A stretch of DNA of 64,000 nucleotides, from positions 768,001 through 832,000 of the forward strand of contig CAWHAZ010000005.1 in NCBI GenBank assembly GCA_963827475.1. The letters are read 5' to 3'. The notes below the pieces were generated by a model. That model was not told the origin of the DNA and ran no database searches. It saw only the letters and a list, made by a program, of their open reading frames with translations. Position numbers and translations under genes: made by a program. How positions within the stretch are numbered: the first letter of the stretch is position 1; each line of letters starts with the position of its first letter. This stretch comes from an uncultured Chloroflexia bacterium (GTDB taxonomy: Bacteria; Chloroflexota; Limnocylindria; QHBO01). Below, piece by piece: positions 1 to 64,000 of the stretch.

Positions 1-748
1 CCAGCTGATCAGCTCCGTCCAGGCCGAGGCGCCAGCCGCCGTGCTCGTCCCGGCTACGCCGAACGGCCGCGACCTGGCCGCGGTACTCGTCGGCGCCCTG
101 GGTCTGCCGGCCTTCGGCCCCATCCGCGCAGTACGAATGGATGGTGGTCACATCCGGTGCGAGATGTCCACACTTCAAGGGTCCGTGATCACGATTTCCG
201 AACCGGCTGGTGACGCGCCACCCACCGCGGTCATCCTTGTCAGCGCGGGGACCTACTCCCCCCGCCAGGACGGCAGCGGCAGCGCCGCGGTGACCATCGT
301 CGACGCGGTCGACTCGCCGCAGGCCACCGTCCGGATCGTGGAGTCCGCCACCGAGGCGGCGGCCATCGCCGCGCTCGAGGAGGCGGATGTCATCGTGGCC
401 GGCGGACGAGGCGTGGGCGGCGCGGCCGGATTCGAGGAGCTCGAGAAGCTGGCCGCCGCTCTCGGCGGCGTGGTCGGCGCCTCGCGGGCGGCTGCGGACG
501 CGGGCTGGGTTCCGTATCAGCTCCAGATCGGTCAGACTGGCAAGGTCGTGAAGCCCGCCCTGTACCTGGCCGTCGGCATCAGCGGCGCGATCCAGCACCG
601 CGTGGGCATGCAGGCGGCCGACAACGTGGTCGCCATCAACCGAGACCCCGACGCGCCCATCGGCGAGTTCGCTGACCTGTTCGTGGTCGGCGACCTGTTC
701 GAGATCGTGCCGCGCCTGACGGCCGAGATCGAGCGGCGAGGAGCGTGA
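1..748 (+). CDS. etfA: Electron transfer flavoprotein alpha subunit (5' end outside the window)
   Basis: FAD-binding motifs VAGGRG, GASRAA, QIGQTGKVVKP, GISGAIQH, AINRDPDAPI; frame is open to the window start. Confidence 0.92.
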   Translation, partial: QLISSVQAEAPAAVLVPATPNGRDLAAVLVGALGLPAFGPIRAVRMDGGHIRCEMSTLQGSVITISEPAGDAPPTAVILVSAGTYSPRQDGSGSAAVTIVDAVDSPQATVRIVESATEAAAIAALEEADVIVAGGRGVGGAAGFEELEKLAAALGGVVGASRAAADAGWVPYQLQIGQTGKVVKPALYLAVGISGAIQHRVGMQAADNVVAINRDPDAPIGEFADLFVVGDLFEIVPRLTAEIERRGA

Positions 749-1265
749 AGGACGTGACCGTCTTCCGCCGTCGCGCCTCGGATCACGTCGACACCGCGCA
801 GCTCCAGGCCTACCGCGCGTTTCTGTCGCCCCATTTCGAGCAGATCGAAGGGCATCTGCGACAGCGTCGGGAGAGATCGCCGATGACCTCCGTCGCCGGA
901 TCCGCGAGCCCGACGAGGTGTCGAGCGGGCTGACCGCCGCCGAGGCGCAGCTCGACGAGATCGCCCTGGCGGTGGCCGAGCAGGCCGCCCCCGAGCCGCT
1001 GCGTGCCCTCCATGCCGAATTTGACGCCAACCTCGAGCGCGCCCTGCGCGGGGTGGTGACCATCGAGCGCGGCTGTGGCCTCACCCGCCTGCCGCACGCG
1101 TCGATCTACGACGACGAGCCGCAGGCGTACTGGAAGCGCGGCCACCTGAACATCATTCACGCCCAGATGCGCATGCGCGAGATCGCCGACATCCTGTTCG
1201 CCTGGAAGGCGGGCATGCCGGCGGAGACCTCGGTCGCCGCCCGCATCCAGCAGATGGGAGCCTGA
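745..1265 (+). CDS. Hypothetical helical protein, apparently one gene split by a frameshift near 860
   Basis: GTGA overlap with etfA; ORF 745..933 joins the frame of 918..1265, which reads ATASGEIADDLRRRIREPDEV upstream of 918. Confidence 0.55.
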
Positions 1266-1280
1266 GCCCAGGGGCTGACA

Positions 1281-1296
1281 ACGGCACATCTTGTGG
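1281..1296 (+). promoter_or_regulatory. NrdR-box-like operator upstream of nrdR-dcd
   Basis: ACGGCACATCTTGTGG; the right part matches the NrdR box consensus acaCwAtATaTwGtg; a second imperfect palindrome TACCAC-CC-GTGGTG lies 31 bp downstream. Confidence 0.45.
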
Positions 1297-1348
1297 TATC
1301 GTTGCCATCGGTACCACCCGTGGTGTAGTCCGTGCCGGAGAGGAGCCC

Positions 1349-1819
1349 ATGCGCTGTCCTCGCTGCAGCGAGTCGAGCACCCGCGTCATCGATTCCCGCG
1401 ACCTGGAGAACGGCAGCACCATCCGCCGCCGGCGCGAGTGCGAGCTGTGCGCGTATCGATTCACGACCTACGAGCGGCCCGAAGGTGCGCGCCTCCTGGT
1501 GGTCAAGCGCGACGGCTCGCGGCAGGAGTTCGAGCGGGCGAAGCTGCTGGAAGGGTTGATGAAGGCCTGCGAGAAGCGGCCGGTGACCCTGGTCCGCCTC
1601 GAGGAGGCGGCCGACGAGATCGAGACCCGGCTCCGGGAACGGGGCGACGCGGAGGTCACCTCCAAGGAGATCGGCAAGCTGGCCACCGAGGCCCTGCGCG
1701 GGATCGACCAGCTGGCCTACATCCGGTTCGCTTCGGTCTATCACAGCTACGAGGACATCTCGACCCTCAAGCGCGAGGTGGACCGCCTCATCCGCCACCG
1801 GAGCGGGCCCAGCGAGTGA
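1349..1819 (+). CDS. nrdR: Transcriptional repressor NrdR
   Basis: MRCPRC..RVIDSR..IRRRREC..C..RFTTYE zinc ribbon plus ATP cone ([15 protein letters not shown]); GAGGAG RBS. Confidence 0.97.
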
Positions 1820-2406
1820 TCCTGTCCGACCGGGACATCCGGGCGGAGCTGGCGGCCGGCCGGATCGTGATCGAGCCGTTCGACCCGGACGCGGTGCAGC
1901 CGTCGAGCGTGGACCTGCACCTGGATCGGTCCTTTCGCGTCTTCCGCAACACCCGCTACCCGTTCATCGACGTGCGCGAGGAACAGCCAGACCTCACCGA
2001 GCTGGTCACCGTCGACGGCGACGATCCGTTCATCCTCCATCCGGGCGAGTTCGTGCTCGGCTCCACGTTCGAGCGGGTCGCCCTGCCCGACGACCTGGTG
2101 GCCCGCCTGGAGGGCAAGTCCAGCCTCGGCCGGCTCGGACTGCTCATCCATTCGACCGCGGGCTACGTGGATCCCGGGTGGGACGGGAACCTGACCCTCG
2201 AGCTGTCGAATGTGGCCAACCTGCCGATCACGCTGTTCGACGGGATGAAGATCGGCCAGATCAGCTTCCAGCGCCTGTCCAGCCCGGTCGAGCGGGCGTA
2301 CGGCGATCCGAGCCTGGGCTCCCGCTATCGCGGACAGACCGATCCGACCGCGAGCCGCTACTTCGCCGATTTCTCGCGGACACGGGCCCGGCGGCCCGGC
2401 TCCTGA
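1816..2406 (+). CDS. dcd: dCTP deaminase
   Basis: [42 protein letters not shown]; GTGA overlap with nrdR. Confidence 0.96.
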
Positions 2407-2431
2407 CGCCGCCCGGGCGGGCTCTGCGGGC

Positions 2432-3301
2432 ATGAACGAGCCGCCGTACGAGATCACCCCACCGGATCAAGCCCGGCTGTTCGGCGGCGGGGTCTCGGTC
2501 CGCGTCGTGCGGGCCGGCAGGTTCCGCCCGGATGCCGGCGGCTTTTTCGGCGTCGTGCCAAGGCCGTTGTGGGAGCGCCTGGTCGAGACCGACGACCGCG
2601 GGCGGATCCTGTGTAGTTTGAACCTGCTCATCCTCGATGCGGGCGGCAAGCGGATCCTGGTCGAGACCGGCACCGGGCTGCGGATGACGGCCCGCGAGCG
2701 GGACATCAAAGGCGTGGAAGGGGGCGATCCGGTCGCCGCGCTCGAGGCGGTAGGCGTGGACCCGGCATCCATCGACTACGTCGTGGTCAGCCATCTCCAC
2801 TACGACCACGCCGGCGGGATGATCGACGGCGACGGTCGGCCGGCGTTCGCCAACGCCCGGTATGTCGTGCAGCGCGACGAGGTCCAGGCCGCGCACGGGG
2901 ACGAGCTGCGGCTGGCCGGGATCATGGAGCGGGACCAGCTCGACATCATCCAGGCGGCCGGCCAGCTGGCCGAGGTCCACGGCACGGTGGAGCTGGTCGA
3001 GGGCGTCACCGTGGCCCGAACCGGCGGCCATACCCGTGGCTCGCAGGCGGTCCTCCTCGGGCGAGAAGGCGACGGGGACCGGGGCGTGTTCTTCGGCGAC
3101 CTGGTCCCGACCCGCTGGCAGCTGCCGATCCGCTGGACGAGCGCCTTCGACGACTACCCGATCGACGCGGTCGAAACGCGTCGCGAGCTCCTGACTCGCG
3201 CCGCCGACGAGGGGTGGTGGTGCTACTTCACCCACGACCCCGGCGAGATGCCGATCCGGATCGAGGCCACGGAACGGGGGATCCTGGTTCGGGCCGAATG
3301 A
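2432..3301 (+). CDS. MBL-fold metallo-hydrolase (YtnP-like)
   Basis: SHLHYDHAGG motif, DAGGFFGVVPRPLW, TGGHTRG. Confidence 0.9.
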   Translation: MNEPPYEITPPDQARLFGGGVSVRVVRAGRFRPDAGGFFGVVPRPLWERLVETDDRGRILCSLNLLILDAGGKRILVETGTGLRMTARERDIKGVEGGDPVAALEAVGVDPASIDYVVVSHLHYDHAGGMIDGDGRPAFANARYVVQRDEVQAAHGDELRLAGIMERDQLDIIQAAGQLAEVHGTVELVEGVTVARTGGHTRGSQAVLLGREGDGDRGVFFGDLVPTRWQLPIRWTSAFDDYPIDAVETRRELLTRAADEGWWCYFTHDPGEMPIRIEATERGILVRAE

Positions 3302-3382
3302 CCGCGTGGGTGGTCCTCCCGGGCTGACCCATCAGTACCGTGCCGGTCGCGCGACCGGGTGTGGCATTCTGGCAACGGGTCA

Positions 3383-3853
3383 ATGGAGTTCATGCGTTCT
3401 CATTACCGATCCTGGCCGTCCCCGCCGCTTCGTGCGGTGGGGATCGCGCTTGCGCTGCTCATCGCGCTGAGCGCCTGCGACGCGCTCGGCGGCAGCGGCT
3501 CACCCACGCCCGACCCATCGGATCGCGCCGCGGCCACGCCGCGACCGACGCCACTGCCCAGCCCTCCGGCCGGCGCGGTCATGCTCGAGGCGCGCAACCG
3601 GCAGTACTCCACCGCCACCATCGAAGGCGTGGCCGGCGTCCCGACCATCATCTACTTCACGAACAACGACGACCAGAACCACAACGTGACGATCTACCGC
3701 AACGCGTCGAAGGACTTGGAGCTCTTCCGCGGCGTGGTGTTCGTCGGCCCCGAGGTCACGGTCGTGTACGAGGTGGATGCGCTCCCGGCCGGGGAGTATT
3801 ACTTCGCCGACCTGGTGACTCCGTCCATGCACGGGACGTTCATCGTCCGCTGA
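3383..3853 (+). CDS. Cupredoxin-fold lipoprotein with a degenerate copper site
   Basis: Lipobox LSAC, Pro/Thr linker, FTNND..HNV, LPAGEYYF..M.G; start codon uncertain (3359/3383/3392). Confidence 0.75.
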   Translation: MEFMRSHYRSWPSPPLRAVGIALALLIALSACDALGGSGSPTPDPSDRAAATPRPTPLPSPPAGAVMLEARNRQYSTATIEGVAGVPTIIYFTNNDDQNHNVTIYRNASKDLELFRGVVFVGPEVTVVYEVDALPAGEYYFADLVTPSMHGTFIVR

Positions 3854-3895
3854 TCCCGGTTCGCCGGGCGGGTTCGCCGCGTATCATCCCGGCTC

Positions 3896-4291
3896 GTGCG
3901 CACCTCGATCTCCCTCCGACCCGCCTGGGTGCTGCTGGCCGCCGCCCTCCTGCTGGCGGCCTGCGGCGGCGGCAGCCCGTCGGGCTCGGCCGAATGCCGT
4001 GCCGCGGTGGACGGGGAGCTGACCATCACCGCCGACGACCTGGCCTTCGACACGGCCTGCATCGCGCTGCCGGCCGACGAGGCCATCACCCTCATCCTGG
4101 TCAATGACGACACCGATCCCCACAACGTCGCGATCTACACCGATTCGTCCAAGGACACCGAGCTGTTCGCCGGCGTGATCATCGATGGCGGCGAGACGAT
4201 CTAGTACGAGGTCCCGGCCCTGGAGGCGGGGACGTTCTACTTCGACTGCACCGTCCACCCGGCCATGAACGGCAGCGTGGTGGTCGAATAG
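3896..4291 (+). CDS. Cupredoxin (plastocyanin/azurin-like) lipoprotein with an in-frame TAG at 4202-4204
   Basis: Lipobox LAAC and HNV motif; the frame continues past the TAG as YEVPALEAGTFYFDCTVHPAMNGSVVVE*, which holds the C/H/M ligands. Confidence 0.8.
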
Positions 4292-4310
4292 GCGGTACCC
4301 TGTTCGGCGG

Positions 4311-4386
4311 GCCCCCGTAGCTCAGTGGATAGAGCGGCACCGTCCTAAGGTGCGCGTCGGCGGTTCGAGTCCGTCCGGGGGCGCCA
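4311..4386 (+). tRNA. tRNA-Arg(CCT)
   Basis: Acceptor stem GCCCCCG/CGGGGGC, anticodon arm GCACC-GTCCTAA-GGTGC, TTCGA T-loop, encoded CCA; TACCCT -10 box upstream. Confidence 0.95.
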
Positions 4387-4452
4387 CTTTCCCTTTCGCC
4401 GGTGGCCGCTGAGGCATACCATTCGACTCCTGCACCTACGGAGAGAGGGGTC

Positions 4453-4689
4453 ATGATCGAACGGCTTCTGAGCGTCGGGACCGGAGCGCTGGTCACCTAC
4501 CTGGCGCTCGTCATTCTCAATCCCACCGACAGCCTGGACCCCAACGGCGATTACCTCACCGCGGTCCTGATCGGCGCGGCCACCAGCCTGATCTGGCCGC
4601 TGGTGTGGCTGTTCCTGATCCGACGCCGACGGCAGAACAAGATGGACGAGAAGGTCGCCGAAGAGGTCGCCAAGCAGACGGGCGGCTGA
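4453..4689 (+). CDS. Small two-TM membrane protein
   Basis: GAGGGG RBS; two hydrophobic helices followed by RRRR. Confidence 0.7.
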   Translation: MIERLLSVGTGALVTYLALVILNPTDSLDPNGDYLTAVLIGAATSLIWPLVWLFLIRRRRQNKMDEKVAEEVAKQTGG

Positions 4690-4714
4690 TCCGCACGGTC
4701 GCCCTGCACGCAGC

Positions 4715-5507
4715 CTACGGCTCGGGCTCGCCGATGCGCTGCTGGAGCTCGATCAGCGGCCGCTGACTGACCTGCAGGAAGCCCTCACGCGGTCGGTCGA
4801 GATCAACGATCAGCGTTAACGTGGCGCCCAGGGCGACGATCATGATCGTCGCCGTGACGATGCTCCGCTTGCCTGCCTGCCCCGCGCCGAAACCGACCAT
4901 CCCGATCGAACCGAATGCGAGCAGCAGGAGGAATACGAGGATGGTGTCGGGCACCCGAGCATAGATGCCTGCGGTCACGCGCTGTGCGCTGACCGTGATG
5001 ATGTCGTTCACCGACTCGACATAGAGCGCGATGATGTCCGAGCGATCCAGCTCGATGGCGACCTCCTCGGTCACCGCCCATAGCTCGTCATGGATCTCGT
5101 TCGACTCGCGCGAGGTTGGCCAGTTCGGTGGCGATGTCCGGATCCTCAGGGACGATCCGGAGCGGGACGTACTCGCGGAGCAGGTTCCGGATTTCGGACT
5201 GGTATGGGTCCGGCAGGTACCCCGCCCGCAGGTACGTGGTGTTGATCGTGGTCGCCTCCTCCAAGACAAGGCCCCGCCTGGCGTCGAACCGATCGGCGGC
5301 GATGCCCATCGCGATGGCGAGCAGGAACGCAAGCAGGCCGAGCAGCGCGCCAACCAGCGTGCCACTGGCGCCTTCGTGCTCGTCCGGGTTCCGGGCCTTC
5401 CGCCAGCGGCCGATCCGGAATCCGATCTCGAACGTGAGCAGCGAGACCAGGACGAAGCCGAAGAAGACACCGATGATCGGGATGGGATCGAGGAGCGCCT
5501 GGGGCAT
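4715..5507 (-). CDS. DUF4239/bestrophin-like membrane protein (frameshift near 5095)
   Basis: GALLGLLAFLLAI..A.RFDARR..V.EEA..I.T.YLRA and LIVDLDRP..GF motifs; TGATG coupling to the SMR gene. Confidence 0.75.
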
Positions 5508-5833
5508 CAGTTGTGGGCTCCCGAGAGGTTCAGCACGATGACGCCGAGCACGATCAGGGCGATGCCGGCGATGCCGACCCACCCCAACGTTTCGCGGAAG
5601 AATACGACGCCGATGATCGCGATCGCGGCCGTCCCGATGCCCGACCACACCGCGTAGGTGACGCCCAGCGGGATGTCGCGAAGGGTGAGCGACAGGAAGT
5701 AGAAGCTCGCCGCGTAGCCGATCACGACCACGATCGCCGGCGCCAGGCGGGTGAAGCCGTCGGACGCCTTCAGCGCGCTGGTGGCGACGACCTCCGAGCC
5801 GATGGCGAGCAGGAGCCACACGACTGGTTGCAT
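5507..5833 (-). CDS. SMR family (EmrE/QacE-like) small multidrug transporter
   Basis: WLLLAIGSEVVATSALKASDGF, IPLGVTYAVWSGIG; 108 aa, four TMs. Confidence 0.93.
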   Translation of the reverse strand: MQPVVWLLLAIGSEVVATSALKASDGFTRLAPAIVVVIGYAASFYFLSLTLRDIPLGVTYAVWSGIGTAAIAIIGVVFFRETLGWVGIAGIALIVLGVIVLNLSGAHN

Positions 5834-5905
5834 CGGTTCGTTAGCATGGCAAATCGAGCGATGCTGCGGCATCTCGTTCCGGCGTCGCCGATATGGGAGG
5901 GTCAC

Positions 5906-6580
5906 ATGCAAGGCTCTGTTCCCGCGGTCGTAGCCGAAGCCATCGGCACGTTCCTGTTCTTCTTCATCGCCGCCGGCGCGGCGCTGCTGGCCACCGGAGA
6001 CCCGGCGGCCGCGCTCCTGATCGTGGCAATTGCCCACGGCGTCGTGCTCGCCGTCCTCGTTTCGTCCTTCGGCGCCGTCTCCGGAGGGCACTTCAACCCG
6101 GCGGTCACCCTCGGCCTGTTGGTCGCGGGCAAGATCGATGCGGTCAAGGGCGTCGTCTACATGGTGGCCCAGCTGTTCGGCGGAGCCGCGGCAGGATTCG
6201 CGCTGGCCTACTTCCTCGGTGACGTCGACCGGCGCGGTCCCGGCCCTCGGGGAGGGCGTGGACGTGACCGAGGGCATCATCATCGAGGCGATCATGACCA
6301 CGGTCCTGCTGTTCGCCGTGTTCGGCACCGCCGTCGATTCGCGGGGCCCGAAGATCGGCGGCCTGGCCATCGGCCTCGCGGTCGCGGTCGACATCCTGAT
6401 GGGCGCCACGCTCACCGGGAGCCGCCATGAACCCCGCCCGCTGGTTCGGGCTGGCGGTCGCCGGCCGGCGACTACGACAACTGGTACGTGTGGTGGATCG
6501 GCCCGTTCCTGGGCGCCATCGTGGTCGCGCTCCTGTATCGATTCCTGCTGGCTCCCCCGACGAGGCTCGAGGCCGCCTAG
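5906..6580 (+). CDS. Aquaporin/MIP channel (about three frameshifts)
   Basis: AEAIGTF, SGGHFNPAVT, MNPARWFG and W.WWIGP..GA motifs spread over three frames; GGAGG RBS. Confidence 0.85.
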
Positions 6581-7258
6581 AGGAAGAACTCGCCGAACAG
6601 CCCGGCCAGGGCGGTGAACGCGTCGAGCACGATCAGCGCGCCCACCGCCATCACCGCCACGCCGGACGCGACCCGGATCGGGCGCTCGTGGGCCCGCAGC
6701 CAGCCGATGGCCGGCTTGACCCTGGGCAGGAACGCCGCCGCGGCGAGGAACGGGAGCGCGAGCCCGGCGGAGTAGGCGACCAGGAGGAGCGTCGCGGCGG
6801 CCACGTCCTGGGTCGAGGCGCCCATGGCCAGGATGGCTCCCAGCACCGGACCGATGCACGGGGTCCACCCCACCGCGACCAGGGCTCCCAGGCCGAGCGC
6901 TCGCGGCCCCACGGCGCCGGACTGCGGCGCAAGCCCGACCGGGTGACGGCACGCGGTCGAGGACCGGCCCGAACAGGCCGGTCATCAGCAGGCCCAGACC
7001 GATGACGATGAGGCCCGCGACCTGGCGGACGATCGGCTCCCGAAACAGGGTCATGCCGATCAGGCCGACAGACACGCCGAGCACGATGAACACGAGGCTG
7101 AAGCCGAGGGCGAACAGGGCCGCCGGGCCAAGCACCGATCGGCCACCGACCGCTGCCTCGGCGAGGACGGCCACGTAGACCGGGACGAGGGCCAGGACGC
7201 ACGGGGTGAGGAACGAGACCACGCCGGCCGCGAAGGCCAGCGCGAGGCTCAGCTCCAC
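6577..7258 (-). CDS. ccdA: Cytochrome c biogenesis protein CcdA (frameshift near 6930)
   Basis: AGVVSFLTPCVLALVP and GWTPCIGPVLGAIL, YSAGLALPF. Confidence 0.9.
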
Positions 7259-7262
7259 GGCG

Positions 7263-8778
7263 TCAGACCGGCTCGACGACGATCGGCTGGGCGATGATCC
7301 ACAGGGACAGGATGGTGTAGCCGATCATCAGCGCGACCAGCGGCAGGCCGGCCAGGATCGGTCGCGACGCCTGGTCGCGGAGGCCCACCCGATGGGCGAG
7401 GACCACCGCCGCGATGTGCCCGCCGACGATGGCGGCCACCGACAGGTACCAGATGAAGGCGGTGGGGATCCAGTCGATCACCGGCGCGAGCGCGTTCGGA
7501 TCGACGATCAGCATCGGCAGCCAGACGATCCCCTCGATAACGAACGTCAGGTAGTGGGCGACGAGGTAGCCCGCGGCGATGGGCAGCAGGGTCGGCCCGT
7601 AGGTGCCCGCCAGTCGGCCCAGTGTCGGGCGCGCCCCGCCCAGCCTGCCCACGGAGATGCGTCGGGTGAGCCACACCGCCGCCGCGAAGGCCGCCACGAA
7701 GAAGGCGAACAGCCCCGTGAGCATGAGGACGGGGGCGAGGTAGCTCGCCGCCAGCGGACCGAACAGGATCGAGAGCGGCGTGAACAGGGCGGACAGGATC
7801 TGGGCCCCGAGCGAGGTCTGCTGGAGGCCGTCGAAGGTGACCCCGGCCAGGAGCGAGGATGATGAACGCGGCGTCACTCCATCGGCCCGGCACCCGCTCG
7901 GTGAGGCCGGTGATCCACCACCGCAGGTCGACGACCTGGTCGCCACCGTCGCGCGCGGCGATGCACTCGGCGCAGTCGACGCAGTGGTCGGGCCGGCACT
8001 CCTCGGTGCAGCCGGCGCACAGTTCCGTGCGCTCGGTGCGGCGTCCCGCGGGCCCGACACGCCCGAACCAACCGTTCAGGATCTCGAAGATCTCGAACGA
8101 GCGGAGCCACGTCACGCTGCCGAACACGACCATGCCGACGAGGGTCAGGACGGTGTAGGCGACCAGGACCGAGGCCAGGGAGACGGGGTTCAGCCGATCG
8201 GGCCAGATGAGCTCGAGGATGAGGAAGACGAACAGGATGGCCACCGCCGGACCGCGTCCGAGGTTGGGGATCCGCACCCCGAAATCGAGGCGCCGACCGC
8301 CGGCGACCCAGCGCACGAGCGCGTCGATCGCGTCATAGGTCGTCCGGAATGGGCTGAGCGACGGCCACGGGTTGCCGAACAGCGCGGCGGCCATCGGGAT
8401 GCCCACCCAGATCCCAACCCAGAACAGGACGGCGGGCAGGTAGGTGATGCCGCCGATGACGAATCCGGTGGCGATGGCCCCGTACCACCAGGCCAGGCCC
8501 AGCAGTCGCAGGACGATCCCCCCGACGCGAGCCACGCCTTCGTGCATGGGCCGAGTCGGGTAGCGCGGCGGGTCGCCGGGCGGCTTGACCACGACCACCG
8601 CCACCACGAACGACGCCCCGACCGCCACCGCCGCGGCGGCGAGGTACAGCCAAAGCGGGAGCGGGAGCGGGAACGCGGATCCGAATGCGTGGGCCGCGGC
8701 TGGCTGGGGGACGAGGGCTCCCAGCCCCGCCGCCGCGAGGGCCGCCGCGGCCGACGCCGCCCGGCGCCTACGGCTCAT
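7263..8778 (-). CDS. Polytopic membrane protein with N-terminal AHAFG motif and Cys-rich loop (frameshift near 7855)
   Basis: Signal-like N-terminus, LPLPLWLY, GNPWPSLSPF, LLPIAAGYLVAHY, IVGGHIAAV.LAH; loop CAGCTEECRPDHCVDCAEC. Confidence 0.7.
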
Positions 8779-9136
8779 TGACCGTGAGTACGCCGACTTC
8801 CGTGCTCTCGCCGCCCGAGTGGTCATGGAGCTCGATGATGAACTGCCCGGCGCGGTCGGCCGTGAACTCGAGGGTCGTGACCTCTCCCGGCTCGAGGGAC
8901 GTGGCCGGCACCTGCTCGTCGTAGCCATGAATGTGGAACACCCCGTCAGTCTCGCTTGTGACCTCGAGGGAGACGTCCTGGTCACGACAGGCCGTCAGGG
9001 TGGACGGATCCATGGCCGTATCGGTGACGGTGACCTCCAGGCTGACCGATGGCTCCGCGCAGGCCGGATCACCGGGCACGCAGCCGGCGGCGATGAGCCC
9101 GACGGCCAGCATCGCGACCAGCCTGCGATGCCGCAT
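8768..9136 (-). CDS. Cupredoxin-like lipoprotein
   Basis: Lipobox AAGC, FHIHGYD, F.ADRAGQFIIELHDH. Confidence 0.8.
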   Translation of the reverse strand: MRHRRLVAMLAVGLIAAGCVPGDPACAEPSVSLEVTVTDTAMDPSTLTACRDQDVSLEVTSETDGVFHIHGYDEQVPATSLEPGEVTTLEFTADRAGQFIIELHDHSGGESTEVGVLTVNEP

Positions 9137-9159
9137 GGACCATTGACCTCCGGTGATGC

Positions 9160-11475
9160 TCAGGGCGAGGCCTGCGGGGCCTCGTACGGCCAGCGCGAGC
9201 GAAGGAAGCTCACCAGCTCCCACCGCTCGGTCTCCAACAGCGTAGAGCCAAAGGCCGGCATCTGCGTCCCGGCTACGCCCGCCCCGATGGTCCACGCCAG
9301 CTCGCCGTCGAGCCGATGGGGGACGGTGTCGGCCAGGTCCCCGGGCGGTCGAGCCAGGTCGCCGACGGCGGGACCATCGCCGGCCCCGGTGGCGCCGTGG
9401 CAGCTGGCGCAGTTGGCGCGGTACAGGTCCTCGCCCGCCGGGACGGACGCCGGATCGTCGGCCAGGGGGTTCGTGGCCGCCAACCACTCCTCGGGCGGTC
9501 GGTTGGCAACCGCGACCACGTCCCGGGCCAGGAGCGAGACGCCGACCACGACCCCGGCGCCGACGATTGCCAACCGGACGACCCGCACCGCCACTTGGCG
9601 TTCGCCGGGCGCCGTTCGCCGCCGTTCCAGGGCCAGGACCGCGGCTGCCAGCCCGAGGAGGACCACCGGGACCACCCACCCGGCAGCGCCCGGCGGCAGG
9701 CCCGCGGTGGGGGCTGCGAACGCGCCGAGCACCTGGCTGCCGGTGGTCGGCGGAGGGAGGGGCAGCGGGCGCACGACCTGGCGCACGTCGAGCGGCACCA
9801 TCATCCGGTCCTCCACCAGCGGCCCGCGGCGGACGAGGATCTCCAGCTCCCAGCTGCCCACCACTGGCGTATACGCGCCGCGGAGGGTCCAGATCCACGG
9901 CTGCCGGGTGGGCACCGCCAGCTGAGGGCTCGGCGGCAGGTCTGAGCCCGGCGGCGGGAAAAAGGTCACGGTGACCTGGCCCACGTCGCTCCGTCCGGCG
10001 CCGGTCTCCGGGTCCGCCACGGCGAACGAGTACGACTGCACGCCGGGCTCGGGCAGATCGACGATCCCGTGCACCGTGGACTCGCCGCCCTCGGCGTACA
10101 GGTGCGCGACCCCGAGGCGCGGATCCACCGTCGCCGGCGGCCGGTCGGCCGCCGGCTGGATGCTCACCATCGTCGTCCCGACCAGGACCGCCACCACAGC
10201 CAGCGCCGCCTCGCCTCCGGTCAGGACCGCAAGCCGGCGTGGGCTCGCCCCGCGGGCCAGGAAGTAGTTCGCGGCACCCAGACCCAGCGCGAGCGACACG
10301 AGCCCGGCCTTGGCCAGCAGCAGGTTCCCGTACCCGGCCGCGGCGAGCTCGCGCGGGTCGTCCACCACCAACGGTGAGTTCGCGAGCCCGGTCAGGACGA
10401 CCAGCGGCGCGGCGACGAGCGCCACCCGGGCGTGGACGGTGAACGCCGACCGCCCGTCGCCGGATCGTCGGGCGAGGAGAACCAGGGCCGGCAGCGCGCC
10501 CAACCAGGCGGCGATGGCAAAGAGGTGCAGGGCGTCGACCGCGGCCCACACCGGCCCGCCGAGGGCCGCGGCATGCCCGGTCAGGCTCAGCCCGAGGAGC
10601 ATCAGGCAGGCCGACAGACCGATCGCCGCCAGCCGCCAGCGGCCGGCCGCCCGTCCGGCGGTGACCGAGAGCACGACGGCGGCGACGGCGCCGAGGAGCG
10701 AGATCCGCAGCGCGATCGCGAAGGGTGTCCAGCCGAACGGGGCCACCGGATCGAGCGGGAGGCCGTCCACGTGCCCGCCGTGGCCGCCGGCGAAGGCCAC
10801 GGTCGCGGATCGGGCCACGTAGGCGAGGAGGCTCACCAGCGCCGCCAGCGCCAGCCCGCCGAACACCCACCTCGGGACCGGGACCCGGTCCTCGGCGCCG
10901 ATCCATCGGCGATGGAACAGCCAGACCGCTGCCGAGCCGGCGAGGAGCAGTCCGGCGAGGGTGGTGACCCAGCGCGCCGCGATGGTGGCCGGGTCCGGTG
11001 GGCTGGTCGGCTCCGTCGGCAGCGGGAGGCTCGGTGGTGGCTCGGTTCCGGTCGGATCCACGACGAACGCGAAGACCTGGTCGGCCGGGTGCCCATCGAC
11101 CGCGGAGACGAGGTGGTACTCGACGGTGTAGGTGTCCGGGTCGAGCTCGGGCAGGTCCGCGCTGACGACCTGACCGGTGGCATCCAGCCGCGGGGCCCCC
11201 ACGCCGACGACCGGGCGCCCGTCCGAATCCACGACGCGAACGTTGAAGCTCTGCGCGTCGACAGCCTCGCTGAAGAACAGGGTGAGCTGCGACGGAGAGG
11301 CGGGAATGACGCTGTTCGGCGCCGGGTTGGCGTCCACCAGCAGCGCGTGGCCAAGGGCTGGCGGGGGGAGCAGCAGGGGGCCGGCCTGGAGCCCGAGCGC
11401 GAGGCCGACGACGAGGCCCAGCTGGCGGGCCCGCCGCCATCGGTCAGTCTTCGGCAAAGAAGGGATCGTCGCCAT
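9160..11475 (-). CDS. CopC-CopD fusion with periplasmic Ig/YtkA-like domain and C-terminal cytochrome c
   Basis: HALLVDANP..FSE..VSAVDGH (CopC); TGHAA..DALH..WLG, YG.LLLAK (CopD); CASCH heme motif with distal Met (QMPAF). Confidence 0.88.
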   Translation of the reverse strand: MATIPSLPKTDRWRRARQLGLVVGLALGLQAGPLLLPPPALGHALLVDANPAPNSVIPASPSQLTLFFSEAVDAQSFNVRVVDSDGRPVVGVGAPRLDATGQVVSADLPELDPDTYTVEYHLVSAVDGHPADQVFAFVVDPTGTEPPPSLPLPTEPTSPPDPATIAARWVTTLAGLLLAGSAAVWLFHRRWIGAEDRVPVPRWVFGGLALAALVSLLAYVARSATVAFAGGHGGHVDGLPLDPVAPFGWTPFAIALRISLLGAVAAVVLSVTAGRAAGRWRLAAIGLSACLMLLGLSLTGHAAALGGPVWAAVDALHLFAIAAWLGALPALVLLARRSGDGRSAFTVHARVALVAAPLVVLTGLANSPLVVDDPRELAAAGYGNLLLAKAGLVSLALGLGAANYFLARGASPRRLAVLTGGEAALAVVAVLVGTTMVSIQPAADRPPATVDPRLGVAHLYAEGGESTVHGIVDLPEPGVQSYSFAVADPETGAGRSDVGQVTVTFFPPPGSDLPPSPQLAVPTRQPWIWTLRGAYTPVVGSWELEILVRRGPLVEDRMMVPLDVRQVVRPLPLPPPTTGSQVLGAFAAPTAGLPPGAAGWVVPVVLLGLAAAVLALERRRTAPGERQVAVRVVRLAIVGAGVVVGVSLLARDVVAVANRPPEEWLAATNPLADDPASVPAGEDLYRANCASCHGATGAGDGPAVGDLARPPGDLADTVPHRLDGELAWTIGAGVAGTQMPAFGSTLLETERWELVSFLRSRWPYEAPQASP

Positions 11476-11980
11476 AGACGTCCAGCCAGGAGCGGCGCAT
11501 CTGGCGGATGGTGGCGACCAGCACGGCCTCCGGCGTGCCGGCCGGCAGGAGGGACGCGACTCCGGCCCGCACGCGTTCGCTGCTTTCGGTTCCGAGCAGG
11601 CCGAGGTAGTCGGCCACCCGTTGGGCAGGCGTCCGGCCCTCGCCCCGCATGCGGACCATCACCACGGCCTCGTGGACAAGGGCGCCCTCGTAGTCGCTCT
11701 CCGGCCGCTCGAGCTCGGCCAAGAGGGCCGGCACCGCGTCGATCCTTGGATCGGAGTACGCCCAGCGCACGAAGGAGTCGAGCGACCCCGCCTCGCGTTC
11801 CGCATGCCCGTGATGGAAGCCCTGCAGGTAGCGCTCACGCTCGGCGTCGGTCCGGGTCAGGGCGATCTGCGCGATCTGCCGCATCTCCGGCGTCCAGCGC
11901 CGGAGCGACTCCACGAACTGCCGGAGCGTGAGGGACCCGGCCGGCTGGTGCCGGAAGCGGTGTTCATGGGCCTGCTCCAC
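11444..11980 (-). CDS. Hypothetical His-rich soluble protein at the head of the copper operon
   Basis: ORF overlaps the CopCD start; TAGTAT 8 nt upstream of the GTG at 11980. Confidence 0.6.
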   Translation of the reverse strand: MEQAHEHRFRHQPAGSLTLRQFVESLRRWTPEMRQIAQIALTRTDAERERYLQGFHHGHAEREAGSLDSFVRWAYSDPRIDAVPALLAELERPESDYEGALVHEAVVMVRMRGEGRTPAQRVADYLGLLGTESSERVRAGVASLLPAGTPEAVLVATIRQMRRSWLDVYGDDPFFAED

Positions 11981-12055
11981 GGGCACCTATACTACCGGCC
12001 GTGCGCCGCCGATCGACGACGCCGGCCTGGTCCCGGAGCCGCCCTTGACCCTGGC

Positions 12056-13615
12056 ATGCGCCGCCTGAGCGCGGCGGCCGCGCTGCTCCTGGCGGCCCTC
12101 ACCCTCATCCTCGTCACCGTTCCCGCCGTCCAGCCCGCGGCCGCCGGCGATCGTCCCCTGCGCTACCTGGCCGGTCCGGCCGGGACGCTGGACCCCGCGT
12201 TCATCTCGAGCGCCAGCGATGTGCAGCTGCTCCTCCAGCTGTACGCCGGCCTGACCAGGATCGCGGAAGACGGGTCGGTCTATGCCTCCCTGGCGGAGGA
12301 CTGGGCGGTGAGCGACGAGGGCCGGACCTACACCTTCCGCCTCCGGGACAGCCTCGCGTTCAGCGACGGCTCGCCGCTCACCGCGGAAGACGTTCGCCGC
12401 TCGTGGCTCCGCGTGCTGGATCCGGCTACCGGGGCGCTGGCCCCCGACGTCCTCACCGTCATCGAGGGCGCGGGCGCCTGGCGATCAGGAGCCGGATCGG
12501 CGGAGGACGTGGGGATCGAGGCACCGGACGAGCGGACCCTCGTCGTCCGTCTCGAGCATGCCGCCAGCCACTTCCCGGCGCTCGCCGCCACGCCCACGGC
12601 CTTCGTCGTGCCGTCGGCGGCGGACGCGTCGTCCGACTGGCAGACGGTGGACGGCTTCGTCGGCTCCGGCCCGTACGCCGTGGAGCGGCTCGACGGGCTG
12701 GACCTCGTCCTCGCGGCCAATCCGGAATACGTGGCCGGTCCGCCGCCGATCGACGAGATCGTGTGGGTGTCCGAGGTCGAAACCAGCGCCCCCGAGGCGT
12801 TCGTCGCCGAGCAGGTGGACCTCGTCAACGTCTTCTCGGGCGATGCGTCGTGGATCCGCTACGACCGCGCGCTCGGACCGTTCCTCCACGAGGCCGCATC
12901 CCTGAGCGTGCAGTACTTCGGATTCGACACGACCCGGCCGCCCTTCGACGATCCGCGGGTGCGGCGGGCGTTCGCCCTCGCCCTCGACCGACCTCGCCTG
13001 GTCGAGCTGTCATCCGGCGCGGCCGCCACCGCGGCCACCAGCCTCGTTCCGCCGGCCCTGTGGCCCGACGGGGCGCCGACCGACGAGGATGCGGATCCGG
13101 ATGCGGCCCGCGACCTGCTGGTCGAGGCCGGGTACGCCTCCGGCGCGGAGCTGGGGACGATCACGGTCAATGCCAACGGCCTGGACGTCGGGCCGGCGGC
13201 CGAGGTGTGGCGCGAGGAGCTCGGGGTCGACATCGCCATCGAGTCCATGGAGTTCGGGGACTATCTCAGCCTCCTGCCACAGCGTCCGCCACCGATCTTC
13301 ACGATCAACTGGATCACGGACTACCCGTCGCCGTACGCGCTGTACGGCCTCCTCCTGCTCCCGGACGCGGCATCGAACTACGGGCACTGGACCGATGACG
13401 AGTTCGTCGAGCTGATGGAAACGGCCGCGCGGACGACGGACCCGGCGGAGCAGCGCGAGGCGTATCTCGCGGTCGAGGACCGGGTCGACGCCGAGGCGCC
13501 GGTGATCACCTGGTCGTGGGACGCATCGCACTGGCTCGTCCGCGACGGGCTGAACGGGGTCGGCACCCTCACCGTCGGGCTGCTCGACTTCGGGAGGGTG
13601 TCGTGGGCCGACTGA
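12056..13615 (+). CDS. Peptide ABC transporter substrate-binding protein (SBP family 5, OppA-like)
   Basis: Signal peptide, TLDPA, LAEDW.VS..G.TYTF.LR..FSDGSPLTAEDV, GSGPY, PPFDDPRVRRAF. Confidence 0.93.
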   Translation: MRRLSAAAALLLAALTLILVTVPAVQPAAAGDRPLRYLAGPAGTLDPAFISSASDVQLLLQLYAGLTRIAEDGSVYASLAEDWAVSDEGRTYTFRLRDSLAFSDGSPLTAEDVRRSWLRVLDPATGALAPDVLTVIEGAGAWRSGAGSAEDVGIEAPDERTLVVRLEHAASHFPALAATPTAFVVPSAADASSDWQTVDGFVGSGPYAVERLDGLDLVLAANPEYVAGPPPIDEIVWVSEVETSAPEAFVAEQVDLVNVFSGDASWIRYDRALGPFLHEAASLSVQYFGFDTTRPPFDDPRVRRAFALALDRPRLVELSSGAAATAATSLVPPALWPDGAPTDEDADPDAARDLLVEAGYASGAELGTITVNANGLDVGPAAEVWREELGVDIAIESMEFGDYLSLLPQRPPPIFTINWITDYPSPYALYGLLLLPDAASNYGHWTDDEFVELMETAARTTDPAEQREAYLAVEDRVDAEAPVITWSWDASHWLVRDGLNGVGTLTVGLLDFGRVSWAD

Positions 13616-14938
13616 GGACGCCGTCCGCGGCCATCCTGCTGGCCGCCGCACTCGCTGGCGGCCAGCCTCGGCTCGGCTCGGCTTGGCGGGGCCGGCCCAT
13701 GCCGGAGGCGGCTTCGCCGCGCTCGAGGCGGACGCCACGTTCGGCGTCGAGATGACCTTCAGCGCGACCTGGGACGGCGGCGAACCGGACTACGTGGAGC
13801 TGCTCCTCGGTTTCGGCGGCGAGGATCGGCTGGTCGTCCCCGTCGAGCTGGACGACGGGCGGCTCGAGCACCAGCGCGACATGACCGATGACTTACGTCC
13901 CGCCGAACACCACGGTCGCGTACCGATGGCGCGCCGTGACCGGCACGCAGGTCACCCTCAGCCCGGAGCAGGAACTGCTGTACGACGATGACCGGCCGCA
14001 GTTCGACTGGGACCAGGCCCGGGTCGGGTCGGCCACCGTCCACTGGTACGCGGAGAACGAGGAGATCGCCCGCCGATTCGGGGACCTGGCCGGTGGTGCG
14101 GCCGATGCGGCGGCCGACCTGCTCGGCCGGCCCCTTGCCGACCCGATCGAGATCTTCGTCTACGAGGGCCGTGAGGACTTCCTCGGCGCGGTCGGCCCCG
14201 GCGCCCGGGAGTGGGTCGGCGCCGCGACGTACCCGAACATTCGCTCGGTCTACATGTGGCTCGAAGCGGGATCCACCGCCTTCCTCGAGACGACCATCAC
14301 CCACGAGGTCACCCACGTCGTGTTCCACGACGCCAGCGACAACCCGTTCCACGAGCCCCCGAGCTGGATGAACGAGGGCACCGCCACCTGGGCCGAGGTG
14401 GGGAACGCCGAGACGGAGGAGGACATCGTCCGCTCCGAGGCCGGCAGCGCGGACGGCCTGATGGCCTTCGAGGCACTCACCGACCAGTTCCCGATCGACA
14501 CCCGTGGCGCCACCCTGGCCTACGCCCAGGGGGCGACCATGGTCGACCACCTCCTGGCCGAGTACGGGAGCGACGCCCTGGCCGCGATCATGGACGCGTA
14601 CCGATCGGGAGCGACCGATGACGAGGCGATCGCCGCCGGCACCGGGAGCACCTTCGACCAGATCCGGGCCGACTACTTCGCCTCGTTCGGGGTCAGCGAG
14701 CCGGAGCCGGTGGAGGCGCAGCCGCTCGGCATCTCGGACGTGCCGCTCCCGCCCCAGCCGGGCGGGGTGCCGGGCGCGTCCGACGCGACCGGATCCGCAG
14801 CCCGGACCGACCGACGGTTCGCAGGACGTGGTGTGGTGGATCATCATCGGCTTCGTGGTTGTCGGGGCACTGTTCTTCGGCGTGGTGATCTGGCGTGCCC
14901 GCCGCGCGACACCGCCGGCCGGGGGTGATACGCCGTGA
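13603..14938 (+). CDS. Peptidase MA-like zinc metallopeptidase with C-terminal TM anchor (several frameshifts)
   Basis: HEVTH...PSWMNEGTA gluzincin motif; signal region and TM tail lie in adjacent frames. Confidence 0.8.
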
Positions 14939-15696
14939 CGGCAGACCCGTCGCCCCGAGGGCGAATCCGGATCCGGTCCGGCTGGATCCTGAGCATGGCG
15001 CTCGCGCTCGGGGCGCTCGGCTTCGTGGCCGCCGCCCAGTGGAACAGCGAGGTCCAGCGGACCTCGTACACGACCAACGCGCAGCGGACCCTTGCCGAGC
15101 AGGCGATCGACCTGGAGGAGGAACAGGAGCTGCTCCAGGCCCAGCTGGCCGGGGTCGAAGCCGAGCTGGCCGACATCCTGGCCGCGAGCGAGGGGTCGCA
15201 GACGGCACTCGCCGAGGTCAACGAACAGCTGGCCGAGACCCGCCTGGCGGTGGGCCTGACCGAGGTCACCGGCCCCGGCGTGGTCATCGAGATCGCGGAC
15301 TCCCGGCGCGTGCTGCCGGTGGGGGAGAACCCCGCCAACTACATCGTCCTGGCCGACGACCTGCGCGACCTGGTCGCCGCGCTGTGGAGCGCCGGGGCGG
15401 AGGCGATCGCGATCAACGGCGAGCGCCTGGTGGCGACCACCTCGATCTACGGGGTCGGTTCGTCCGTACTGGTGAACACCGCGTTCCTCTCTCCGCCGTT
15501 CCGGCTGGAGGCGATCGGCCCCGGCGAGCTCGAGGAGCGATTCCGGGTGGAGCCCGCCTACCTGGGACGGGTCGCGCAGCGGATCGACGCCTTCGACCTG
15601 GAGTTCGCCATGGTGTCGAGCACCGAGCTCCGCCTGGCGCCGTTCATCGGTTCAACCGGCCTGCGCTGGGCGGTCCCGGTGGAGGAGGGCGGATGA
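14935..15696 (+). CDS. DUF881 domain protein
   Basis: N-terminal TM, coiled coil, GLTEVTGPGV, DLRDLV..L..AGAEAIAINGER. Confidence 0.9.
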   Translation: MTADPSPRGRIRIRSGWILSMALALGALGFVAAAQWNSEVQRTSYTTNAQRTLAEQAIDLEEEQELLQAQLAGVEAELADILAASEGSQTALAEVNEQLAETRLAVGLTEVTGPGVVIEIADSRRVLPVGENPANYIVLADDLRDLVAALWSAGAEAIAINGERLVATTSIYGVGSSVLVNTAFLSPPFRLEAIGPGELEERFRVEPAYLGRVAQRIDAFDLEFAMVSSTELRLAPFIGSTGLRWAVPVEEGG

Positions 15697-16367
15697 TGGG
15701 CACGCCAATCGCCCGCTGGAGCCTGGCCGTGATCGCGTTCCTCATCGGGTTCGTACTGGTCGCGCAGTTCCGCTCGCAGACCCGGCCGACCGAGCTGACC
15801 AGCCTGCCGGTGGCCGAGCTGTCAACCCGGATCCAGACCCTGTCCGACGCGAACGCCCAGCTGCGGACCGCCCTGGCCGAGCAGCGCGGCCTGCTGGCGG
15901 AGTACCAGGCCGCGGGCGCCCAGGGCTCGAGCGCGCTGGACGTCAGCCGGGAGGAGCTGCGCCGCATCCGCGCCTACTCCGGGCTGGCCCCGATCGAGGG
16001 GCAGGGGATCATCGTCCGCGTCAACGGCGACCTGGACGCGATCGCCCTGAACGACCTCGTCAACGAGCTGCGCAACGCCGGCGCGGAGGCGCTGGCCGTG
16101 GACGAGACCCGGCTCACCGCCCGCTCGGTGGTGACCGAGGGATCCCGGGCGCTGGAGATCGACGGCGTGCCCATCGAGCGGACGTTCACCCTGCTCGCCG
16201 TCGGTGATCCGGACGGGCTGGTGGCCGCGCTCCAGCGGCCCGGCGGGATCGTGGCCCAGCTCGAGCAGTTCGTGAGCGCAACGGTCACCATCAGCCAGAC
16301 CGATACCCTGCGCCTGCCCGCCACGGTCATGGATCTCGCCCCACAGGCCGCCACCCCGGTGGAATGA
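15693..16367 (+). CDS. DUF881 domain protein
   Basis: TM, coiled coil, G..PIEGQGI, VNELRNAGAEALAV. Confidence 0.9.
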   Translation: MMGTPIARWSLAVIAFLIGFVLVAQFRSQTRPTELTSLPVAELSTRIQTLSDANAQLRTALAEQRGLLAEYQAAGAQGSSALDVSREELRRIRAYSGLAPIEGQGIIVRVNGDLDAIALNDLVNELRNAGAEALAVDETRLTARSVVTEGSRALEIDGVPIERTFTLLAVGDPDGLVAALQRPGGIVAQLEQFVSATVTISQTDTLRLPATVMDLAPQAATPVE

Positions 16368-16377
16368 TCGGAGACCG

Positions 16378-17829
16378 ATGATGGATGACCTGATCGACCG
16401 CGCGATCGACACGGCCACCGGCTCGGGTGCGTCCTACGCCGATGTGCGGGTGGTGGAGCACCAGACCGAGTCGCTCACCGTGAAGAACGGCTCCCTGGCA
16501 GCGGCTTCCAGCGCGCGGTCGGCCGGCTTCGGCGTGCGCGCCCTGGTCGACGGGGCGTGGGGGTTCGCCTCGAGCCAGGACCTGGAGCTCGCGGAGGCGG
16601 AGGCGGTCGCCCGCCGGGCCGTGGCCATCGCTCGCGCCAGCCAGCTGGCCGGCGGGCCACCGGTGCAGCTCGACGACACGGCGCCGCAGACCGGGGAGTG
16701 GGCCACGCCCTTCCTCGAGGACCCGTTCACCGTCCCACTGGACGAGAAGCTCCGGATCCTGTTCGAGGCCGACGCGGCGATGGCGCGGGCGACGGGGATC
16801 TCGCTGCGCGAGACGACCATGGAAGCCGCCCGCGACCGAAAGCGCTTCGGGTCGAGCGAAGGGACGCGGGTGGACCAGGACCTCGTGTCGTGCGGAGCCG
16901 GCATGTCGGCGACGGCCGTGAACGACAACGAGAGCCAGGAGCGCAGCTATCCCAAGTCCCTCGGTGGGCAGGTCGAGGGCGCCGGCTTCGAGGCCATCCG
17001 CGCGATGGACCTCCCGAATCACGGCCAGCGGATCGCCGAGGAGGCCGTGGCCCTGCTCGACGCCCCGCAATGCCCGTCGGGGGAGATGGACGTCATCCTC
17101 GAGGCATCACAGGTCGCGATCCAGGTCCACGAGTCGTGCGGCCACCCGACCGAGCTGGACCGGGTGCTGGGCATGGAAGCCTCGTTCGCCGGCACCAGCT
17201 TCCTCACCACCGACCGCCTCGACAACTTCCGGTACGGGTCGCCGATCGTGAACATCGACGCCGATGCCACCGCTCCCGGCGGCCTGGGCACCTTCGGCTG
17301 GGACGACGAGGGGGTGCCGGCCCAGAACGTGCCGCTCGTGAGCGCCGGCCAATTCGTCGGCTACCTCACCTCGCGGGAGACGGCTCCGGTCATCGGCCGG
17401 CGCTCGATGGGCAGCAGCCGGTCGGCGAGCTGGCGCAACCTCCCGCTCATCCGGATGACGAACGTGAGCCTCCGCCCCGGGGATGCGGGCACCCTCGACG
17501 ACCTGATCGCGGACACCGATGACGGCCTCCTGCTCGGCACGAACCGCTCGTGGTCGATCGACGAGCGCCGCCTGAACTTCCAGTTCGGGACCCAGATCGG
17601 CTGGCTCATCAAGCGCGGCAAGCTGGCAGGCATGGTCCGCAACCCGACCTACACCGGCATCACGCCGCGCTTCTGGGGCTCGTGCGACGCGATCTGCGGA
17701 CCGAGCGAGTGGCAGCAGTGGGGTGAGCCGTACTGCGGCAAGGGCGAGCCGATGCAGACGGCCGCGGTCGGGCACGGCGCGGCACCCGCGCGCTTCCGCG
17801 GGGTCCAGGTCGGAGTAGGCCGATGGTAG
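16378..17829 (+). CDS. tldD: TldD-family metalloprotease
   Basis: HESCGHPTELDR, WDDEG, RMTN motifs. Confidence 0.92.
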   Translation: MMDDLIDRAIDTATGSGASYADVRVVEHQTESLTVKNGSLAAASSARSAGFGVRALVDGAWGFASSQDLELAEAEAVARRAVAIARASQLAGGPPVQLDDTAPQTGEWATPFLEDPFTVPLDEKLRILFEADAAMARATGISLRETTMEAARDRKRFGSSEGTRVDQDLVSCGAGMSATAVNDNESQERSYPKSLGGQVEGAGFEAIRAMDLPNHGQRIAEEAVALLDAPQCPSGEMDVILEASQVAIQVHESCGHPTELDRVLGMEASFAGTSFLTTDRLDNFRYGSPIVNIDADATAPGGLGTFGWDDEGVPAQNVPLVSAGQFVGYLTSRETAPVIGRRSMGSSRSASWRNLPLIRMTNVSLRPGDAGTLDDLIADTDDGLLLGTNRSWSIDERRLNFQFGTQIGWLIKRGKLAGMVRNPTYTGITPRFWGSCDAICGPSEWQQWGEPYCGKGEPMQTAAVGHGAAPARFRGVQVGVGRW

Positions 17830-19167
17830 GTCGCGAGGTGGCGGCCGCCGCCCTGGCCCGGATCGACGCGGGCATGGAGGGCGAGGCGACGGTCACCGAG
17901 CGCGACCTGGCCCTGACCCGCTTCGCGGGCTCGCGGATCCACCAGAACCTCGCCGAGCGTGACGTGACCCTGCGGGTTCGCGTCCGCCGCGACGCGCGGA
18001 CCGGCGTGGCCTCCACCAACCGCCTCGACCCGGACGGCATCGCGGAGGCCGTCTCGCGGGCGACCGCCATCGCCGCCCTCGCCGCGCCCGAGCCCGATCC
18101 GCCGCCCCTGGCCGCCGGCGCGGGCACCGACTCGGAGCTGGGGTGGGTCGAAGCCACGGCCGGCGCCGACCCGAGCGATCGGGCGGCGGCGGCCCGTGTC
18201 GTCATCGCCGCCGGCGTCGCCCGCGGACTGACCGTGAGCGGCGCCTACTCGATGGAAGCTCAGCGGCTGACGGTGGCCAACACCACCGGCCTCGCCGCAT
18301 CGCACCGGGCGACGCAGGCCAAGCTGGTGACGGTGATGCTCGCGCCCGCCGGCGAGACCGGATACGCCCAGGCGATCAGCACCGACCATCGGACTATCGA
18401 TCCAGAGGCGGTGGGGGAGGAGGCCGCCGATCGGACGGCGCGGGCCGCGTCGCCCGGCGACCTGGGCCCGGGCGAGTACCCGGTCGTGCTCGGCGAGTAC
18501 GCCGTGGCCGAGGTCCTCGAGTACCTCGCATTCATGGCCTTCTCCGGCCTGGCCATCGAGGAGGGCCGCGCCTGCGTCGAGTTGGGCAAGCAGGCATTCG
18601 GCTCCAATGTGACGATCTGGGACGACGGCGGCGATGCCACCGGCATCCCCGCGACCATCGACTTCGAGGGCGTGGCCAAGCGTCGGGTCGGCGCTGGTGG
18701 ACGACGGCGTGGCGCGCGAAACGGTCCACGACACGGGGACCGCGCACCGGGCCGGAGTGGCCCCCACCGGGCACGGGCTGCCGGCCCCGAACACCTTCGG
18801 CCCGCTGTGCTGGAACCTGTTCATGGCGCCCGGTGCCGCGGCCCGCGCCTCCCTCGTCGAGGGCATCGAGCGCGGCCTGCTCATCACCCGATTCCACTAC
18901 GTGAACATCGTCCACCCCAAGAAGGGGATCCTCACCGGCATGACGCGGGACGGGACGTTCCTCATCGAGGACGGCGTGGTCGGCCGGCCGGTCCGCAACC
19001 TCCGCTTCACGCAGTCGATTCCCGACGCCTTCTCGCGGATCTCCGCCATGGCCGACGACACGCGCCTGGTCGGGGCGGAGTACACCGGCATCGTCAGCCG
19101 CGTGCCCGCGGTGCGCATCGACGGCTGGAACTTCACCGGCGTCACCGCCAACGAGGCCACCGTCTGA
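17823..19167 (+). CDS. tldE: TldE/PmbA-family protein (frameshift near 18690)
   Basis: [40 protein letters not shown]; lacks HExxH. Confidence 0.85.
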
Positions 19168-19376
19168 TGGGCGTCCCGGTGGACCTGCGCCTCGGCGACC
19201 GGATCACCCTGCGCAAGCCGCACCCGTGTGGCGGCCACGAGTGGTCGGTCGTGCGCCTCGGCGCCGACATCGGTCTGGTCTGCGCCCGCTGCGAACATCG
19301 GATCCTGCTCGACCGGCTGGAGGTCGAGCGCCGCTACACCGGTCACCTCGAGCACGGGCCGGAGTCGGCGGCATGA
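19167..19376 (+). CDS. DUF951 family protein
   Basis: [21 protein letters not shown]. Confidence 0.9.
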
Positions 19377-20758
19377 CCCACATCGAAATCGCCGAGGACG
19401 TTCAGCCGGGGAGCCTTCCTCCTGGAACGAGCAGCGTCTTCCGCAACCGGAACTTCGTGTTGTTGTGGACGGCCCAGGTCCTGAGCCAGCTGGCGAGCAA
19501 CATGGTCCTCGCCGCGCTCATGGCGGTGGTGGTCGGGACGACCGGCTCGAACACGGCGAACGCCATCCTGATCCTGACCTTCCTCGCCCCGGCGGTCGTC
19601 TTCAGCGCCGTCGCCGGCGTCTTCGTCGAACGCAGCGACGCGCGGATGATCATGCTGCTGTCGAACCTGGGCCGCGCGGTCGGCACGGCCCTGTTCATCG
19701 CCGTCGGCGCGAACGTCTTCCTCATCCTGGTCCTGAACTTCGTGATCTCGACCATCAGCGCATTCTTCGGTCCGGCGGAGCTGATCGCGATCACCCGGCT
19801 CCTCGAGCGCCGGCACCTGATGGCCGCGAACTCGGTGTTCATCCTCACCGTGAATGCCACCTTCGGGATCGGCTTCGGGCTGGTGGGGCCGCTGATCCTG
19901 ACCACGCTCGGCGCGAACGCGGTGTACGTCGTGGTGTCCGTGATGTTCGCGCTCGCCGCGCTGGCGATCGTGCCGCTGCCCAGCGTCAAGCCCGAGAAGG
20001 CGCCGCGGCCGTTCGACGCCCGCATGCTCACCCACGTCGTCGAGGAGCTTCGGGAGGGGATTGCCTTCGTCCAGCGCACCCCGAGGATCGCCTGGTCGCT
20101 GCGCTACCTCGGCATCGGGGCCTCGATCATCGGTGTCCTCGGCGCGCTCGGCCCGGGCTACGCGACCAGCGTCCTCGGCCTCAGCGCGGAGGACATCTTC
20201 TTCATCATGGGCCCGGCCGGCCTGGGCGCGGTGATGGGCATCCTGTTCCTGAACTCGTTCGGGCAGTACATCCCGCGCCGGCTGCTGATCGACGTCGGCC
20301 TGATCCTGGTCGCCGTCATGCTGCTCGGGATCGCGCTCGTGCAGCCGCTGGTCGCCGTGCTCAGCCCCGCGCTGCAGCCGATCGAGGAGAACCTCCCCGA
20401 CCTGCTCGGCGCGCTGCTGTCGGTGATTGCCCTGGTGATCGCGATTGCCTTCGGCGCCGGGATCGCCTACGCCCTGATCGCGATCCCGTCCCAGACCGCG
20501 CTCCAGGAAGAGCTCCCGCCGGACGTCCGCGGCCGAATCTTCGGCATCCTGAACACGCTGCTCTCGGTCGCCAGCTTCCTGCCGGTCCTCGCCGCTCCGA
20601 TCCTGGCCGACGTGATGGACATCTTCTTCCCGGGGCTGGGCATCCCGATCGTCCTGTTCGCGCTGTCCGCCTTCATGATGTGGGTCGGCGCCGTCTCCTG
20701 GCGCAACAACGCGAGGGACGGCCTGCACCGGCGCGAGGAGCCCGGCCAGCCCGCCTGA
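19373..20758 (+). CDS. MFS transporter (DHA3/MFS_3-like)
   Basis: FRNRNF.LLW.AQ.LSQ, about 12 TMs, LQEELP...RGRIFG. Confidence 0.92.
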   Translation: MTHIEIAEDVQPGSLPPGTSSVFRNRNFVLLWTAQVLSQLASNMVLAALMAVVVGTTGSNTANAILILTFLAPAVVFSAVAGVFVERSDARMIMLLSNLGRAVGTALFIAVGANVFLILVLNFVISTISAFFGPAELIAITRLLERRHLMAANSVFILTVNATFGIGFGLVGPLILTTLGANAVYVVVSVMFALAALAIVPLPSVKPEKAPRPFDARMLTHVVEELREGIAFVQRTPRIAWSLRYLGIGASIIGVLGALGPGYATSVLGLSAEDIFFIMGPAGLGAVMGILFLNSFGQYIPRRLLIDVGLILVAVMLLGIALVQPLVAVLSPALQPIEENLPDLLGALLSVIALVIAIAFGAGIAYALIAIPSQTALQEELPPDVRGRIFGILNTLLSVASFLPVLAAPILADVMDIFFPGLGIPIVLFALSAFMMWVGAVSWRNNARDGLHRREEPGQPA

Positions 20759-20846
20759 TCCCGCTGCGCTCACCCCGCGGCCTGACCCGGTCCGCTCGAG
20801 CTTCGACCCTTGCGGCCGCGGCGTACCATGCCGCGAGGAGTTGAGC

Positions 20847-21104
20847 ATGACCGACCCCAAGGACCCGTCCCGGTCATTCGACATTGACACCGGCGAGACG
20901 ACACCGGTCGGTCCGGGCTGGAAGTCGTCGACCTTCGACCCGCACGTCGTCGACTTCGGCCACTACGCCGGGCGCTCCATCGAGGAGCTGGGGGAGACCG
21001 ATCCGGCGTACCTCTACTGGCTCGCCCGCCATCCTGCGGGCGCTCGCTACCGGGAGGAGATCGCCCGCGTGCTCGGGAACCTGCGAGCCCCGGCCGAGTA
21101 CTAG
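20847..21104 (+). CDS. Small protein with FG(K/H)Y.G..DP.YL.WL module
   Basis: DFGHYAGRSIEELGETDPAYLYWLAR; GAGGAG RBS. Confidence 0.7.
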   Translation: MTDPKDPSRSFDIDTGETTPVGPGWKSSTFDPHVVDFGHYAGRSIEELGETDPAYLYWLARHPAGARYREEIARVLGNLRAPAEY

Positions 21105-21111
21105 CCGGGCG

Positions 21112-21381
21112 CTAGGCCACGGCCGCCAGCGTCGTGAAGGCGCCGATCAGGCCACTGCCCGCCGAAAGCCACAGCCAGCCGCGACGCCGGCCCACGATCA
21201 GGGCGGCGACCAGGGCGCCGGCAACCTTGACCGCCGCCACCAGCGGCAGTCCGCCCACCGCGAACAGCTCGCGCGCGACGGGGTTCGCCTCGCCGGCGAT
21301 GCCATAGAGACCGATGGCCAGGCCGAACACCGCGAGATCGGCGAGATGGGTGGCGATGGTGGCGGTAACCGGGCCGGTCAT
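21112..21381 (-). CDS. Small membrane protein (E.NP motif, DUF5658-like)
   Basis: Three hydrophobic segments, GEANPV; GAGG RBS. Confidence 0.55.
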   Translation of the reverse strand: MTGPVTATIATHLADLAVFGLAIGLYGIAGEANPVARELFAVGGLPLVAAVKVAGALVAALIVGRRRGWLWLSAGSGLIGAFTTLAAVA

Positions 21382-21462
21382 GATTCATCCTCGGGTGCGG
21401 GGTCACCGTACTCCGGACCGGCGCATGCTCGCTGGCCAGGCGGCTGATTCGCGGTCCCTGAA

Positions 21463-21492
21463 TTGACCGTCCGCGGCGCGGTCCGGCACAAT
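21463..21492 (+). promoter_or_regulatory. sigma70-type promoter of tRNA-Val
   Basis: TTGACC-18 nt-CACAAT, 11 nt before the tRNA. Confidence 0.6.
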
Positions 21493-21503
21493 CGGCTCCC
21501 CTC

Positions 21504-21580
21504 GGGCGGCTAGCTCAGCTGGTTAGAGCACTTGCTTGACATGCAAGAGGTCACTGGTTCGAGTCCAGTGTCGCCCACCA
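21504..21580 (+). tRNA. tRNA-Val(GAC)
   Basis: Acceptor stem GGGCGGC/GTCGCCC, anticodon arm CTTGC-TTGACAT-GCAAG, TTCGA, CCA. Confidence 0.97.
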
Positions 21581-21632
21581 CTACCGATTCACCCTCCGCG
21601 TCAGCGCCTGAGCGCGTCTAGACTCTCGGCCC

Positions 21633-22016
21633 ATGCCGCGCGACCCGAACATTCCCGAGGCATTCGACGTCTACACGCTGGTCCTGCTGCGTCGACCGCC
21701 CGATGCGCCGGAGATGTCCGACGAGGAGCTCGACGCCCTCCAGGCCCGCCACCTCGCGTACCGAGCGGAGCTCCGTCGCCAGGGCATGCTGGTCGTCAAC
21801 GGCCCGTTGGGCGAGCAGTCTGACACGACCTTGCGCGGCCTCTCGATCTTCGCCTGCGGCCTCGATGAAGCCGCGCGGCTCAGTGACGCCGATCCATCGG
21901 TCCAGGCCGGGCGCCTGGCGTACGACCTCATGGAGTGGTGGGTGGCGGCCGACACCCTCGCGTTCCCGGGAGCGCAGCAGACGGTCGGTGTCCGGCGCGC
22001 GTTGCCCGAGGACTGA
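21633..22016 (+). CDS. YciI family protein
   Basis: HLAY...L...G.L...GP, A....DP.VQAGRL. Confidence 0.85.
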   Translation: MPRDPNIPEAFDVYTLVLLRRPPDAPEMSDEELDALQARHLAYRAELRRQGMLVVNGPLGEQSDTTLRGLSIFACGLDEAARLSDADPSVQAGRLAYDLMEWWVAADTLAFPGAQQTVGVRRALPED

Positions 22017-22083
22017 TCCTCGCAAGGCGCCTCGACCCTTGAAGGCTCGGACGACCTCCAGGAGCAGAGGCTAGGCTTCAGGC

Positions 22084-23946
22084 GTGCCTCTGACCACGGA
22101 ACCCGCGACGGCGGTGCGCACGGACCTGCGCAACCTCGCGATCATCGCCCACGTCGACCACGGCAAGACGACGCTGGTGGACGCCATGCTGCGCCAGACC
22201 GGGACGTTTCGCGCCAACGAGGCGCTGGTCGATCGGGTCATGGATTCCATGGATCTCGAACGGGAGCGCGGGATCACGATCCTCGCCAAGCAGACGACCG
22301 TGGACTACCAGGGCGTCCGCCTGAACATCGTCGACACGCCCGGCCATGCCGATTTCGGGGGCGAGGTGGAGCGGTCCCTCCTGATGGTGGACGCCGTGCT
22401 GCTGCTGGTCGACGCCTCGGAGGGCCCATTGCCGCAGACCCGCTACGTCCTGCGCAAGGCGATGGAGCACCGCCTCCCGGTGATCGTGGCGCTCAACAAG
22501 ATCGATCGGTCCGACGCCCGCCCGGCAGAGGTGCTGGATGACGTCTACGAGCTGTTCATCGACCTCGGCGCCGACGAGCACCAGATCGAGTTCCCGGTCG
22601 TGTACACCAACGCCAAGGCGGGGACGGCCACCCGGGATCTGGGAACGCCCGGCACGGACCTGCGCCCGCTGCTGGACGTCCTGGTCGCGGTGACTCCCGC
22701 ACCGACCTATACCGATGGCCATCCGCTCCAGCTGCTCGTGACCAACCTGTCGGCCAACGACTACGTCGGGCGGATGGCCGTGGGGCGGATCCGGAACGGG
22801 ACGATTCGGACCGGGCAGCGGATCACCGTCGTCCGCGAGGAAGCCGCCGATACCGCCGGGGAGGTCGAGCCGGGTCGAACCGTGACCCTCGCCGGGACCG
22901 TCACCGCGCTCCAGACCGCGCGCGGGATCGACCGGGTGGACATCGCCGACGCCGGGCCGGGAGACATCGTGTCCGTGGCCGGCCTTCCCGAGGTGACCAT
23001 CGGCGACACCCTGACCGATCCAGCCGACCCGCGACCGCTGCCCCGGTTGGACGTGGACGAGCCCACCCTGCGGATGACCTTCGGGGTGAACACCTCGCCC
23101 CTTGCCGGTCGCGACGGGAAGCGGCTCACCACCCGCCAGATCCGGTCGCGGCTCGAGAAGGAGGTGCTGGGCAACGTCTCGATCGAGTTCGCGCCGACCG
23201 CCACCGAGGACGTGTTCGAGGTTCGGGGCCGTGGAGAGCTCCAGCTGGCCGTCCTGATCGAGCAGATGCGCCGCGAGGGGTACGAGCTGACCGTCAGCCG
23301 ACCCGAGGTGATCCTGCGGACGGTGGACGGGGAGACCGAGGAGCCGTACGAGCGGATCACGGTCGACATCCCGCCCGACTACATCGGTCCGGTCCAGACC
23401 GCGCTGGCGGCCCGGAAGGCCCGCCTGGAGCAGATGACGACCGATGCGGACGGGCGTGTTCGGCTCGAATACATCATTCCCACCCGCGGCCTGATCGGGT
23501 ATCGCGGCCAGCTCCTGACCGAGACGCGGGGGACGGCGCTGCTCCACCAGATCGGCGAGGGGTATGGGCCGTGGGCCGGCGAGGTCACCCACCGGACGAA
23601 TGGGGTCCTGGTGGCCGATCGGTCGGGGACCTCCACCGCCTATGCCCTGTTCAACCTCCAGGAGCGCTCCGAGCTGCTCATCGGCTCGGGGGAGGAGGTC
23701 TACGAGGGCATGATCGTGGGCGAGAACGCGCGGAGCGGCGACATGGACGTGAACCCCACCAAGGAAAAGAAGATGTCCAATGTCCGGTCCCATGGCCCGG
23801 AGGACTCGCTCCGGCTGACGCCGCCGCCGCCCGTGACCCTGGAGTCGGCGATCGAGTTCATCGCCGCCGACGAGCTGGTCGAGGTGACCCCCAGCGCGAT
23901 CCGGATGCGGAAGCGGGTTCTTCGCCGAGACGATCGCCCGCGCTGA
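22084..23946 (+). CDS. typA: Translational GTPase TypA/BipA
   Basis: [50 protein letters not shown]. Confidence 0.97.
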
Positions 23947-23976
23947 ACGGGCGGTGGTCCGGCTATCCTCCGGCCC

Positions 23977-24525
23977 ATGCAGCACGCCGCCACTGGCACG
24001 CACGACCCGGACCCGATCGACGAGCCAAAGGCCTACCAGGATCTGCTCGTCGGGCTCGTCGGCGACGACGACCCGGCCGAGGTCCAGGCCGCCACGCCCG
24101 GCGTCATGCGGGCCATCCTCGCGGAGGCTGGGTCCGACGCGAGGACCAGGCCGGAGGCGGGGGAGTGGTCGGTCCTCGAGTGCGTGGCGCACATCAGCGA
24201 TGCCGAGATCGTCTATGCCGGCCGCTACCGATGGATCCTGGCCCACGACCAGCCCGAGCTCATCGGCTACGACCAGGACCTGTGGGTCGACCGGCTTCAT
24301 CAGCCGGTCGAAGACGCCGCGCAGCTGCTCGCCCTGTTCGAGCCCCTTCGACAGGCGAACCTCGCCCTCTGGGCGCGGACGCCCGCTGCCGACCGCGAGC
24401 GGGTCGGTCTCCATCGCGAGCGGGGACCGGAGAGCTTCGCGCTGTCCTTCACCCTGATCGCGGGGCACGACCGGCTCCACCTCGCGCAGGCGCGGCGCGC
24501 CCTCGAGCAGGTGCGAGGGGGCTGA
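23977..24525 (+). CDS. DinB family protein
   Basis: RPEAGEWSVLECVAHI.D.E, GHDRLH. Confidence 0.88.
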   Translation: MQHAATGTHDPDPIDEPKAYQDLLVGLVGDDDPAEVQAATPGVMRAILAEAGSDARTRPEAGEWSVLECVAHISDAEIVYAGRYRWILAHDQPELIGYDQDLWVDRLHQPVEDAAQLLALFEPLRQANLALWARTPAADRERVGLHRERGPESFALSFTLIAGHDRLHLAQARRALEQVRGG

Positions 24526-24528
24526 TCG

Positions 24529-24969
24529 CTGACCATCCTGCTCCTGATCCACGTCATCGCCGCGATCGTGGCGGTCGGCGCCAACCTGACGTATGCGATC
24601 TGGTTCCGCGCGGCGGGCACCGACCAGGATCGGCTCGTGTTCGTGATCCGGACCGTGCGCGCGATCGACAGCCGGGTCGCGAACCCGGCCTACATCGTGC
24701 TGCTGATCACCGGCGTGCTCATGGTCCTGAGCGGCGCCTACAGCTTCACGACCGGTTGGATCCTGGCGGCCATCGGCCTGTACATCGCGACCGCGGTGAT
24801 CGGGATCGCGGCCTTTGGTCCGGCCATCCGGCGCCAGCTGGTCGAGGCCGAGCGTGGCGTGGACTCGGACGCCTACCGGGCCGCCGCCTCGCGCTCAACG
24901 GCGTTCGGCATCCTGACCACCGTCCTCGTCCTGCTCATCGTCGTGCTGATGGTGACCAAGCCGTTCTGA
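24529..24969 (+). CDS. DUF2269 family membrane protein
   Basis: HVIAAIV.VG, C-terminal LMVTKPF; start is CTG, or an indel in a TGATG overlap. Confidence 0.8.
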   Translation: MTILLLIHVIAAIVAVGANLTYAIWFRAAGTDQDRLVFVIRTVRAIDSRVANPAYIVLLITGVLMVLSGAYSFTTGWILAAIGLYIATAVIGIAAFGPAIRRQLVEAERGVDSDAYRAAASRSTAFGILTTVLVLLIVVLMVTKPF

Positions 24970-25030
24970 CCCCGGTCCGCGGTACCTATCTCCCATATCG
25001 GGCGGAGGCTCCGCCCGCCACCCTCCGGCC

Positions 25031-25207
25031 ATGCCGTTCCTGCCGGCAGAGCCGATCACCATCCTGTTGACCCTCGGTGGCCTCATCCTGGGCACCATGG
25101 CCTACGCTCGCATCCTGCGCCGGCGCCACCAGGTCCGGCGGATGGATCGCGAGGCGGACGCCGAGCAGCTCCGAGGCCTCGTCCGCGTCACCCTGATCGG
25201 CCACTGA
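25031..25207 (+). CDS. 58-aa single-TM protein (below the ORF track cutoff)
   Basis: MPFLPAEPITILLTLGGLILGTMAYARILRRRHQ...; GC-rich third codon positions; fills the intergenic gap. Confidence 0.6.
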   Translation: MPFLPAEPITILLTLGGLILGTMAYARILRRRHQVRRMDREADAEQLRGLVRVTLIGH

Positions 25208-25272
25208 GCCGCCTCCGGCGCGTGGCGCCGGACCCTTCCCGCGCGGACGCGCCGGCGCTACCATGAGCGGCC

Positions 25273-25695
25273 ATGGACGTCGAAGCCGCGCTCGCGGCCA
25301 CCCCACTCCTGTCGAGCATCGACAAGAAGACGATCAAGCGCCTCGCCGAGCAGGGAAAGCACCGCCACTACGAAGCCGGCGAGACGATCGTGCGCGAAGG
25401 TGCGCCGGCATCCGCGCTGTACATCATCCTGAGCGGCAAGGTTCACGTCGAGCGGTCGGAGGGGGACGGCGCCCCGGTCGCGCTGCTGGGCCCGGGCGAC
25501 TTCTTCGGGGAGCTGGCGCTCATCGAGGAGCACCCCCGCAGCGCGAGCTGCGTGGCGGACACCCCGACCGATTGCATCCTGTTCGTGGCCTGGGAGTTCA
25601 CCGCGCTGCTGAAGGAATACCCGGACATGGCGATCCCGCTCATGAACGCGCTGATCGCCCGCCTCCACCGCCGCGAGCACCACATCATCCCCTAG
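25273..25695 (+). CDS. Stand-alone cyclic nucleotide-binding domain protein
   Basis: GETIVREG, LYIILSGKV, FFGELALI..PRSAS. Confidence 0.92.
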   Translation: MDVEAALAATPLLSSIDKKTIKRLAEQGKHRHYEAGETIVREGAPASALYIILSGKVHVERSEGDGAPVALLGPGDFFGELALIEEHPRSASCVADTPTDCILFVAWEFTALLKEYPDMAIPLMNALIARLHRREHHIIP

Positions 25696-26294
25696 GGCTG
25701 GAGCCGCCTCCGGTCCCACCCGCCGTCCGGTCGGCGGCGATACTCGATTCGGTCGTGCAGCCGGTCCTCCCGGCTTTCCCACAGCTCCACCACCTCCGGC
25801 ATGAGCCGATAGCCGCCCCAGAAGGGCGGCCGCGGGATGGGCCGGTCAGCGAACCGGGCGGCCGTGGCCTCCACCCGGGCCTCCAGCGCCGCCCGATCCG
25901 CGATCGGCTCGCTCTGCGCCGATGCCCAGGCCGCGAGCTGGTGGCCGGCCGGCCGTGAGGCCCAGTAGGCGTCAGATTCGGCGTCGGGGAGCGGCTGCAC
26001 CGGACCGCTGACCCGGACCTGGCGGTTCGTGCGCTCCCACCAGAACACGGCGGCGGCGTACGGGTTGACGACCAGGTCACGGCCCTTGGCGCTGTCGCGG
26101 TTGGTGTAGAAGCGCAGGCCGTCCGGCTCGATCCCGCCGAGCAGCACGAACCGCGCGCTGGGTCGGCCGTCCGCATCCGAGGTGGCCAGCGCGAATGCGG
26201 TCGGGAGCCGATGTCCGGCCGTCTCCGCCTCCGTCACCCAGTCCGCCAGCTCGACGAGCGGGTCGGAGTCGAGATCGTCCGGGTCCAGGGGCAT
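25692..26294 (-). CDS. pdxH: Pyridoxamine 5'-phosphate oxidase
   Basis: PSARFVL, FYTN..S.KG, RQVRV.G, AWAS.QS, WGGYR, RLHDR, RLQP. Confidence 0.94.
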   Translation of the reverse strand: MPLDPDDLDSDPLVELADWVTEAETAGHRLPTAFALATSDADGRPSARFVLLGGIEPDGLRFYTNRDSAKGRDLVVNPYAAAVFWWERTNRQVRVSGPVQPLPDAESDAYWASRPAGHQLAAWASAQSEPIADRAALEARVEATAARFADRPIPRPPFWGGYRLMPEVVELWESREDRLHDRIEYRRRPDGGWDRRRLQP

Positions 26295-26297
26295 CGG

Positions 26298-27525
26298 TCA
26301 GGACGGGGCTGAGGCCGGTCGCTCGGTGAGCACCTCGAGCAGGGCGTTGGCGAGGCGCTCGAACTGGTCGAGGTCGTTGTGGAGCGCGGCGCTGATCCGG
26401 ACCAGCCTTCGCCATGGGCCGCCGTCGGGGCGCTGGGGCCACGGAGTGACCATGACCTGGAAGCCACGGGCCAGCAGTCCGTCGTGGACCGGGTCCCCGT
26501 ACAGGTCCACGCCCTGGACCCGGCCCGCGGCCGACTCCTCGGGGAGCGGGACGCTGGCCATCGAGCCGATCATCGCGTCCGGAGCCGGCGCGGTGATGGC
26601 CAGCGCGGTGCACAGCAGGTCGCGGCCGCGAAGGGCGAGGTCACGGTTCCGCAGCCTGACCGCCGGCCACCCACCGGGCAGCAGCCCGCCGAGGAGCTCG
26701 ATGGCCTGTCGGGACCGCGAGCCACGCGCTCGGGTCGCGGGTGCCGGTCCAGTCGGACTCGAGCCGGAACCGCGACCGATCGGTCCGCTCGGAGTTCGCC
26801 CCGTGGCTGACGACCAGCGGGTGGAAGCTGTCTTGACGGTCGCGCCGGACGTGGATGAACGCCGCGCCCTTCGGGGCGCAGACCCACTTGTGCAGGTTGC
26901 CGGCGTAGTACGCCGCACCCAGCCGGTCGAGCTGGACGTCGAGCATTCCCGGCGCATGGGCGCCGTCGACGAGGGTATCGACCCCGCGGGCCGACAGCTC
27001 CGCCACCAGCTCGTCGACGGGGAAGGCAAGTGCGGTGGCCGAGGTGACGTGATCGACCACGGCGAGGCGGGTGCGCGGGGTGACCGCGGCGAGGACTCGG
27101 TCCAGTACGTCCTCGGGGCCGATGACCGGGAAGGGAAGCGGAACGGTCACCACCCGGGCACCGGCCGTGGCGGCCGCGGCCGCCAGGACGTTGCGGCAGG
27201 CGTTGTACTCGTGGTCGGTGGTCAGCAGCTCGTCGCCGGCGTGCAGCGGGAGCCAGCGGAGGACGGCGTTCACGGCCGTGGTCGCGTTGTCGACGAAGGC
27301 GAGGTCGTCCGGATCGGCGCCGACAAACGTGCCGAGCGCGCCGCGCGCCTCGTCGAGCAGGCCCTCCAGGTCGCGGGAGAAGAACGCGATCGGCTCCCGC
27401 TCCATCCGCTGCCGGATCGCGGCCTGGGCGTCGAGGACGGCGGTGGGAGTGGCGCCGAAGGTGCCGTGGTTCATGAAGTCGACCGTGGGGTCGAGCGGCC
27501 ACAGGGGTCGGAACTCGGACGGCAT
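26298..27525 (-). CDS. Class V PLP enzyme (isopenicillin N epimerase / cysteine lyase-like; frameshift near 26710)
   Basis: NHGTFGA, NATTAVN, DHVTS.TA, VDGAHAPG, GNLHKW..APKG. Confidence 0.88.
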
Positions 27526-27545
27526 GCGGCGGCTATCGTAGAACG

Positions 27546-28230
27546 ATGGCCTCGCCGCTCACCCCGGTCCTCTCCCCGCCGGCGGCGGTGATCTGCGACC
27601 TCGACGGGACGCTGGTGGACACCGTTCCGACGCGCATCGAGGCATGGATGGAGACGTTCGCCGCGGTCGGCCTGCCGGCCGACCGCGACCACGTCGCGTC
27701 CCTCATCGGCTCCGACGGGAAGTGGCTCGCGCGAGCGCGTTGCCGAGCGCGCGGACCGTGCCCTGACCGCCGACGAGGCCGAGGCCATCGATCGGCGCGC
27801 GGGAGCGCGGTACGGGGAGCTGAACACCGATCCCCAGCCGTTGCCCGGAGCCGGCGCGTTCCTCGATGCGCTCGAGGCAGCCCGGATCCCGTGGGCGGTG
27901 GCGACCTCCTCGCGGCCCGCCCAGGTCCAAGTGTCGGTCATCGCCCTCGCTCGAGAGACGGAGCCGGTGGTGGTCGACGGCCTCGCGGTCGAGCGGGCGA
28001 AGCCCGAACCGGATCTCCTGCTCGCGGCCGCCGACCGCCTGGGGATCCGCCCGGAGGATTGCTGGTGCGTCGGTGACTCCCGCTGGGACGTGCTCGCCGC
28101 CGTGGCCGCCGGCATGATCCCGGTTGGGGTGGTCACCGGCGCCGCCTCGGCGACCGACCTGCGCGCTGCCGGCGCGGTGGCCGTCGTCGATCGCCTGGAC
28201 GACCTCATCGGTCACCTTCGACCCGGCTGA
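27546..28230 (+). CDS. HAD-superfamily hydrolase (frameshift near 27730)
   Basis: DLDGTLVD, ATSS, KPEPD, VGDS.WD. Confidence 0.88.
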
Positions 28231-28232
28231 CG

Positions 28233-30881
28233 ATGCCCCTCGAGACCTACCGGTCCAAGCGCGACTTCGGCAAGACGCCTGAGCCTGCGGGCGCCGTTCC
28301 GGTCGAGACCAGCGGCCGCTTCGTCGTCCAGCGGCATCGGGCTACCCGGCTGCACTACGACCTCCGGCTGGAGATGGACGGCGTGCTCGCCAGCTGGGCC
28401 GTGCCGCGCGGTCCGACCCTGGACCCGGACGAGCGCCGCCTCGCGATGAAGACCGAGGACCACCCGATCGAGTACCTCGAGTTCGAGGCGGTGATCCCAA
28501 AGGGCCAGTACGGCGCGGGGGACATGATCGTCTGGGACTGGGGCACGTTCGAGCCGGAGGAGACCGATGACCCGGCGGCCGCGGTGGCCGCCGGCGAGCT
28601 GAAGTTCCGCCTCCACGGCGAGCGGCTGCGCGGCCGCTTCACCCTGGTGAAGACCCGGGGCCGGACCGATGAGCGGGGACGGACCGAAGGCGGCGACCCG
28701 TGGCTCCTCATCCACAAGCGCGACGAGTACGCGGAGGACGGCTTCGACGCCGAAACCCAGCCGCGGAGCGTCATGACCGGCCGGACCAACGACGAGCTGG
28801 CCGCGGGGCGTGAGCCGCGATTCGAGGCGTCGCCGCCGGCGCCGGAAGGGCCGCTCGACCTGTCGGCCGCCCGGGAGGCGCCATTCCCCGAGTTCATCCC
28901 GCCCATGCTCGCCACGGCGGGGGAGCATCCGTACGAGGACGCGAACTGGCTCCACGAGGTGAAGTGGGACGGCTACCGGGTCCAGGCCGTCGTCCGTGGC
29001 GGGAAGGCCAGGCTGTGGACCCGGAACCGGGCCGACGGGGCGATGTACTTCCCGGAGCTCGCCGGGCCGCCAACCTGGATCGACGCCGCGGAGGCGGTGG
29101 TGGATGGCGAAGTCGTCGCCTTCGGGACCGATGGCCAGCCGAGCTTCTCCGCCCTCCAGGAGCGGACCGGGCTGATGGGCCTCGAATCCCGGACCGGACG
29201 ACGGCGCCCACGCACCAAATCTGACGGTGCGACGCCACCTGAGCGGAGCGCGCCGGCACCGATCATCTACCAGGCCTTCGACCTGCTGTACCTCGATGGG
29301 CGGTCGCTCTTCGACGTCCCCCTCGAGTCCCGCAAGCGGCTGCTCCACCGCGTGCTGCGGCCGCACCCGCTGGTCCGGTTCGCCACCCACGTCGCCGGCG
29401 AGGGATCCGCGTTCCTCGACGCCGCCCTGGCCGGCGGCCTGGAGGGCGTCGTCGCCAAGAGGCGGACAAGCCGTTACCGCCCGGGCGAGCGCTCAGCGGA
29501 CTGGGTGAAGATCAAGATCAAGGCGGAACAGGACGTGGCGGTCATCGGCTGGCTGCCGCGACAGGGGAGCACCGACGACCTCGGTTCGCTGATCGTGGCG
29601 GTGATGAGCCCCGACGGACTGGTGCACGCCGGCCAGGTGGGCAGCGGGCTTGGCGGGAAGGTCCGTCGTGAGCTGTTGAACGCGTTCGCGGACAGCGCCC
29701 GTTCGGACCCGCCGGTCGCGACCGCGCCTGCGCTCCCTGAAGCCCGGTGGGTCGAGCCACGGATCGTGGCCCGCGTGGAGTTCGCCGAGTGGACGCACGA
29801 CGACCTGCTGCGGCAACCGACGTTCCTCGGCGTCCAGGTCGATCGCGACGTGGACTCGACAGTCCGTCAAGATCCCCCCGTGCGCGCCCGCCGCTCGACC
29901 CCGAAGGCACCGCCTGCGTCGCCGGGAGCGGCGCCGGGCGCGAGCGACGAGGAGCAGGCGGCCCTCGACGCGCTGGAGAAGGAGGGCAGCTGGGAGATCG
30001 GTGGGCAGGTCGTCCGCCTCACCAACCTGGACAAGATCCTGTTCCCGGCCCGCGACGATGATCCCGGCCCCCTCACGAAACGTGACCTCGTCCGCTACTA
30101 CACCTCCGTCGGCGAGTTCCTCATCCCGCACCTCCGCCACCACGGCCTGACCCTCCAGCGCTTCCCCGACGGGGTCGAGCGCAAGGGCTTCTGGCAGAAA
30201 GACCTCCCGTCCCACACACCGCCATGGATCAGCCGCCGGGAGCTGACCGACAGCGAGGGCACAAAGCAATACGTCGTCGTCGACCGGGTGGCGACCCTTG
30301 CCTGGCTGTCCCAGGAAGCGGCCATCGAGCTCCATCCATGGACGGCGACGGTCGAGGCCCCGGACCAGCCGCGGTTCGCGCTCATCGACATCGACCCCGG
30401 CGAAGCCACGACGTGGGAGGAGGTCCTCGTACTTGCTCGCCTGTTCCGCGCCGCGCTCGATCATCTCGGGGTCATCGGACTGCCCAAGACCACGGGGAAG
30501 CGCGGCATCCAGGTGTGGGTCCCGATCGCCGACCACTATTCATTCGACCAGACCCGCGACTGGGTCGAGGGGCTGTCCCGGGCGGTGGGCCAGACGGTCC
30601 CCGACCTGGTCAGCTGGGCGTGGACCAAGCGCGACCGGCGTGGTCGGGCCCGTCTCGACTACACCCAGAACGCGCCGATCCGGACCCTCGTGGCGCCCTA
30701 CAGCGTGCGGCCGTCGCCCGGTGCGCCGGTGTCGGCGCCGATCACCTGGGACGAGCTCGAGGACCCCGAGCTCGGGCCCGAGCGGTGGACGATTCGCACC
30801 CTCCCGGCCCGCCTGGCGGAGGTCGGCGACCTCTTCGCTCCCGCCACGACGCTGCGCCAGGAGCTGCCGCCGCTCGGTTGA
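28233..30881 (+). CDS. ligD: NHEJ DNA ligase D (phosphoesterase-ligase-polymerase)
   Basis: YRSKRDF.KTPEP, HYDLRLE (PE); EVKWDGYR, EGVVAK (LIG); TNLDK, RFPDG, DIDPG, KTTGKRG (POL). Confidence 0.96.
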   Translation: MPLETYRSKRDFGKTPEPAGAVPVETSGRFVVQRHRATRLHYDLRLEMDGVLASWAVPRGPTLDPDERRLAMKTEDHPIEYLEFEAVIPKGQYGAGDMIVWDWGTFEPEETDDPAAAVAAGELKFRLHGERLRGRFTLVKTRGRTDERGRTEGGDPWLLIHKRDEYAEDGFDAETQPRSVMTGRTNDELAAGREPRFEASPPAPEGPLDLSAAREAPFPEFIPPMLATAGEHPYEDANWLHEVKWDGYRVQAVVRGGKARLWTRNRADGAMYFPELAGPPTWIDAAEAVVDGEVVAFGTDGQPSFSALQERTGLMGLESRTGRRRPRTKSDGATPPERSAPAPIIYQAFDLLYLDGRSLFDVPLESRKRLLHRVLRPHPLVRFATHVAGEGSAFLDAALAGGLEGVVAKRRTSRYRPGERSADWVKIKIKAEQDVAVIGWLPRQGSTDDLGSLIVAVMSPDGLVHAGQVGSGLGGKVRRELLNAFADSARSDPPVATAPALPEARWVEPRIVARVEFAEWTHDDLLRQPTFLGVQVDRDVDSTVRQDPPVRARRSTPKAPPASPGAAPGASDEEQAALDALEKEGSWEIGGQVVRLTNLDKILFPARDDDPGPLTKRDLVRYYTSVGEFLIPHLRHHGLTLQRFPDGVERKGFWQKDLPSHTPPWISRRELTDSEGTKQYVVVDRVATLAWLSQEAAIELHPWTATVEAPDQPRFALIDIDPGEATTWEEVLVLARLFRAALDHLGVIGLPKTTGKRGIQVWVPIADHYSFDQTRDWVEGLSRAVGQTVPDLVSWAWTKRDRRGRARLDYTQNAPIRTLVAPYSVRPSPGAPVSAPITWDELEDPELGPERWTIRTLPARLAEVGDLFAPATTLRQELPPLG

Positions 30882-30883
30882 GC

Positions 30884-30925
30884 ACAAACGAAGGCGCCAC
30901 GGCCGATGTGATGACCGTGGCGCCT
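30884..30925 (-). terminator. Intrinsic terminator for the minus-strand peptide transcript (may also serve ligD)
   Basis: Perfect 11-bp stem AGGCGCCACGG/CCGTGGCGCCT, followed on the minus strand by TCGTTTGT. Confidence 0.75.
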
Positions 30926-30974
30926 CCCCCCCGGGTGGATTAGACCGTGCGTCCGATAATCGGACGCGGAACGG

Positions 30975-31013
30975 TTAACGGGGCCAACCACCCCCGGTAG
31001 TCGCGGAGCTCAT
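30975..31013 (-). CDS. Putative 12-aa peptide MSSATTGGGWPR (candidate signalling peptide)
   Basis: GGGAGA RBS 7 nt before ATG, TAA stop, then hairpin GCGTCCGA/TCGGACGC and a terminator; divergent from an XRE-TPR regulator. Confidence 0.55.
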   Translation of the reverse strand: MSSATTGGGWPR

Positions 31014-31140
31014 GTGGTCTTCTCCCGTCGGTTTGTGGCTCACCCAGACGAGTGAGTGCCACGCACCCAGACACTCGCAGGCAGAAGTCCGCCGCGACAA
31101 TGGCCCGGGGGTACCGTCCCGCTCCACTGGGGCCAGTACT

Positions 31141-31201
31141 TTCCTCCGCCGATTTCGGCGGTGGAACCGGTCAAGTAGGGCTTGCCCGACCGGTGTAGAC
31201 T
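31141..31201. promoter_or_regulatory. Divergent control region: two inverted repeats and the regulator -10 box
   Basis: TTCCTCCGCCGA-TT-TCGGCGGTGGAA (31141-31166); ACCGGTC-N15-GACCGGT (31166-31194); TAGACT at 31196-31201. Confidence 0.55.
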
Positions 31202-31209
31202 CACGGCCA

Positions 31210-32514
31210 ATGCCGCGGACCCGGACCCCGGTAGATTCGACCGAGCAGGACGCCGCGCTCGAACTGGCGCGGCGTGTTGGTGAGCGGATCCGGGTTGCCC
31301 GCCGCCGCGCCGGACTGACCCAGACCCAGCTGGCCGGCGATCGGTACACCAAGGCCTACATCAGCGCCCTCGAAACCGGGATCACCCGCCCGTCGATGGT
31401 CGCCCTCAACTACGTCTCGGAGCGGCTCGGCCTGCCGGCCAGCCACTTCCTCGGCGATACGAACCCGACATGGACCCGGCTGGAAGTCGACATGCGGCTC
31501 GCCGCCGGCGACTGGGCCCGGGCCGCCGATGGCTACCGCACGTTATTGGGCGAGGCGCTCGGCGACGTGGCGCGGGCCGAGGTCCTGCGAGGCCTGGCCG
31601 AGGCGGAATCCCGACAGGACCACGGACGCGAGGCGATCGCCGCCGCCGCGGAGTCGGCCCGGCTGTTCGGCGCCCTGGGCCGCGCCGCGGACGAGGCGCT
31701 GGCCCGCTACTGGCTGGCATACGGCACCTACCTGACGGACAACGAGGCGGATGCACGGACCCAGCTCCAGGCGCTGCTCGGCCAGACCCGCGAGGGGCTC
31801 CGAGTGGAGCCGGAGTTCGAAATGCGCGTCCTCACCGCCCTCGCCGCGGTCGAGTCACGAGTGGGGGAGCACGCGCGGTCGCTGGCGTATCTCGAGGAGG
31901 CGCGGGGACTGGCTGACGACCTCGACGACCGGCGGCGCGCGACATTCCTGTTCAACCTGGCCATCAGCTACCGCGAGACAGGGGACGTGGAGGCGGCCAT
32001 TCGCGTCGGCCAGCAGGGGCTCGCCCTGTACCGGGCCGCCGGGGCGCCGTTCGAGTCCGCAACCATCGAGAACGACCTCGCCCTCGCCTATCTGGCCATG
32101 GGCAACCTCGAGCGCGCGACGGAGATGGCGTCGGGCGCCCACGAGCAATTCGAAACGGCCGGGGACGATCGGTTCCTGGCTGCCGTCCTGGACACGGAAG
32201 CCCAGATCGCGCTTGCCGGGGGGAAGCACGATCGGGCATTGGCCCTGGCGGCCCGCTCGCACCAGCTGGCCCGGGACACCGGCAACCGGCTGGTGGAGAT
32301 GCTGGCCCTGGTCACCGCGGCGCGGATCTCGCGGGCTCGCGGCGACCGTGCCGGTGCCGAGGCGCGCTACGCCGCAGCCGCGGAGTTGGCGCGGGCCGGC
32401 TCGGGCCAGGGACGCCTGCGCGAGCTGCTGGGAGAGTGGGCCGAGCTGCGGGCCGAGGGCGGCGACTTCCAGGGAGCGTACGAGTTAACTTCAGAGGCCG
32501 TCGCGGTCAATTAG
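31210..32514 (+). CDS. XRE-family HTH + TPR transcriptional regulator (RRNPP-like architecture)
   Basis: RRRAGLTQTQLAGDRYTKAYISALETG..RPS HTH, followed by Ala-rich TPR-like helices (FNLAISY, ENDLALAY). Confidence 0.9.
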   Translation: MPRTRTPVDSTEQDAALELARRVGERIRVARRRAGLTQTQLAGDRYTKAYISALETGITRPSMVALNYVSERLGLPASHFLGDTNPTWTRLEVDMRLAAGDWARAADGYRTLLGEALGDVARAEVLRGLAEAESRQDHGREAIAAAAESARLFGALGRAADEALARYWLAYGTYLTDNEADARTQLQALLGQTREGLRVEPEFEMRVLTALAAVESRVGEHARSLAYLEEARGLADDLDDRRRATFLFNLAISYRETGDVEAAIRVGQQGLALYRAAGAPFESATIENDLALAYLAMGNLERATEMASGAHEQFETAGDDRFLAAVLDTEAQIALAGGKHDRALALAARSHQLARDTGNRLVEMLALVTAARISRARGDRAGAEARYAAAAELARAGSGQGRLRELLGEWAELRAEGGDFQGAYELTSEAVAVN

Positions 32515-32517
32515 GTA

Positions 32518-32547
32518 TTGACAGGGCCAGTCCGGTCGGGTTAGGTT
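32518..32547 (+). promoter_or_regulatory. sigma70-type promoter immediately after the regulator stop
   Basis: TTGACA-18 nt-TAGGTT. Confidence 0.6.
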
Positions 32548-32553
32548 TCGTCT

Positions 32554-32655
32554 CGGAACGAACCGGTGTGGGCACCCGCCACACGGCGGACCGGTTCGCA
32601 TACTCGGGGGACGAGGGATCGGGGAATGGGCACAGCTCCCCGGTCCCTTTGTTGT
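32554..32655 (+). ncRNA. Putative ~100-nt structured small RNA
   Basis: Own promoter; stem CGAACCGGT/ACCGGTTCG; terminator GGGATCGGGGA/TCCCCGGTCCC+TTTGTT; TGGGCAC unpaired in both hairpins. Confidence 0.5.
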
Positions 32656-32659
32656 GCGC

Positions 32660-33244
32660 CTACTGCGGCACCTGGGGAACGACCGGATCGACGAGCTCGA
32701 ACCCGCCCTGGGCGTACACCGCGCCCTCCGGCTGCAGGTAGATCTTCATCGTGAACCGCCCGTACCCGAAGCCGGCGATCATGTTCGCCGCGGTGGTCTC
32801 GTAGCCGAAGCTGACCGGCTCGGGCAGCAGCCGCTGGGGGCTCGGGGCCTGGAGGACGATCTCCTGGCCGGCCTCGAATCGCGTCACCGCGACGTAGACC
32901 TCCGGCACGCCCGGATGGACGGGCGGATTGACCGAGTAGGCGAACGGATCGTCGTGGGTGAAGGCCGTAGCAGCCTGGGTCACGAGGTACGTGTCGGGAT
33001 CGATCGCGAGCCCAAAGGTGATCGGCAGCGGCCCGGCGGCCGGAGTCGGGCTCGGCTGCGCCGGGAGATCCGAGACGACCGATGCCAGTCCGACCAGGAT
33101 GAGCACCAGGCCGACCCCCAGCACCAGCGTCGTGCCGCGGCCCGGTCGTCGGATGTCGGGCCGACCGATGGGAGCACGCGGCCGGGCCCGCGGACGGGAC
33201 CCGACCGTCTGCGGCACGGCCTGGGTGCGCCGTCGGCGGCTCAT
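32660..33244 (-). CDS. Hypothetical single-TM protein with extracytoplasmic beta domain
   Basis: Arg-rich N-terminus, TM, Pro linker; TAGAGT 8 nt upstream. Confidence 0.7.
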   Translation of the reverse strand: MSRRRRTQAVPQTVGSRPRARPRAPIGRPDIRRPGRGTTLVLGVGLVLILVGLASVVSDLPAQPSPTPAAGPLPITFGLAIDPDTYLVTQAATAFTHDDPFAYSVNPPVHPGVPEVYVAVTRFEAGQEIVLQAPSPQRLLPEPVSFGYETTAANMIAGFGYGRFTMKIYLQPEGAVYAQGGFELVDPVVPQVPQ

Positions 33245-33284
33245 CGGCCGACACTCTACGCGGACTCGCCGCTAGCATCGCGTC

Positions 33285-33891
33285 GTGGCCGATCCGCCCG
33301 CCGTCAACCCCGACGTCACGCCCGCTGAGCCCACCGGGGACCCGCCGATCCACGTCGACTGGGTCGACCCGTCGCTCCTGGGGGACGGTCGCCCCGGCCG
33401 ACTCGGGACTGACCATCCTGCCCGGCAAGCGGGGCAAATCGGTCAGGTATCCCGGCCTCGTGTATCGGCGCGATGCCCGGACCGATCTCGATCGGCTCCG
33501 GGGGCTGGGCGCCGGATTGCTGGTGCTCCTGGTCGAGGACGGTGAGCTCCGCCGCTGGGGGGACCCGGACCTGGTCGACCATGCCGCCGCCGCCGGCGTC
33601 CGCGTCCGTCGGATGCCGATCCGCGACGGCGCCGCCCCGCGATCGGCCGCGGCGGTCGATACCCTGCTCGCCGAGATCGACGAGGCGCGAGCCGAGACCG
33701 ACGTCGTCGTCGCCTGCATGGGCGGCATCGGTCGATCGGGAACGATCGTGGCCTGTGCCCTGGTGGCAGCGGGCCAGTCCCCCGATGGGGCTATTGCCCA
33801 CCTGCGGGCCGTTCGACACCCTACCGCGGTCGAAACGCAGCGACAGGTCGATTTCGTGGCGGCCTATGCTGCGCATCGGGAGGACACATGA
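33285..33891 (+). CDS. Cys-dependent protein phosphatase (CDKN3/DSP-like; frameshift near 33410)
   Basis: CMGGIGRSG (CX5R), PIRDG, AVET..Q. Confidence 0.85.
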
Positions 33892-34829
33892 GCGAGCGCT
33901 GGATCTGTTCACGGTGCTTCACCTCGGCGGAGGAGGACCTTCGCTCCTGCCCGAACTGCGGAACCCCGCGCGGCATGTCGAAGACGTTCACCGTCAACGA
34001 CGGCCCCCCGTCTGCCTCGCAGCGACCACCGGCGCCTCCGTCTGGCGCACCCGGCGCGGCACCGGCCGCGGAGACGCCCGCTGGTCCCACGCCCGCGGCC
34101 CCCACGCCCGCAGCTCCCACGCCTCCGGCGGCTCCAACCTTCGCTGCGACCTCTGCCGCCGCGACCGGACTGTCCGGCGACCAGCGGTGGGTCTGCACCC
34201 GGTGTTTCGCCTCCAACGACGGGGCGGCGCGCGCCTGCGCGACCTGCGGTCTGGAGCGCGGCGCCGACCCCCCGCCTGACGCACCGGGCCAGTTCGCGGC
34301 GGCAACCACGCCGGCCGCGGCGGGGAGCGGGGGCCGCCAGTTCCCGTGGCGGATGATTCTCTACGGCGTCATCGGGCTGGTGGTGGTCGGCAGCACCTTG
34401 TTCTTCGCGGCCCGACGGGGGGACACCGGTGAGATCACCGATGCCGGCAACCTGAGCGTTCAGGACCTTCAGGTCGGCGACTGCTTCGACCTCACCAGCG
34501 GCGACACGACCGACGGCGGCGAGGTGAGCGACGTCCGCGCCATCCCGTGCGCCGAGCCCCACGTGTACGAGATCTACGTCGTCGCGGAGTATCCATCCGG
34601 CGAGCTTCCGTCCGACATCGACGAGGACTACACCGCCTGGGAGCAGGACCAGTGCGTCGGGGGGTTCGACACGTACGTCGGGCTCAGCTACGAGGAGTCG
34701 ACCTGTTGGTTCAGCACCCTGACGCCGACCGACGAGTCGTGGGATCAGGGCGACCACGCCATCTCGTGCTTCCTGCACAACTCGTCCGAGACGCCGGTCA
34801 CCGGGTCCGCGGAGGGCACCGCCCAGTAG
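33888..34829 (+). CDS. Two RanBP2-type zinc fingers + TM + Septum_form-like extracellular domain
   Basis: WICSRC..CPNC, WVCTRC...N......CATC; LQVGDCFD, PCAEPH.YE, PT.ESW.QGD..C. Confidence 0.8.
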   Translation: MSERWICSRCFTSAEEDLRSCPNCGTPRGMSKTFTVNDGPPSASQRPPAPPSGAPGAAPAAETPAGPTPAAPTPAAPTPPAAPTFAATSAAATGLSGDQRWVCTRCFASNDGAARACATCGLERGADPPPDAPGQFAAATTPAAAGSGGRQFPWRMILYGVIGLVVVGSTLFFAARRGDTGEITDAGNLSVQDLQVGDCFDLTSGDTTDGGEVSDVRAIPCAEPHVYEIYVVAEYPSGELPSDIDEDYTAWEQDQCVGGFDTYVGLSYEESTCWFSTLTPTDESWDQGDHAISCFLHNSSETPVTGSAEGTAQ

Positions 34830-34830
34830 G

Positions 34831-37800
34831 TCAGTCCCGCGCCATCTCCGCGAAGCGGGCGAGGGCATTCGCCAGCCGCATCTCCTCCGGGGAGCGGACG
34901 CGGACGCGCAGGAGGTCCGGCGAGGCCACGACCACGGCAACGCATCGCGCCCGCGATGTGGCCACGTTCAGGCGGTGGCGGCTGTAGAGGAACGACATGC
35001 CTCGCGGAGCGTCCTCCGCCGAGGACGACGCCATGCTGTAGATCGAGATCGGCGCCTCCTGGCCCTGGAACTTGTCAACGGTGCCGACTCTCGCCTCGTC
35101 CGGCAGGAGCTTCTTGATCTCGCCGACCTGCGCGTTGTACGCCGCGACGATCACGATGTCGCTCCACCCAATCCGCTGTTCCACTCCCGCATCGTCGATC
35201 CAGGTCGCTCCGCCATCCACCAGGGAGCGCGTCAGGTCGGCGACGATGGCCGCCTCTTCCGGGGATTCGTTGTCGTTCCCGGCATGATCGACCGCCACCA
35301 TGCGTGGACCGGTCCCGGTGAGCGGGGCATGGCCGTGGAGTGTTTGGACCCGGAGTTTGGGCTCCGGTTCGAGCCGACTCTCGTAGAACACCTCGGAGGT
35401 GTAGTCGCACAGGTCGGGATGCAGACGCCAGGTCCGTTCGAGGAACAGGCCGCGGTCGTCGGCGATGGTCGCGGCCTCGCCGAGGAGATGGGCGAGCGCT
35501 GAGCGGTCCGCTCCCGGCGGGTGCGAGCCCTGGAGTGGCTGGTCGAGCTGCTGGGGATCCCCGAGCAGGACCAGTGACTCGGCCGATGGCGCCGCGGCCA
35601 GCACGTTGGCCAGTGACATCTGTCCCGCCTCGTCCACGAACAGGACGTCGATGGATCCGATCATGTCCTCGCGGGCCCAGAGCCACGTCGTCCCGGCCGC
35701 GATGTCCGCCGCCCCGGAGGCCAGCGCCTGCCGCACGTCCTCGTTCGTCTTCGCCGACTGCGCGGCTGGATGGACGAACCCGGGATCGTTCTTGCCCGGC
35801 TTCTGGATGATGCGGACGGGCATGTTCTCCTCGTCCGCGGCCTCCGCCAGCTTCTCCAGAAAGTTGCTGATGACCTTGTGGCTGTTGGCGGTCACGCCGA
35901 TCCGCTTCCGCGCACGGATGAGGTCCAGTGCCATCCGCGCGCCGCTGTAGGTCTTGCCCGAGCCCGGTGGGCCCTGCACGGCGAGGGTGGAGCGGTCGAG
36001 ACTCATCACCAGCCGCCTGGCGGCATCGAGGTCCACCTCGTCTGGCATCCGCAGCGGGGCGCCGGGCACCAGGTCGACGCGTGGCGGCCGTGCGAGGAGG
36101 AGATCGACCGCGGCCCGACGGGGGCTGTCCTCGGCGAGGCCGTGCTCCGCCACCGATTCGCCCAGTCGAAGCAGCGAGTCCTCCTGCGCATCGGTCCGGT
36201 AGTCCTCGTACGGGATGAGGGCGGTCGGGTGGGGAGCTGCGTTCCGCCTCGTCCGCCGCAGGTCAATGGTGTGCCCCACCTCGTCCAGGGCCACGATGTC
36301 GCCGGGATCCTTGAAGGCATCCTTGATGCCCCAGGTGTTGGGGTCGATGACGGTGGATCCGACTTTCAGGTCGTACTCCTGTGTCGGGAATCGGTAGCGG
36401 TGGACGAGCGCCTTGTCGGTCTCCTCGACAACGCCGACGTACTCGAGCCCGGACAGCGGCTCGCTGGCGTCGACGCGCTCTTCATCGGTCAGCTCGTCCT
36501 TCAGATGGAAGAAGAGCCACCACCAGCTCTTCTTCTCGCGACGGTGCCATGACAGGAGCTGAGCCAGCAGCCAACGGGCCTGCTGCTCTGCCGTGCGCCC
36601 TTCCTCCGGAACGTCAGTGGTGAGGCGATTGGCCACGGCGGCGACCACCATCTGTCGATCGTTCAGACCGGGGCTGGGCTCGGCATCGCGAGGTCCGGGG
36701 CGCGGTACGGTCTGGCCCGTCTCCTGGGCCAGCTGCTCGCGCCGTGCCTCGAGCCAATCGCGCAGCCGCTGGGTGCTGACCACGTCGTCGCGGTTGTAGC
36801 CCTCGATCCGTGCGAGGTGATCGGCGCCGGGCCGGTCACCTTCGCCGAGCTCGAGCCACTCCTCGAACGCAACGATGCTCGATCCAGCGTCGCGCAGGTC
36901 CACGGTGCGAGTGAAGTCGTACAGCGGCTCCAGCTTCTTGATGCCGTAGCCCTCGACGGACGCCCGGATGCCCTGTCGAACGACACGGTAGAGGTCGACC
37001 AGCGCGCCACCGCGCAGGAGGCGGTCGACTTCGTTCTCCTTGGTCGCGTGGCGACCCATGAGTCGTTTCAGGGCCGTCGGCTCGTACGGGGCGAAGTGAT
37101 AGATGTGGGCATCCGGATGGGTCCACAGCCGCGCCATGAACAGGTCGACCACTGCCTCGAAGGCGCGTTTCTCGCCATCGAGCGTGAACTCGCCGCCGGC
37201 ATCGCGCGACCAGATCGGATGCCACGCGCCATCTATGTCCATCACCCCGAACAGGTAGTCGAGGCCGTCGAGGTCGGCGTACGGGTCGCCCTCCATGTCG
37301 AAGAAGAGATCGCCTGATGACGGGGGCGGCAGGCCGGCCAGGCCGACACCCGGCTCGAGGGGTTGTGCGGGATCGGTCACGAGCTCGTAGATCATCTCCC
37401 CGCGTTGCCGCCCGTCGAACTGGACGCGCGCCTGATCACGGACTCGCTCGATGGCGCCGCGGCTGGGCCCGGTCAACGGGGGAGCCATCGGAAGTTCGAG
37501 CACCGCCAGCTCGGCCAGGGTCGTCACCGCGCGGCCTTCGAGCGCCTGACGCTGCCGTCGGCTGATGCCGGCAACCAGGCTGAGATGGTCGTCGTCTCGC
37601 CGCCGCCGGTTGCAAACCAGCCGCCAGCGGCAGACCTCGCAGTGGTCGACCGGCTCGGGGTAGGTTCCCGCCGGCGGGTACGTCGCCGCCTGGGCGGCCG
37701 GACCCACGGCGGCATCGAACCGCGACCGGGCGAGGCGGTAGTAGGCCATGTAATCCGCCACCCGCAGCGTGCGCAGCCCGCCTGCGGATCCGCCGAGGAC

Positions 37801-38334
37801 GACGTGGAGATGGACTGGCTCGACGCCCTGGATATCGGTCAGGAGGTCGATGTAGGTGCAGATCTGGAGCACCGCGCCGGCCTTCACATGGCGGGCCAGC
37901 TTGGTGTCGGCAACCTCGTAATGAAACGGGCCCCAGCGGCTCGGCCGCTCCAGCGCCTCGGCCCGCAACAGGAAGTCCGCGTGTCCTCGCCAGGTGCCGT
38001 CGAAGAACGTCGCCTGGTAGATGACGTCGGTCCCTGCCGCCATCGCCCGCTCGGTCTCGGCGGCCGCGGCACTGAGCCGGTCCCCCTGGTCCTCGATTGA
38101 CCCGTCGAGCGCGATCTTGACCACTGAGCGCCCTTCCGCCTCCAGGGTCTGGAGATAGCGCTCCTCGTGCTGTTCGCCGCGTCGGCGCAAGACGTCAAGC
38201 TCCGGATCGTCGAGGTGAGGCCGCTCGACGAGCCCAGCCAAGGCCGCCCGCTCGAGCTCGGTCAGGTGCTCGCACGCGAGGTAGCCCACCAGGTCGGTGG
38301 CAGAGTAGACGGGGCGGCCGTCGATCAGCTGCAC
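34831..38334 (-). CDS. TM0106 family RecB-like nuclease / SF1 helicase
   Basis: SATDL..YLAC.H, G.ADFL, YEVADTKLA, FFDMEGDP (RNase H-like), QGPPGSGKT, DEAGQ, TVDKFQGQE, RLNVATSRA. Confidence 0.93.
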   Translation of the reverse strand: MQLIDGRPVYSATDLVGYLACEHLTELERAALAGLVERPHLDDPELDVLRRRGEQHEERYLQTLEAEGRSVVKIALDGSIEDQGDRLSAAAAETERAMAAGTDVIYQATFFDGTWRGHADFLLRAEALERPSRWGPFHYEVADTKLARHVKAGAVLQICTYIDLLTDIQGVEPVHLHVVLGGSAGGLRTLRVADYMAYYRLARSRFDAAVGPAAQAATYPPAGTYPEPVDHCEVCRWRLVCNRRRRDDDHLSLVAGISRRQRQALEGRAVTTLAELAVLELPMAPPLTGPSRGAIERVRDQARVQFDGRQRGEMIYELVTDPAQPLEPGVGLAGLPPPSSGDLFFDMEGDPYADLDGLDYLFGVMDIDGAWHPIWSRDAGGEFTLDGEKRAFEAVVDLFMARLWTHPDAHIYHFAPYEPTALKRLMGRHATKENEVDRLLRGGALVDLYRVVRQGIRASVEGYGIKKLEPLYDFTRTVDLRDAGSSIVAFEEWLELGEGDRPGADHLARIEGYNRDDVVSTQRLRDWLEARREQLAQETGQTVPRPGPRDAEPSPGLNDRQMVVAAVANRLTTDVPEEGRTAEQQARWLLAQLLSWHRREKKSWWWLFFHLKDELTDEERVDASEPLSGLEYVGVVEETDKALVHRYRFPTQEYDLKVGSTVIDPNTWGIKDAFKDPGDIVALDEVGHTIDLRRTRRNAAPHPTALIPYEDYRTDAQEDSLLRLGESVAEHGLAEDSPRRAAVDLLLARPPRVDLVPGAPLRMPDEVDLDAARRLVMSLDRSTLAVQGPPGSGKTYSGARMALDLIRARKRIGVTANSHKVISNFLEKLAEAADEENMPVRIIQKPGKNDPGFVHPAAQSAKTNEDVRQALASGAADIAAGTTWLWAREDMIGSIDVLFVDEAGQMSLANVLAAAPSAESLVLLGDPQQLDQPLQGSHPPGADRSALAHLLGEAATIADDRGLFLERTWRLHPDLCDYTSEVFYESRLEPEPKLRVQTLHGHAPLTGTGPRMVAVDHAGNDNESPEEAAIVADLTRSLVDGGATWIDDAGVEQRIGWSDIVIVAAYNAQVGEIKKLLPDEARVGTVDKFQGQEAPISIYSMASSSAEDAPRGMSFLYSRHRLNVATSRARCVAVVVASPDLLRVRVRSPEEMRLANALARFAEMARD

Positions 38335-38528
38335 GGTCGCATTGTGCGTGACGGACGCGACAGCTCAGCGGTCGCAACCATCCCGACCGAACGCTCGCCG
38401 AAAGTCCCGGCCGCGTACTGCACCAGACCCCACTCCCCGGAAAAACGCGCCATGTCGACGGGACCTGCATGCCCCAGAGGTACTAGTTCGTCATGGCGCG
38501 CCGCGACCGGCCACCGGACACTTCCGCC

Positions 38529-39383
38529 ATGACATCAAAGACCTTCCGACCCGCCAGCGTGGTCGTCGCCCTCTTCGCCATCCTCGTGCTGGCTTCGCCC
38601 GTCCTGGCGGCCAAGGACAACGGATCCGGCGCCAATGGCAACGGGAATGGCAATGGGAACGGCAATGGCAACCAGGGGACGGTCAAGGTCGTCGATGCCG
38701 AGTCCGGCCAGGGGTCGGACAGCGACAACGACCCACACGTCTGCGCGTTCTACCTCGTCTTCGACGCGCCGGCCGACGAGAGCGGGACGTGGTCGGTCGT
38801 TGACTGGCCGCCAACCGGCAACGGGACCCTCGTCGTCTCGGGGAGCTACGCCGTGCCTGTCGCAGGGTCACACACGACCCAGACCTTCGAGATCACAGCC
38901 GGCCATTACCGCGTGAACTGGCAGGCGGTCAGCGAGCAGAACGAGAAGCACAAGACCTTCTGGGTGGACGACTGCACGTCGGAGGAGCCAGGCGACGAGC
39001 CGACCGATGAGCCGACCGACGAGCCGACCGATGAGCCGACCGACGAGCCGACCGATGAGCCCACCGACGAGCCGACCGATGAGCCCACGGACGAGCCGAC
39101 CGATGAGCCGACCGATGAGCCGGAGGGCGACGTTGATGAGTCAGTGGACGAAACGCAGCCTCCCACTGACGAACCCGATCCCAACGACGTTCAGCAGCCG
39201 GACGAGCCGACCCAACCCGAAACCGACCTGGAGCCGGCCAACGGCGGGAGCCCCGTCGTCGAGGAGCTGCCAGATTCCGCGATGACGCCGCCGGTGCTGC
39301 CGGGCGCCGCGGCCGCCTTCGCCATCATGCTGCTGCTGTTCGCGCACCGCGCCCTGTGGGACCGCGGTCGCTTCCGTCGGTGA
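38529..39383 (+). CDS. Secreted surface protein with GN and DEPT repeats and an LPDSA-TM-basic tail
   Basis: Signal peptide (VLA-AK), (NG)n, (DEPT)10, ELPDSA, hydrophobic helix, RGRFRR. Confidence 0.8.
   Translation: MTSKTFRPASVVVALFAILVLASPVLAAKDNGSGANGNGNGNGNGNGNQGTVKVVDAESGQGSDSDNDPHVCAFYLVFDAPADESGTWSVVDWPPTGNGTLVVSGSYAVPVAGSHTTQTFEITAGHYRVNWQAVSEQNEKHKTFWVDDCTSEEPGDEPTDEPTDEPTDEPTDEPTDEPTDEPTDEPTDEPTDEPTDEPEGDVDESVDETQPPTDEPDPNDVQQPDEPTQPETDLEPANGGSPVVEELPDSAMTPPVLPGAAAAFAIMLLLFAHRALWDRGRFRR
38994..39122 (+). repeat. Coding tandem repeat, 12-bp unit GAYGAGCCSACS x10.75
   Basis: Read directly; GAC/GAT alternation gives a 24-bp higher-order period. Confidence 0.95.
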
Positions 39384-39395
39384 GGCTGCCGGCGA

Positions 39396-39974
39396 TCAGT
39401 CGGCGCGGGTAAAGCTCGCGAGCCATGCGGCGGCCCCGTCCGGGCCGAGCAGGGTATCGAACCGAATGGATCGAATGTCGTCGACCGTCCATCCATCGGC
39501 AAAGGTCTCCCGCAGCTCTGCCTGGGTTACTCGCCGCGGACCCCAGCCGGGCGGCTCCGCCTCGGAGAAGCACATGACGTGGAGCCGGCTGCCGGGCTTA
39601 CCGAGGGCGCGCGCGCTGTCCGCGTAGCGGAGCCGATCTCCGTCGTTCAAGGTATGAAAGCAGCCCGAGTCGATGAGCGTGTCGAACGTCCTCCCGACGG
39701 CCTCGGGCTCAAGCGCATCGGCGGCGAGGAAGACCACGGGCAGGCGCCGGGCGTGGGACTTCATCATCGCCCGCTCGATCGCCACGGCCGAGATGTCGAT
39801 GCCCCAGACCTCGTGTCCGCGCTCAGCCAGATGGAGCGCGTTCTCACCGGTTCCACAGCCGACGTCGAGCACGCTGCCGACGATGGCGCCGGCGGTCTCC
39901 AACTCGACCACCTCTCGCTGGGGTCGACCGATCTCCCATGGTGGTTGCCCGCGGTACGCGTCGTCCCACGTCAC
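39396..39974 (-). CDS. Class I SAM-dependent methyltransferase
   Basis: PPWEIGRPQ, VLDVGCGTGE, DSGCFH. Confidence 0.9.
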   Translation of the reverse strand: MTWDDAYRGQPPWEIGRPQREVVELETAGAIVGSVLDVGCGTGENALHLAERGHEVWGIDISAVAIERAMMKSHARRLPVVFLAADALEPEAVGRTFDTLIDSGCFHTLNDGDRLRYADSARALGKPGSRLHVMCFSEAEPPGWGPRRVTQAELRETFADGWTVDDIRSIRFDTLLGPDGAAAWLASFTRAD

Positions 39975-40067
39975 GAGCCCAGTCTAGGTCGCGTGGCCGG
40001 GCGACTGCGACGCGGCGACGGACATGCCATTCTTAGGAGGCCCACGAGCGCACAGGAGATTGACCGC

Positions 40068-40721
40068 ATGGACCTCATCGATCGTATCGACGCCCTCATC
40101 AAGGATCGCCACCTGCTGACCCACCCGTTCTACGTTCGCTGGCGGGACGGCACGCTGCCGGTCGAGGCCATCCAGGAGTACACACGCCAGTACTACGCGT
40201 TCGAATCGGCCTTCCCGCGGCTCCTGTCGGCAATCCATACCCGAACCGATGACCCGGTCGTCCGCCAGTCCATCCTCACCAATCTCTGGGACGAGGAGCA
40301 CGGCGAAGTCAATCACGCCGAGCTGTGGCTCCGCTTCGCGGAAGGCATGGGTGTTGCTCGTGACGAGGTCACCGATACAGAGCCGAACGACGGGACAAAG
40401 GCCCTGATGGCGGCTTATTGGGGCATGGCGACCGATGGGGCTCCGGCGGCTGGGATCGCGGCGATGTACGCCTACGAGGCCCAGGTGCCGGACGTGGCGA
40501 CCGAGAAGATCAACGGCCTCCGCGACCGATACGGCATCGAGGACGCCCGAACCCTTGCGTTCTTCACCGTCCACTCCACGCTCGACCTCGAACATTCGGC
40601 GCATGAGCGCGAGGCCATCGCGCGCACGACCGTCGACGAGGCGGATGCCGATGCGGCCCTGGACGCGACCTCTCGAGCGCTTGACGCCTGGTGGGGCTTC
40701 CTCGACGCGGTGAACGTCTGA
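40068..40721 (+). CDS. CADD/PqqC-like heme-oxygenase-like diiron protein
   Basis: LLTHPFY..W..G.L, NLWDEE.G..NHAELW..F, YAYE.Q, FF.VH..LD.EH. Confidence 0.88.
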   Translation: MDLIDRIDALIKDRHLLTHPFYVRWRDGTLPVEAIQEYTRQYYAFESAFPRLLSAIHTRTDDPVVRQSILTNLWDEEHGEVNHAELWLRFAEGMGVARDEVTDTEPNDGTKALMAAYWGMATDGAPAAGIAAMYAYEAQVPDVATEKINGLRDRYGIEDARTLAFFTVHSTLDLEHSAHEREAIARTTVDEADADAALDATSRALDAWWGFLDAVNV

Positions 40722-41155
40722 CCGATCCCGACCCGCCTTCTCTGCCGAAGGCGGAGTTTGGCTTCGCCGGCACGGAGCTTCGACGACAGCTGGTCGACGC
40801 CATCCTGCGCGGCGAAAAGACGGCCGGCACCGGGCTCCTGGCCGACTACCAGCGCGACGGCGACGAGCCGGGCTCCCCGGGCGAGCGGCAGCTCCTGGTC
40901 GACTTCGATGACCGCCCGGTCGCGATCATCGAGATCACGGACGTCACGATCCGCCGCATGGCGGACGTCGACCTCGAATTCGCCATTGCCGAGGGGGAAG
41001 GGTTCGCGTCCGTCGCCGACTGGCGTGCGGCTCATGAACGGTTCTTCGGGAGCTATATCGAGGAGATCCGGTCCGGCGTTGGCGATCCCGAGTGGCAGCT
41101 GACCGATGACACCCTGGTGACCTGCGAGCGATTCCAGGTGGTGCAGCGCCTCTAG
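40718..41155 (+). CDS. ASCH domain protein
   Basis: AEFGF...LR..LV.AIL.GEKTA, EGEG..S...WR..H..FF; CTGA overlap. Confidence 0.88.
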   Translation: MTDPDPPSLPKAEFGFAGTELRRQLVDAILRGEKTAGTGLLADYQRDGDEPGSPGERQLLVDFDDRPVAIIEITDVTIRRMADVDLEFAIAEGEGFASVADWRAAHERFFGSYIEEIRSGVGDPEWQLTDDTLVTCERFQVVQRL

Positions 41156-41272
41156 GGAGGCGAGCGACCTCCTGCGAAGCGGTGCACCGCGGCAACAAGT
41201 TCTCTGCCGTCCAACTGACACGATCGGTCAGGGGGCGTAGACTCAGGCTGGAGAACCATCGGAGGGACGCAC

Positions 41273-42268
41273 GTGGCCGCAACTCGGCGGCGCTCGCTGC
41301 AGATTTCGGTAAGCCTCATCGCCACCATGTCTCTGGTGCTGGGAGGGGTCGCGCCGGTCGGGGCTGCGTCCGTGATGTCCGTGAACATCCAGTCGTCGCC
41401 GACGCTCGTGACTCGTGGCGGGCCGGTCTCGTACGTGGTCTCGGTGCAGAACACCGGGAACAACTCCATCAACCACGCGACCCTCGAGGCCGATACCCCG
41501 AGCGGGTTCACCTATCGACGGGCGATCACCAGCAAGGGCAGCTGCAACGCGGCCCCCGCCGCTGATCCACTCTGCGACCTTGGACAGTTCAGCGCAGGCA
41601 CTCCGGCCCTGGTGGTGCTGGTCTTCGACACGTCCCCGAATGCACCGCTCGGGAGCTTCGATTTCGTGGTGACGGTCCGGGGCGGCGAAGGCGGAAACGA
41701 CCAGCCGCACTCCTCGCACACCGACACCTTCACCGATGAGACCGAGACCATCGTTCTCGCGGTGAACCAGGACTTCACGACCCACTACATCGTTCCCGAG
41801 GGCGACGACATCACGACCGGCGGACTGCTCGGGGCGACGGCCCTGTCGTCGACGAACCCTCAGGGCACGCAGGCCCTGGTCCCGAACACGCCATTCGGCG
41901 TTCCGGCCGCGGTAGGTGAGGCCGGAGGTCCGGCCGACAACTGCCCGCCGGCATTCCTGGACAGGTGCTTCGGTCAGTCCTCGACCGTGTCGGTCGGCAA
42001 CGGGATCGTTCTCTCGCCGCACCTGATCGTCCAGGTCCGCTTCGACTCCACCGTGGTTCGCCGGCTGAACGAGCGGAAGCTGGTCATCATCCACTGGTTC
42101 GATCCGGTCCCGACCGCCGGCTTCGAGGAGATCACCCGGATCTGCTCCGACGCGACTCCGGCCAGTTCCGAGCTGCCGTGCCGGCTACCGGTTCAGGTGA
42201 TGCCTGACAAGGATTGGCTGGTCACGATCTTCATGACCAGCAACGGGGTCATCAAGGGGCGCGGCTGA
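41273..42268 (+). CDS. Secreted DUF11/Ig-like domain protein
   Basis: Signal peptide, G..VSYVVSVQNTG, paired Cys; GGAGG RBS. Confidence 0.7.
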   Translation: MAATRRRSLQISVSLIATMSLVLGGVAPVGAASVMSVNIQSSPTLVTRGGPVSYVVSVQNTGNNSINHATLEADTPSGFTYRRAITSKGSCNAAPAADPLCDLGQFSAGTPALVVLVFDTSPNAPLGSFDFVVTVRGGEGGNDQPHSSHTDTFTDETETIVLAVNQDFTTHYIVPEGDDITTGGLLGATALSSTNPQGTQALVPNTPFGVPAAVGEAGGPADNCPPAFLDRCFGQSSTVSVGNGIVLSPHLIVQVRFDSTVVRRLNERKLVIIHWFDPVPTAGFEEITRICSDATPASSELPCRLPVQVMPDKDWLVTIFMTSNGVIKGRG

Positions 42269-45200
42269 GTTCGGTCAGTCGCGCGGCTGACGCCACATCT
42301 CCTTTCGCTCCGTAGATAGCCAGGGCCTCGCTGCGGGCCTCGGCCGCGGTGAGAGCCTCTCCGGCTGCCGTCAGCGCCTCGGCCAGGTCGGAGAGGGCGA
42401 GCGCGGTGACCATCGGCATCTCCGCGTCGCGCGCGAGGCGGACGGCTTCCTGGGCCAGCTCGACCGCCCCGTCGGCGTCGCCGTTCGCCACCAGGATGGC
42501 CGACCGGAGACCGCGCCAGCGTGATTGCGCATCGAGGTCGTCGCTGGCCGCCAGCGACTCGGCCCGCCCGGCCTCCGCCGCCGCCTCCTCGTACCGGCGC
42601 TGTTCCACCAGGGCCCGGCCCAGCATGCTGGACACGCTTGCCAGGTAGAAGGTGTCACCGACGCCGGTGAGGACGTCCGCTGCCTCCCGCAGGACCTGTT
42701 CGGCGGTCGCCGGCTGTCCCGCGCGGAGCTCGACCTCAGCGGCGTCCAGGGCCAGCTGCGCGGCGAGCACCGGCTGGCCCAGCTCGTGTGCAGTCCCTCG
42801 AGCGCCCTCGTACAGCTCCCTTGCCGACTCGAATTGTCCGCACATGGCCTGCAGCTGGGCGGTCGCGGCCTTCACGACCACCCCCGTCGCCCGGTCCGTG
42901 CCCACGTCGATCAGCAACGTCTCGAGCCGCCCCGCAGCCACATCCGCTGCCGTCGGGCCGTAGGTCAGCGCGATGGCGAGGTTGGAGATGCCGCGGAGCC
43001 GCTGCCGCTCGTCTCCTGCCTTGCCCGCGAGCGCGATGACTCGCTCCGCATCCGCCGCCGCCTCGGCAAAGCGTCCCGCGGTCCCGTGCGCCACGTAGCG
43101 AATGCGCCACCCGAGCGATGCGCCGGCGAGGTCGTCGGTGGCGTCGAAGGTGGCGAGGGCGCGATCGGCCTCGGACAACGCCCGGGTCGCCCAGTTCGGC
43201 CCGGGAGACGAGGCGAGCTCCAGGCGGATGCGGAGCAGACGGGCCTTGGCCGCCGAGCCGGGGTCCTCGGCCGCGTCCGCGGCGGACTCGATCGCCTCGA
43301 GGAGCGCGCCAGACTCCGCATATGCCCCGGTCTCATCGAGCGCCTCGGCGAGGAGCAGCTCCGCGCCACGGGCATCCGCTGAATCCGGCGCCAGGGCCAC
43401 CGCCCGCCGCAGGAGGTTGATGGCGGCGTGCCAGTCCTCGCGCGCGAACGCAAGCCGGCCGGCCGCTCCCAGGAGTCCTGCCGCGCGGTGGCCCAGCGCG
43501 CGACCACGGTCGTCGAGCGGGCCGAGGCCCAGGAGGTTGAGGTGCGCCTGCTCGAGGTGATAGGCGATGACCTCTTCCACCTCGCCCAGGCGATCGGACT
43601 CGTGCGCGGCCAGCCAGTCCGCGTAGCGCTCGTGCAGCGTGGCCCGTGCCCGCTTGAGGATCGCCTGGTAGGCGGTGTCCCGGATGAGCTGGTGGTTGAA
43701 CCGATACCCGACGATCACCGATCCGGTCGGACGGAGGAGCTGCTTGTCCGTCAGGTCGGAGAGGAGCGACTCCACCTGTTCGCGAAGCGGGTCCGGCGCC
43801 AGATCGGTCACGGCCGGCGTCGGAAACTCGACACCGATGACCGCCGCCGGCTCCGCGACGGATCGCTCCTCACGCCGCAGTCGATCCAGGCGGGCCGCAA
43901 GCAGGGCATGAATGGTGGGCGGGATGGCGAAATCCCGAGCGTCGCCACTGACCTGCCACGACCCATTCGTGGCGTGGATCGTGCCGTCGTCGACCAGCAT
44001 CGACAGCATCTGCTCCACGAAGAGGGGATTGCCGCCCGACGCCCGAGCGATCCGATCGCGAATCGAGGCCGGCAAGCCGGCCGCGCCCAGGAGGTTGGCG
44101 GCCACCGCGGCAACCTGCGCCTCGGAGAGCCCTTCGAGGGACACGCGAACGCTGCACGCTGCCTGGCCCCAGGTGGGCCGCGTCTCGAGCAGATCGTGGC
44201 GGGCGGTGGCCAGGACGAGGACCGGAGCCTCCGCGAGGTTCTCCGTCAGGTGCTCGAGGAGATCCAGGAACGTCGGCTCGGCCCAGTGGATGTCCTCGAT
44301 CACGACCACCACCGGACGCTCGTGGGCGAGCACCTCGAGGAAGCGTCGCGAACCCCAGAACAGCTCGGTCAGCGGGAACTGGGCCGTCGACAGGCCGATG
44401 GCGGAGGCCAGTCGCTCGACGATCTCGGGATCGCCGGCCAGCGCCTGGAGCTTGTCCAGCGCCAGCTGGGCGGGCGTGTCGATGCCGATCCCGGCCGCGT
44501 CACGCACGACCTCGCCGAGCGGCCAGAAGGTGATCCCATCCCCGTAGGACAGGGCTCGGCCGCGGAAGACGCGAGCCTCGTCGCCGAGCGAGGTGAGGAA
44601 CTCCCGGATCAGGCGCGACTTGCCGACGCCCGCGTCGCCGAGGAGGGTGACCGCGTGGCATCGTCGCCCGTCGACCGCGCGCTGATAGGCGGCGCGCAGC
44701 TCCTCCAACTCGGCGTCGCGGCCCACGAGGGGCGTGTCGACTCGTCGCGCGACCCCCTCGTCCGTGCCATGCACCGCCAGCAGGCGGTAGGCGGCCACCG
44801 GCTCGGCCTTGCCCTTGAGGTCGAGCGGGTCCATCTGTTCGACCTCGACCGCATCACGAACGAGCCGGTACGTGCTGCCGCCAATGACGACCTCCATCGC
44901 CGGAGCGGCCTGCTCCAGCCGAGCGGCGACGTTCGCGGTGTCCCCGGTGACGACCTGCTGCCCCGTGACCGATTCGCCGGCCACGATCTCGCCGGTGTTC
45001 ACGCCGATGCGGGCTTCGATCGCCGTGCCGAAGGTGCGCTGCAGCTCCTCGTTGAGGTGCCCGAGGGCAATCTGCATCTCGTGCGCGGCTCGGACGGCAC
45101 GGAGCGCATCATCCTCGTGGACCCTCGGCAGCCCGAAGACGGCCACGATCGCATCGCCGATGAACTTCTGGATGGACCCGCCGTGCCGCCGGAGGATGGC

Positions 45201-45452
45201 GGTCATGACCTCGAAATACCGGTTCAGCAGGCCGGACATCGCCTCGGGGTCGATGCGCTCCCCGAGGCTGGTGGAGCCGACGAGATCGGAGAAGACGATC
45301 GTCACAATCTTCCGCTCCTCCGGCGACGGGAGGACCGGCTCCGGAGGGACCAGCGACGACCCGCAGTAGCCGCACAGCCGAAAACCCTGAGGGTTCTCCG
45401 AACCGCAGCTGGGGCAGACCTGCATGCCGGCCGCCACGGAGTCGTCCGTCAT
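42252..45452 (-). CDS. Class III adenylate/guanylate cyclase with double zinc ribbon, AAA ATPase and TPR domains
   Basis: CPSCG..N..CGYCG, ERKIVTIVFSDLVGST, KFIGDA, GDTANVAARL, GDAGVGKSRL, GNPLF. Confidence 0.93.
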   Translation of the reverse strand: MTDDSVAAGMQVCPSCGSENPQGFRLCGYCGSSLVPPEPVLPSPEERKIVTIVFSDLVGSTSLGERIDPEAMSGLLNRYFEVMTAILRRHGGSIQKFIGDAIVAVFGLPRVHEDDALRAVRAAHEMQIALGHLNEELQRTFGTAIEARIGVNTGEIVAGESVTGQQVVTGDTANVAARLEQAAPAMEVVIGGSTYRLVRDAVEVEQMDPLDLKGKAEPVAAYRLLAVHGTDEGVARRVDTPLVGRDAELEELRAAYQRAVDGRRCHAVTLLGDAGVGKSRLIREFLTSLGDEARVFRGRALSYGDGITFWPLGEVVRDAAGIGIDTPAQLALDKLQALAGDPEIVERLASAIGLSTAQFPLTELFWGSRRFLEVLAHERPVVVVIEDIHWAEPTFLDLLEHLTENLAEAPVLVLATARHDLLETRPTWGQAACSVRVSLEGLSEAQVAAVAANLLGAAGLPASIRDRIARASGGNPLFVEQMLSMLVDDGTIHATNGSWQVSGDARDFAIPPTIHALLAARLDRLRREERSVAEPAAVIGVEFPTPAVTDLAPDPLREQVESLLSDLTDKQLLRPTGSVIVGYRFNHQLIRDTAYQAILKRARATLHERYADWLAAHESDRLGEVEEVIAYHLEQAHLNLLGLGPLDDRGRALGHRAAGLLGAAGRLAFAREDWHAAINLLRRAVALAPDSADARGAELLLAEALDETGAYAESGALLEAIESAADAAEDPGSAAKARLLRIRLELASSPGPNWATRALSEADRALATFDATDDLAGASLGWRIRYVAHGTAGRFAEAAADAERVIALAGKAGDERQRLRGISNLAIALTYGPTAADVAAGRLETLLIDVGTDRATGVVVKAATAQLQAMCGQFESARELYEGARGTAHELGQPVLAAQLALDAAEVELRAGQPATAEQVLREAADVLTGVGDTFYLASVSSMLGRALVEQRRYEEAAAEAGRAESLAASDDLDAQSRWRGLRSAILVANGDADGAVELAQEAVRLARDAEMPMVTALALSDLAEALTAAGEALTAAEARSEALAIYGAKGDVASAARLTELSRAP

Positions 45453-45976
45453 GGCCGGCGGATCAGGGACAGCCAGTCTGCGATCCGGCCGAGCGCATCG
45501 TCTCGGACGCGGTCGAGGCCATGGCCCAGGCCGGGGTAGGTCACGAGCGTTGCCGACGGGAGTCGCGGGACGGCGTCCCGCAGCAGCTCGATGCGCGCGA
45601 ACGGGTCCGACTCGCCACTCAACAGCAGGACCGGGCACGAGATGCGGGGCCAGTGCGCCGTTCGTTCGTCGACTCCCTCCGGATGCCCCGGGCGGTGGAG
45701 CGGGTAGCAGAGCAGGACCAGGCCGGCATATCGGCCCTCGGCCGCGATGAGGCTCGCCACGCGGCCACCGAACGACCGTCCGCCGATCACGGTGACGTTG
45801 CCGGGCGGAGCGGCTTCGCGGTACACCGGCAGGGCGCGTTCGGCGGACCCCTTGGGGAGGGGGACGAAGCGCGACTCGAAACCTCGCTCGGCCAGCGCGG
45901 CGATCCACGGCCGCATGGAGTCTTCCCCTCCGCTGGCCCCCGCCGCGAGGTGGACGCGAAGGCTCTCACCCCTCAT
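45449..45976 (-). CDS. Alpha/beta hydrolase (KANL3/Tex30-like)
   Basis: GGRSFGGRVAS, YPLH.PG, GESDPF, GHGL. Confidence 0.85.
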   Translation of the reverse strand: MRGESLRVHLAAGASGGEDSMRPWIAALAERGFESRFVPLPKGSAERALPVYREAAPPGNVTVIGGRSFGGRVASLIAAEGRYAGLVLLCYPLHRPGHPEGVDERTAHWPRISCPVLLLSGESDPFARIELLRDAVPRLPSATLVTYPGLGHGLDRVRDDALGRIADWLSLIRRP

Positions 45977-46052
45977 GCGCCCGATTGTGCGCGCGCGACC
46001 GACCGGGCGTCGACACCCGGTCGTCCCGGACTGACGCTACCCTGACCTGGCC

Positions 46053-47591
46053 ATGACCGATCAGCTGCCGTCCCGGGGCCACGCGGCCCTCGCCGGGGCG
46101 GTGGCCGGAGCGGCGGCCATCGGGGTGAACGAGCTGGTGGCAGGCGTCCTGCCCGGCGCGCCCTCGTTCGTGGTCGAGGTTGGGGCGGCGGTGATCGCCC
46201 TCCAGCCGCCCGGCGCCAAGCAGCTGATGGTCGACCTGTTCGGGACGAACGACAAGCTCGTCTTCAACCTGCTCATCGTGGCGGTAGCCATCGGCGGAGC
46301 GGCCGTTCTGGGGGTCATGGCTCGCCGTCGGTTCGGCCTGGCCGCTCTCGGCTTCGCCGGCGCGGGCGTGGCGGCGATGGCGGTATCGGTCCTCCTCGAT
46401 CCACTCGTGGATCCGCTCCTCGCCCTGCTGTCGGTCGTTCTCTCGGTTGGGGCGGGGTTGGGCGTCCTGGCCTGGCTCCTCCGTCTCGCAACGCCCCACG
46501 AACCGGTGGCGGAGATGCCGGACTTTTCGCGCCGCCGGTTCCTCGGCACATCGCTCGCGGTGGCCGGGGTCGCCGTCACCAGCGGCCTGATCGGCCGGGT
46601 GATCGGGGAGCAGGGTCGGGTGGCGGACCCGGTCGGCGCGCCGCCGCTGCCCGAGCCCGTAGACCCGCTGCCCGCTCTGGCGCCGGGTACCGACCTGGGC
46701 ATCTCGGGCCTGTCGCCGGTCGTCACGCCCAACGCCGAGTTCTACCGGATCGACACCTCGCTCCTGGTTCCGCGGGTGGACGCGGCGACGTGGGAGCTCA
46801 GCGTCAATGGGATGGTCGACCGGCCGCTGACCTTCACGTACGCAGACCTGCTGGCGCTGCCCCTCCACGAGCGCTACGTCACCATCGCCTGCGTGTCGAA
46901 CGAGGTCGGCGGGGACCTCGTCGGCAACGCCCTGTGGCGCGGCGCGCTCCTCCGCGACGTGCTGGACTCAGCCGGGGTACGGGAGGGAGCCACCCAGGTC
47001 GTGGGACGCTCGTTCGACGGGTGGACCTGCGGCTTCCCCACCGACTGGGTGATGACCGATGCGCGCGACGCGCTGATCGCGGTGGCGATGAACGACGAGC
47101 CGCTGCCCGCCGAGCACGGGTTCCCGGCCCGCCTCATCGTGCCCGGCCTGTTCGGGTACGTCAGCGCGACGAAGTGGCTGACGAACATCGAGCTCACCAC
47201 CTGGGAAGCGTTCGATGCGTACTGGGTCCCGCTCGGCTGGGCCAAGGAGGGGCCGATCCTGACCCAGTCGCGGATCGACGTTCCCCGGTCCGGTGACACG
47301 GTGGGCGGTGGAGAGGTGGCGGTGGCCGGCGTGGCCTGGGCACCCGACCGCGGGATCAGCGCGGTCGAGGTCCGGGTGGACGACGGTCCATGGCAGCCGG
47401 CGGAGCTCTCCACCCCGATCAACGACGCCACCTGGGTCCAGTGGCGCTTCCCCTGGTCCGCCACGCCCGGCGGACATGAGCTGCGCGTCCGCGCGACGGA
47501 CGGTGAGGGCACGCTCCAGGAGGAGCGCGCGACACGGCCGGCGCCCGACGGGGCGCGCGGCCACCACACGATCTCGGTCACGGTCGGGTAG
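46053..47591 (+). CDS. Membrane-bound sulfite oxidase-like molybdopterin oxidoreductase
   Basis: N-terminal TMs (FGTNDK), SRRRFL, TPN..FY, CVSN..GG, HGFPAR, KWL, dimerisation domain. Confidence 0.92.
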   Translation: MTDQLPSRGHAALAGAVAGAAAIGVNELVAGVLPGAPSFVVEVGAAVIALQPPGAKQLMVDLFGTNDKLVFNLLIVAVAIGGAAVLGVMARRRFGLAALGFAGAGVAAMAVSVLLDPLVDPLLALLSVVLSVGAGLGVLAWLLRLATPHEPVAEMPDFSRRRFLGTSLAVAGVAVTSGLIGRVIGEQGRVADPVGAPPLPEPVDPLPALAPGTDLGISGLSPVVTPNAEFYRIDTSLLVPRVDAATWELSVNGMVDRPLTFTYADLLALPLHERYVTIACVSNEVGGDLVGNALWRGALLRDVLDSAGVREGATQVVGRSFDGWTCGFPTDWVMTDARDALIAVAMNDEPLPAEHGFPARLIVPGLFGYVSATKWLTNIELTTWEAFDAYWVPLGWAKEGPILTQSRIDVPRSGDTVGGGEVAVAGVAWAPDRGISAVEVRVDDGPWQPAELSTPINDATWVQWRFPWSATPGGHELRVRATDGEGTLQEERATRPAPDGARGHHTISVTVG

Positions 47592-47606
47592 GTCACAATC
47601 GGCCGC

Positions 47607-48530
47607 GTGGCGAACGCGGTCGCACCCGTCCTCGTCCTGAACCCGATCGCCGGCGACGGCGCCGGTGGCCGCCTCCTGCCGCGGCTGGAGGAGCAGCTCG
47701 GCCGCCGCAACGCGGAGCTGCGGGTCTCGACCCGTCGTGGCCACGCCGAGGAGCTGGCCGCGGAGGCCATCCGGGACGGTGCCGACCGGGTGGTGGCGGT
47801 CGGGGGCGACGGCACGATGCAGGAGGTCGTGAACGGCATCATCAGTGCCGGTGGCGGGACGCTGGGCGTGGTCCCGGTCGGGCGCGGCAATGACCTCGCC
47901 CGCAGCCTGGAGATCCCGATCGAGCCCCTGGTCGCGCTCGACATCGCGCTGGGACCGGCCACCCGTCCCATGGATGTGGGTCGCGCCATCCGCGATGCCC
48001 GCCTGCGCCACTTCGTGGCGGCCGGCGGGGTCGGGTTCGACGCCCAGGTGTCGTGGACGATGTCGAACCCGCGCCCGTGGTGGAAGAACGGACGGGCCGG
48101 GTACTTCGCGGGGACGATCGATGAGCTGCGCCGCTTCCACAACCAGCGCCTGCGGATCACGTTCGACCTCGACAGCGGCCGCGAAGTCGTGGACCACACG
48201 TCTCTGATGGTCGCCTTCGCCAACGGCCCGTACTACGGTGGCGGCATGAAGATCTGCCCCGACGCCAGCCTGAGCGACGGCCAGCTCGACGTGTGCGTGG
48301 TCGGCGACCTGTCGCGATTCGAGGCCCTGCGCGAGCTGCCGGGACTCTACGAGGCGAAGCACGTCAGCAACCCGAAGGTCCGCTTCTATCGGAGCCGCTG
48401 GATCCTGATCGAGGGCGACGAGCCGACGCGCGTCCACCTCGACGGGGAGCCGTGGGGAACGCTCCCGATCCGGGTCGAAGCCCTGCCCGCGGCCTTGGAC
48501 GTGGCTGTCCCGCCGGTGGCAGAGGCATGA
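47607..48530 (+). CDS. Diacylglycerol/lipid kinase family protein
   Basis: NPIAG, GGDGT, P.GRGNDLA, N.PYYGGG, DGE. Confidence 0.92.
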   Translation: MANAVAPVLVLNPIAGDGAGGRLLPRLEEQLGRRNAELRVSTRRGHAEELAAEAIRDGADRVVAVGGDGTMQEVVNGIISAGGGTLGVVPVGRGNDLARSLEIPIEPLVALDIALGPATRPMDVGRAIRDARLRHFVAAGGVGFDAQVSWTMSNPRPWWKNGRAGYFAGTIDELRRFHNQRLRITFDLDSGREVVDHTSLMVAFANGPYYGGGMKICPDASLSDGQLDVCVVGDLSRFEALRELPGLYEAKHVSNPKVRFYRSRWILIEGDEPTRVHLDGEPWGTLPIRVEALPAALDVAVPPVAEA

Positions 48531-48799
48531 CGGACGAGACCACGACCCCAACGGGATCGGCCGAGCCTGGCCCGGGCTGGGAGGTCTGCGACGCCGGGAA
48601 CCGGCGCATCGGTCAGGTCGATGCGGTCTTCGCCGACTACCTGCTCGTCCGGACCCGCGGGCTGTTGCCGGTCGATCTCTACATCCCGCGGACCGCGGTC
48701 ACCGTCGCCGGGCCGGAGACCGTGGCGGTCACGGCTGCCGATGCCGACGAGGCCTACGATGCGTGGCACCGACCGCTGAAGGCAGCACCGCACGACTGA
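48527..48799 (+). CDS. Small PRC-barrel/DUF2171-like protein
   Basis: GWEV.D....IG.V, V..GL...DLYIP; ATGA overlap. Confidence 0.7.
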   Translation: MTDETTTPTGSAEPGPGWEVCDAGNRRIGQVDAVFADYLLVRTRGLLPVDLYIPRTAVTVAGPETVAVTAADADEAYDAWHRPLKAAPHD

Positions 48800-48823
48800 G
48801 CGGATGAGGAAAGGGGCAGACCG

Positions 48824-49192
48824 ATGAGCTTGAGCCCGGAGCATCTCGAGCTGCTGCGGACGACCAAGGAGGTTCGCATCGAGACGCGACGGGCGCCCGA
48901 TGCGCCCGTCCATCGGACCATCATCTGGGTCGTGGTCGATGGGGACCGGGCCTTTGTTCGGACCTACCGCGGAGCGGGTTCCCGCTGGTATCGCGAAGCG
49001 CTCGCCCAGCCGGACTGCACGCTGTGGCTGGGGAAGGTCGGCCTGCCGGTGCGGGTGGTCGTGGCCACCGAACCAGACGTCGTGGCCGCCGTCAGTCGCG
49101 GCTTCGAGGCGAAGTACCCGCGCTCGCAATCGACAGCCGCCATGGTCCGCGAGGAGGTTCTCGAGACCACGCTCGAACTGCTGCCCCGCTGA
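48824..49192 (+). CDS. DUF2255-like split-barrel protein
   Basis: TIIWVVVDG...FVR..G..SRWYR, KY. Confidence 0.75.
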   Translation: MSLSPEHLELLRTTKEVRIETRRAPDAPVHRTIIWVVVDGDRAFVRTYRGAGSRWYREALAQPDCTLWLGKVGLPVRVVVATEPDVVAAVSRGFEAKYPRSQSTAAMVREEVLETTLELLPR

Positions 49193-49212
49193 GCGTGCGG
49201 TACCCTGTGAGC

Positions 49213-50121
49213 GTGAACGACACGGCGCGGGCGGAGGCCTTCTTCGCGCACGTCGGCAGCGGTGGGAAGGTCGAGGCCGACGACTGGATGCCGGACGAGT
49301 ACCGGGCCGCCATCCTGAAGTTCGTCGAGATGCACGCCAACAGCGAGCTCATGGGCGTGCTGCCCGAGCGCGACTGGATCCTCCGTGCTCCCACCCTCCG
49401 CCGGAAGCTGGCCCTGACCTCGAAGATCCAGGACGAGGTCGGCCACGCCCAGCTCCTGTACCGCGTGGCGGAGGACCTGGGCAAGCCCCGCGAGCAGATG
49501 CTCGCCGACCTGCTGGCCGGCAAGACGAAGTTCCACAACGTCTTCCATTACCCGACCCGCTCGTGGGGCGACGTCGGGATCATCGCCTGGCTGGTGGACG
49601 CGGCCGCGATCGTGTCCCAGCAGGCGCTTCGCGACTCGTCGTACGCCCCGTACGGGCGGACGATGAAGAAGATCTGCTGGGAGGAATCGGTCCACATCAT
49701 GCACGGCCGGGACGTGGTCCTGACCCTGATGACCGGGACCGAGGGTCAGCGCGCGATGGTCCAGGAGGCGCTGGACCGATGGTGGGGCCCGCTCATGCAG
49801 ATGCACGGCCCGCCCACCGACCCGGCCAAGGACAAGGACCTCCATTGGGGTATCAAGTCCAAAGGCAACGAGCAGCTGCGCCAGGAGTTCCTGTCGATCT
49901 ACGTCCCGCGCATCTGGGAGCTTGGGCTGACCGTCCCGGACCCTGCCCTGCGACTCGAAGAGGCCACGGGTCGCTGGCACTACACCGAGCCGGACTGGGA
50001 CGAGCTCCGCTCGGTCGTGACCGGGCACGGACCGGCATCGGTCGAACGGCTCGAGTTCCGCCGCCTCCACACGGCCGAGACGCAGTGGGTGCGCGACGCG
50101 GTCCTGGGGGTCGCGGCCTGA
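49213..50121 (+). CDS. paaA: Phenylacetyl-CoA epoxidase subunit A
   Basis: DWMPDEYR, HANSE.MG, RAPTLRRK, QDEVGH, ICWEESVH. Confidence 0.94.
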   Translation: MNDTARAEAFFAHVGSGGKVEADDWMPDEYRAAILKFVEMHANSELMGVLPERDWILRAPTLRRKLALTSKIQDEVGHAQLLYRVAEDLGKPREQMLADLLAGKTKFHNVFHYPTRSWGDVGIIAWLVDAAAIVSQQALRDSSYAPYGRTMKKICWEESVHIMHGRDVVLTLMTGTEGQRAMVQEALDRWWGPLMQMHGPPTDPAKDKDLHWGIKSKGNEQLRQEFLSIYVPRIWELGLTVPDPALRLEEATGRWHYTEPDWDELRSVVTGHGPASVERLEFRRLHTAETQWVRDAVLGVAA

Positions 50122-50132
50122 GCTCGGACGCC

Positions 50133-50468
50133 GTGGCCGACCGGGTGTGGGAAGTGTTCCAGCAGGCCGCGGAGGGTGATCCGATGGTCCACGGCGGGAG
50201 CGTCCGCGCGCCGGACGAGGAGCTGGCCCTCCACTACGCCCGCGAGTTCTACGGACGCCGCCAGGAGAGCGTGCGGCTGTGGGTCGTTCCGCGTGACGCG
50301 ATCCTCGAGCTCGACGACCCCGACCTCCTCCAGCCGCCCTTCGACCGCTCGCACAAGCGGCCCGGCGGCTACGTCATCAAGCACAAGCTGGAGGCCGCTC
50401 GCCAGCGTGCCGGGTCGGCGTCGGGAGACGGGTCCGCCGAGGCCGAGGACGTTGAGGTCGACTCGTGA
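50133..50468 (+). CDS. paaB: Phenylacetyl-CoA epoxidase subunit B
   Basis: WEVF, H.GSV.APD.ELAL..A...Y.RR, LWVV. Confidence 0.88.
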   Translation: MADRVWEVFQQAAEGDPMVHGGSVRAPDEELALHYAREFYGRRQESVRLWVVPRDAILELDDPDLLQPPFDRSHKRPGGYVIKHKLEAARQRAGSASGDGSAEAEDVEVDS

Positions 50469-51235
50469 CCGATCTCGATCCGGCCACCCGCGACGCGACG
50501 GCCGAGCTGCTGCTCACGCTGGCCGACGACGAGTTCGTCCTGGGGTTCTGGGACTCGGAGTGGACCGGCATCGCGCCCATGCTCGAGGAGGACGTGGCCA
50601 CGTCCTCCATCGCCCAGGACGAGATCGGCCACGCCCGAGCCTGGTACGAGCTTTTGGCCGAGCTGACCGATGACGACGCCGACCACATCGCCTTCGGTCG
50701 CGCGCCGGAGGCCTACCGGCACGCCGCGCTGATGAACCATCCACGGACCGACTGGGCGTTCACCGTCGCTCGCCGCTTCCTGTACGAGACCGCCGACGCG
50801 GTGAGACTCGAGGCCCTGGCCGGGTCGAGCCACGCGGGCATTGCCGGCCTCGCGACGAAGATGCGGCGGGAGGAGACCTACCACCTGCTGCACTGGTCGG
50901 CGTGGATGCGGCGCCTCGCGGAGGGCGGAGCGGACACGCGCAACCGACTGACCGATGCGCTGACGCGGCTGTGGCCCGACGCCGAATCGGTCTTCAGTCC
51001 GCTCAGCGGCGAAGCTGCCCTCCTGGCGGCTGGAATCCTGTCCGAGAGCCTCGCCACACTTCAGGGGCGGTGGATCGAGCGGGTCGACGCGGAGCTGGCA
51101 AGCCTTGGAATGGCCCGGCCCGCGGTCATGGGCGATCCGCCACGGGACGGCCGAACGGCCCGGACCGATGACTTTCGCTGGCTGTGGGGCGAGTTCACCT
51201 CCGTCGCCCGCAGCGAGCCGGGTGCGACATGGTGA
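50465..51235 (+). CDS. paaC: Phenylacetyl-CoA epoxidase subunit C
   Basis: LADD..LG...SEW...AP.LEED.A, DEIGHAR, EE.YH, C-terminal PGATW. Confidence 0.93.
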   Translation: MTDLDPATRDATAELLLTLADDEFVLGFWDSEWTGIAPMLEEDVATSSIAQDEIGHARAWYELLAELTDDDADHIAFGRAPEAYRHAALMNHPRTDWAFTVARRFLYETADAVRLEALAGSSHAGIAGLATKMRREETYHLLHWSAWMRRLAEGGADTRNRLTDALTRLWPDAESVFSPLSGEAALLAAGILSESLATLQGRWIERVDAELASLGMARPAVMGDPPRDGRTARTDDFRWLWGEFTSVARSEPGATW

Positions 51236-51750
51236 TCGAGCAGCCTGCCATCGTGGATCCGGAGGCGACCATCTGGGCGGCGCTGGCGGAGGTGCCCGAC
51301 CCGGAGATCCCGACCATCAGCGTGGTCGATCTCGGCGTCATCGGATCGGTTGAGCTGGCGGAGGATCGGTCGACCCTGCGGGTGGAGCTGATGCCGACCT
51401 TCATCGGCTGCCCGGCCACCGAGGTCATGCGCCACGAGATCGGGGAGCGGCTCCGAGCCCTGGACCTCGCGGCCGAGGTCGTGGTCGAGCTGACCTTCGC
51501 CCAGCCCTGGACCTCGGACCGGATCTCCGCCGCCGGGAGAGAGCAGCTGCGGTCCAGCGGATTCGCCCCGCCGCCGCATCTCCGTGAGCTGACCACCCTT
51601 GGGGAGCTGCCGACCCTCACCGTGGTGCCCTGCCCGTACTGCGGGTCGCGGCAGACGACCCTCGAGAATCCGTTCGGTCCGACCCTGTGCCGAGCGATCT
51701 ACCACTGCGCGGGCTGTCGCCAGCCGTTCGAGGCCTTCAAGCCGGTCTGA
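51229..51750 (+). CDS. paaD: Phenylacetyl-CoA epoxidase subunit D
   Basis: VPDPEIP.ISVVDLG, PTF.GCPA, WTSD, CPYCGS, FG.T.C, C.QPFE.FK. Confidence 0.93.
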   Translation: MVIEQPAIVDPEATIWAALAEVPDPEIPTISVVDLGVIGSVELAEDRSTLRVELMPTFIGCPATEVMRHEIGERLRALDLAAEVVVELTFAQPWTSDRISAAGREQLRSSGFAPPPHLRELTTLGELPTLTVVPCPYCGSRQTTLENPFGPTLCRAIYHCAGCRQPFEAFKPV

Positions 51751-51814
51751 GGATCAGCCTCTGCGGCGTGGTCGTTGCGCTACGCTTGCCGCCCGAATTC
51801 ACGAGGAACCGAGC

Positions 51815-53611
51815 GTGGCGCTGGACGGCGAAGAGGTTCGATCGGCGGCAGTGGAGCTGCTCGACGCGGGCGCCCAGGAGCCGCTCGACGCGATGCGGCA
51901 CTCGGCCGCGCACGTCATGGCCGCGGCCGTCCTGGAGCTGTTCCCGGAAGCCCGGCTGGGCATAGGTCCGGCCATCCGCGACGGCTTCTACTACGACTTC
52001 GATCTGCCCCGGCCCCTGACGCCCGCCGATCTCGAGTCGGTCGAGGAGCGCATGCGGGCCCAGGTGGCCGCCGACCACCCCTTCGAGCGCTACGAGCAGG
52101 ACCGTGACGCGGCCCTCGCCGACCTGGAGGCCGCCGGACAGGCGCTGAAGGTCGAGATCGTGCGCGACCTGCCGGCAGACGACGCCACCGTGATCTCGTT
52201 CTACCGCCACGGGTCCTTCACCGACCTGTGCCGCGGGCCGCACGTGGCGTCGACCGGCAAGCTCGGCCCGTTCAAGCTGCTGAACACCGCCGGCGCCTAC
52301 TGGCGCGGCGACGAGACCCGACCGATGCTCCAGCGTATCTACGGCACGGTGTGGGAGACCCAGGCCGACCTCGACCAGCACTTGTGGCGGCTGGAGGAGG
52401 CGAAGAAACGGGACCATCGGAAGCTTGGCCGCGACCTTGACCTGTTCAGCTTCCACCCCGAGTCGCCCGCTGCTCCGTTCTGGCATCCCAAGGGCATGGT
52501 CCTGTGGCGCGCGCTCGAACGCTGGTCGTGGGAGGTCCGGCAGGACGGCGGCTTCGACGAGGTGCGGACTCCGGCCGTCGTTCGCAGAGAGCTGTGGGAA
52601 ACCTCCGGCCACTGGGACCTGTACCAGGACAACATGTTCGTGCTCGACGACTCGGACCACCAGTCGGGCCTGAAGCCGATGAACTGCCCCGAGTCGATGC
52701 TGATCTACAAGACTCAGCTCCGCTCGTACCGCGACCTGCCCATGCGCCTGGCCGACTACTCGTGGCTGTTCCGCCGCGAGCGGACCGGCGCCCTGGCCGG
52801 CATGTTCCGCGTCCGCCAGCTGACCCAGGACGACTCCCACGTCCTGTGTCGCGACGACCAGGTCATCGACGAGGTCAACCTGGCGCTGACCCTCGTGCGG
52901 CGCCAGTACGCGCCGTTCGGTTTCGCGCCGCGGTTCAAGCTCGCCACCCGGCCGGCGAAGAAGCTCGGCACCGACGAGTTCTGGGACATGGCCGAGGGCA
53001 AGCTGGCCGAGGCGCTCAAGGCGGCCGACACGCCGTACGAGATCGACGCCGGGGGCGGGGCGTTCTACGCGCCGAAGATCGACGTCTTCCTCGACGATGC
53101 GCTCGGCCGGGAGTGGCAGATGGCAACCATCCAGGCCGACTACCAGCTGCCGCAGCGGTTCGACCTCGAGTACCGGACGGCCGAAGGCGGGTTCGAACGG
53201 CCGGTGGTCATCCACTACGCGATCTACGGCTCGTTCGAGCGCTGGATCGGGGTCATCACCGAGCACTTCGCCGGGGCATTCCCGGCCTGGCTGGCGCCGG
53301 TCCAGGCCGTCGTCATCCCGATCGCGGATCGCCACCTCGAATACGCGGAGGAGGTTCGCGGGGCCTTGCGAGCGGCCGGGGTGCGGGCGGAGGTTGACGA
53401 CCGTTCGGAGCGGATGCAGGCCAAGGTCCGCGACGCCCAGGGCCAGCAGGTGCCCGTCATGCTGGTGGTCGGGGACCGCGATGCCGAGGCTCGCGCGGTC
53501 AGTCCGCGGCTGCGAACCGGGGAGCAGTCCCAGGGCGTGCCGCTCGACGAGTTCGTGACCGAGCTCGCCGGCCGCGTCCAGCGCCGGGAGCTGTGGCCGC
53601 AGGCCGAATGA
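51815..53611 (+). CDS. thrS: Threonine--tRNA ligase (no N-terminal TGS domain)
   Basis: RHSAAHVMA, DLCRGPHV, RDHRKLG, KPMNCP, AFYAPKID, WLAPVQ. Confidence 0.97.
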   Translation: MALDGEEVRSAAVELLDAGAQEPLDAMRHSAAHVMAAAVLELFPEARLGIGPAIRDGFYYDFDLPRPLTPADLESVEERMRAQVAADHPFERYEQDRDAALADLEAAGQALKVEIVRDLPADDATVISFYRHGSFTDLCRGPHVASTGKLGPFKLLNTAGAYWRGDETRPMLQRIYGTVWETQADLDQHLWRLEEAKKRDHRKLGRDLDLFSFHPESPAAPFWHPKGMVLWRALERWSWEVRQDGGFDEVRTPAVVRRELWETSGHWDLYQDNMFVLDDSDHQSGLKPMNCPESMLIYKTQLRSYRDLPMRLADYSWLFRRERTGALAGMFRVRQLTQDDSHVLCRDDQVIDEVNLALTLVRRQYAPFGFAPRFKLATRPAKKLGTDEFWDMAEGKLAEALKAADTPYEIDAGGGAFYAPKIDVFLDDALGREWQMATIQADYQLPQRFDLEYRTAEGGFERPVVIHYAIYGSFERWIGVITEHFAGAFPAWLAPVQAVVIPIADRHLEYAEEVRGALRAAGVRAEVDDRSERMQAKVRDAQGQQVPVMLVVGDRDAEARAVSPRLRTGEQSQGVPLDEFVTELAGRVQRRELWPQAE

Positions 53612-55068
53612 GCACGAGGCCCGACGAGGTCCCGCCGAACACCACCCCGGTCGAGCCGGAGGTCCTCAGCACTCCCGACGAGGGACTGCACGCCGGCGCC
53701 CACGCTCGCAAGGACGTCGTCGTCATCGGCGCCGGGCTCGCCGGGCTTGTCGCTGCCTTCGAGCTGAAGCGGGAGGGTCACCACGTCACCGTGCTGGAGG
53801 CCCAGAACCGGGTCGGCGGCCGGATCTATACCCTCCGGGCCCCGTTCGCCCCGGGCCTGTACGCGGAAGCGGGCGGCATGCGAATCCCGCGTGCACACGA
53901 CCTGACCCTGCGCTACTGCGAGCTGTTCGACCTCCCCCTGCGCCCGTTCGTGATGGGCAACCCCCGGGGGCTCGTCCATGTCGGCGGGCAGCGGATGACC
54001 CGCGAGGAGGTGGACCGCGAGCCGGAGCGGCTCCCATACCAGCTCGAGTCCCACGAGCGCGGCCGCACCGCGGATGAGCTGTGGGAGTCGGCGATCGGCG
54101 ACCTGCGAGTGATGGTCGAGCAGGACCGCGATACGGCCTGGGCGCACATCGTTCGGGAGTACGACCAGTACTCCCTCTACGAGTTCCTCCGCTTCAAGGG
54201 CTGGTCGCGGGGCGCGATCGAGTACTTCACCGTCCTGAACTTCCTCGAGTCGGACATGCACAACTCGCTGGTGGAAGTCCTCCGCGAGGACCTCGGCGGG
54301 GCCTACGTCGACATGCAGGAGATCGCCGGGGGGATGGATCGGCTCCCGAACGCGTTCTACGGCCAGCTCGAGGACGAGGTTCGCTTCGGCGCCAACGTGT
54401 TCGCCCTCGACCAGGACGGTGAGGGCGTGACCGCGCACGTCAAGACCGAGTCGGGCCGCTCCAGCATCCGCGCGGACTACGGGATCATCACCGTCCCGTT
54501 CTCCGTGCTGCGCACGATCGAGGCGGTCACCCCCTTCTCGGCTGGCAAGCAGCGGGCCATCCGCCAGCTGAACTACCACGCCTCGACCAAGATCCTGTTC
54601 CAGGTCCACCATCGGTTCTGGGAGGACGAGGACGGGATCACGGGCGGCGGCACCGTCACCGAGCTGCCGATTCGCCGCCTGAACTACCCGACGCCCGATC
54701 TCGACACCACCCGCGGCGTGCTCCTGGCGAGCTACACCTGGGGGCAGGACGCGCTCCAGTGGGGGGCGATGGACGAGGAGACTCGCCTCGAGGAGGCGCT
54801 CGAGGACGTGGCCCGCATTCACCCCCGGATCCGGGAGGAGTACGAGGGCGGCACCTCGCACGCGTGGTACTCAGACCGATGGGCGCGGGGCGCCTTCGCG
54901 ATGTTCGCCCCCGAGCAGCAGACCGATCTGCAGGCCGACATCGTCCGGCCCGAGGGTCGGTTCTTCTTCGCCGGCGAGCACTGCTCGCTGTATCACGCCT
55001 GGATCCAGGGTGCCCTCGAGTCCGGCATCCGCGCCGCCCGCGAGATCCACGAGGCGCCCGGCGGCTGA
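53608..55068 (+). CDS. Flavin monoamine / L-amino acid oxidase family protein
   Basis: VIGAGLAGL, EA..RVGGRI, EAGGMRIP, FAGEH, WIQGALESG. Confidence 0.92.
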   Translation: MSTRPDEVPPNTTPVEPEVLSTPDEGLHAGAHARKDVVVIGAGLAGLVAAFELKREGHHVTVLEAQNRVGGRIYTLRAPFAPGLYAEAGGMRIPRAHDLTLRYCELFDLPLRPFVMGNPRGLVHVGGQRMTREEVDREPERLPYQLESHERGRTADELWESAIGDLRVMVEQDRDTAWAHIVREYDQYSLYEFLRFKGWSRGAIEYFTVLNFLESDMHNSLVEVLREDLGGAYVDMQEIAGGMDRLPNAFYGQLEDEVRFGANVFALDQDGEGVTAHVKTESGRSSIRADYGIITVPFSVLRTIEAVTPFSAGKQRAIRQLNYHASTKILFQVHHRFWEDEDGITGGGTVTELPIRRLNYPTPDLDTTRGVLLASYTWGQDALQWGAMDEETRLEEALEDVARIHPRIREEYEGGTSHAWYSDRWARGAFAMFAPEQQTDLQADIVRPEGRFFFAGEHCSLYHAWIQGALESGIRAAREIHEAPGG

Positions 55069-55070
55069 CC

Positions 55071-56795
55071 ATGCGGTTCCTCCCGGGCCTGGCCCTCGTC
55101 CGCCGATACCAGCCCGCGTGGCTCCGCCACGACCTCGTTGCCGGGGTGGTCCTCACCGCCTTGCTCGTCCCGCAGGGGATGGCCTACGCCGAGCTGGCCG
55201 GGCTGCCGCCGGTGACCGGCATCTACGCCACGATGATCCCGCTCCTGGCCTACGCCCTGTTCGGACCATCCCGGATCCTGGTGATGGGTCCGGACTCCGC
55301 CGTCGTGCCGCTGGTCGCCGCCACGGTGATTCCCATTGCCGGCTCGGCGCCCGAGGATCGCGTGGCCGTCGCCGCTACCCTGGCCGTGGCCGTCGGCGTC
55401 CTGTGCGTGATCGGTGGCATTGCCCGGCTCGGCTTCGTGACCGAGCTGCTTTCCAAGCCGGTCCGCGTCGGGTTCCTCGCCGGCATCGCGCTCGTCGTCA
55501 TCGTCGACCAGACGGCCAAGGTCCTCGGGATCGACGTCGAGGCGGAGGGTCTGTTCCTGAGCCTGACCGAGCTCATCCGGTCGTTGGGGGAGACCCAGGT
55601 CGTCACCGCTGCCATCGGCCTGGGCACCATCGCGGTGCTCATCGTCCTGCGCGCGTTCCTCCCGCGCGCGCCCGGCCCGCTGATCGCGGTGGTCGGAGGC
55701 ATCGTGCTCGTCGTCCTGCTCGGCCTCGAGGGCCAGGTGGAGACGGTGGGGGAGGTGCCCGCCGGTCTACCAGTGCCCGCGCTGCCGTCGTTCGATCCGG
55801 GGCAGCTGCCGTCGATCATGATCGGCGCACTGGCCATCGCCCTGGTCGCCTTCGCCGACACCTCGGTCTTGTCCCGGGCGTATGCCGCGCGGCTCGGCGA
55901 TCGGGTCAGCCCCGACCAGGAGCTCTTCGCCCTCGGCGCCGCCAACGTGGCGGCCGGCTTCTTTCAGGGCTTCCCGATCTCGAGCAGCTCCACGCGGACA
56001 CCGGCGGCCGAGTCGGCCGGGGCGAAGAGCCAGCTCACCGGGGTCGTGGCCGCGGGGGCCATCGGTCTCGTCCTCCTGTTCGCCACCGGAATCCTCGCGC
56101 CATTGCCGGACGCCACCCTGGCCGCCATCGTCATCGTCGCGGTCAGCGGGCTCATCGACCTCGACACCCTTCGCCGCCTTGCCCGCCTCAACCGTCCCGA
56201 CTTCGGGTTGGCGGTCGCCGCGCTGCTCGGCGTCGCGCTCATCGGCGTAATTCCGGGGATCGGCATCGCCATCGGTCTGTCGGTCATGACCCTGTTGTGG
56301 CGCGCGTGGCATCCCCACACCGCCGTCCTCGGCCGGGTCGACGGGCTGAAGGGCTACCACGACCAGGAGCGACATCCCGAGGGGCGGCAGATCCCCGGAC
56401 TCGTCCTGCTCCGCTTCGACGCCCCACTGTTCTTCGCCAATGGCGACGTGTTCCGGGAGACCGTCCTCGACGCGGTGGATGCGGCCGAGGCCCCAGTGCG
56501 CCGCGTGGTCGTCGCCTCGGAACCGATCACCGACGTCGACACCACCGCCGCCGACGTGCTGGTCGAGCTGCTCGATGCGCTCGACCGCCGGGAGATCGGC
56601 CTGGCCTTCGCGGAGCTCAAGGACCCGGTAAAGGACAAGGTCAAGCGCTACGGGCTGACCGATCGCCTCGCGCAGCCGCCGTTCCCGCCCACGGTCGGCG
56701 AAGCGGTGCACGAATACCTCGAGGCGTTCGACGTGCCATGGACCGACTGGGAGGACGCCGAGACCCACGAAGCGGGGCAGGAACCGGCTCGTTGA
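55071..56795 (+). CDS. SulP family anion transporter with STAS domain
   Basis: DLVAG, PQGMAYAELAG, GP motif, QELFALG.AN, RFDAPLFFAN. Confidence 0.95.
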   Translation: MRFLPGLALVRRYQPAWLRHDLVAGVVLTALLVPQGMAYAELAGLPPVTGIYATMIPLLAYALFGPSRILVMGPDSAVVPLVAATVIPIAGSAPEDRVAVAATLAVAVGVLCVIGGIARLGFVTELLSKPVRVGFLAGIALVVIVDQTAKVLGIDVEAEGLFLSLTELIRSLGETQVVTAAIGLGTIAVLIVLRAFLPRAPGPLIAVVGGIVLVVLLGLEGQVETVGEVPAGLPVPALPSFDPGQLPSIMIGALAIALVAFADTSVLSRAYAARLGDRVSPDQELFALGAANVAAGFFQGFPISSSSTRTPAAESAGAKSQLTGVVAAGAIGLVLLFATGILAPLPDATLAAIVIVAVSGLIDLDTLRRLARLNRPDFGLAVAALLGVALIGVIPGIGIAIGLSVMTLLWRAWHPHTAVLGRVDGLKGYHDQERHPEGRQIPGLVLLRFDAPLFFANGDVFRETVLDAVDAAEAPVRRVVVASEPITDVDTTAADVLVELLDALDRREIGLAFAELKDPVKDKVKRYGLTDRLAQPPFPPTVGEAVHEYLEAFDVPWTDWEDAETHEAGQEPAR

Positions 56796-56821
56796 CCCTC
56801 GTTTTCGAGGCGGTGTATAGT
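56792..56821 (+). promoter_or_regulatory. Promoter of infC-rpmI-rplT
   Basis: TTGACC-18 nt-TATAGT, followed by a long leader hairpin at about 56843-56876. Confidence 0.65.
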
Positions 56822-56898
56822 CGGCCGGCAATCGCGCAGATGTGGGCCACGCGTCCGTCAGCGGACCGTGGCTCATGTGTTGAAGGGAGCACAGGCCG

Positions 56899-57549
56899 AT
56901 AACCAGGGAACTCCGCGTCAACGACATGATCCGTATCCGCGAGGTGCGGGTGATCGACGACGAGGGCCAGCAGCTCGGTGTCATGCAGACCGCAGACGCC
57001 CTCGCGCTGGCGCAGGAGAAGGGCCTCGACCTGGTCGAGGTGGCGCCAACGGCGGTTCCCCCGGTCTGCAAGATCCTGGACTACGGTCAGTACAAGTACG
57101 AGATCCAGAAGCGCGAGCGCGAAACGAAGAAAAAGCAGAAGTCGCAGACGTTCAAAGAGATCCGGTTCCGGGTCAAGATCGACACCCATGACCTCCAGAC
57201 CAAGACCCGCCGCGCGTCGCAGTTTCTCGACGAAGGCGATCGGGTCAAGGTCACGGTCCAGTTCCGGGGCCGGGAGCTCAACCATCCGCAGCTCGGGCGC
57301 AACCTGCTCGATCGGGCCGCCGAGATGATCGGCGACCACGGAGTCATCGAGCGCCCGCCGCTGATGGAGGGTCGGAGCCTGTTCATCGTCATGGGTCCAC
57401 CGACCGCCAAGGCCGATCGTCGTGACGAGGACGCCGCATCGACCGACGGCGCGAGCGTCGACGCGGCAGAGACGATCGGCGAGGCGCTGCAGGCCAAGGG
57501 CCAGGTCCCCGAGGTGGGGGACGAGCCGCCGGCCGCCGCGCCGGCATAG
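56899..57549 (+). CDS. infC: Translation initiation factor IF-3 (probable ATA start)
   Basis: ITRELRVNDMIRIREVRVI, DLVEVAP, PVCKI.DYG, GDRVKV..FRGRE; GGGAG RBS 9 nt before ATA. Confidence 0.96.
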   Translation: MTRELRVNDMIRIREVRVIDDEGQQLGVMQTADALALAQEKGLDLVEVAPTAVPPVCKILDYGQYKYEIQKRERETKKKQKSQTFKEIRFRVKIDTHDLQTKTRRASQFLDEGDRVKVTVQFRGRELNHPQLGRNLLDRAAEMIGDHGVIERPPLMEGRSLFIVMGPPTAKADRRDEDAASTDGASVDAAETIGEALQAKGQVPEVGDEPPAAAPA

Positions 57550-57582
57550 CACACGAAGTCATCCGGGAACTGAAGGGTAATC

Positions 57583-57780
57583 GTGCCGAAGATCAAGACC
57601 CACAAGGGCACCGCCAAGCGATATCGCAAGTCCGGCTCGGGCAAGTGGCTCCGGCCGAAGGCCTGGCGTGGCCATCATCTCGAGATCAAGTCCAGCCGCC
57701 GCAAGCGCCGCTACGCGGGCAAGGCCGAGGTCAGCTCGACCCACGCCAAGGCCCTCAAGCGGCTCATGCCCTACGCGTAG
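57583..57780 (+). CDS. rpmI: 50S ribosomal protein L35
   Basis: MPKIKTHKGTAKRY. Confidence 0.96.
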   Translation: MPKIKTHKGTAKRYRKSGSGKWLRPKAWRGHHLEIKSSRRKRRYAGKAEVSSTHAKALKRLMPYA

Positions 57781-57787
57781 GTAACCG

Positions 57788-58147
57788 ATGGCACGTGTGA
57801 AGCGCGGCGTCCCCGCCCATCGTCGACACAAGCGCCTGCTGAAGCAGGCCGAGGGTCGACGGATGACTCGCTCGAAGCTCGTCCGCCCGGCGCGCGAGGC
57901 GCTGTTCCACGCCCTCCGCTATGCGTACCGCGACCGGCGCGACCGGAAGCGAGACATGCGCCGGCTGTGGATCCAGCGGATCAACGCCGCGTCCCGGTCC
58001 CACGGCATGCCGTATGGCCGGTTCATGGCCGGACTGAAGGCCGCCGGGATCGAGGTCAATCGGAAGCAGCTCGCCGACCTGGCGGTGCGCGAGCCGGTCG
58101 CCTTCGGCCGCCTCGTCGAGATGGCGCAGGCCTCCTTTACCAGCTGA
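57788..58147 (+). CDS. rplT: 50S ribosomal protein L20
   Basis: MARVKRG, YAYRDRR..KR..R.LWI.RINAA, NRK.LADLA. Confidence 0.97.
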
Positions 58148-58171
58148 CCGACGCGTTTCGCGTCGGTCTCC

Positions 58172-58209
58172 CGGCCCTGCTCCGGTTCACGGAGCGGGGT
58201 CGTTTGTTT
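58172..58209 (+). terminator. Intrinsic terminator after rplT
   Basis: CGGCCCTGCTCCG-GTTCA-CGGAGCGGGGTCG-TTTGTTT; preceded by a second hairpin at 58146-58168. Confidence 0.8.
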
Positions 58210-58250
58210 CACTCACAATGACGACCGAACCGATGGAGATCGCCTGACCG

Positions 58251-59351
58251 ATGAGCACCCCGAGCGACCTGGCGACCCTGCTGGCCGAGGTGGCACGGGT
58301 CCAGGCCGAGGCCGAAGCGCAGCTGGCGGCTGCCGGTGACGCGGCCACGGTGGAGGGGCTCAGCCACGCGGTCCTCGGTCGCTCCGGCTCGCTGACCGCC
58401 CTGCTCCGCGGCCTGCGGGACCTGCCCGAGGCGGATCGTCCGGCAGCCGGGGCGGCCGCCAACGAGGCGCGGGTGGCCCTCGACGAAGCCTTCGCGGCGC
58501 GCCTGGCGCAACTGGGCGCCGGCGAGCTCGACGCACGACTGGCCGCCGAGCGGCTGGACATGACCGCGCCCGGCCGCCGGCCTCCGCTCGGCCATCTCCA
58601 CCCGCTCATGACGGTGGAGCGCGACCTGCGCGAGATCTTCCACGGCTTCGGCTTCGAGGTGTTCGAGGGACCCGAGATCGAGACCGACCTCATGAACTTC
58701 GAGCTGCTGAACATTCCGCCGGACCATCCGTCCCGCGACCTGTGGGACACGCTCTACGTCGCCGAGCCCGGGTCGGTGGAAGCCGGACAGCCACGCCCCG
58801 CGCAGGACGGCACGATCCTGCGGACCCACACCTCCCCGGTCCAGATCCGCGCCATGCGCGAGCTCACGCCGCCGATCCGCGTCCTCACGCCGGGGCGCTG
58901 CTACCGGTACGAAGCGGTGGATGCCGCGCACGGGTTCGAGTTCTTCCAGGTCGAGGGGCTGGTCGTGGATCGCGACACGAGTCTCGCCGACCTGAAGGGG
59001 ATGCTCGAGGAGTTCGCCCGCGCGATGTTCGGCGAGGGGACGCGGACGCGGTTTCGGCCCGGCTACTACCCGTTCACCGAGCCCAGCGCCGCGTTCGACA
59101 TCGCCTGCCTGGTGTGCGGAGGTCCCGGCTGCCCGGCCTGCGGACGGAGCGGGTGGATGACCATCCTGGGCGCGGGCATGGTCCATCCGGTCGTCCTCCG
59201 CAACGTCGACCTGGATCCCGACGAGTTCCAGGGCTATGCCTTCGGCATGGGGCTGGACCGGATGACGTTGCTGCGCCACGCCATCCCTGACCTGCGGCTG
59301 TTGATGAGCGCCGACCTGCGGTTCCTCACCCAGTTCAGCGGGGGGCGCTGA
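58251..59351 (+). CDS. pheS: Phenylalanine--tRNA ligase alpha subunit
   Basis: HPL, NF..LNIP.DHP.R, LRTHTSPVQ, FFQVEG, YPFTEPS, GAGMVHP, AFGMGLDR. Confidence 0.97.
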   Translation: MSTPSDLATLLAEVARVQAEAEAQLAAAGDAATVEGLSHAVLGRSGSLTALLRGLRDLPEADRPAAGAAANEARVALDEAFAARLAQLGAGELDARLAAERLDMTAPGRRPPLGHLHPLMTVERDLREIFHGFGFEVFEGPEIETDLMNFELLNIPPDHPSRDLWDTLYVAEPGSVEAGQPRPAQDGTILRTHTSPVQIRAMRELTPPIRVLTPGRCYRYEAVDAAHGFEFFQVEGLVVDRDTSLADLKGMLEEFARAMFGEGTRTRFRPGYYPFTEPSAAFDIACLVCGGPGCPACGRSGWMTILGAGMVHPVVLRNVDLDPDEFQGYAFGMGLDRMTLLRHAIPDLRLLMSADLRFLTQFSGGR

Positions 59352-59354
59352 CCG

Positions 59355-61796
59355 ATGCGTGTCCCGCTCTCGTGGCTCGCCGAGTACGTCGACATCGACC
59401 TGTCCCCGGCGGAACTCGCCGAGCGACTGACCCTGCTCGGGTTCGAGGTCAAGGCCGTCGAGCAGGCCGGCGGGGAGTGGTCCGGCGTGGTCGTCGGCCG
59501 GGTGCTGGCCGTCGACCGCCACCCGAACGCCGACACCCTGTGGCTGACCCGGGTCGACGTCGCGCAGGGGGATCCGCTCGAGATCGTGTGCGGCGCCCAG
59601 AACGTGGCCGCCGGCCAGCTCGTGCCCGTCGCGGTGCCCGGCGCGGTCCTGCCCGGCGGGCGGAAGATCGAGCGGACGAAGATCCGCGGATCGGTGTCGA
59701 ACGGGATGCTGTGCAGCCCGATCGAGCTCGGCCTGGGCGAGGACGCCGACGGGATCCTGATCCTGGGCACGGATGACGAGCATGCCGTGGGTGCCGACCT
59801 GGCGGACGTGCTGGGGGAGACGGTGCTCGACGTCGACGTCAAGCCGAACCGCGGCGACGCGCTGTCCATGGTCGGGATCGCGCGCGAGGTCGCGGCCGTC
59901 ACCGGCGGGACCGTCCGCCTGCCGGAAGCTTCCGTCAACGAGTCCGGGCCGGCTGCCGCGGACGCGGTCAGCGTCGAGATCGTCGATCCCGACCTCTGCC
60001 CGCGGTTCACCGCCCGCCTGCTCGAGGACGTGGGTGCCGCCACCACGCCGGACTGGATGGCCCGTCGCCTGCTGGCGGCCGGCATGCGGCCCATCTCCCC
60101 GGTCGTGGACGTCACGAACTACGTCATGCACGAGCTCGGCCAGCCGATGCATGCCTACGACGCGGACCGCGTGCCGGATGGGCGGATCATCGTCCGTCCC
60201 GCGCGCGCCGGGGAGACGCTGCTCACCCTCGACCACGTGGAGCGCGCGCTGGACGAGCGGATGCTGGTCATCGCCGACCGCGAGCGCCCGATCGGCCTGG
60301 CCGGGATCATGGGCGGCGCCGACACCGAGGTGACCGATGGCACCCGGCGCGTGATCCTCGAGTCCGCGATCTTCCGCGGCCCGACCGTGCGCGGCACGGC
60401 ACGACGCCTCGGCCTCCGGTCGGAGGCCTCGATGCGCCACGAGAAGGGAATCTCGATGGACCTGCCGCGCCGGGCGGCGGATCGCGCTGCGGCACTTATC
60501 GCCGAAATCACCGGAGCCCGGGTCGCGAGCGGCATCGTCGACAACGACCCGGGCCCGCACGCTCCGCGCGTTGTCGAGCTCGACACCGCGCGCGCCGAGC
60601 GGCTGCTGGGCTTCCCGGTCGACGTCACGTCCGCCACCGCGTTGCTCACCCGGCTCGGCTTCGAGGTCGCCGACCGCGGCGAGGGGCGGGTGGCGGTCAC
60701 CGTCCCGCTTCACCGCCAGGACGTGGTCCTCCCCGCCGATGTCGCCGAGGAGCTGGCGCGGGCCCACGGCTACGACCGGGTGCCCAGTCGCCTCCCGTCT
60801 CCCGACCTGCCGCCGAGCCGCTCCGACCCCGGCGCACGCCGGCACGAGCTGCGGCGGGCGCTCGCCGGCCTGGGCCTGACCGAGGTCGTGACCCACGCCC
60901 TGATCGGCCCGTCGGACCTCGCCCGGAGCGGGTTCGACGCCGGCGGACCGCACCTCGTCCGGGTCGCCAACCCACTGTCGGAGGAGCACGCCATCCTGCG
61001 TCCGGTGCCGTACCCATCGGTCCTCGCCGCGCTGGCCGAGAACGTGCGCCAGCGGCAGTTGGACGTCGCGATCTTCGAGGTGGGAAAGACGTACCGATAT
61101 CGGCCCACCGGCACGCCCGGTGAGCTGGCCCAGGCGGATGGAGCCTACCGGGAGACGTGGAACGTGGGGATCGGGTTGCTGGGACATGCGGGCGCCGCAC
61201 GCCCGGGCGAGCCGCCGCGGCCCTGGGACGTGGCCGACCTCAAGGGCATCGTCGATGCGGCCCACGAGGCGATGGGCCTGCCCGCTCCCGGCTACCGCGC
61301 AGAGACGACAGAGGAGCGGCACGCGCACCTGCATCCTGGCCGCGCGGCCCGGATCATCGACGGCTCGGGGCGGTCCTACGGGTCACTCGGGGAGGCGCAT
61401 CCCGCCGTCGCGGAGGCCTGGGGCCTGCCCGGTCGGCCGCTGGTGGCCGCCATCCACCTCGAGCCGGGCGGGATGTTCGACCTCACGCCACGAGGCGATC
61501 GTGCGGTGCCGGTCCCGGCGGCGCAGCCCATCGATCGAGACCTGGCGGTGGTGGTGGACGCCGACACCGCGGTCGGCGAACTGCTCGGTCTCGTCCACCA
61601 GAACGGCGGCCCGTTGCTGGTGGCCGTGAACGTGTTCGACGAGTACCGCGGCGCACAGGTCGGGGAGGGTCGCGTCTCGTACGGGCTGGGACTGCGATTC
61701 CAGCCTGGCTCCGCCGCCGACGAGAAATCGGTGACCCGTGCGATGGACAAGATCGGAGGCGCCCTGCGCCACCATCTGGGGGCAGAGATTCGCTGA
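59355..61796 (+). CDS. pheT: Phenylalanine--tRNA ligase beta subunit
   Basis: MRVPLSWL, HPNAD.L, IVCGA.N, PNRGD, VDVTNYVM.E.GQP.H, NPLS. Confidence 0.97.
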   Translation: MRVPLSWLAEYVDIDLSPAELAERLTLLGFEVKAVEQAGGEWSGVVVGRVLAVDRHPNADTLWLTRVDVAQGDPLEIVCGAQNVAAGQLVPVAVPGAVLPGGRKIERTKIRGSVSNGMLCSPIELGLGEDADGILILGTDDEHAVGADLADVLGETVLDVDVKPNRGDALSMVGIAREVAAVTGGTVRLPEASVNESGPAAADAVSVEIVDPDLCPRFTARLLEDVGAATTPDWMARRLLAAGMRPISPVVDVTNYVMHELGQPMHAYDADRVPDGRIIVRPARAGETLLTLDHVERALDERMLVIADRERPIGLAGIMGGADTEVTDGTRRVILESAIFRGPTVRGTARRLGLRSEASMRHEKGISMDLPRRAADRAAALIAEITGARVASGIVDNDPGPHAPRVVELDTARAERLLGFPVDVTSATALLTRLGFEVADRGEGRVAVTVPLHRQDVVLPADVAEELARAHGYDRVPSRLPSPDLPPSRSDPGARRHELRRALAGLGLTEVVTHALIGPSDLARSGFDAGGPHLVRVANPLSEEHAILRPVPYPSVLAALAENVRQRQLDVAIFEVGKTYRYRPTGTPGELAQADGAYRETWNVGIGLLGHAGAARPGEPPRPWDVADLKGIVDAAHEAMGLPAPGYRAETTEERHAHLHPGRAARIIDGSGRSYGSLGEAHPAVAEAWGLPGRPLVAAIHLEPGGMFDLTPRGDRAVPVPAAQPIDRDLAVVVDADTAVGELLGLVHQNGGPLLVAVNVFDEYRGAQVGEGRVSYGLGLRFQPGSAADEKSVTRAMDKIGGALRHHLGAEIR

Positions 61797-61840
61797 ACGT
61801 CCCATAGCCACACTGGACAGCGCTGGTACCCTTCCCGGCC

Positions 61841-62404
61841 GTGGAACTCATCTCCCAGTTCACGATCGCGGACCTGGCCATCCTGGTCTCGCTCGCGGGC
61901 GGTGTCCTCGTCGGCTTCCAGCAGGGCCTCCTGCGCTACATCCTCAACTGCGTCGCGGTGCTGGTCGCGTTCATCGTGGCCAGCCTGCTGCGGGACCCCA
62001 TCGCCGACGCGCTCGGCTCGGTCTGGACCATGGGCACGCCGGACCAGCAGGCGCTGTGGATCTACCTCGTCCTGCTCGCCGCAGGCATCATCGGTGGGTT
62101 CATCGTGGTGCGAATGTTCTACCGCCAGACCCGGCTGCCGATCATCCGCCAGCTCGACGAGGTCGGAGGGGCGCTCGTCGGCGTGCTGTGGGTGGCCCTG
62201 ATCTACACCCTCAGCTGGGTCGCCCTCGACACGTTCTTCCTGTCAACCGACGACCCGTCGGTGGCCACCATGCTGGGGCCGATCTACGACATCATGAACG
62301 AGTCGTTCATCCTCAGCTGGTTCCGCGAGTGGCTGCTCCCGATCGTGGGCTTCGTGCTCAGACCGTTCGTCCCCGACGACATCGCGCCGTTCCTGACGTC
62401 CTGA
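61841..62404 (+). CDS. cvpA: CvpA (colicin V production) family membrane protein
   Basis: GF.QGL, four TMs, LD.VGGALVG; lies upstream of mutS2, a common context. Confidence 0.8.
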   Translation: MELISQFTIADLAILVSLAGGVLVGFQQGLLRYILNCVAVLVAFIVASLLRDPIADALGSVWTMGTPDQQALWIYLVLLAAGIIGGFIVVRMFYRQTRLPIIRQLDEVGGALVGVLWVALIYTLSWVALDTFFLSTDDPSVATMLGPIYDIMNESFILSWFREWLLPIVGFVLRPFVPDDIAPFLTS

Positions 62405-62988
62405 CCGCGCCGGCCGATCGTCGCTGGTTCGATCGCCCCGCGCTCGAGGTCGCGCGCGCCCTGCTGGGCACCGTGGTGGTCCACGACTCCCCGGACGGTC
62501 GCGTGGCGGTCCGCCTGGTCGAGACCGAGGCCTACCTCGGCCCGGAGGACCTGGCCGCGCACTCTGCCCGCGGCCGAACGGCCCGCAACGAGCCGATGTG
62601 GGGCCCACCGGGCCACCTGTACGTGTATCGGATCTATGGAATCCACGACTGCGTAAACGTGGTCTGCGGTCCGGGCAACAAGCCCGAGGCGGTCCTCCTC
62701 CGAGCCGGGGAGGTCGTCGAGGGCGAGGCTGTCGCCCGAGCTCGTCGCGGTCCGCGGGCCGATCGCCGTCGGCTGGCCTCGGGGCCGGGCAACCTGGGCC
62801 GTGCCCTTGGCATCGATCGCGGGTTGAGCGGGACCGATCTGCTCGCCGGCCCGGTCCATCTCCGAGCGGGATCCTCGCCGCACCTCGTCACGACCCGGCC
62901 GAGGGTGGGCGTCGACTACGCAGGCCCATGGGCGGCCCGCCCCTATCGGTTCCTCGTCACCGATGACCCGCACGTCTCGCGCCGCTGA
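62401..62988 (+). CDS. mpg: DNA-3-methyladenine glycosylase (AAG/MPG family)
   Basis: VARALLG, VETEAY, YVYRIYGIH.C.NVV, AVLLRA, GPGNL..ALG, PRVGV; CTG start in a CTGA overlap. Confidence 0.93.
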   Translation: MTAPADRRWFDRPALEVARALLGTVVVHDSPDGRVAVRLVETEAYLGPEDLAAHSARGRTARNEPMWGPPGHLYVYRIYGIHDCVNVVCGPGNKPEAVLLRAGEVVEGEAVARARRGPRADRRRLASGPGNLGRALGIDRGLSGTDLLAGPVHLRAGSSPHLVTTRPRVGVDYAGPWAARPYRFLVTDDPHVSRR

Positions 62989-64000
62989 TCCCGATCCCTC
63001 CAGCCTCCGCGTGCTGGAGTTCGGGGCGATCACCGAGCGGCTGGCGGCACGCACCGCCTTCGCGCCGTCGCGCGAGCTGGCCGAGGCGGCCCTGCCGGTC
63101 GGCGATCCGGTTCACGTCGGGCTGCTCCAGGACCAGACCGACGAGGCGGTCCGCCTGCTCGAGATGCACCCCGACGCCACCATCGGCGGCGCCCGCGACA
63201 TTCGCGCCCCGCTCAAGCGCGCCCGACGGGGCGGCCGCCTGGCGCCAGCCGAGCTGCTCGAGATCGCCGGCACCGCGCACGCGATCGAGCAATTCGGTCG
63301 GCGGCTGGCGCGATGGACGGGGTCCCAGCTGGGCTCGATCCGGGAGGAGCTCGAGCCCGTGCCCGACCTGCGGGAGCAGATCGAACGCAGCATCGACCCG
63401 ACCGGCGAGATCCTCGACGAGGCCTCGTCCGCGCTGAAGACGGCCCGCCGCCGAGGGCGGGTCGCCCAGGAGCGACTTCGCGAGCGGCTGAACACCATGC
63501 TCCGGTCGTCCGACCTGGCCGGCGCCATCGGTGACGCCATCGTCACCCAACGAAATGGGCGCTACGTGATCCCGATCCGGGCGGAGGCCAAGGGCCGGGT
63601 GCCGGGCATCGTCCATGACCAGAGCGCCTCGGCCGCCACCCTGTTCATCGAGCCGATGGCCGTGGTCGAGCTGAACAACACCTGGATCGAAGCCACGCTC
63701 GAGTCCGCGGCCGAGGAGGAGCGCATCCTCGAGTCCCTCTCGCGGGCGGTGGAGAGCCGGGCCGCGTCGCTGGCCACCTCGCTGGCGGCCCTCGCCCGCG
63801 CCGACCTGTGGATGGCCCGCGCCCATCTCGCGGCCGAGCTCGACGCGGTCCGCCCCGAGGTCAGCGACGACGCACTCGAGCTGCTGTCGGCCCGGCACCC
63901 GCTGCTCGGTGCCGACGCGGTGCCGATCGACCTGCGGCTCGGCGAGCGGTTCGGCTACCGCGCGCTGGTCATCACCGGTCCGAACACCGGCGGCAAGACA
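62963..64000 (+). CDS. mutS2: Endonuclease MutS2 (3' end outside the window)
   Basis: LRVLEF, RNGRYVIPI, GIVHDQSAS.ATLFIEP, ARHPLL, VPIDL, ITGPNTGGKT. Confidence 0.94.
   Translation, partial: MTRTSRAADPDPSSLRVLEFGAITERLAARTAFAPSRELAEAALPVGDPVHVGLLQDQTDEAVRLLEMHPDATIGGARDIRAPLKRARRGGRLAPAELLEIAGTAHAIEQFGRRLARWTGSQLGSIREELEPVPDLREQIERSIDPTGEILDEASSALKTARRRGRVAQERLRERLNTMLRSSDLAGAIGDAIVTQRNGRYVIPIRAEAKGRVPGIVHDQSASAATLFIEPMAVVELNNTWIEATLESAAEEERILESLSRAVESRAASLATSLAALARADLWMARAHLAAELDAVRPEVSDDALELLSARHPLLGADAVPIDLRLGERFGYRALVITGPNTGGKT

Follow-up and report, generated by a model that had tools for sequence, protein, structure and literature searches.

The PlcR-PapR and AimR-AimP systems (RRNPPA) join receptors of HTH and TPR repeats to short peptides, and a secreted pre-peptide supplies the active peptide as its C-terminal 5-7 residues. 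In NprR-NprX of the Bacillus cereus group, another RRNPP system, the receptor of ~430 residues is encoded beside a small peptide gene. RRNPP signalling is described as a trait of Firmicutes and of phages and mobile elements (PMC10075063, PMC10518010, PMC9765709). According to PMC10518010, RopB-SIP and the leaderless communication peptides (LCPs) depend on ultrashort ORFs that lack secretion and processing sequences and lie divergent to a cytosolic receptor of HTH and repeats. LCPs are described there as mostly 8-10 residues long, highly hydrophobic and paired with receptors of the RopB/Rgg type, and leaderless peptides of Firmicutes are stated to leave the cell by a non-Sec route. A literature search for an RRNPP or RRNPPA pair in Chloroflexi/Chloroflexota, or for quorum sensing in Limnocylindria, found none. 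One family of abundant uncultured soil bacteria, to which the locus analysed here belongs, carries a conserved pair of a small peptide gene and a regulator gene in two versions, with and without a predicted Sec-type signal. The secretion signal of classical RRNPP peptides was absent from the peptide of the window and was present, as judged by sequence, in the long forms of sister genera.

The window is the whole stretch of DNA analysed, 64,000 nucleotides with a G+C content of 70.7%. Its genome comprises 1.92 Mb on 7 contigs and is 90% complete. Features are collected in Table 1. The small gene runs on the minus strand from an ATG at 31013-31011 to a TAA at 30977-30975, at a distance of 196 nt from the divergent receptor start codon. 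Direct re-reading matched exactly the arrangement given in the first-pass annotation: GGGAGA, 7 nt, ATG, 12 codons and TAA. Its remark that the peptide has no hydrophobic export region was also borne out, as the product is hydrophilic (mean hydropathy -0.62, 12 residues) and rich in Gly, Ser and Thr. The small transcript would start within the 196-nt region that it has in common with the divergent regulator gene and would end at its own intrinsic terminator. Translation would proceed from GGGAGA-7 nt-ATG and give MSSATTGGGWPR. Methionine aminopeptidase removes the initiator methionine where residue 2 is Ser. Since this is the case here, SSATTGGGWPR is probably the form of MSSATTGGGWPR that follows methionine removal.

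Table 1. Features of the peptide locus, with positions counted from the first letter of the window.
Feature	Coordinates	Strand	Basis
ligD, ATP-dependent DNA ligase D, convergent neighbour	28233..30881	+	Pfam LigD_Prim-Pol, E 2.4e-83
Intrinsic terminator of the small transcript	30890..30927	-	Hairpin and T-rich tail; pairing in relatives
First 3' hairpin, GCGTCCGA/TCGGACGC with partial outer extension	30944..30975	-	Genus-specific; pairing in relatives
12-codon gene and stop, MSSATTGGGWPR + TAA	30975..31013	-	Direct sequence reading and codon conservation
Divergent control region, 196 nt	31014..31209	.	Block conservation across 98 distinct loci with either peptide form
Shine-Dalgarno-like GGGAGA, 7-nt spacer (AGACCAC) to ATG	31021..31026	-	Sequence; GGAG at least 90% conserved, 98 distinct loci
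TAGACT, resembling a -10 hexamer, 8 nt upstream of the receptor start codon	31196..31201	+	Block conserved as TAnACT
XRE-HTH + TPR regulator, 434 aa, P0001, proposed receptor	31210..32514	+	Pfam, AF2 model

A 451-nt region with the small ORF was found in 14 of the 17 other genomes of the window's genus. In the alignment of these 15 loci, the RBS, ATG, frame and stop were constant and the third codon positions varied. Across 50 distinct loci with the 12-codon (short) form, the ATG was kept in 50/50 and the stop at codon 13 likewise in 50/50. Codons 6-11 of these loci, which encode TGGGWP, had entropies of 0.08, 0.10 and 0.74 bits at codon positions 1, 2 and 3, respectively; flanking positions mostly showed 1.5-1.9 bits. 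Both serine codon families were in use for Ser3, TCN at 15 loci and AGY at 23. The most variable position of the short peptide was the last residue before the stop, with six different residues. Substitutions at third positions and the use of two serine codon families indicate that selection acts on the amino acid sequence and not on the RNA. By this comparison, the 12-codon ORF is a genuine protein-coding gene. The first-pass annotation had named the conservation of ATG, RBS and frame in relatives as the point on which its proposal would stand or fall, and all three were kept in the 50 distinct short-form loci. It had also asked for conservation of GGWP in related genomes; the core T-G-G-G-W-P varied almost solely at third codon positions.

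The pattern ATG-N12-ACNGGNGGNGGNTGGCC occurred once in the window's own genome. Of the 401 genomes in a sample of the class, 47 had it, and every match fell into a single family of Candidatus Limnocylindria, here called f1. By genus, the matches were distributed as 14/16 in g1, 21/25 in g21, 9/12 in g27, 1/52 in g2 and 1/5 in g3. No match was found in the 247 genomes of other families in the class sample. A phylum-wide sample gave matches in 7 of 401 genomes; all seven belonged to f1, and the 384 genomes outside f1 gave none. As a control, the reversed pattern was searched and found in 0/401 class genomes and 0/401 phylum genomes. In metagenomes, the 12-codon pattern with a stop was carried by 48 contigs; the 20 different peptides encoded there all read xxxxxTGGGWPx. 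An RBS-like purine run preceded the ORF in 46 of these 48 contigs; the upstream sequence was long enough in 43, and 41 of these had the conserved upstream blocks. At one locus, L007, the stop was lost and the frame read through to 22 residues. Two unpublished genomes, G016 (locus L009) and G386 (locus L024), are included in the genus and class distribution and in the neighbour, slot, tree and codon tallies; their omission lowers each count by at most 2, and no conclusion depends solely on these two.

Twelve codons are short enough to arise randomly in one genome, and the small ORF could in principle be a chance ORF in a non-coding small RNA or a terminator region, with no gene at all. An Rfam search of 30500-31600 at a permissive threshold returned four matches, all far below gathering scores, and so no known RNA family; the best was ncS54 with 18.7 bits against 43, covering the terminator hairpin only. 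Against a chance ORF stand the variation at third positions, the two disjoint serine codon families, the invariant ATG and stop, and the absence of the reversed pattern from 401 + 401 genomes. The probability of this explanation is negligible, and as far as sequence comparison reaches it is ruled out. A longer hidden precursor was rejected as well. An in-frame stop was located upstream of the ATG, inside the intergenic region, in 44 of 51 short-form loci, and in 15 of those 44 it lay within 20 codons. None of the in-frame extensions of the short-form loci was hydrophobic, the highest mean hydropathy over 15 residues being 0.94. The frame upstream of the ATG is open in the window's own copy and closed in close relatives. 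The earlier concern that an indel might conceal a longer precursor is thereby answered.

Downstream of the TAA, the minus strand reads ACCGT, TCC, GCGTCCGA-TTA-TCGGACGC and ACGGT, ending at 30944. Among 14 sequences of the same genus, the inner seven pairs of this first hairpin were paired in 87.9% of cells, and one pair was compensatory. In relatives, the outer extension ACCGT/ACGGT retained only 3 of its 5 pairs, 69% of cells being paired. The other genera compared lacked this hairpin. The terminator follows from 30927 to 30890, starting 48 nt past the stop of the small ORF, with 15 pairs (G-T allowed), 11 of them G-C, and then the tail GTTTGTGCTC. It was the only terminator-like site in 30500-31600, where 0.3 +/- 0.7 were expected from shuffles. 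Its alignment comprised 12 pairs, 100% paired, with two compensatory changes, and other genera had a terminator hairpin of different sequence at the equivalent place. The terminator may also end the convergent ligD. The double 3' hairpin of the first-pass annotation thus holds within the genus for its inner stem and only in part for its outer extension. Its terminator lies just beyond the range it had given, with the T-rich tail on the minus strand as described. The statement that no other minus-strand gene accounts for the terminator was upheld, as there is none upstream and ligD is convergent.

The small gene might alternatively be a cis-acting regulatory ORF, in which ribosome stalling at W-P-x-stop, of the TnaC or SecM type, controls the fate of the transcript. 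Conservation is concentrated C-terminally with a fixed stop position, and in the window's genus a hairpin directly follows the stop. SecM-type monitors likewise join a signal peptide to a C-terminal arrest motif. Such a role is nonetheless improbable: nothing lies downstream to be regulated, since the stop is followed at 48 nt by the terminator and then by ligD, which is convergent; the first hairpin does not extend outside the genus; and no residue of the peptide varies more than the one immediately before the stop. As the small gene has an RBS and a terminator of its own and no gene follows it on the transcript, its point is most simply its product.

The control region between the two genes contained several blocks that were at least 90% conserved in 98 distinct loci. 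In the sense of the peptide gene, these were AGTnTAC, GGCAAG (31186-31181), TTGAC (31174-31170), GTAC (31139-31136), G.AC (GTACC in the window, 31114-31110) and GGG..ATTG (GGGCCATTG in the window, 31106-31098). TTGAC-N17-TAC may be the promoter of the peptide gene; a scan for sigma-70 promoters returned 0 sites. In the window's genus, the TTGAC region appears to have been doubled through a 15-nt insertion. RNAalifold gave no consensus fold for the 5' region of 95 distinct sequences (-0.76 kcal/mol), so that neither such a fold nor an Rfam family accounts for the conserved 5' blocks. On the receptor side, the TAnACT block stands 8 nt before the ATG with no Shine-Dalgarno sequence between them, which suggests a leaderless receptor mRNA.

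The regulator P0001 was single-copy in the window's genome. Its true start is the ATG at 31210, as MPRT(R/K) was kept in all 45 complete orthologues examined. Pfam assigned TPR_12 with E 1.2e-13; HTH_3/HTH_19 matched with E 4-5e-4, below the Pfam cut-offs. NCBIfam gave no match above any cut-off, and no signal or membrane segment was visible in the sequence. An AlphaFold2 model built from 28 orthologues (mean pLDDT 89.2, pTM 0.73) comprised an N-terminal helical domain of DNA-binding type followed by paired helices to the C-terminus. With Foldseek, generic TPR proteins ranked on top (LGN, E 3e-9), and PlcR (E 1e-6) and a plasmid Rap (E 1.7e-6) were also matched. Among the VIA-align matches listed, eukaryotic LGN (Z 28-29) stood above every RRNPP receptor (maximum 25.6), and the top bacterial chains were all peptide-sensing RRNPP receptors. 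Apo NprR, 5dbk_A, scored Z 25.6 with an rmsd of 5.1 over 346 aligned residues, covering model residues 6-434. Phage and Bacillus Rap proteins reached Z 24.7-25.5, NprR-NprX 4gpk Z 23.7 and AimR Z 21.5 with 366-371 residues aligned. Entries of Rgg/RopB were not among the 50 VIA-align matches listed. Sequence searches of the regulator against solved structures with phmmer matched the HTH only (PlcR E 0.004, ComR E 0.088), and NprR was not among these matches. In its modelled architecture the regulator corresponds to an RRNPP receptor and, among bacterial structures, comes nearest to NprR. TPR superhelices resemble one another generally, so that common descent with RRNPP receptors cannot be claimed.

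Orthologues of the regulator with 64-68% identity were present in all five other f1 genera tested. Outside f1, none was found in f2 (0/5), f4 (0/1) and f5 (0/1), and in f3 the single match among three genomes was only a 50% paralogue. The sources call the closest relatives of the regulator "Candidatus Limnocylindria bacterium" or Chloroflexota MAGs. Loci were fetched by the regulator from species-representative genomes, and the best 80 of 241 relatives were retained. A small ORF was present in 78/78 assessable loci of these 80; the other two had too little upstream DNA. In these 78 loci from the best 80 of 241 relatives, the ORF was divergent and 164-199 nt away from the receptor start. Short forms accounted for 34 of them, including one 22-residue read-through, and long forms of 37-43 residues for 44. 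Two receptor paralogues of 50% identity (L057, L066) had no ORF with the motif. The Pfam scan of 20-44 kb showed ligD, HAD hydrolase, aminotransferase, helicase and similar neighbours. Contigs of four rhizosphere RNA libraries from one study, 90-99% alike, covered all of 29800-32600 evenly; such contigs carry no strand, ends or level and may derive from DNA carry-over, and they were not counted as evidence of expression.

A receptor match adjoined the small ORF in 46 of 47 loci and a LigD match in 45 of 47, with both misses at locus ends. As the synteny with ligD is conserved equally, adjacency alone could be inherited gene order and does not single out the regulator. The peptide may accordingly be real and functional and have another cytoplasmic or envelope target, with the order ligD, small ORF and regulator simply inherited as a block in one family. 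Covariation between the aromatic residue of the peptide (W/F) and receptor columns offered only four independent pairs and hence no power. We consider a different target unlikely. The divergent layout with a shared region holding strongly conserved blocks, seen at every assessable locus among the best 80 of 241 relatives, speaks for the regulator, as do the paralogues that lack the ORF. Among bacterial architectures, that of the regulator is also the only one known for sensing of short linear peptides.

The long forms link the short peptide to ones that are predicted to be secreted. In four of five sister-genus orthologues, a longer ORF occupied the same divergent slot and ended in the same kind of C-terminal core; MRMQRVIRSVLLATSLAALSMLAVISTVAACSNGAGWPS and MRATRILRSILLAGTIAAVTLVSIATTVLGVTTGGGFPH are examples upstream of regulator orthologues. 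The fifth (L052) had the short form MQHVTNGSGFPA. Two to four Lys/Arg were located in the first 10 residues of all 43 distinct long forms from the best 80 of 241 relatives. These 43 had an uncharged run of 20-30 residues and a mean hydropathy of 1.5-2.1 over residues 10-27. A small-residue site came just before the core or tail and was V-M-A in 25 of the 43. The tails comprised 8-13 residues, such as ASGGGDFPRLR, STGGGDFPR, TTGGGFPH and VTGGGTWPIRF. By these sequence features, the long form consists of a predicted signal peptide of the Sec type and, behind it, a short C-terminal peptide. The short forms, M-x-x-x-x-T-G-G-G-W-P-x, shared the ATG position, the RBS and the upstream blocks with the long forms, and they look like the long gene after in-frame removal of ~27 codons for the hydrophobic part. 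Given that orthologous slots carry the same core behind a Sec-type signal, the 12-mer can be read as a pre-peptide that lacks the leader. Another conceivable identity for so short and conserved a product, with its invariant Gly-rich core, aromatic residue and Pro, is the precursor of a RiPP (a ribosomally synthesised and post-translationally modified peptide) or of a cofactor. This is very improbable, as the Pfam scan of 20-44 kb contained no genes for modifying enzymes and the long forms bear a Sec-type signal rather than a recognition leader.

A quick maximum-likelihood tree was calculated for 89 distinct regulators (46 with short and 43 with long ORFs) and rooted on the 50% paralogue. The basal branches were long forms. 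Short forms were grouped in one clade with 45 rows (SH-aLRT 85), and L052 was placed elsewhere. The long/short label changed twice on the tree, and as few changes were obtained in 0/500 shuffles. A tree constrained to hold all 46 short rows together was not rejected and was slightly better (lnL +3.98, p-AU 0.60). Two independent losses of the signal peptide were therefore rejected as a necessary reading; one loss fits the data as well as two. The direction of change was probably from long to short, on a root formed by a single long outgroup branch, and this polarity is supported by the consideration that a signal peptide is much more readily deleted than newly acquired.

With moderate confidence, we propose that the peptide serves as ligand for the receptor encoded next to it and that the two form an RRNPP-like pair, of which the window holds a derived form without signal peptide. 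The core has persisted in a peptide now produced in the cytoplasm and encoded beside a cytoplasmic receptor, so that its final target is most simply intracellular and the neighbouring regulator is the obvious candidate. The peptide would bind the TPR superhelix of the cytoplasmic HTH+TPR regulator and would thereby alter how the HTH binds the conserved blocks between the two genes. As in RRNPP systems, the outcome would be autoregulation. The pre-peptide of 37-43 residues in sister genera would need export, cutting and re-import. In the lineage of the window, the codons of the signal peptide would have been deleted in frame and the peptide would be made directly in the cytoplasm. The 12-mer would then act in the producing cell, or after export by some non-Sec route. 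No exporter of the peptide was found. RRNPP peptides are re-imported by an oligopeptide permease; SBP_bac_5 proteins of the Opp/Dpp type gave 10 matches in the window's genome, for a near-universal family that also matched 11 of 14 control genomes. A further step is put forward tentatively: the deletion possibly turned a cell-to-cell signal into a private, cell-autonomous one that is kept under strong selection in several soil Limnocylindria genera.

If the pairing is correct, this would be the first RRNPP-like pair outside Firmicutes, in a secreted and a private version. The private circuit would report the transcription and translation state of the cell itself and not population density. The loss of the signal would constitute a natural experiment that places the action of the peptide core in the cytoplasm. 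The comparison of the two versions would offer a direct argument for intracellular action of the conserved core, and would open the question of what becomes of a communication circuit once its signal is no longer exported. With 12 codons, the gene is among the smallest well-supported bacterial genes, of a kind missed by gene callers. Peptide and receptor are simple to test in vitro.

Compared with PlcR-PapR and AimR-AimP, the regulator likewise combines HTH and TPR, and the long forms share the layout of the pre-peptide. The receptor is longer than PlcR, with 434 residues against about 290, and the phylum is Chloroflexota, the likeness in sequence is confined to the HTH and the window peptide has no signal peptide. 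The resemblance to NprR-NprX is closer. An N-terminal HTH is likewise followed by a long TPR superhelix in a protein of similar length, a small peptide gene is adjacent here too, and the pre-peptide of sister genera joins a signal to a C-terminal core that looks active. In contrast to NprR-NprX, the pair occurs in Chloroflexota and not in Firmicutes, is known from sequence and a model, has only weak likeness to PlcR/ComR, restricted to the HTH, and includes in the window a peptide without any signal peptide. The first-pass annotation had suggested a leaderless ligand similar to SIP, or an intracellular effector peptide. The leaderless state, the HTH+TPR neighbour and the core shared with signal-peptide forms support that suggestion. 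The likeness to SIP did not carry over to chemistry, and the receptor resembles NprR/Rap and is not demonstrably of the Rgg type. Relative to the LCPs as described in PMC10518010, the gene shares the ultrashort ORF without secretion or processing sequences and its divergent position to a cytosolic receptor of HTH and repeats. It differs in that the peptide has 12 residues, is hydrophilic (-0.62) and Gly/Ser/Thr-rich, and is paired with an NprR/Rap-like receptor. It differs further from the LCPs in that sister genera have, in the corresponding slot, a signal-peptide form to which the leaderless one can be traced back.

Three sequence blocks, GTAC, G.AC and GGG..ATTG, were found upstream of the peptide gene and were common to the short, leaderless form and the long form with a signal peptide, across 98 distinct loci. 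The blocks matched no Rfam family and a consensus RNA fold was not found for them. Each is a candidate element of an operator or promoter. Members of the window's genus, g1, carried an additional insertion in this region. Several of them held a second TCGACC/TTGACC-like copy inside it, and the window copy contained the small hairpin CCGCCGAAATCGGCGG.

Features in and around the peptide gene and elsewhere in the window
Feature	Position	Strand	Remark
ligD, ATP-dependent DNA ligase D	28233-30881	+	convergent with the peptide gene
Blocks GTAC, G.AC (window: GTACC) and GGG..ATTG (window: GGGCCATTG)	31098-31139	-	at least 90% kept, 98 distinct loci
Insertion of about 15 nt between TTGAC and GTAC	31141-31168	-	genus g1 only
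194-residue protein	32660-33244	-	directly downstream of the regulator
RNase_H-like and superfamily-1 helicase protein, 1167 aa	34831-38334	-	large multidomain gene
Zinc-ribbon, adenylate/guanylate cyclase, AAA_16 and TPR protein, 1218 aa	42252-45908	-	large multidomain gene

On its other side, the peptide gene was adjoined by ligD in 45 of 47 loci from at least three genera (loci L001-L056). Both genes could share the terminator that separates them. In one species the 12-codon gene had lost its stop codon (locus L007, with the same contig range as L068). Its frame ran on through the first hairpin, the genus-specific one directly after the stop, to give 22 residues, MRSVTTGGGWPRKDRTAPGDGR.

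The 194-residue protein, which matched no Pfam family, had an Arg-rich N-terminus and a single hydrophobic segment. It was kept within the genus, and two other genera had it at about 38% identity. Elsewhere in the genome (G000), an SBP_bac_5 gene of the oligopeptide-binding type on contig C2 (about 73161-74127, minus strand) gave fragmented matches interrupted by TGA stops in frame, so that a pseudogene or an error of assembly is possible.

Limnocylindria-type pairs of peptide gene and regulator were also present on contigs of MAGs labelled Steroidobacteraceae, Angelobacter, Binatia, Gemmatimonadota or Methylomirabilota (loci L081, L091, L100, L101, L107, L108, L126, L133 and L142). These labels likely reflect mis-binning or mislabelling.
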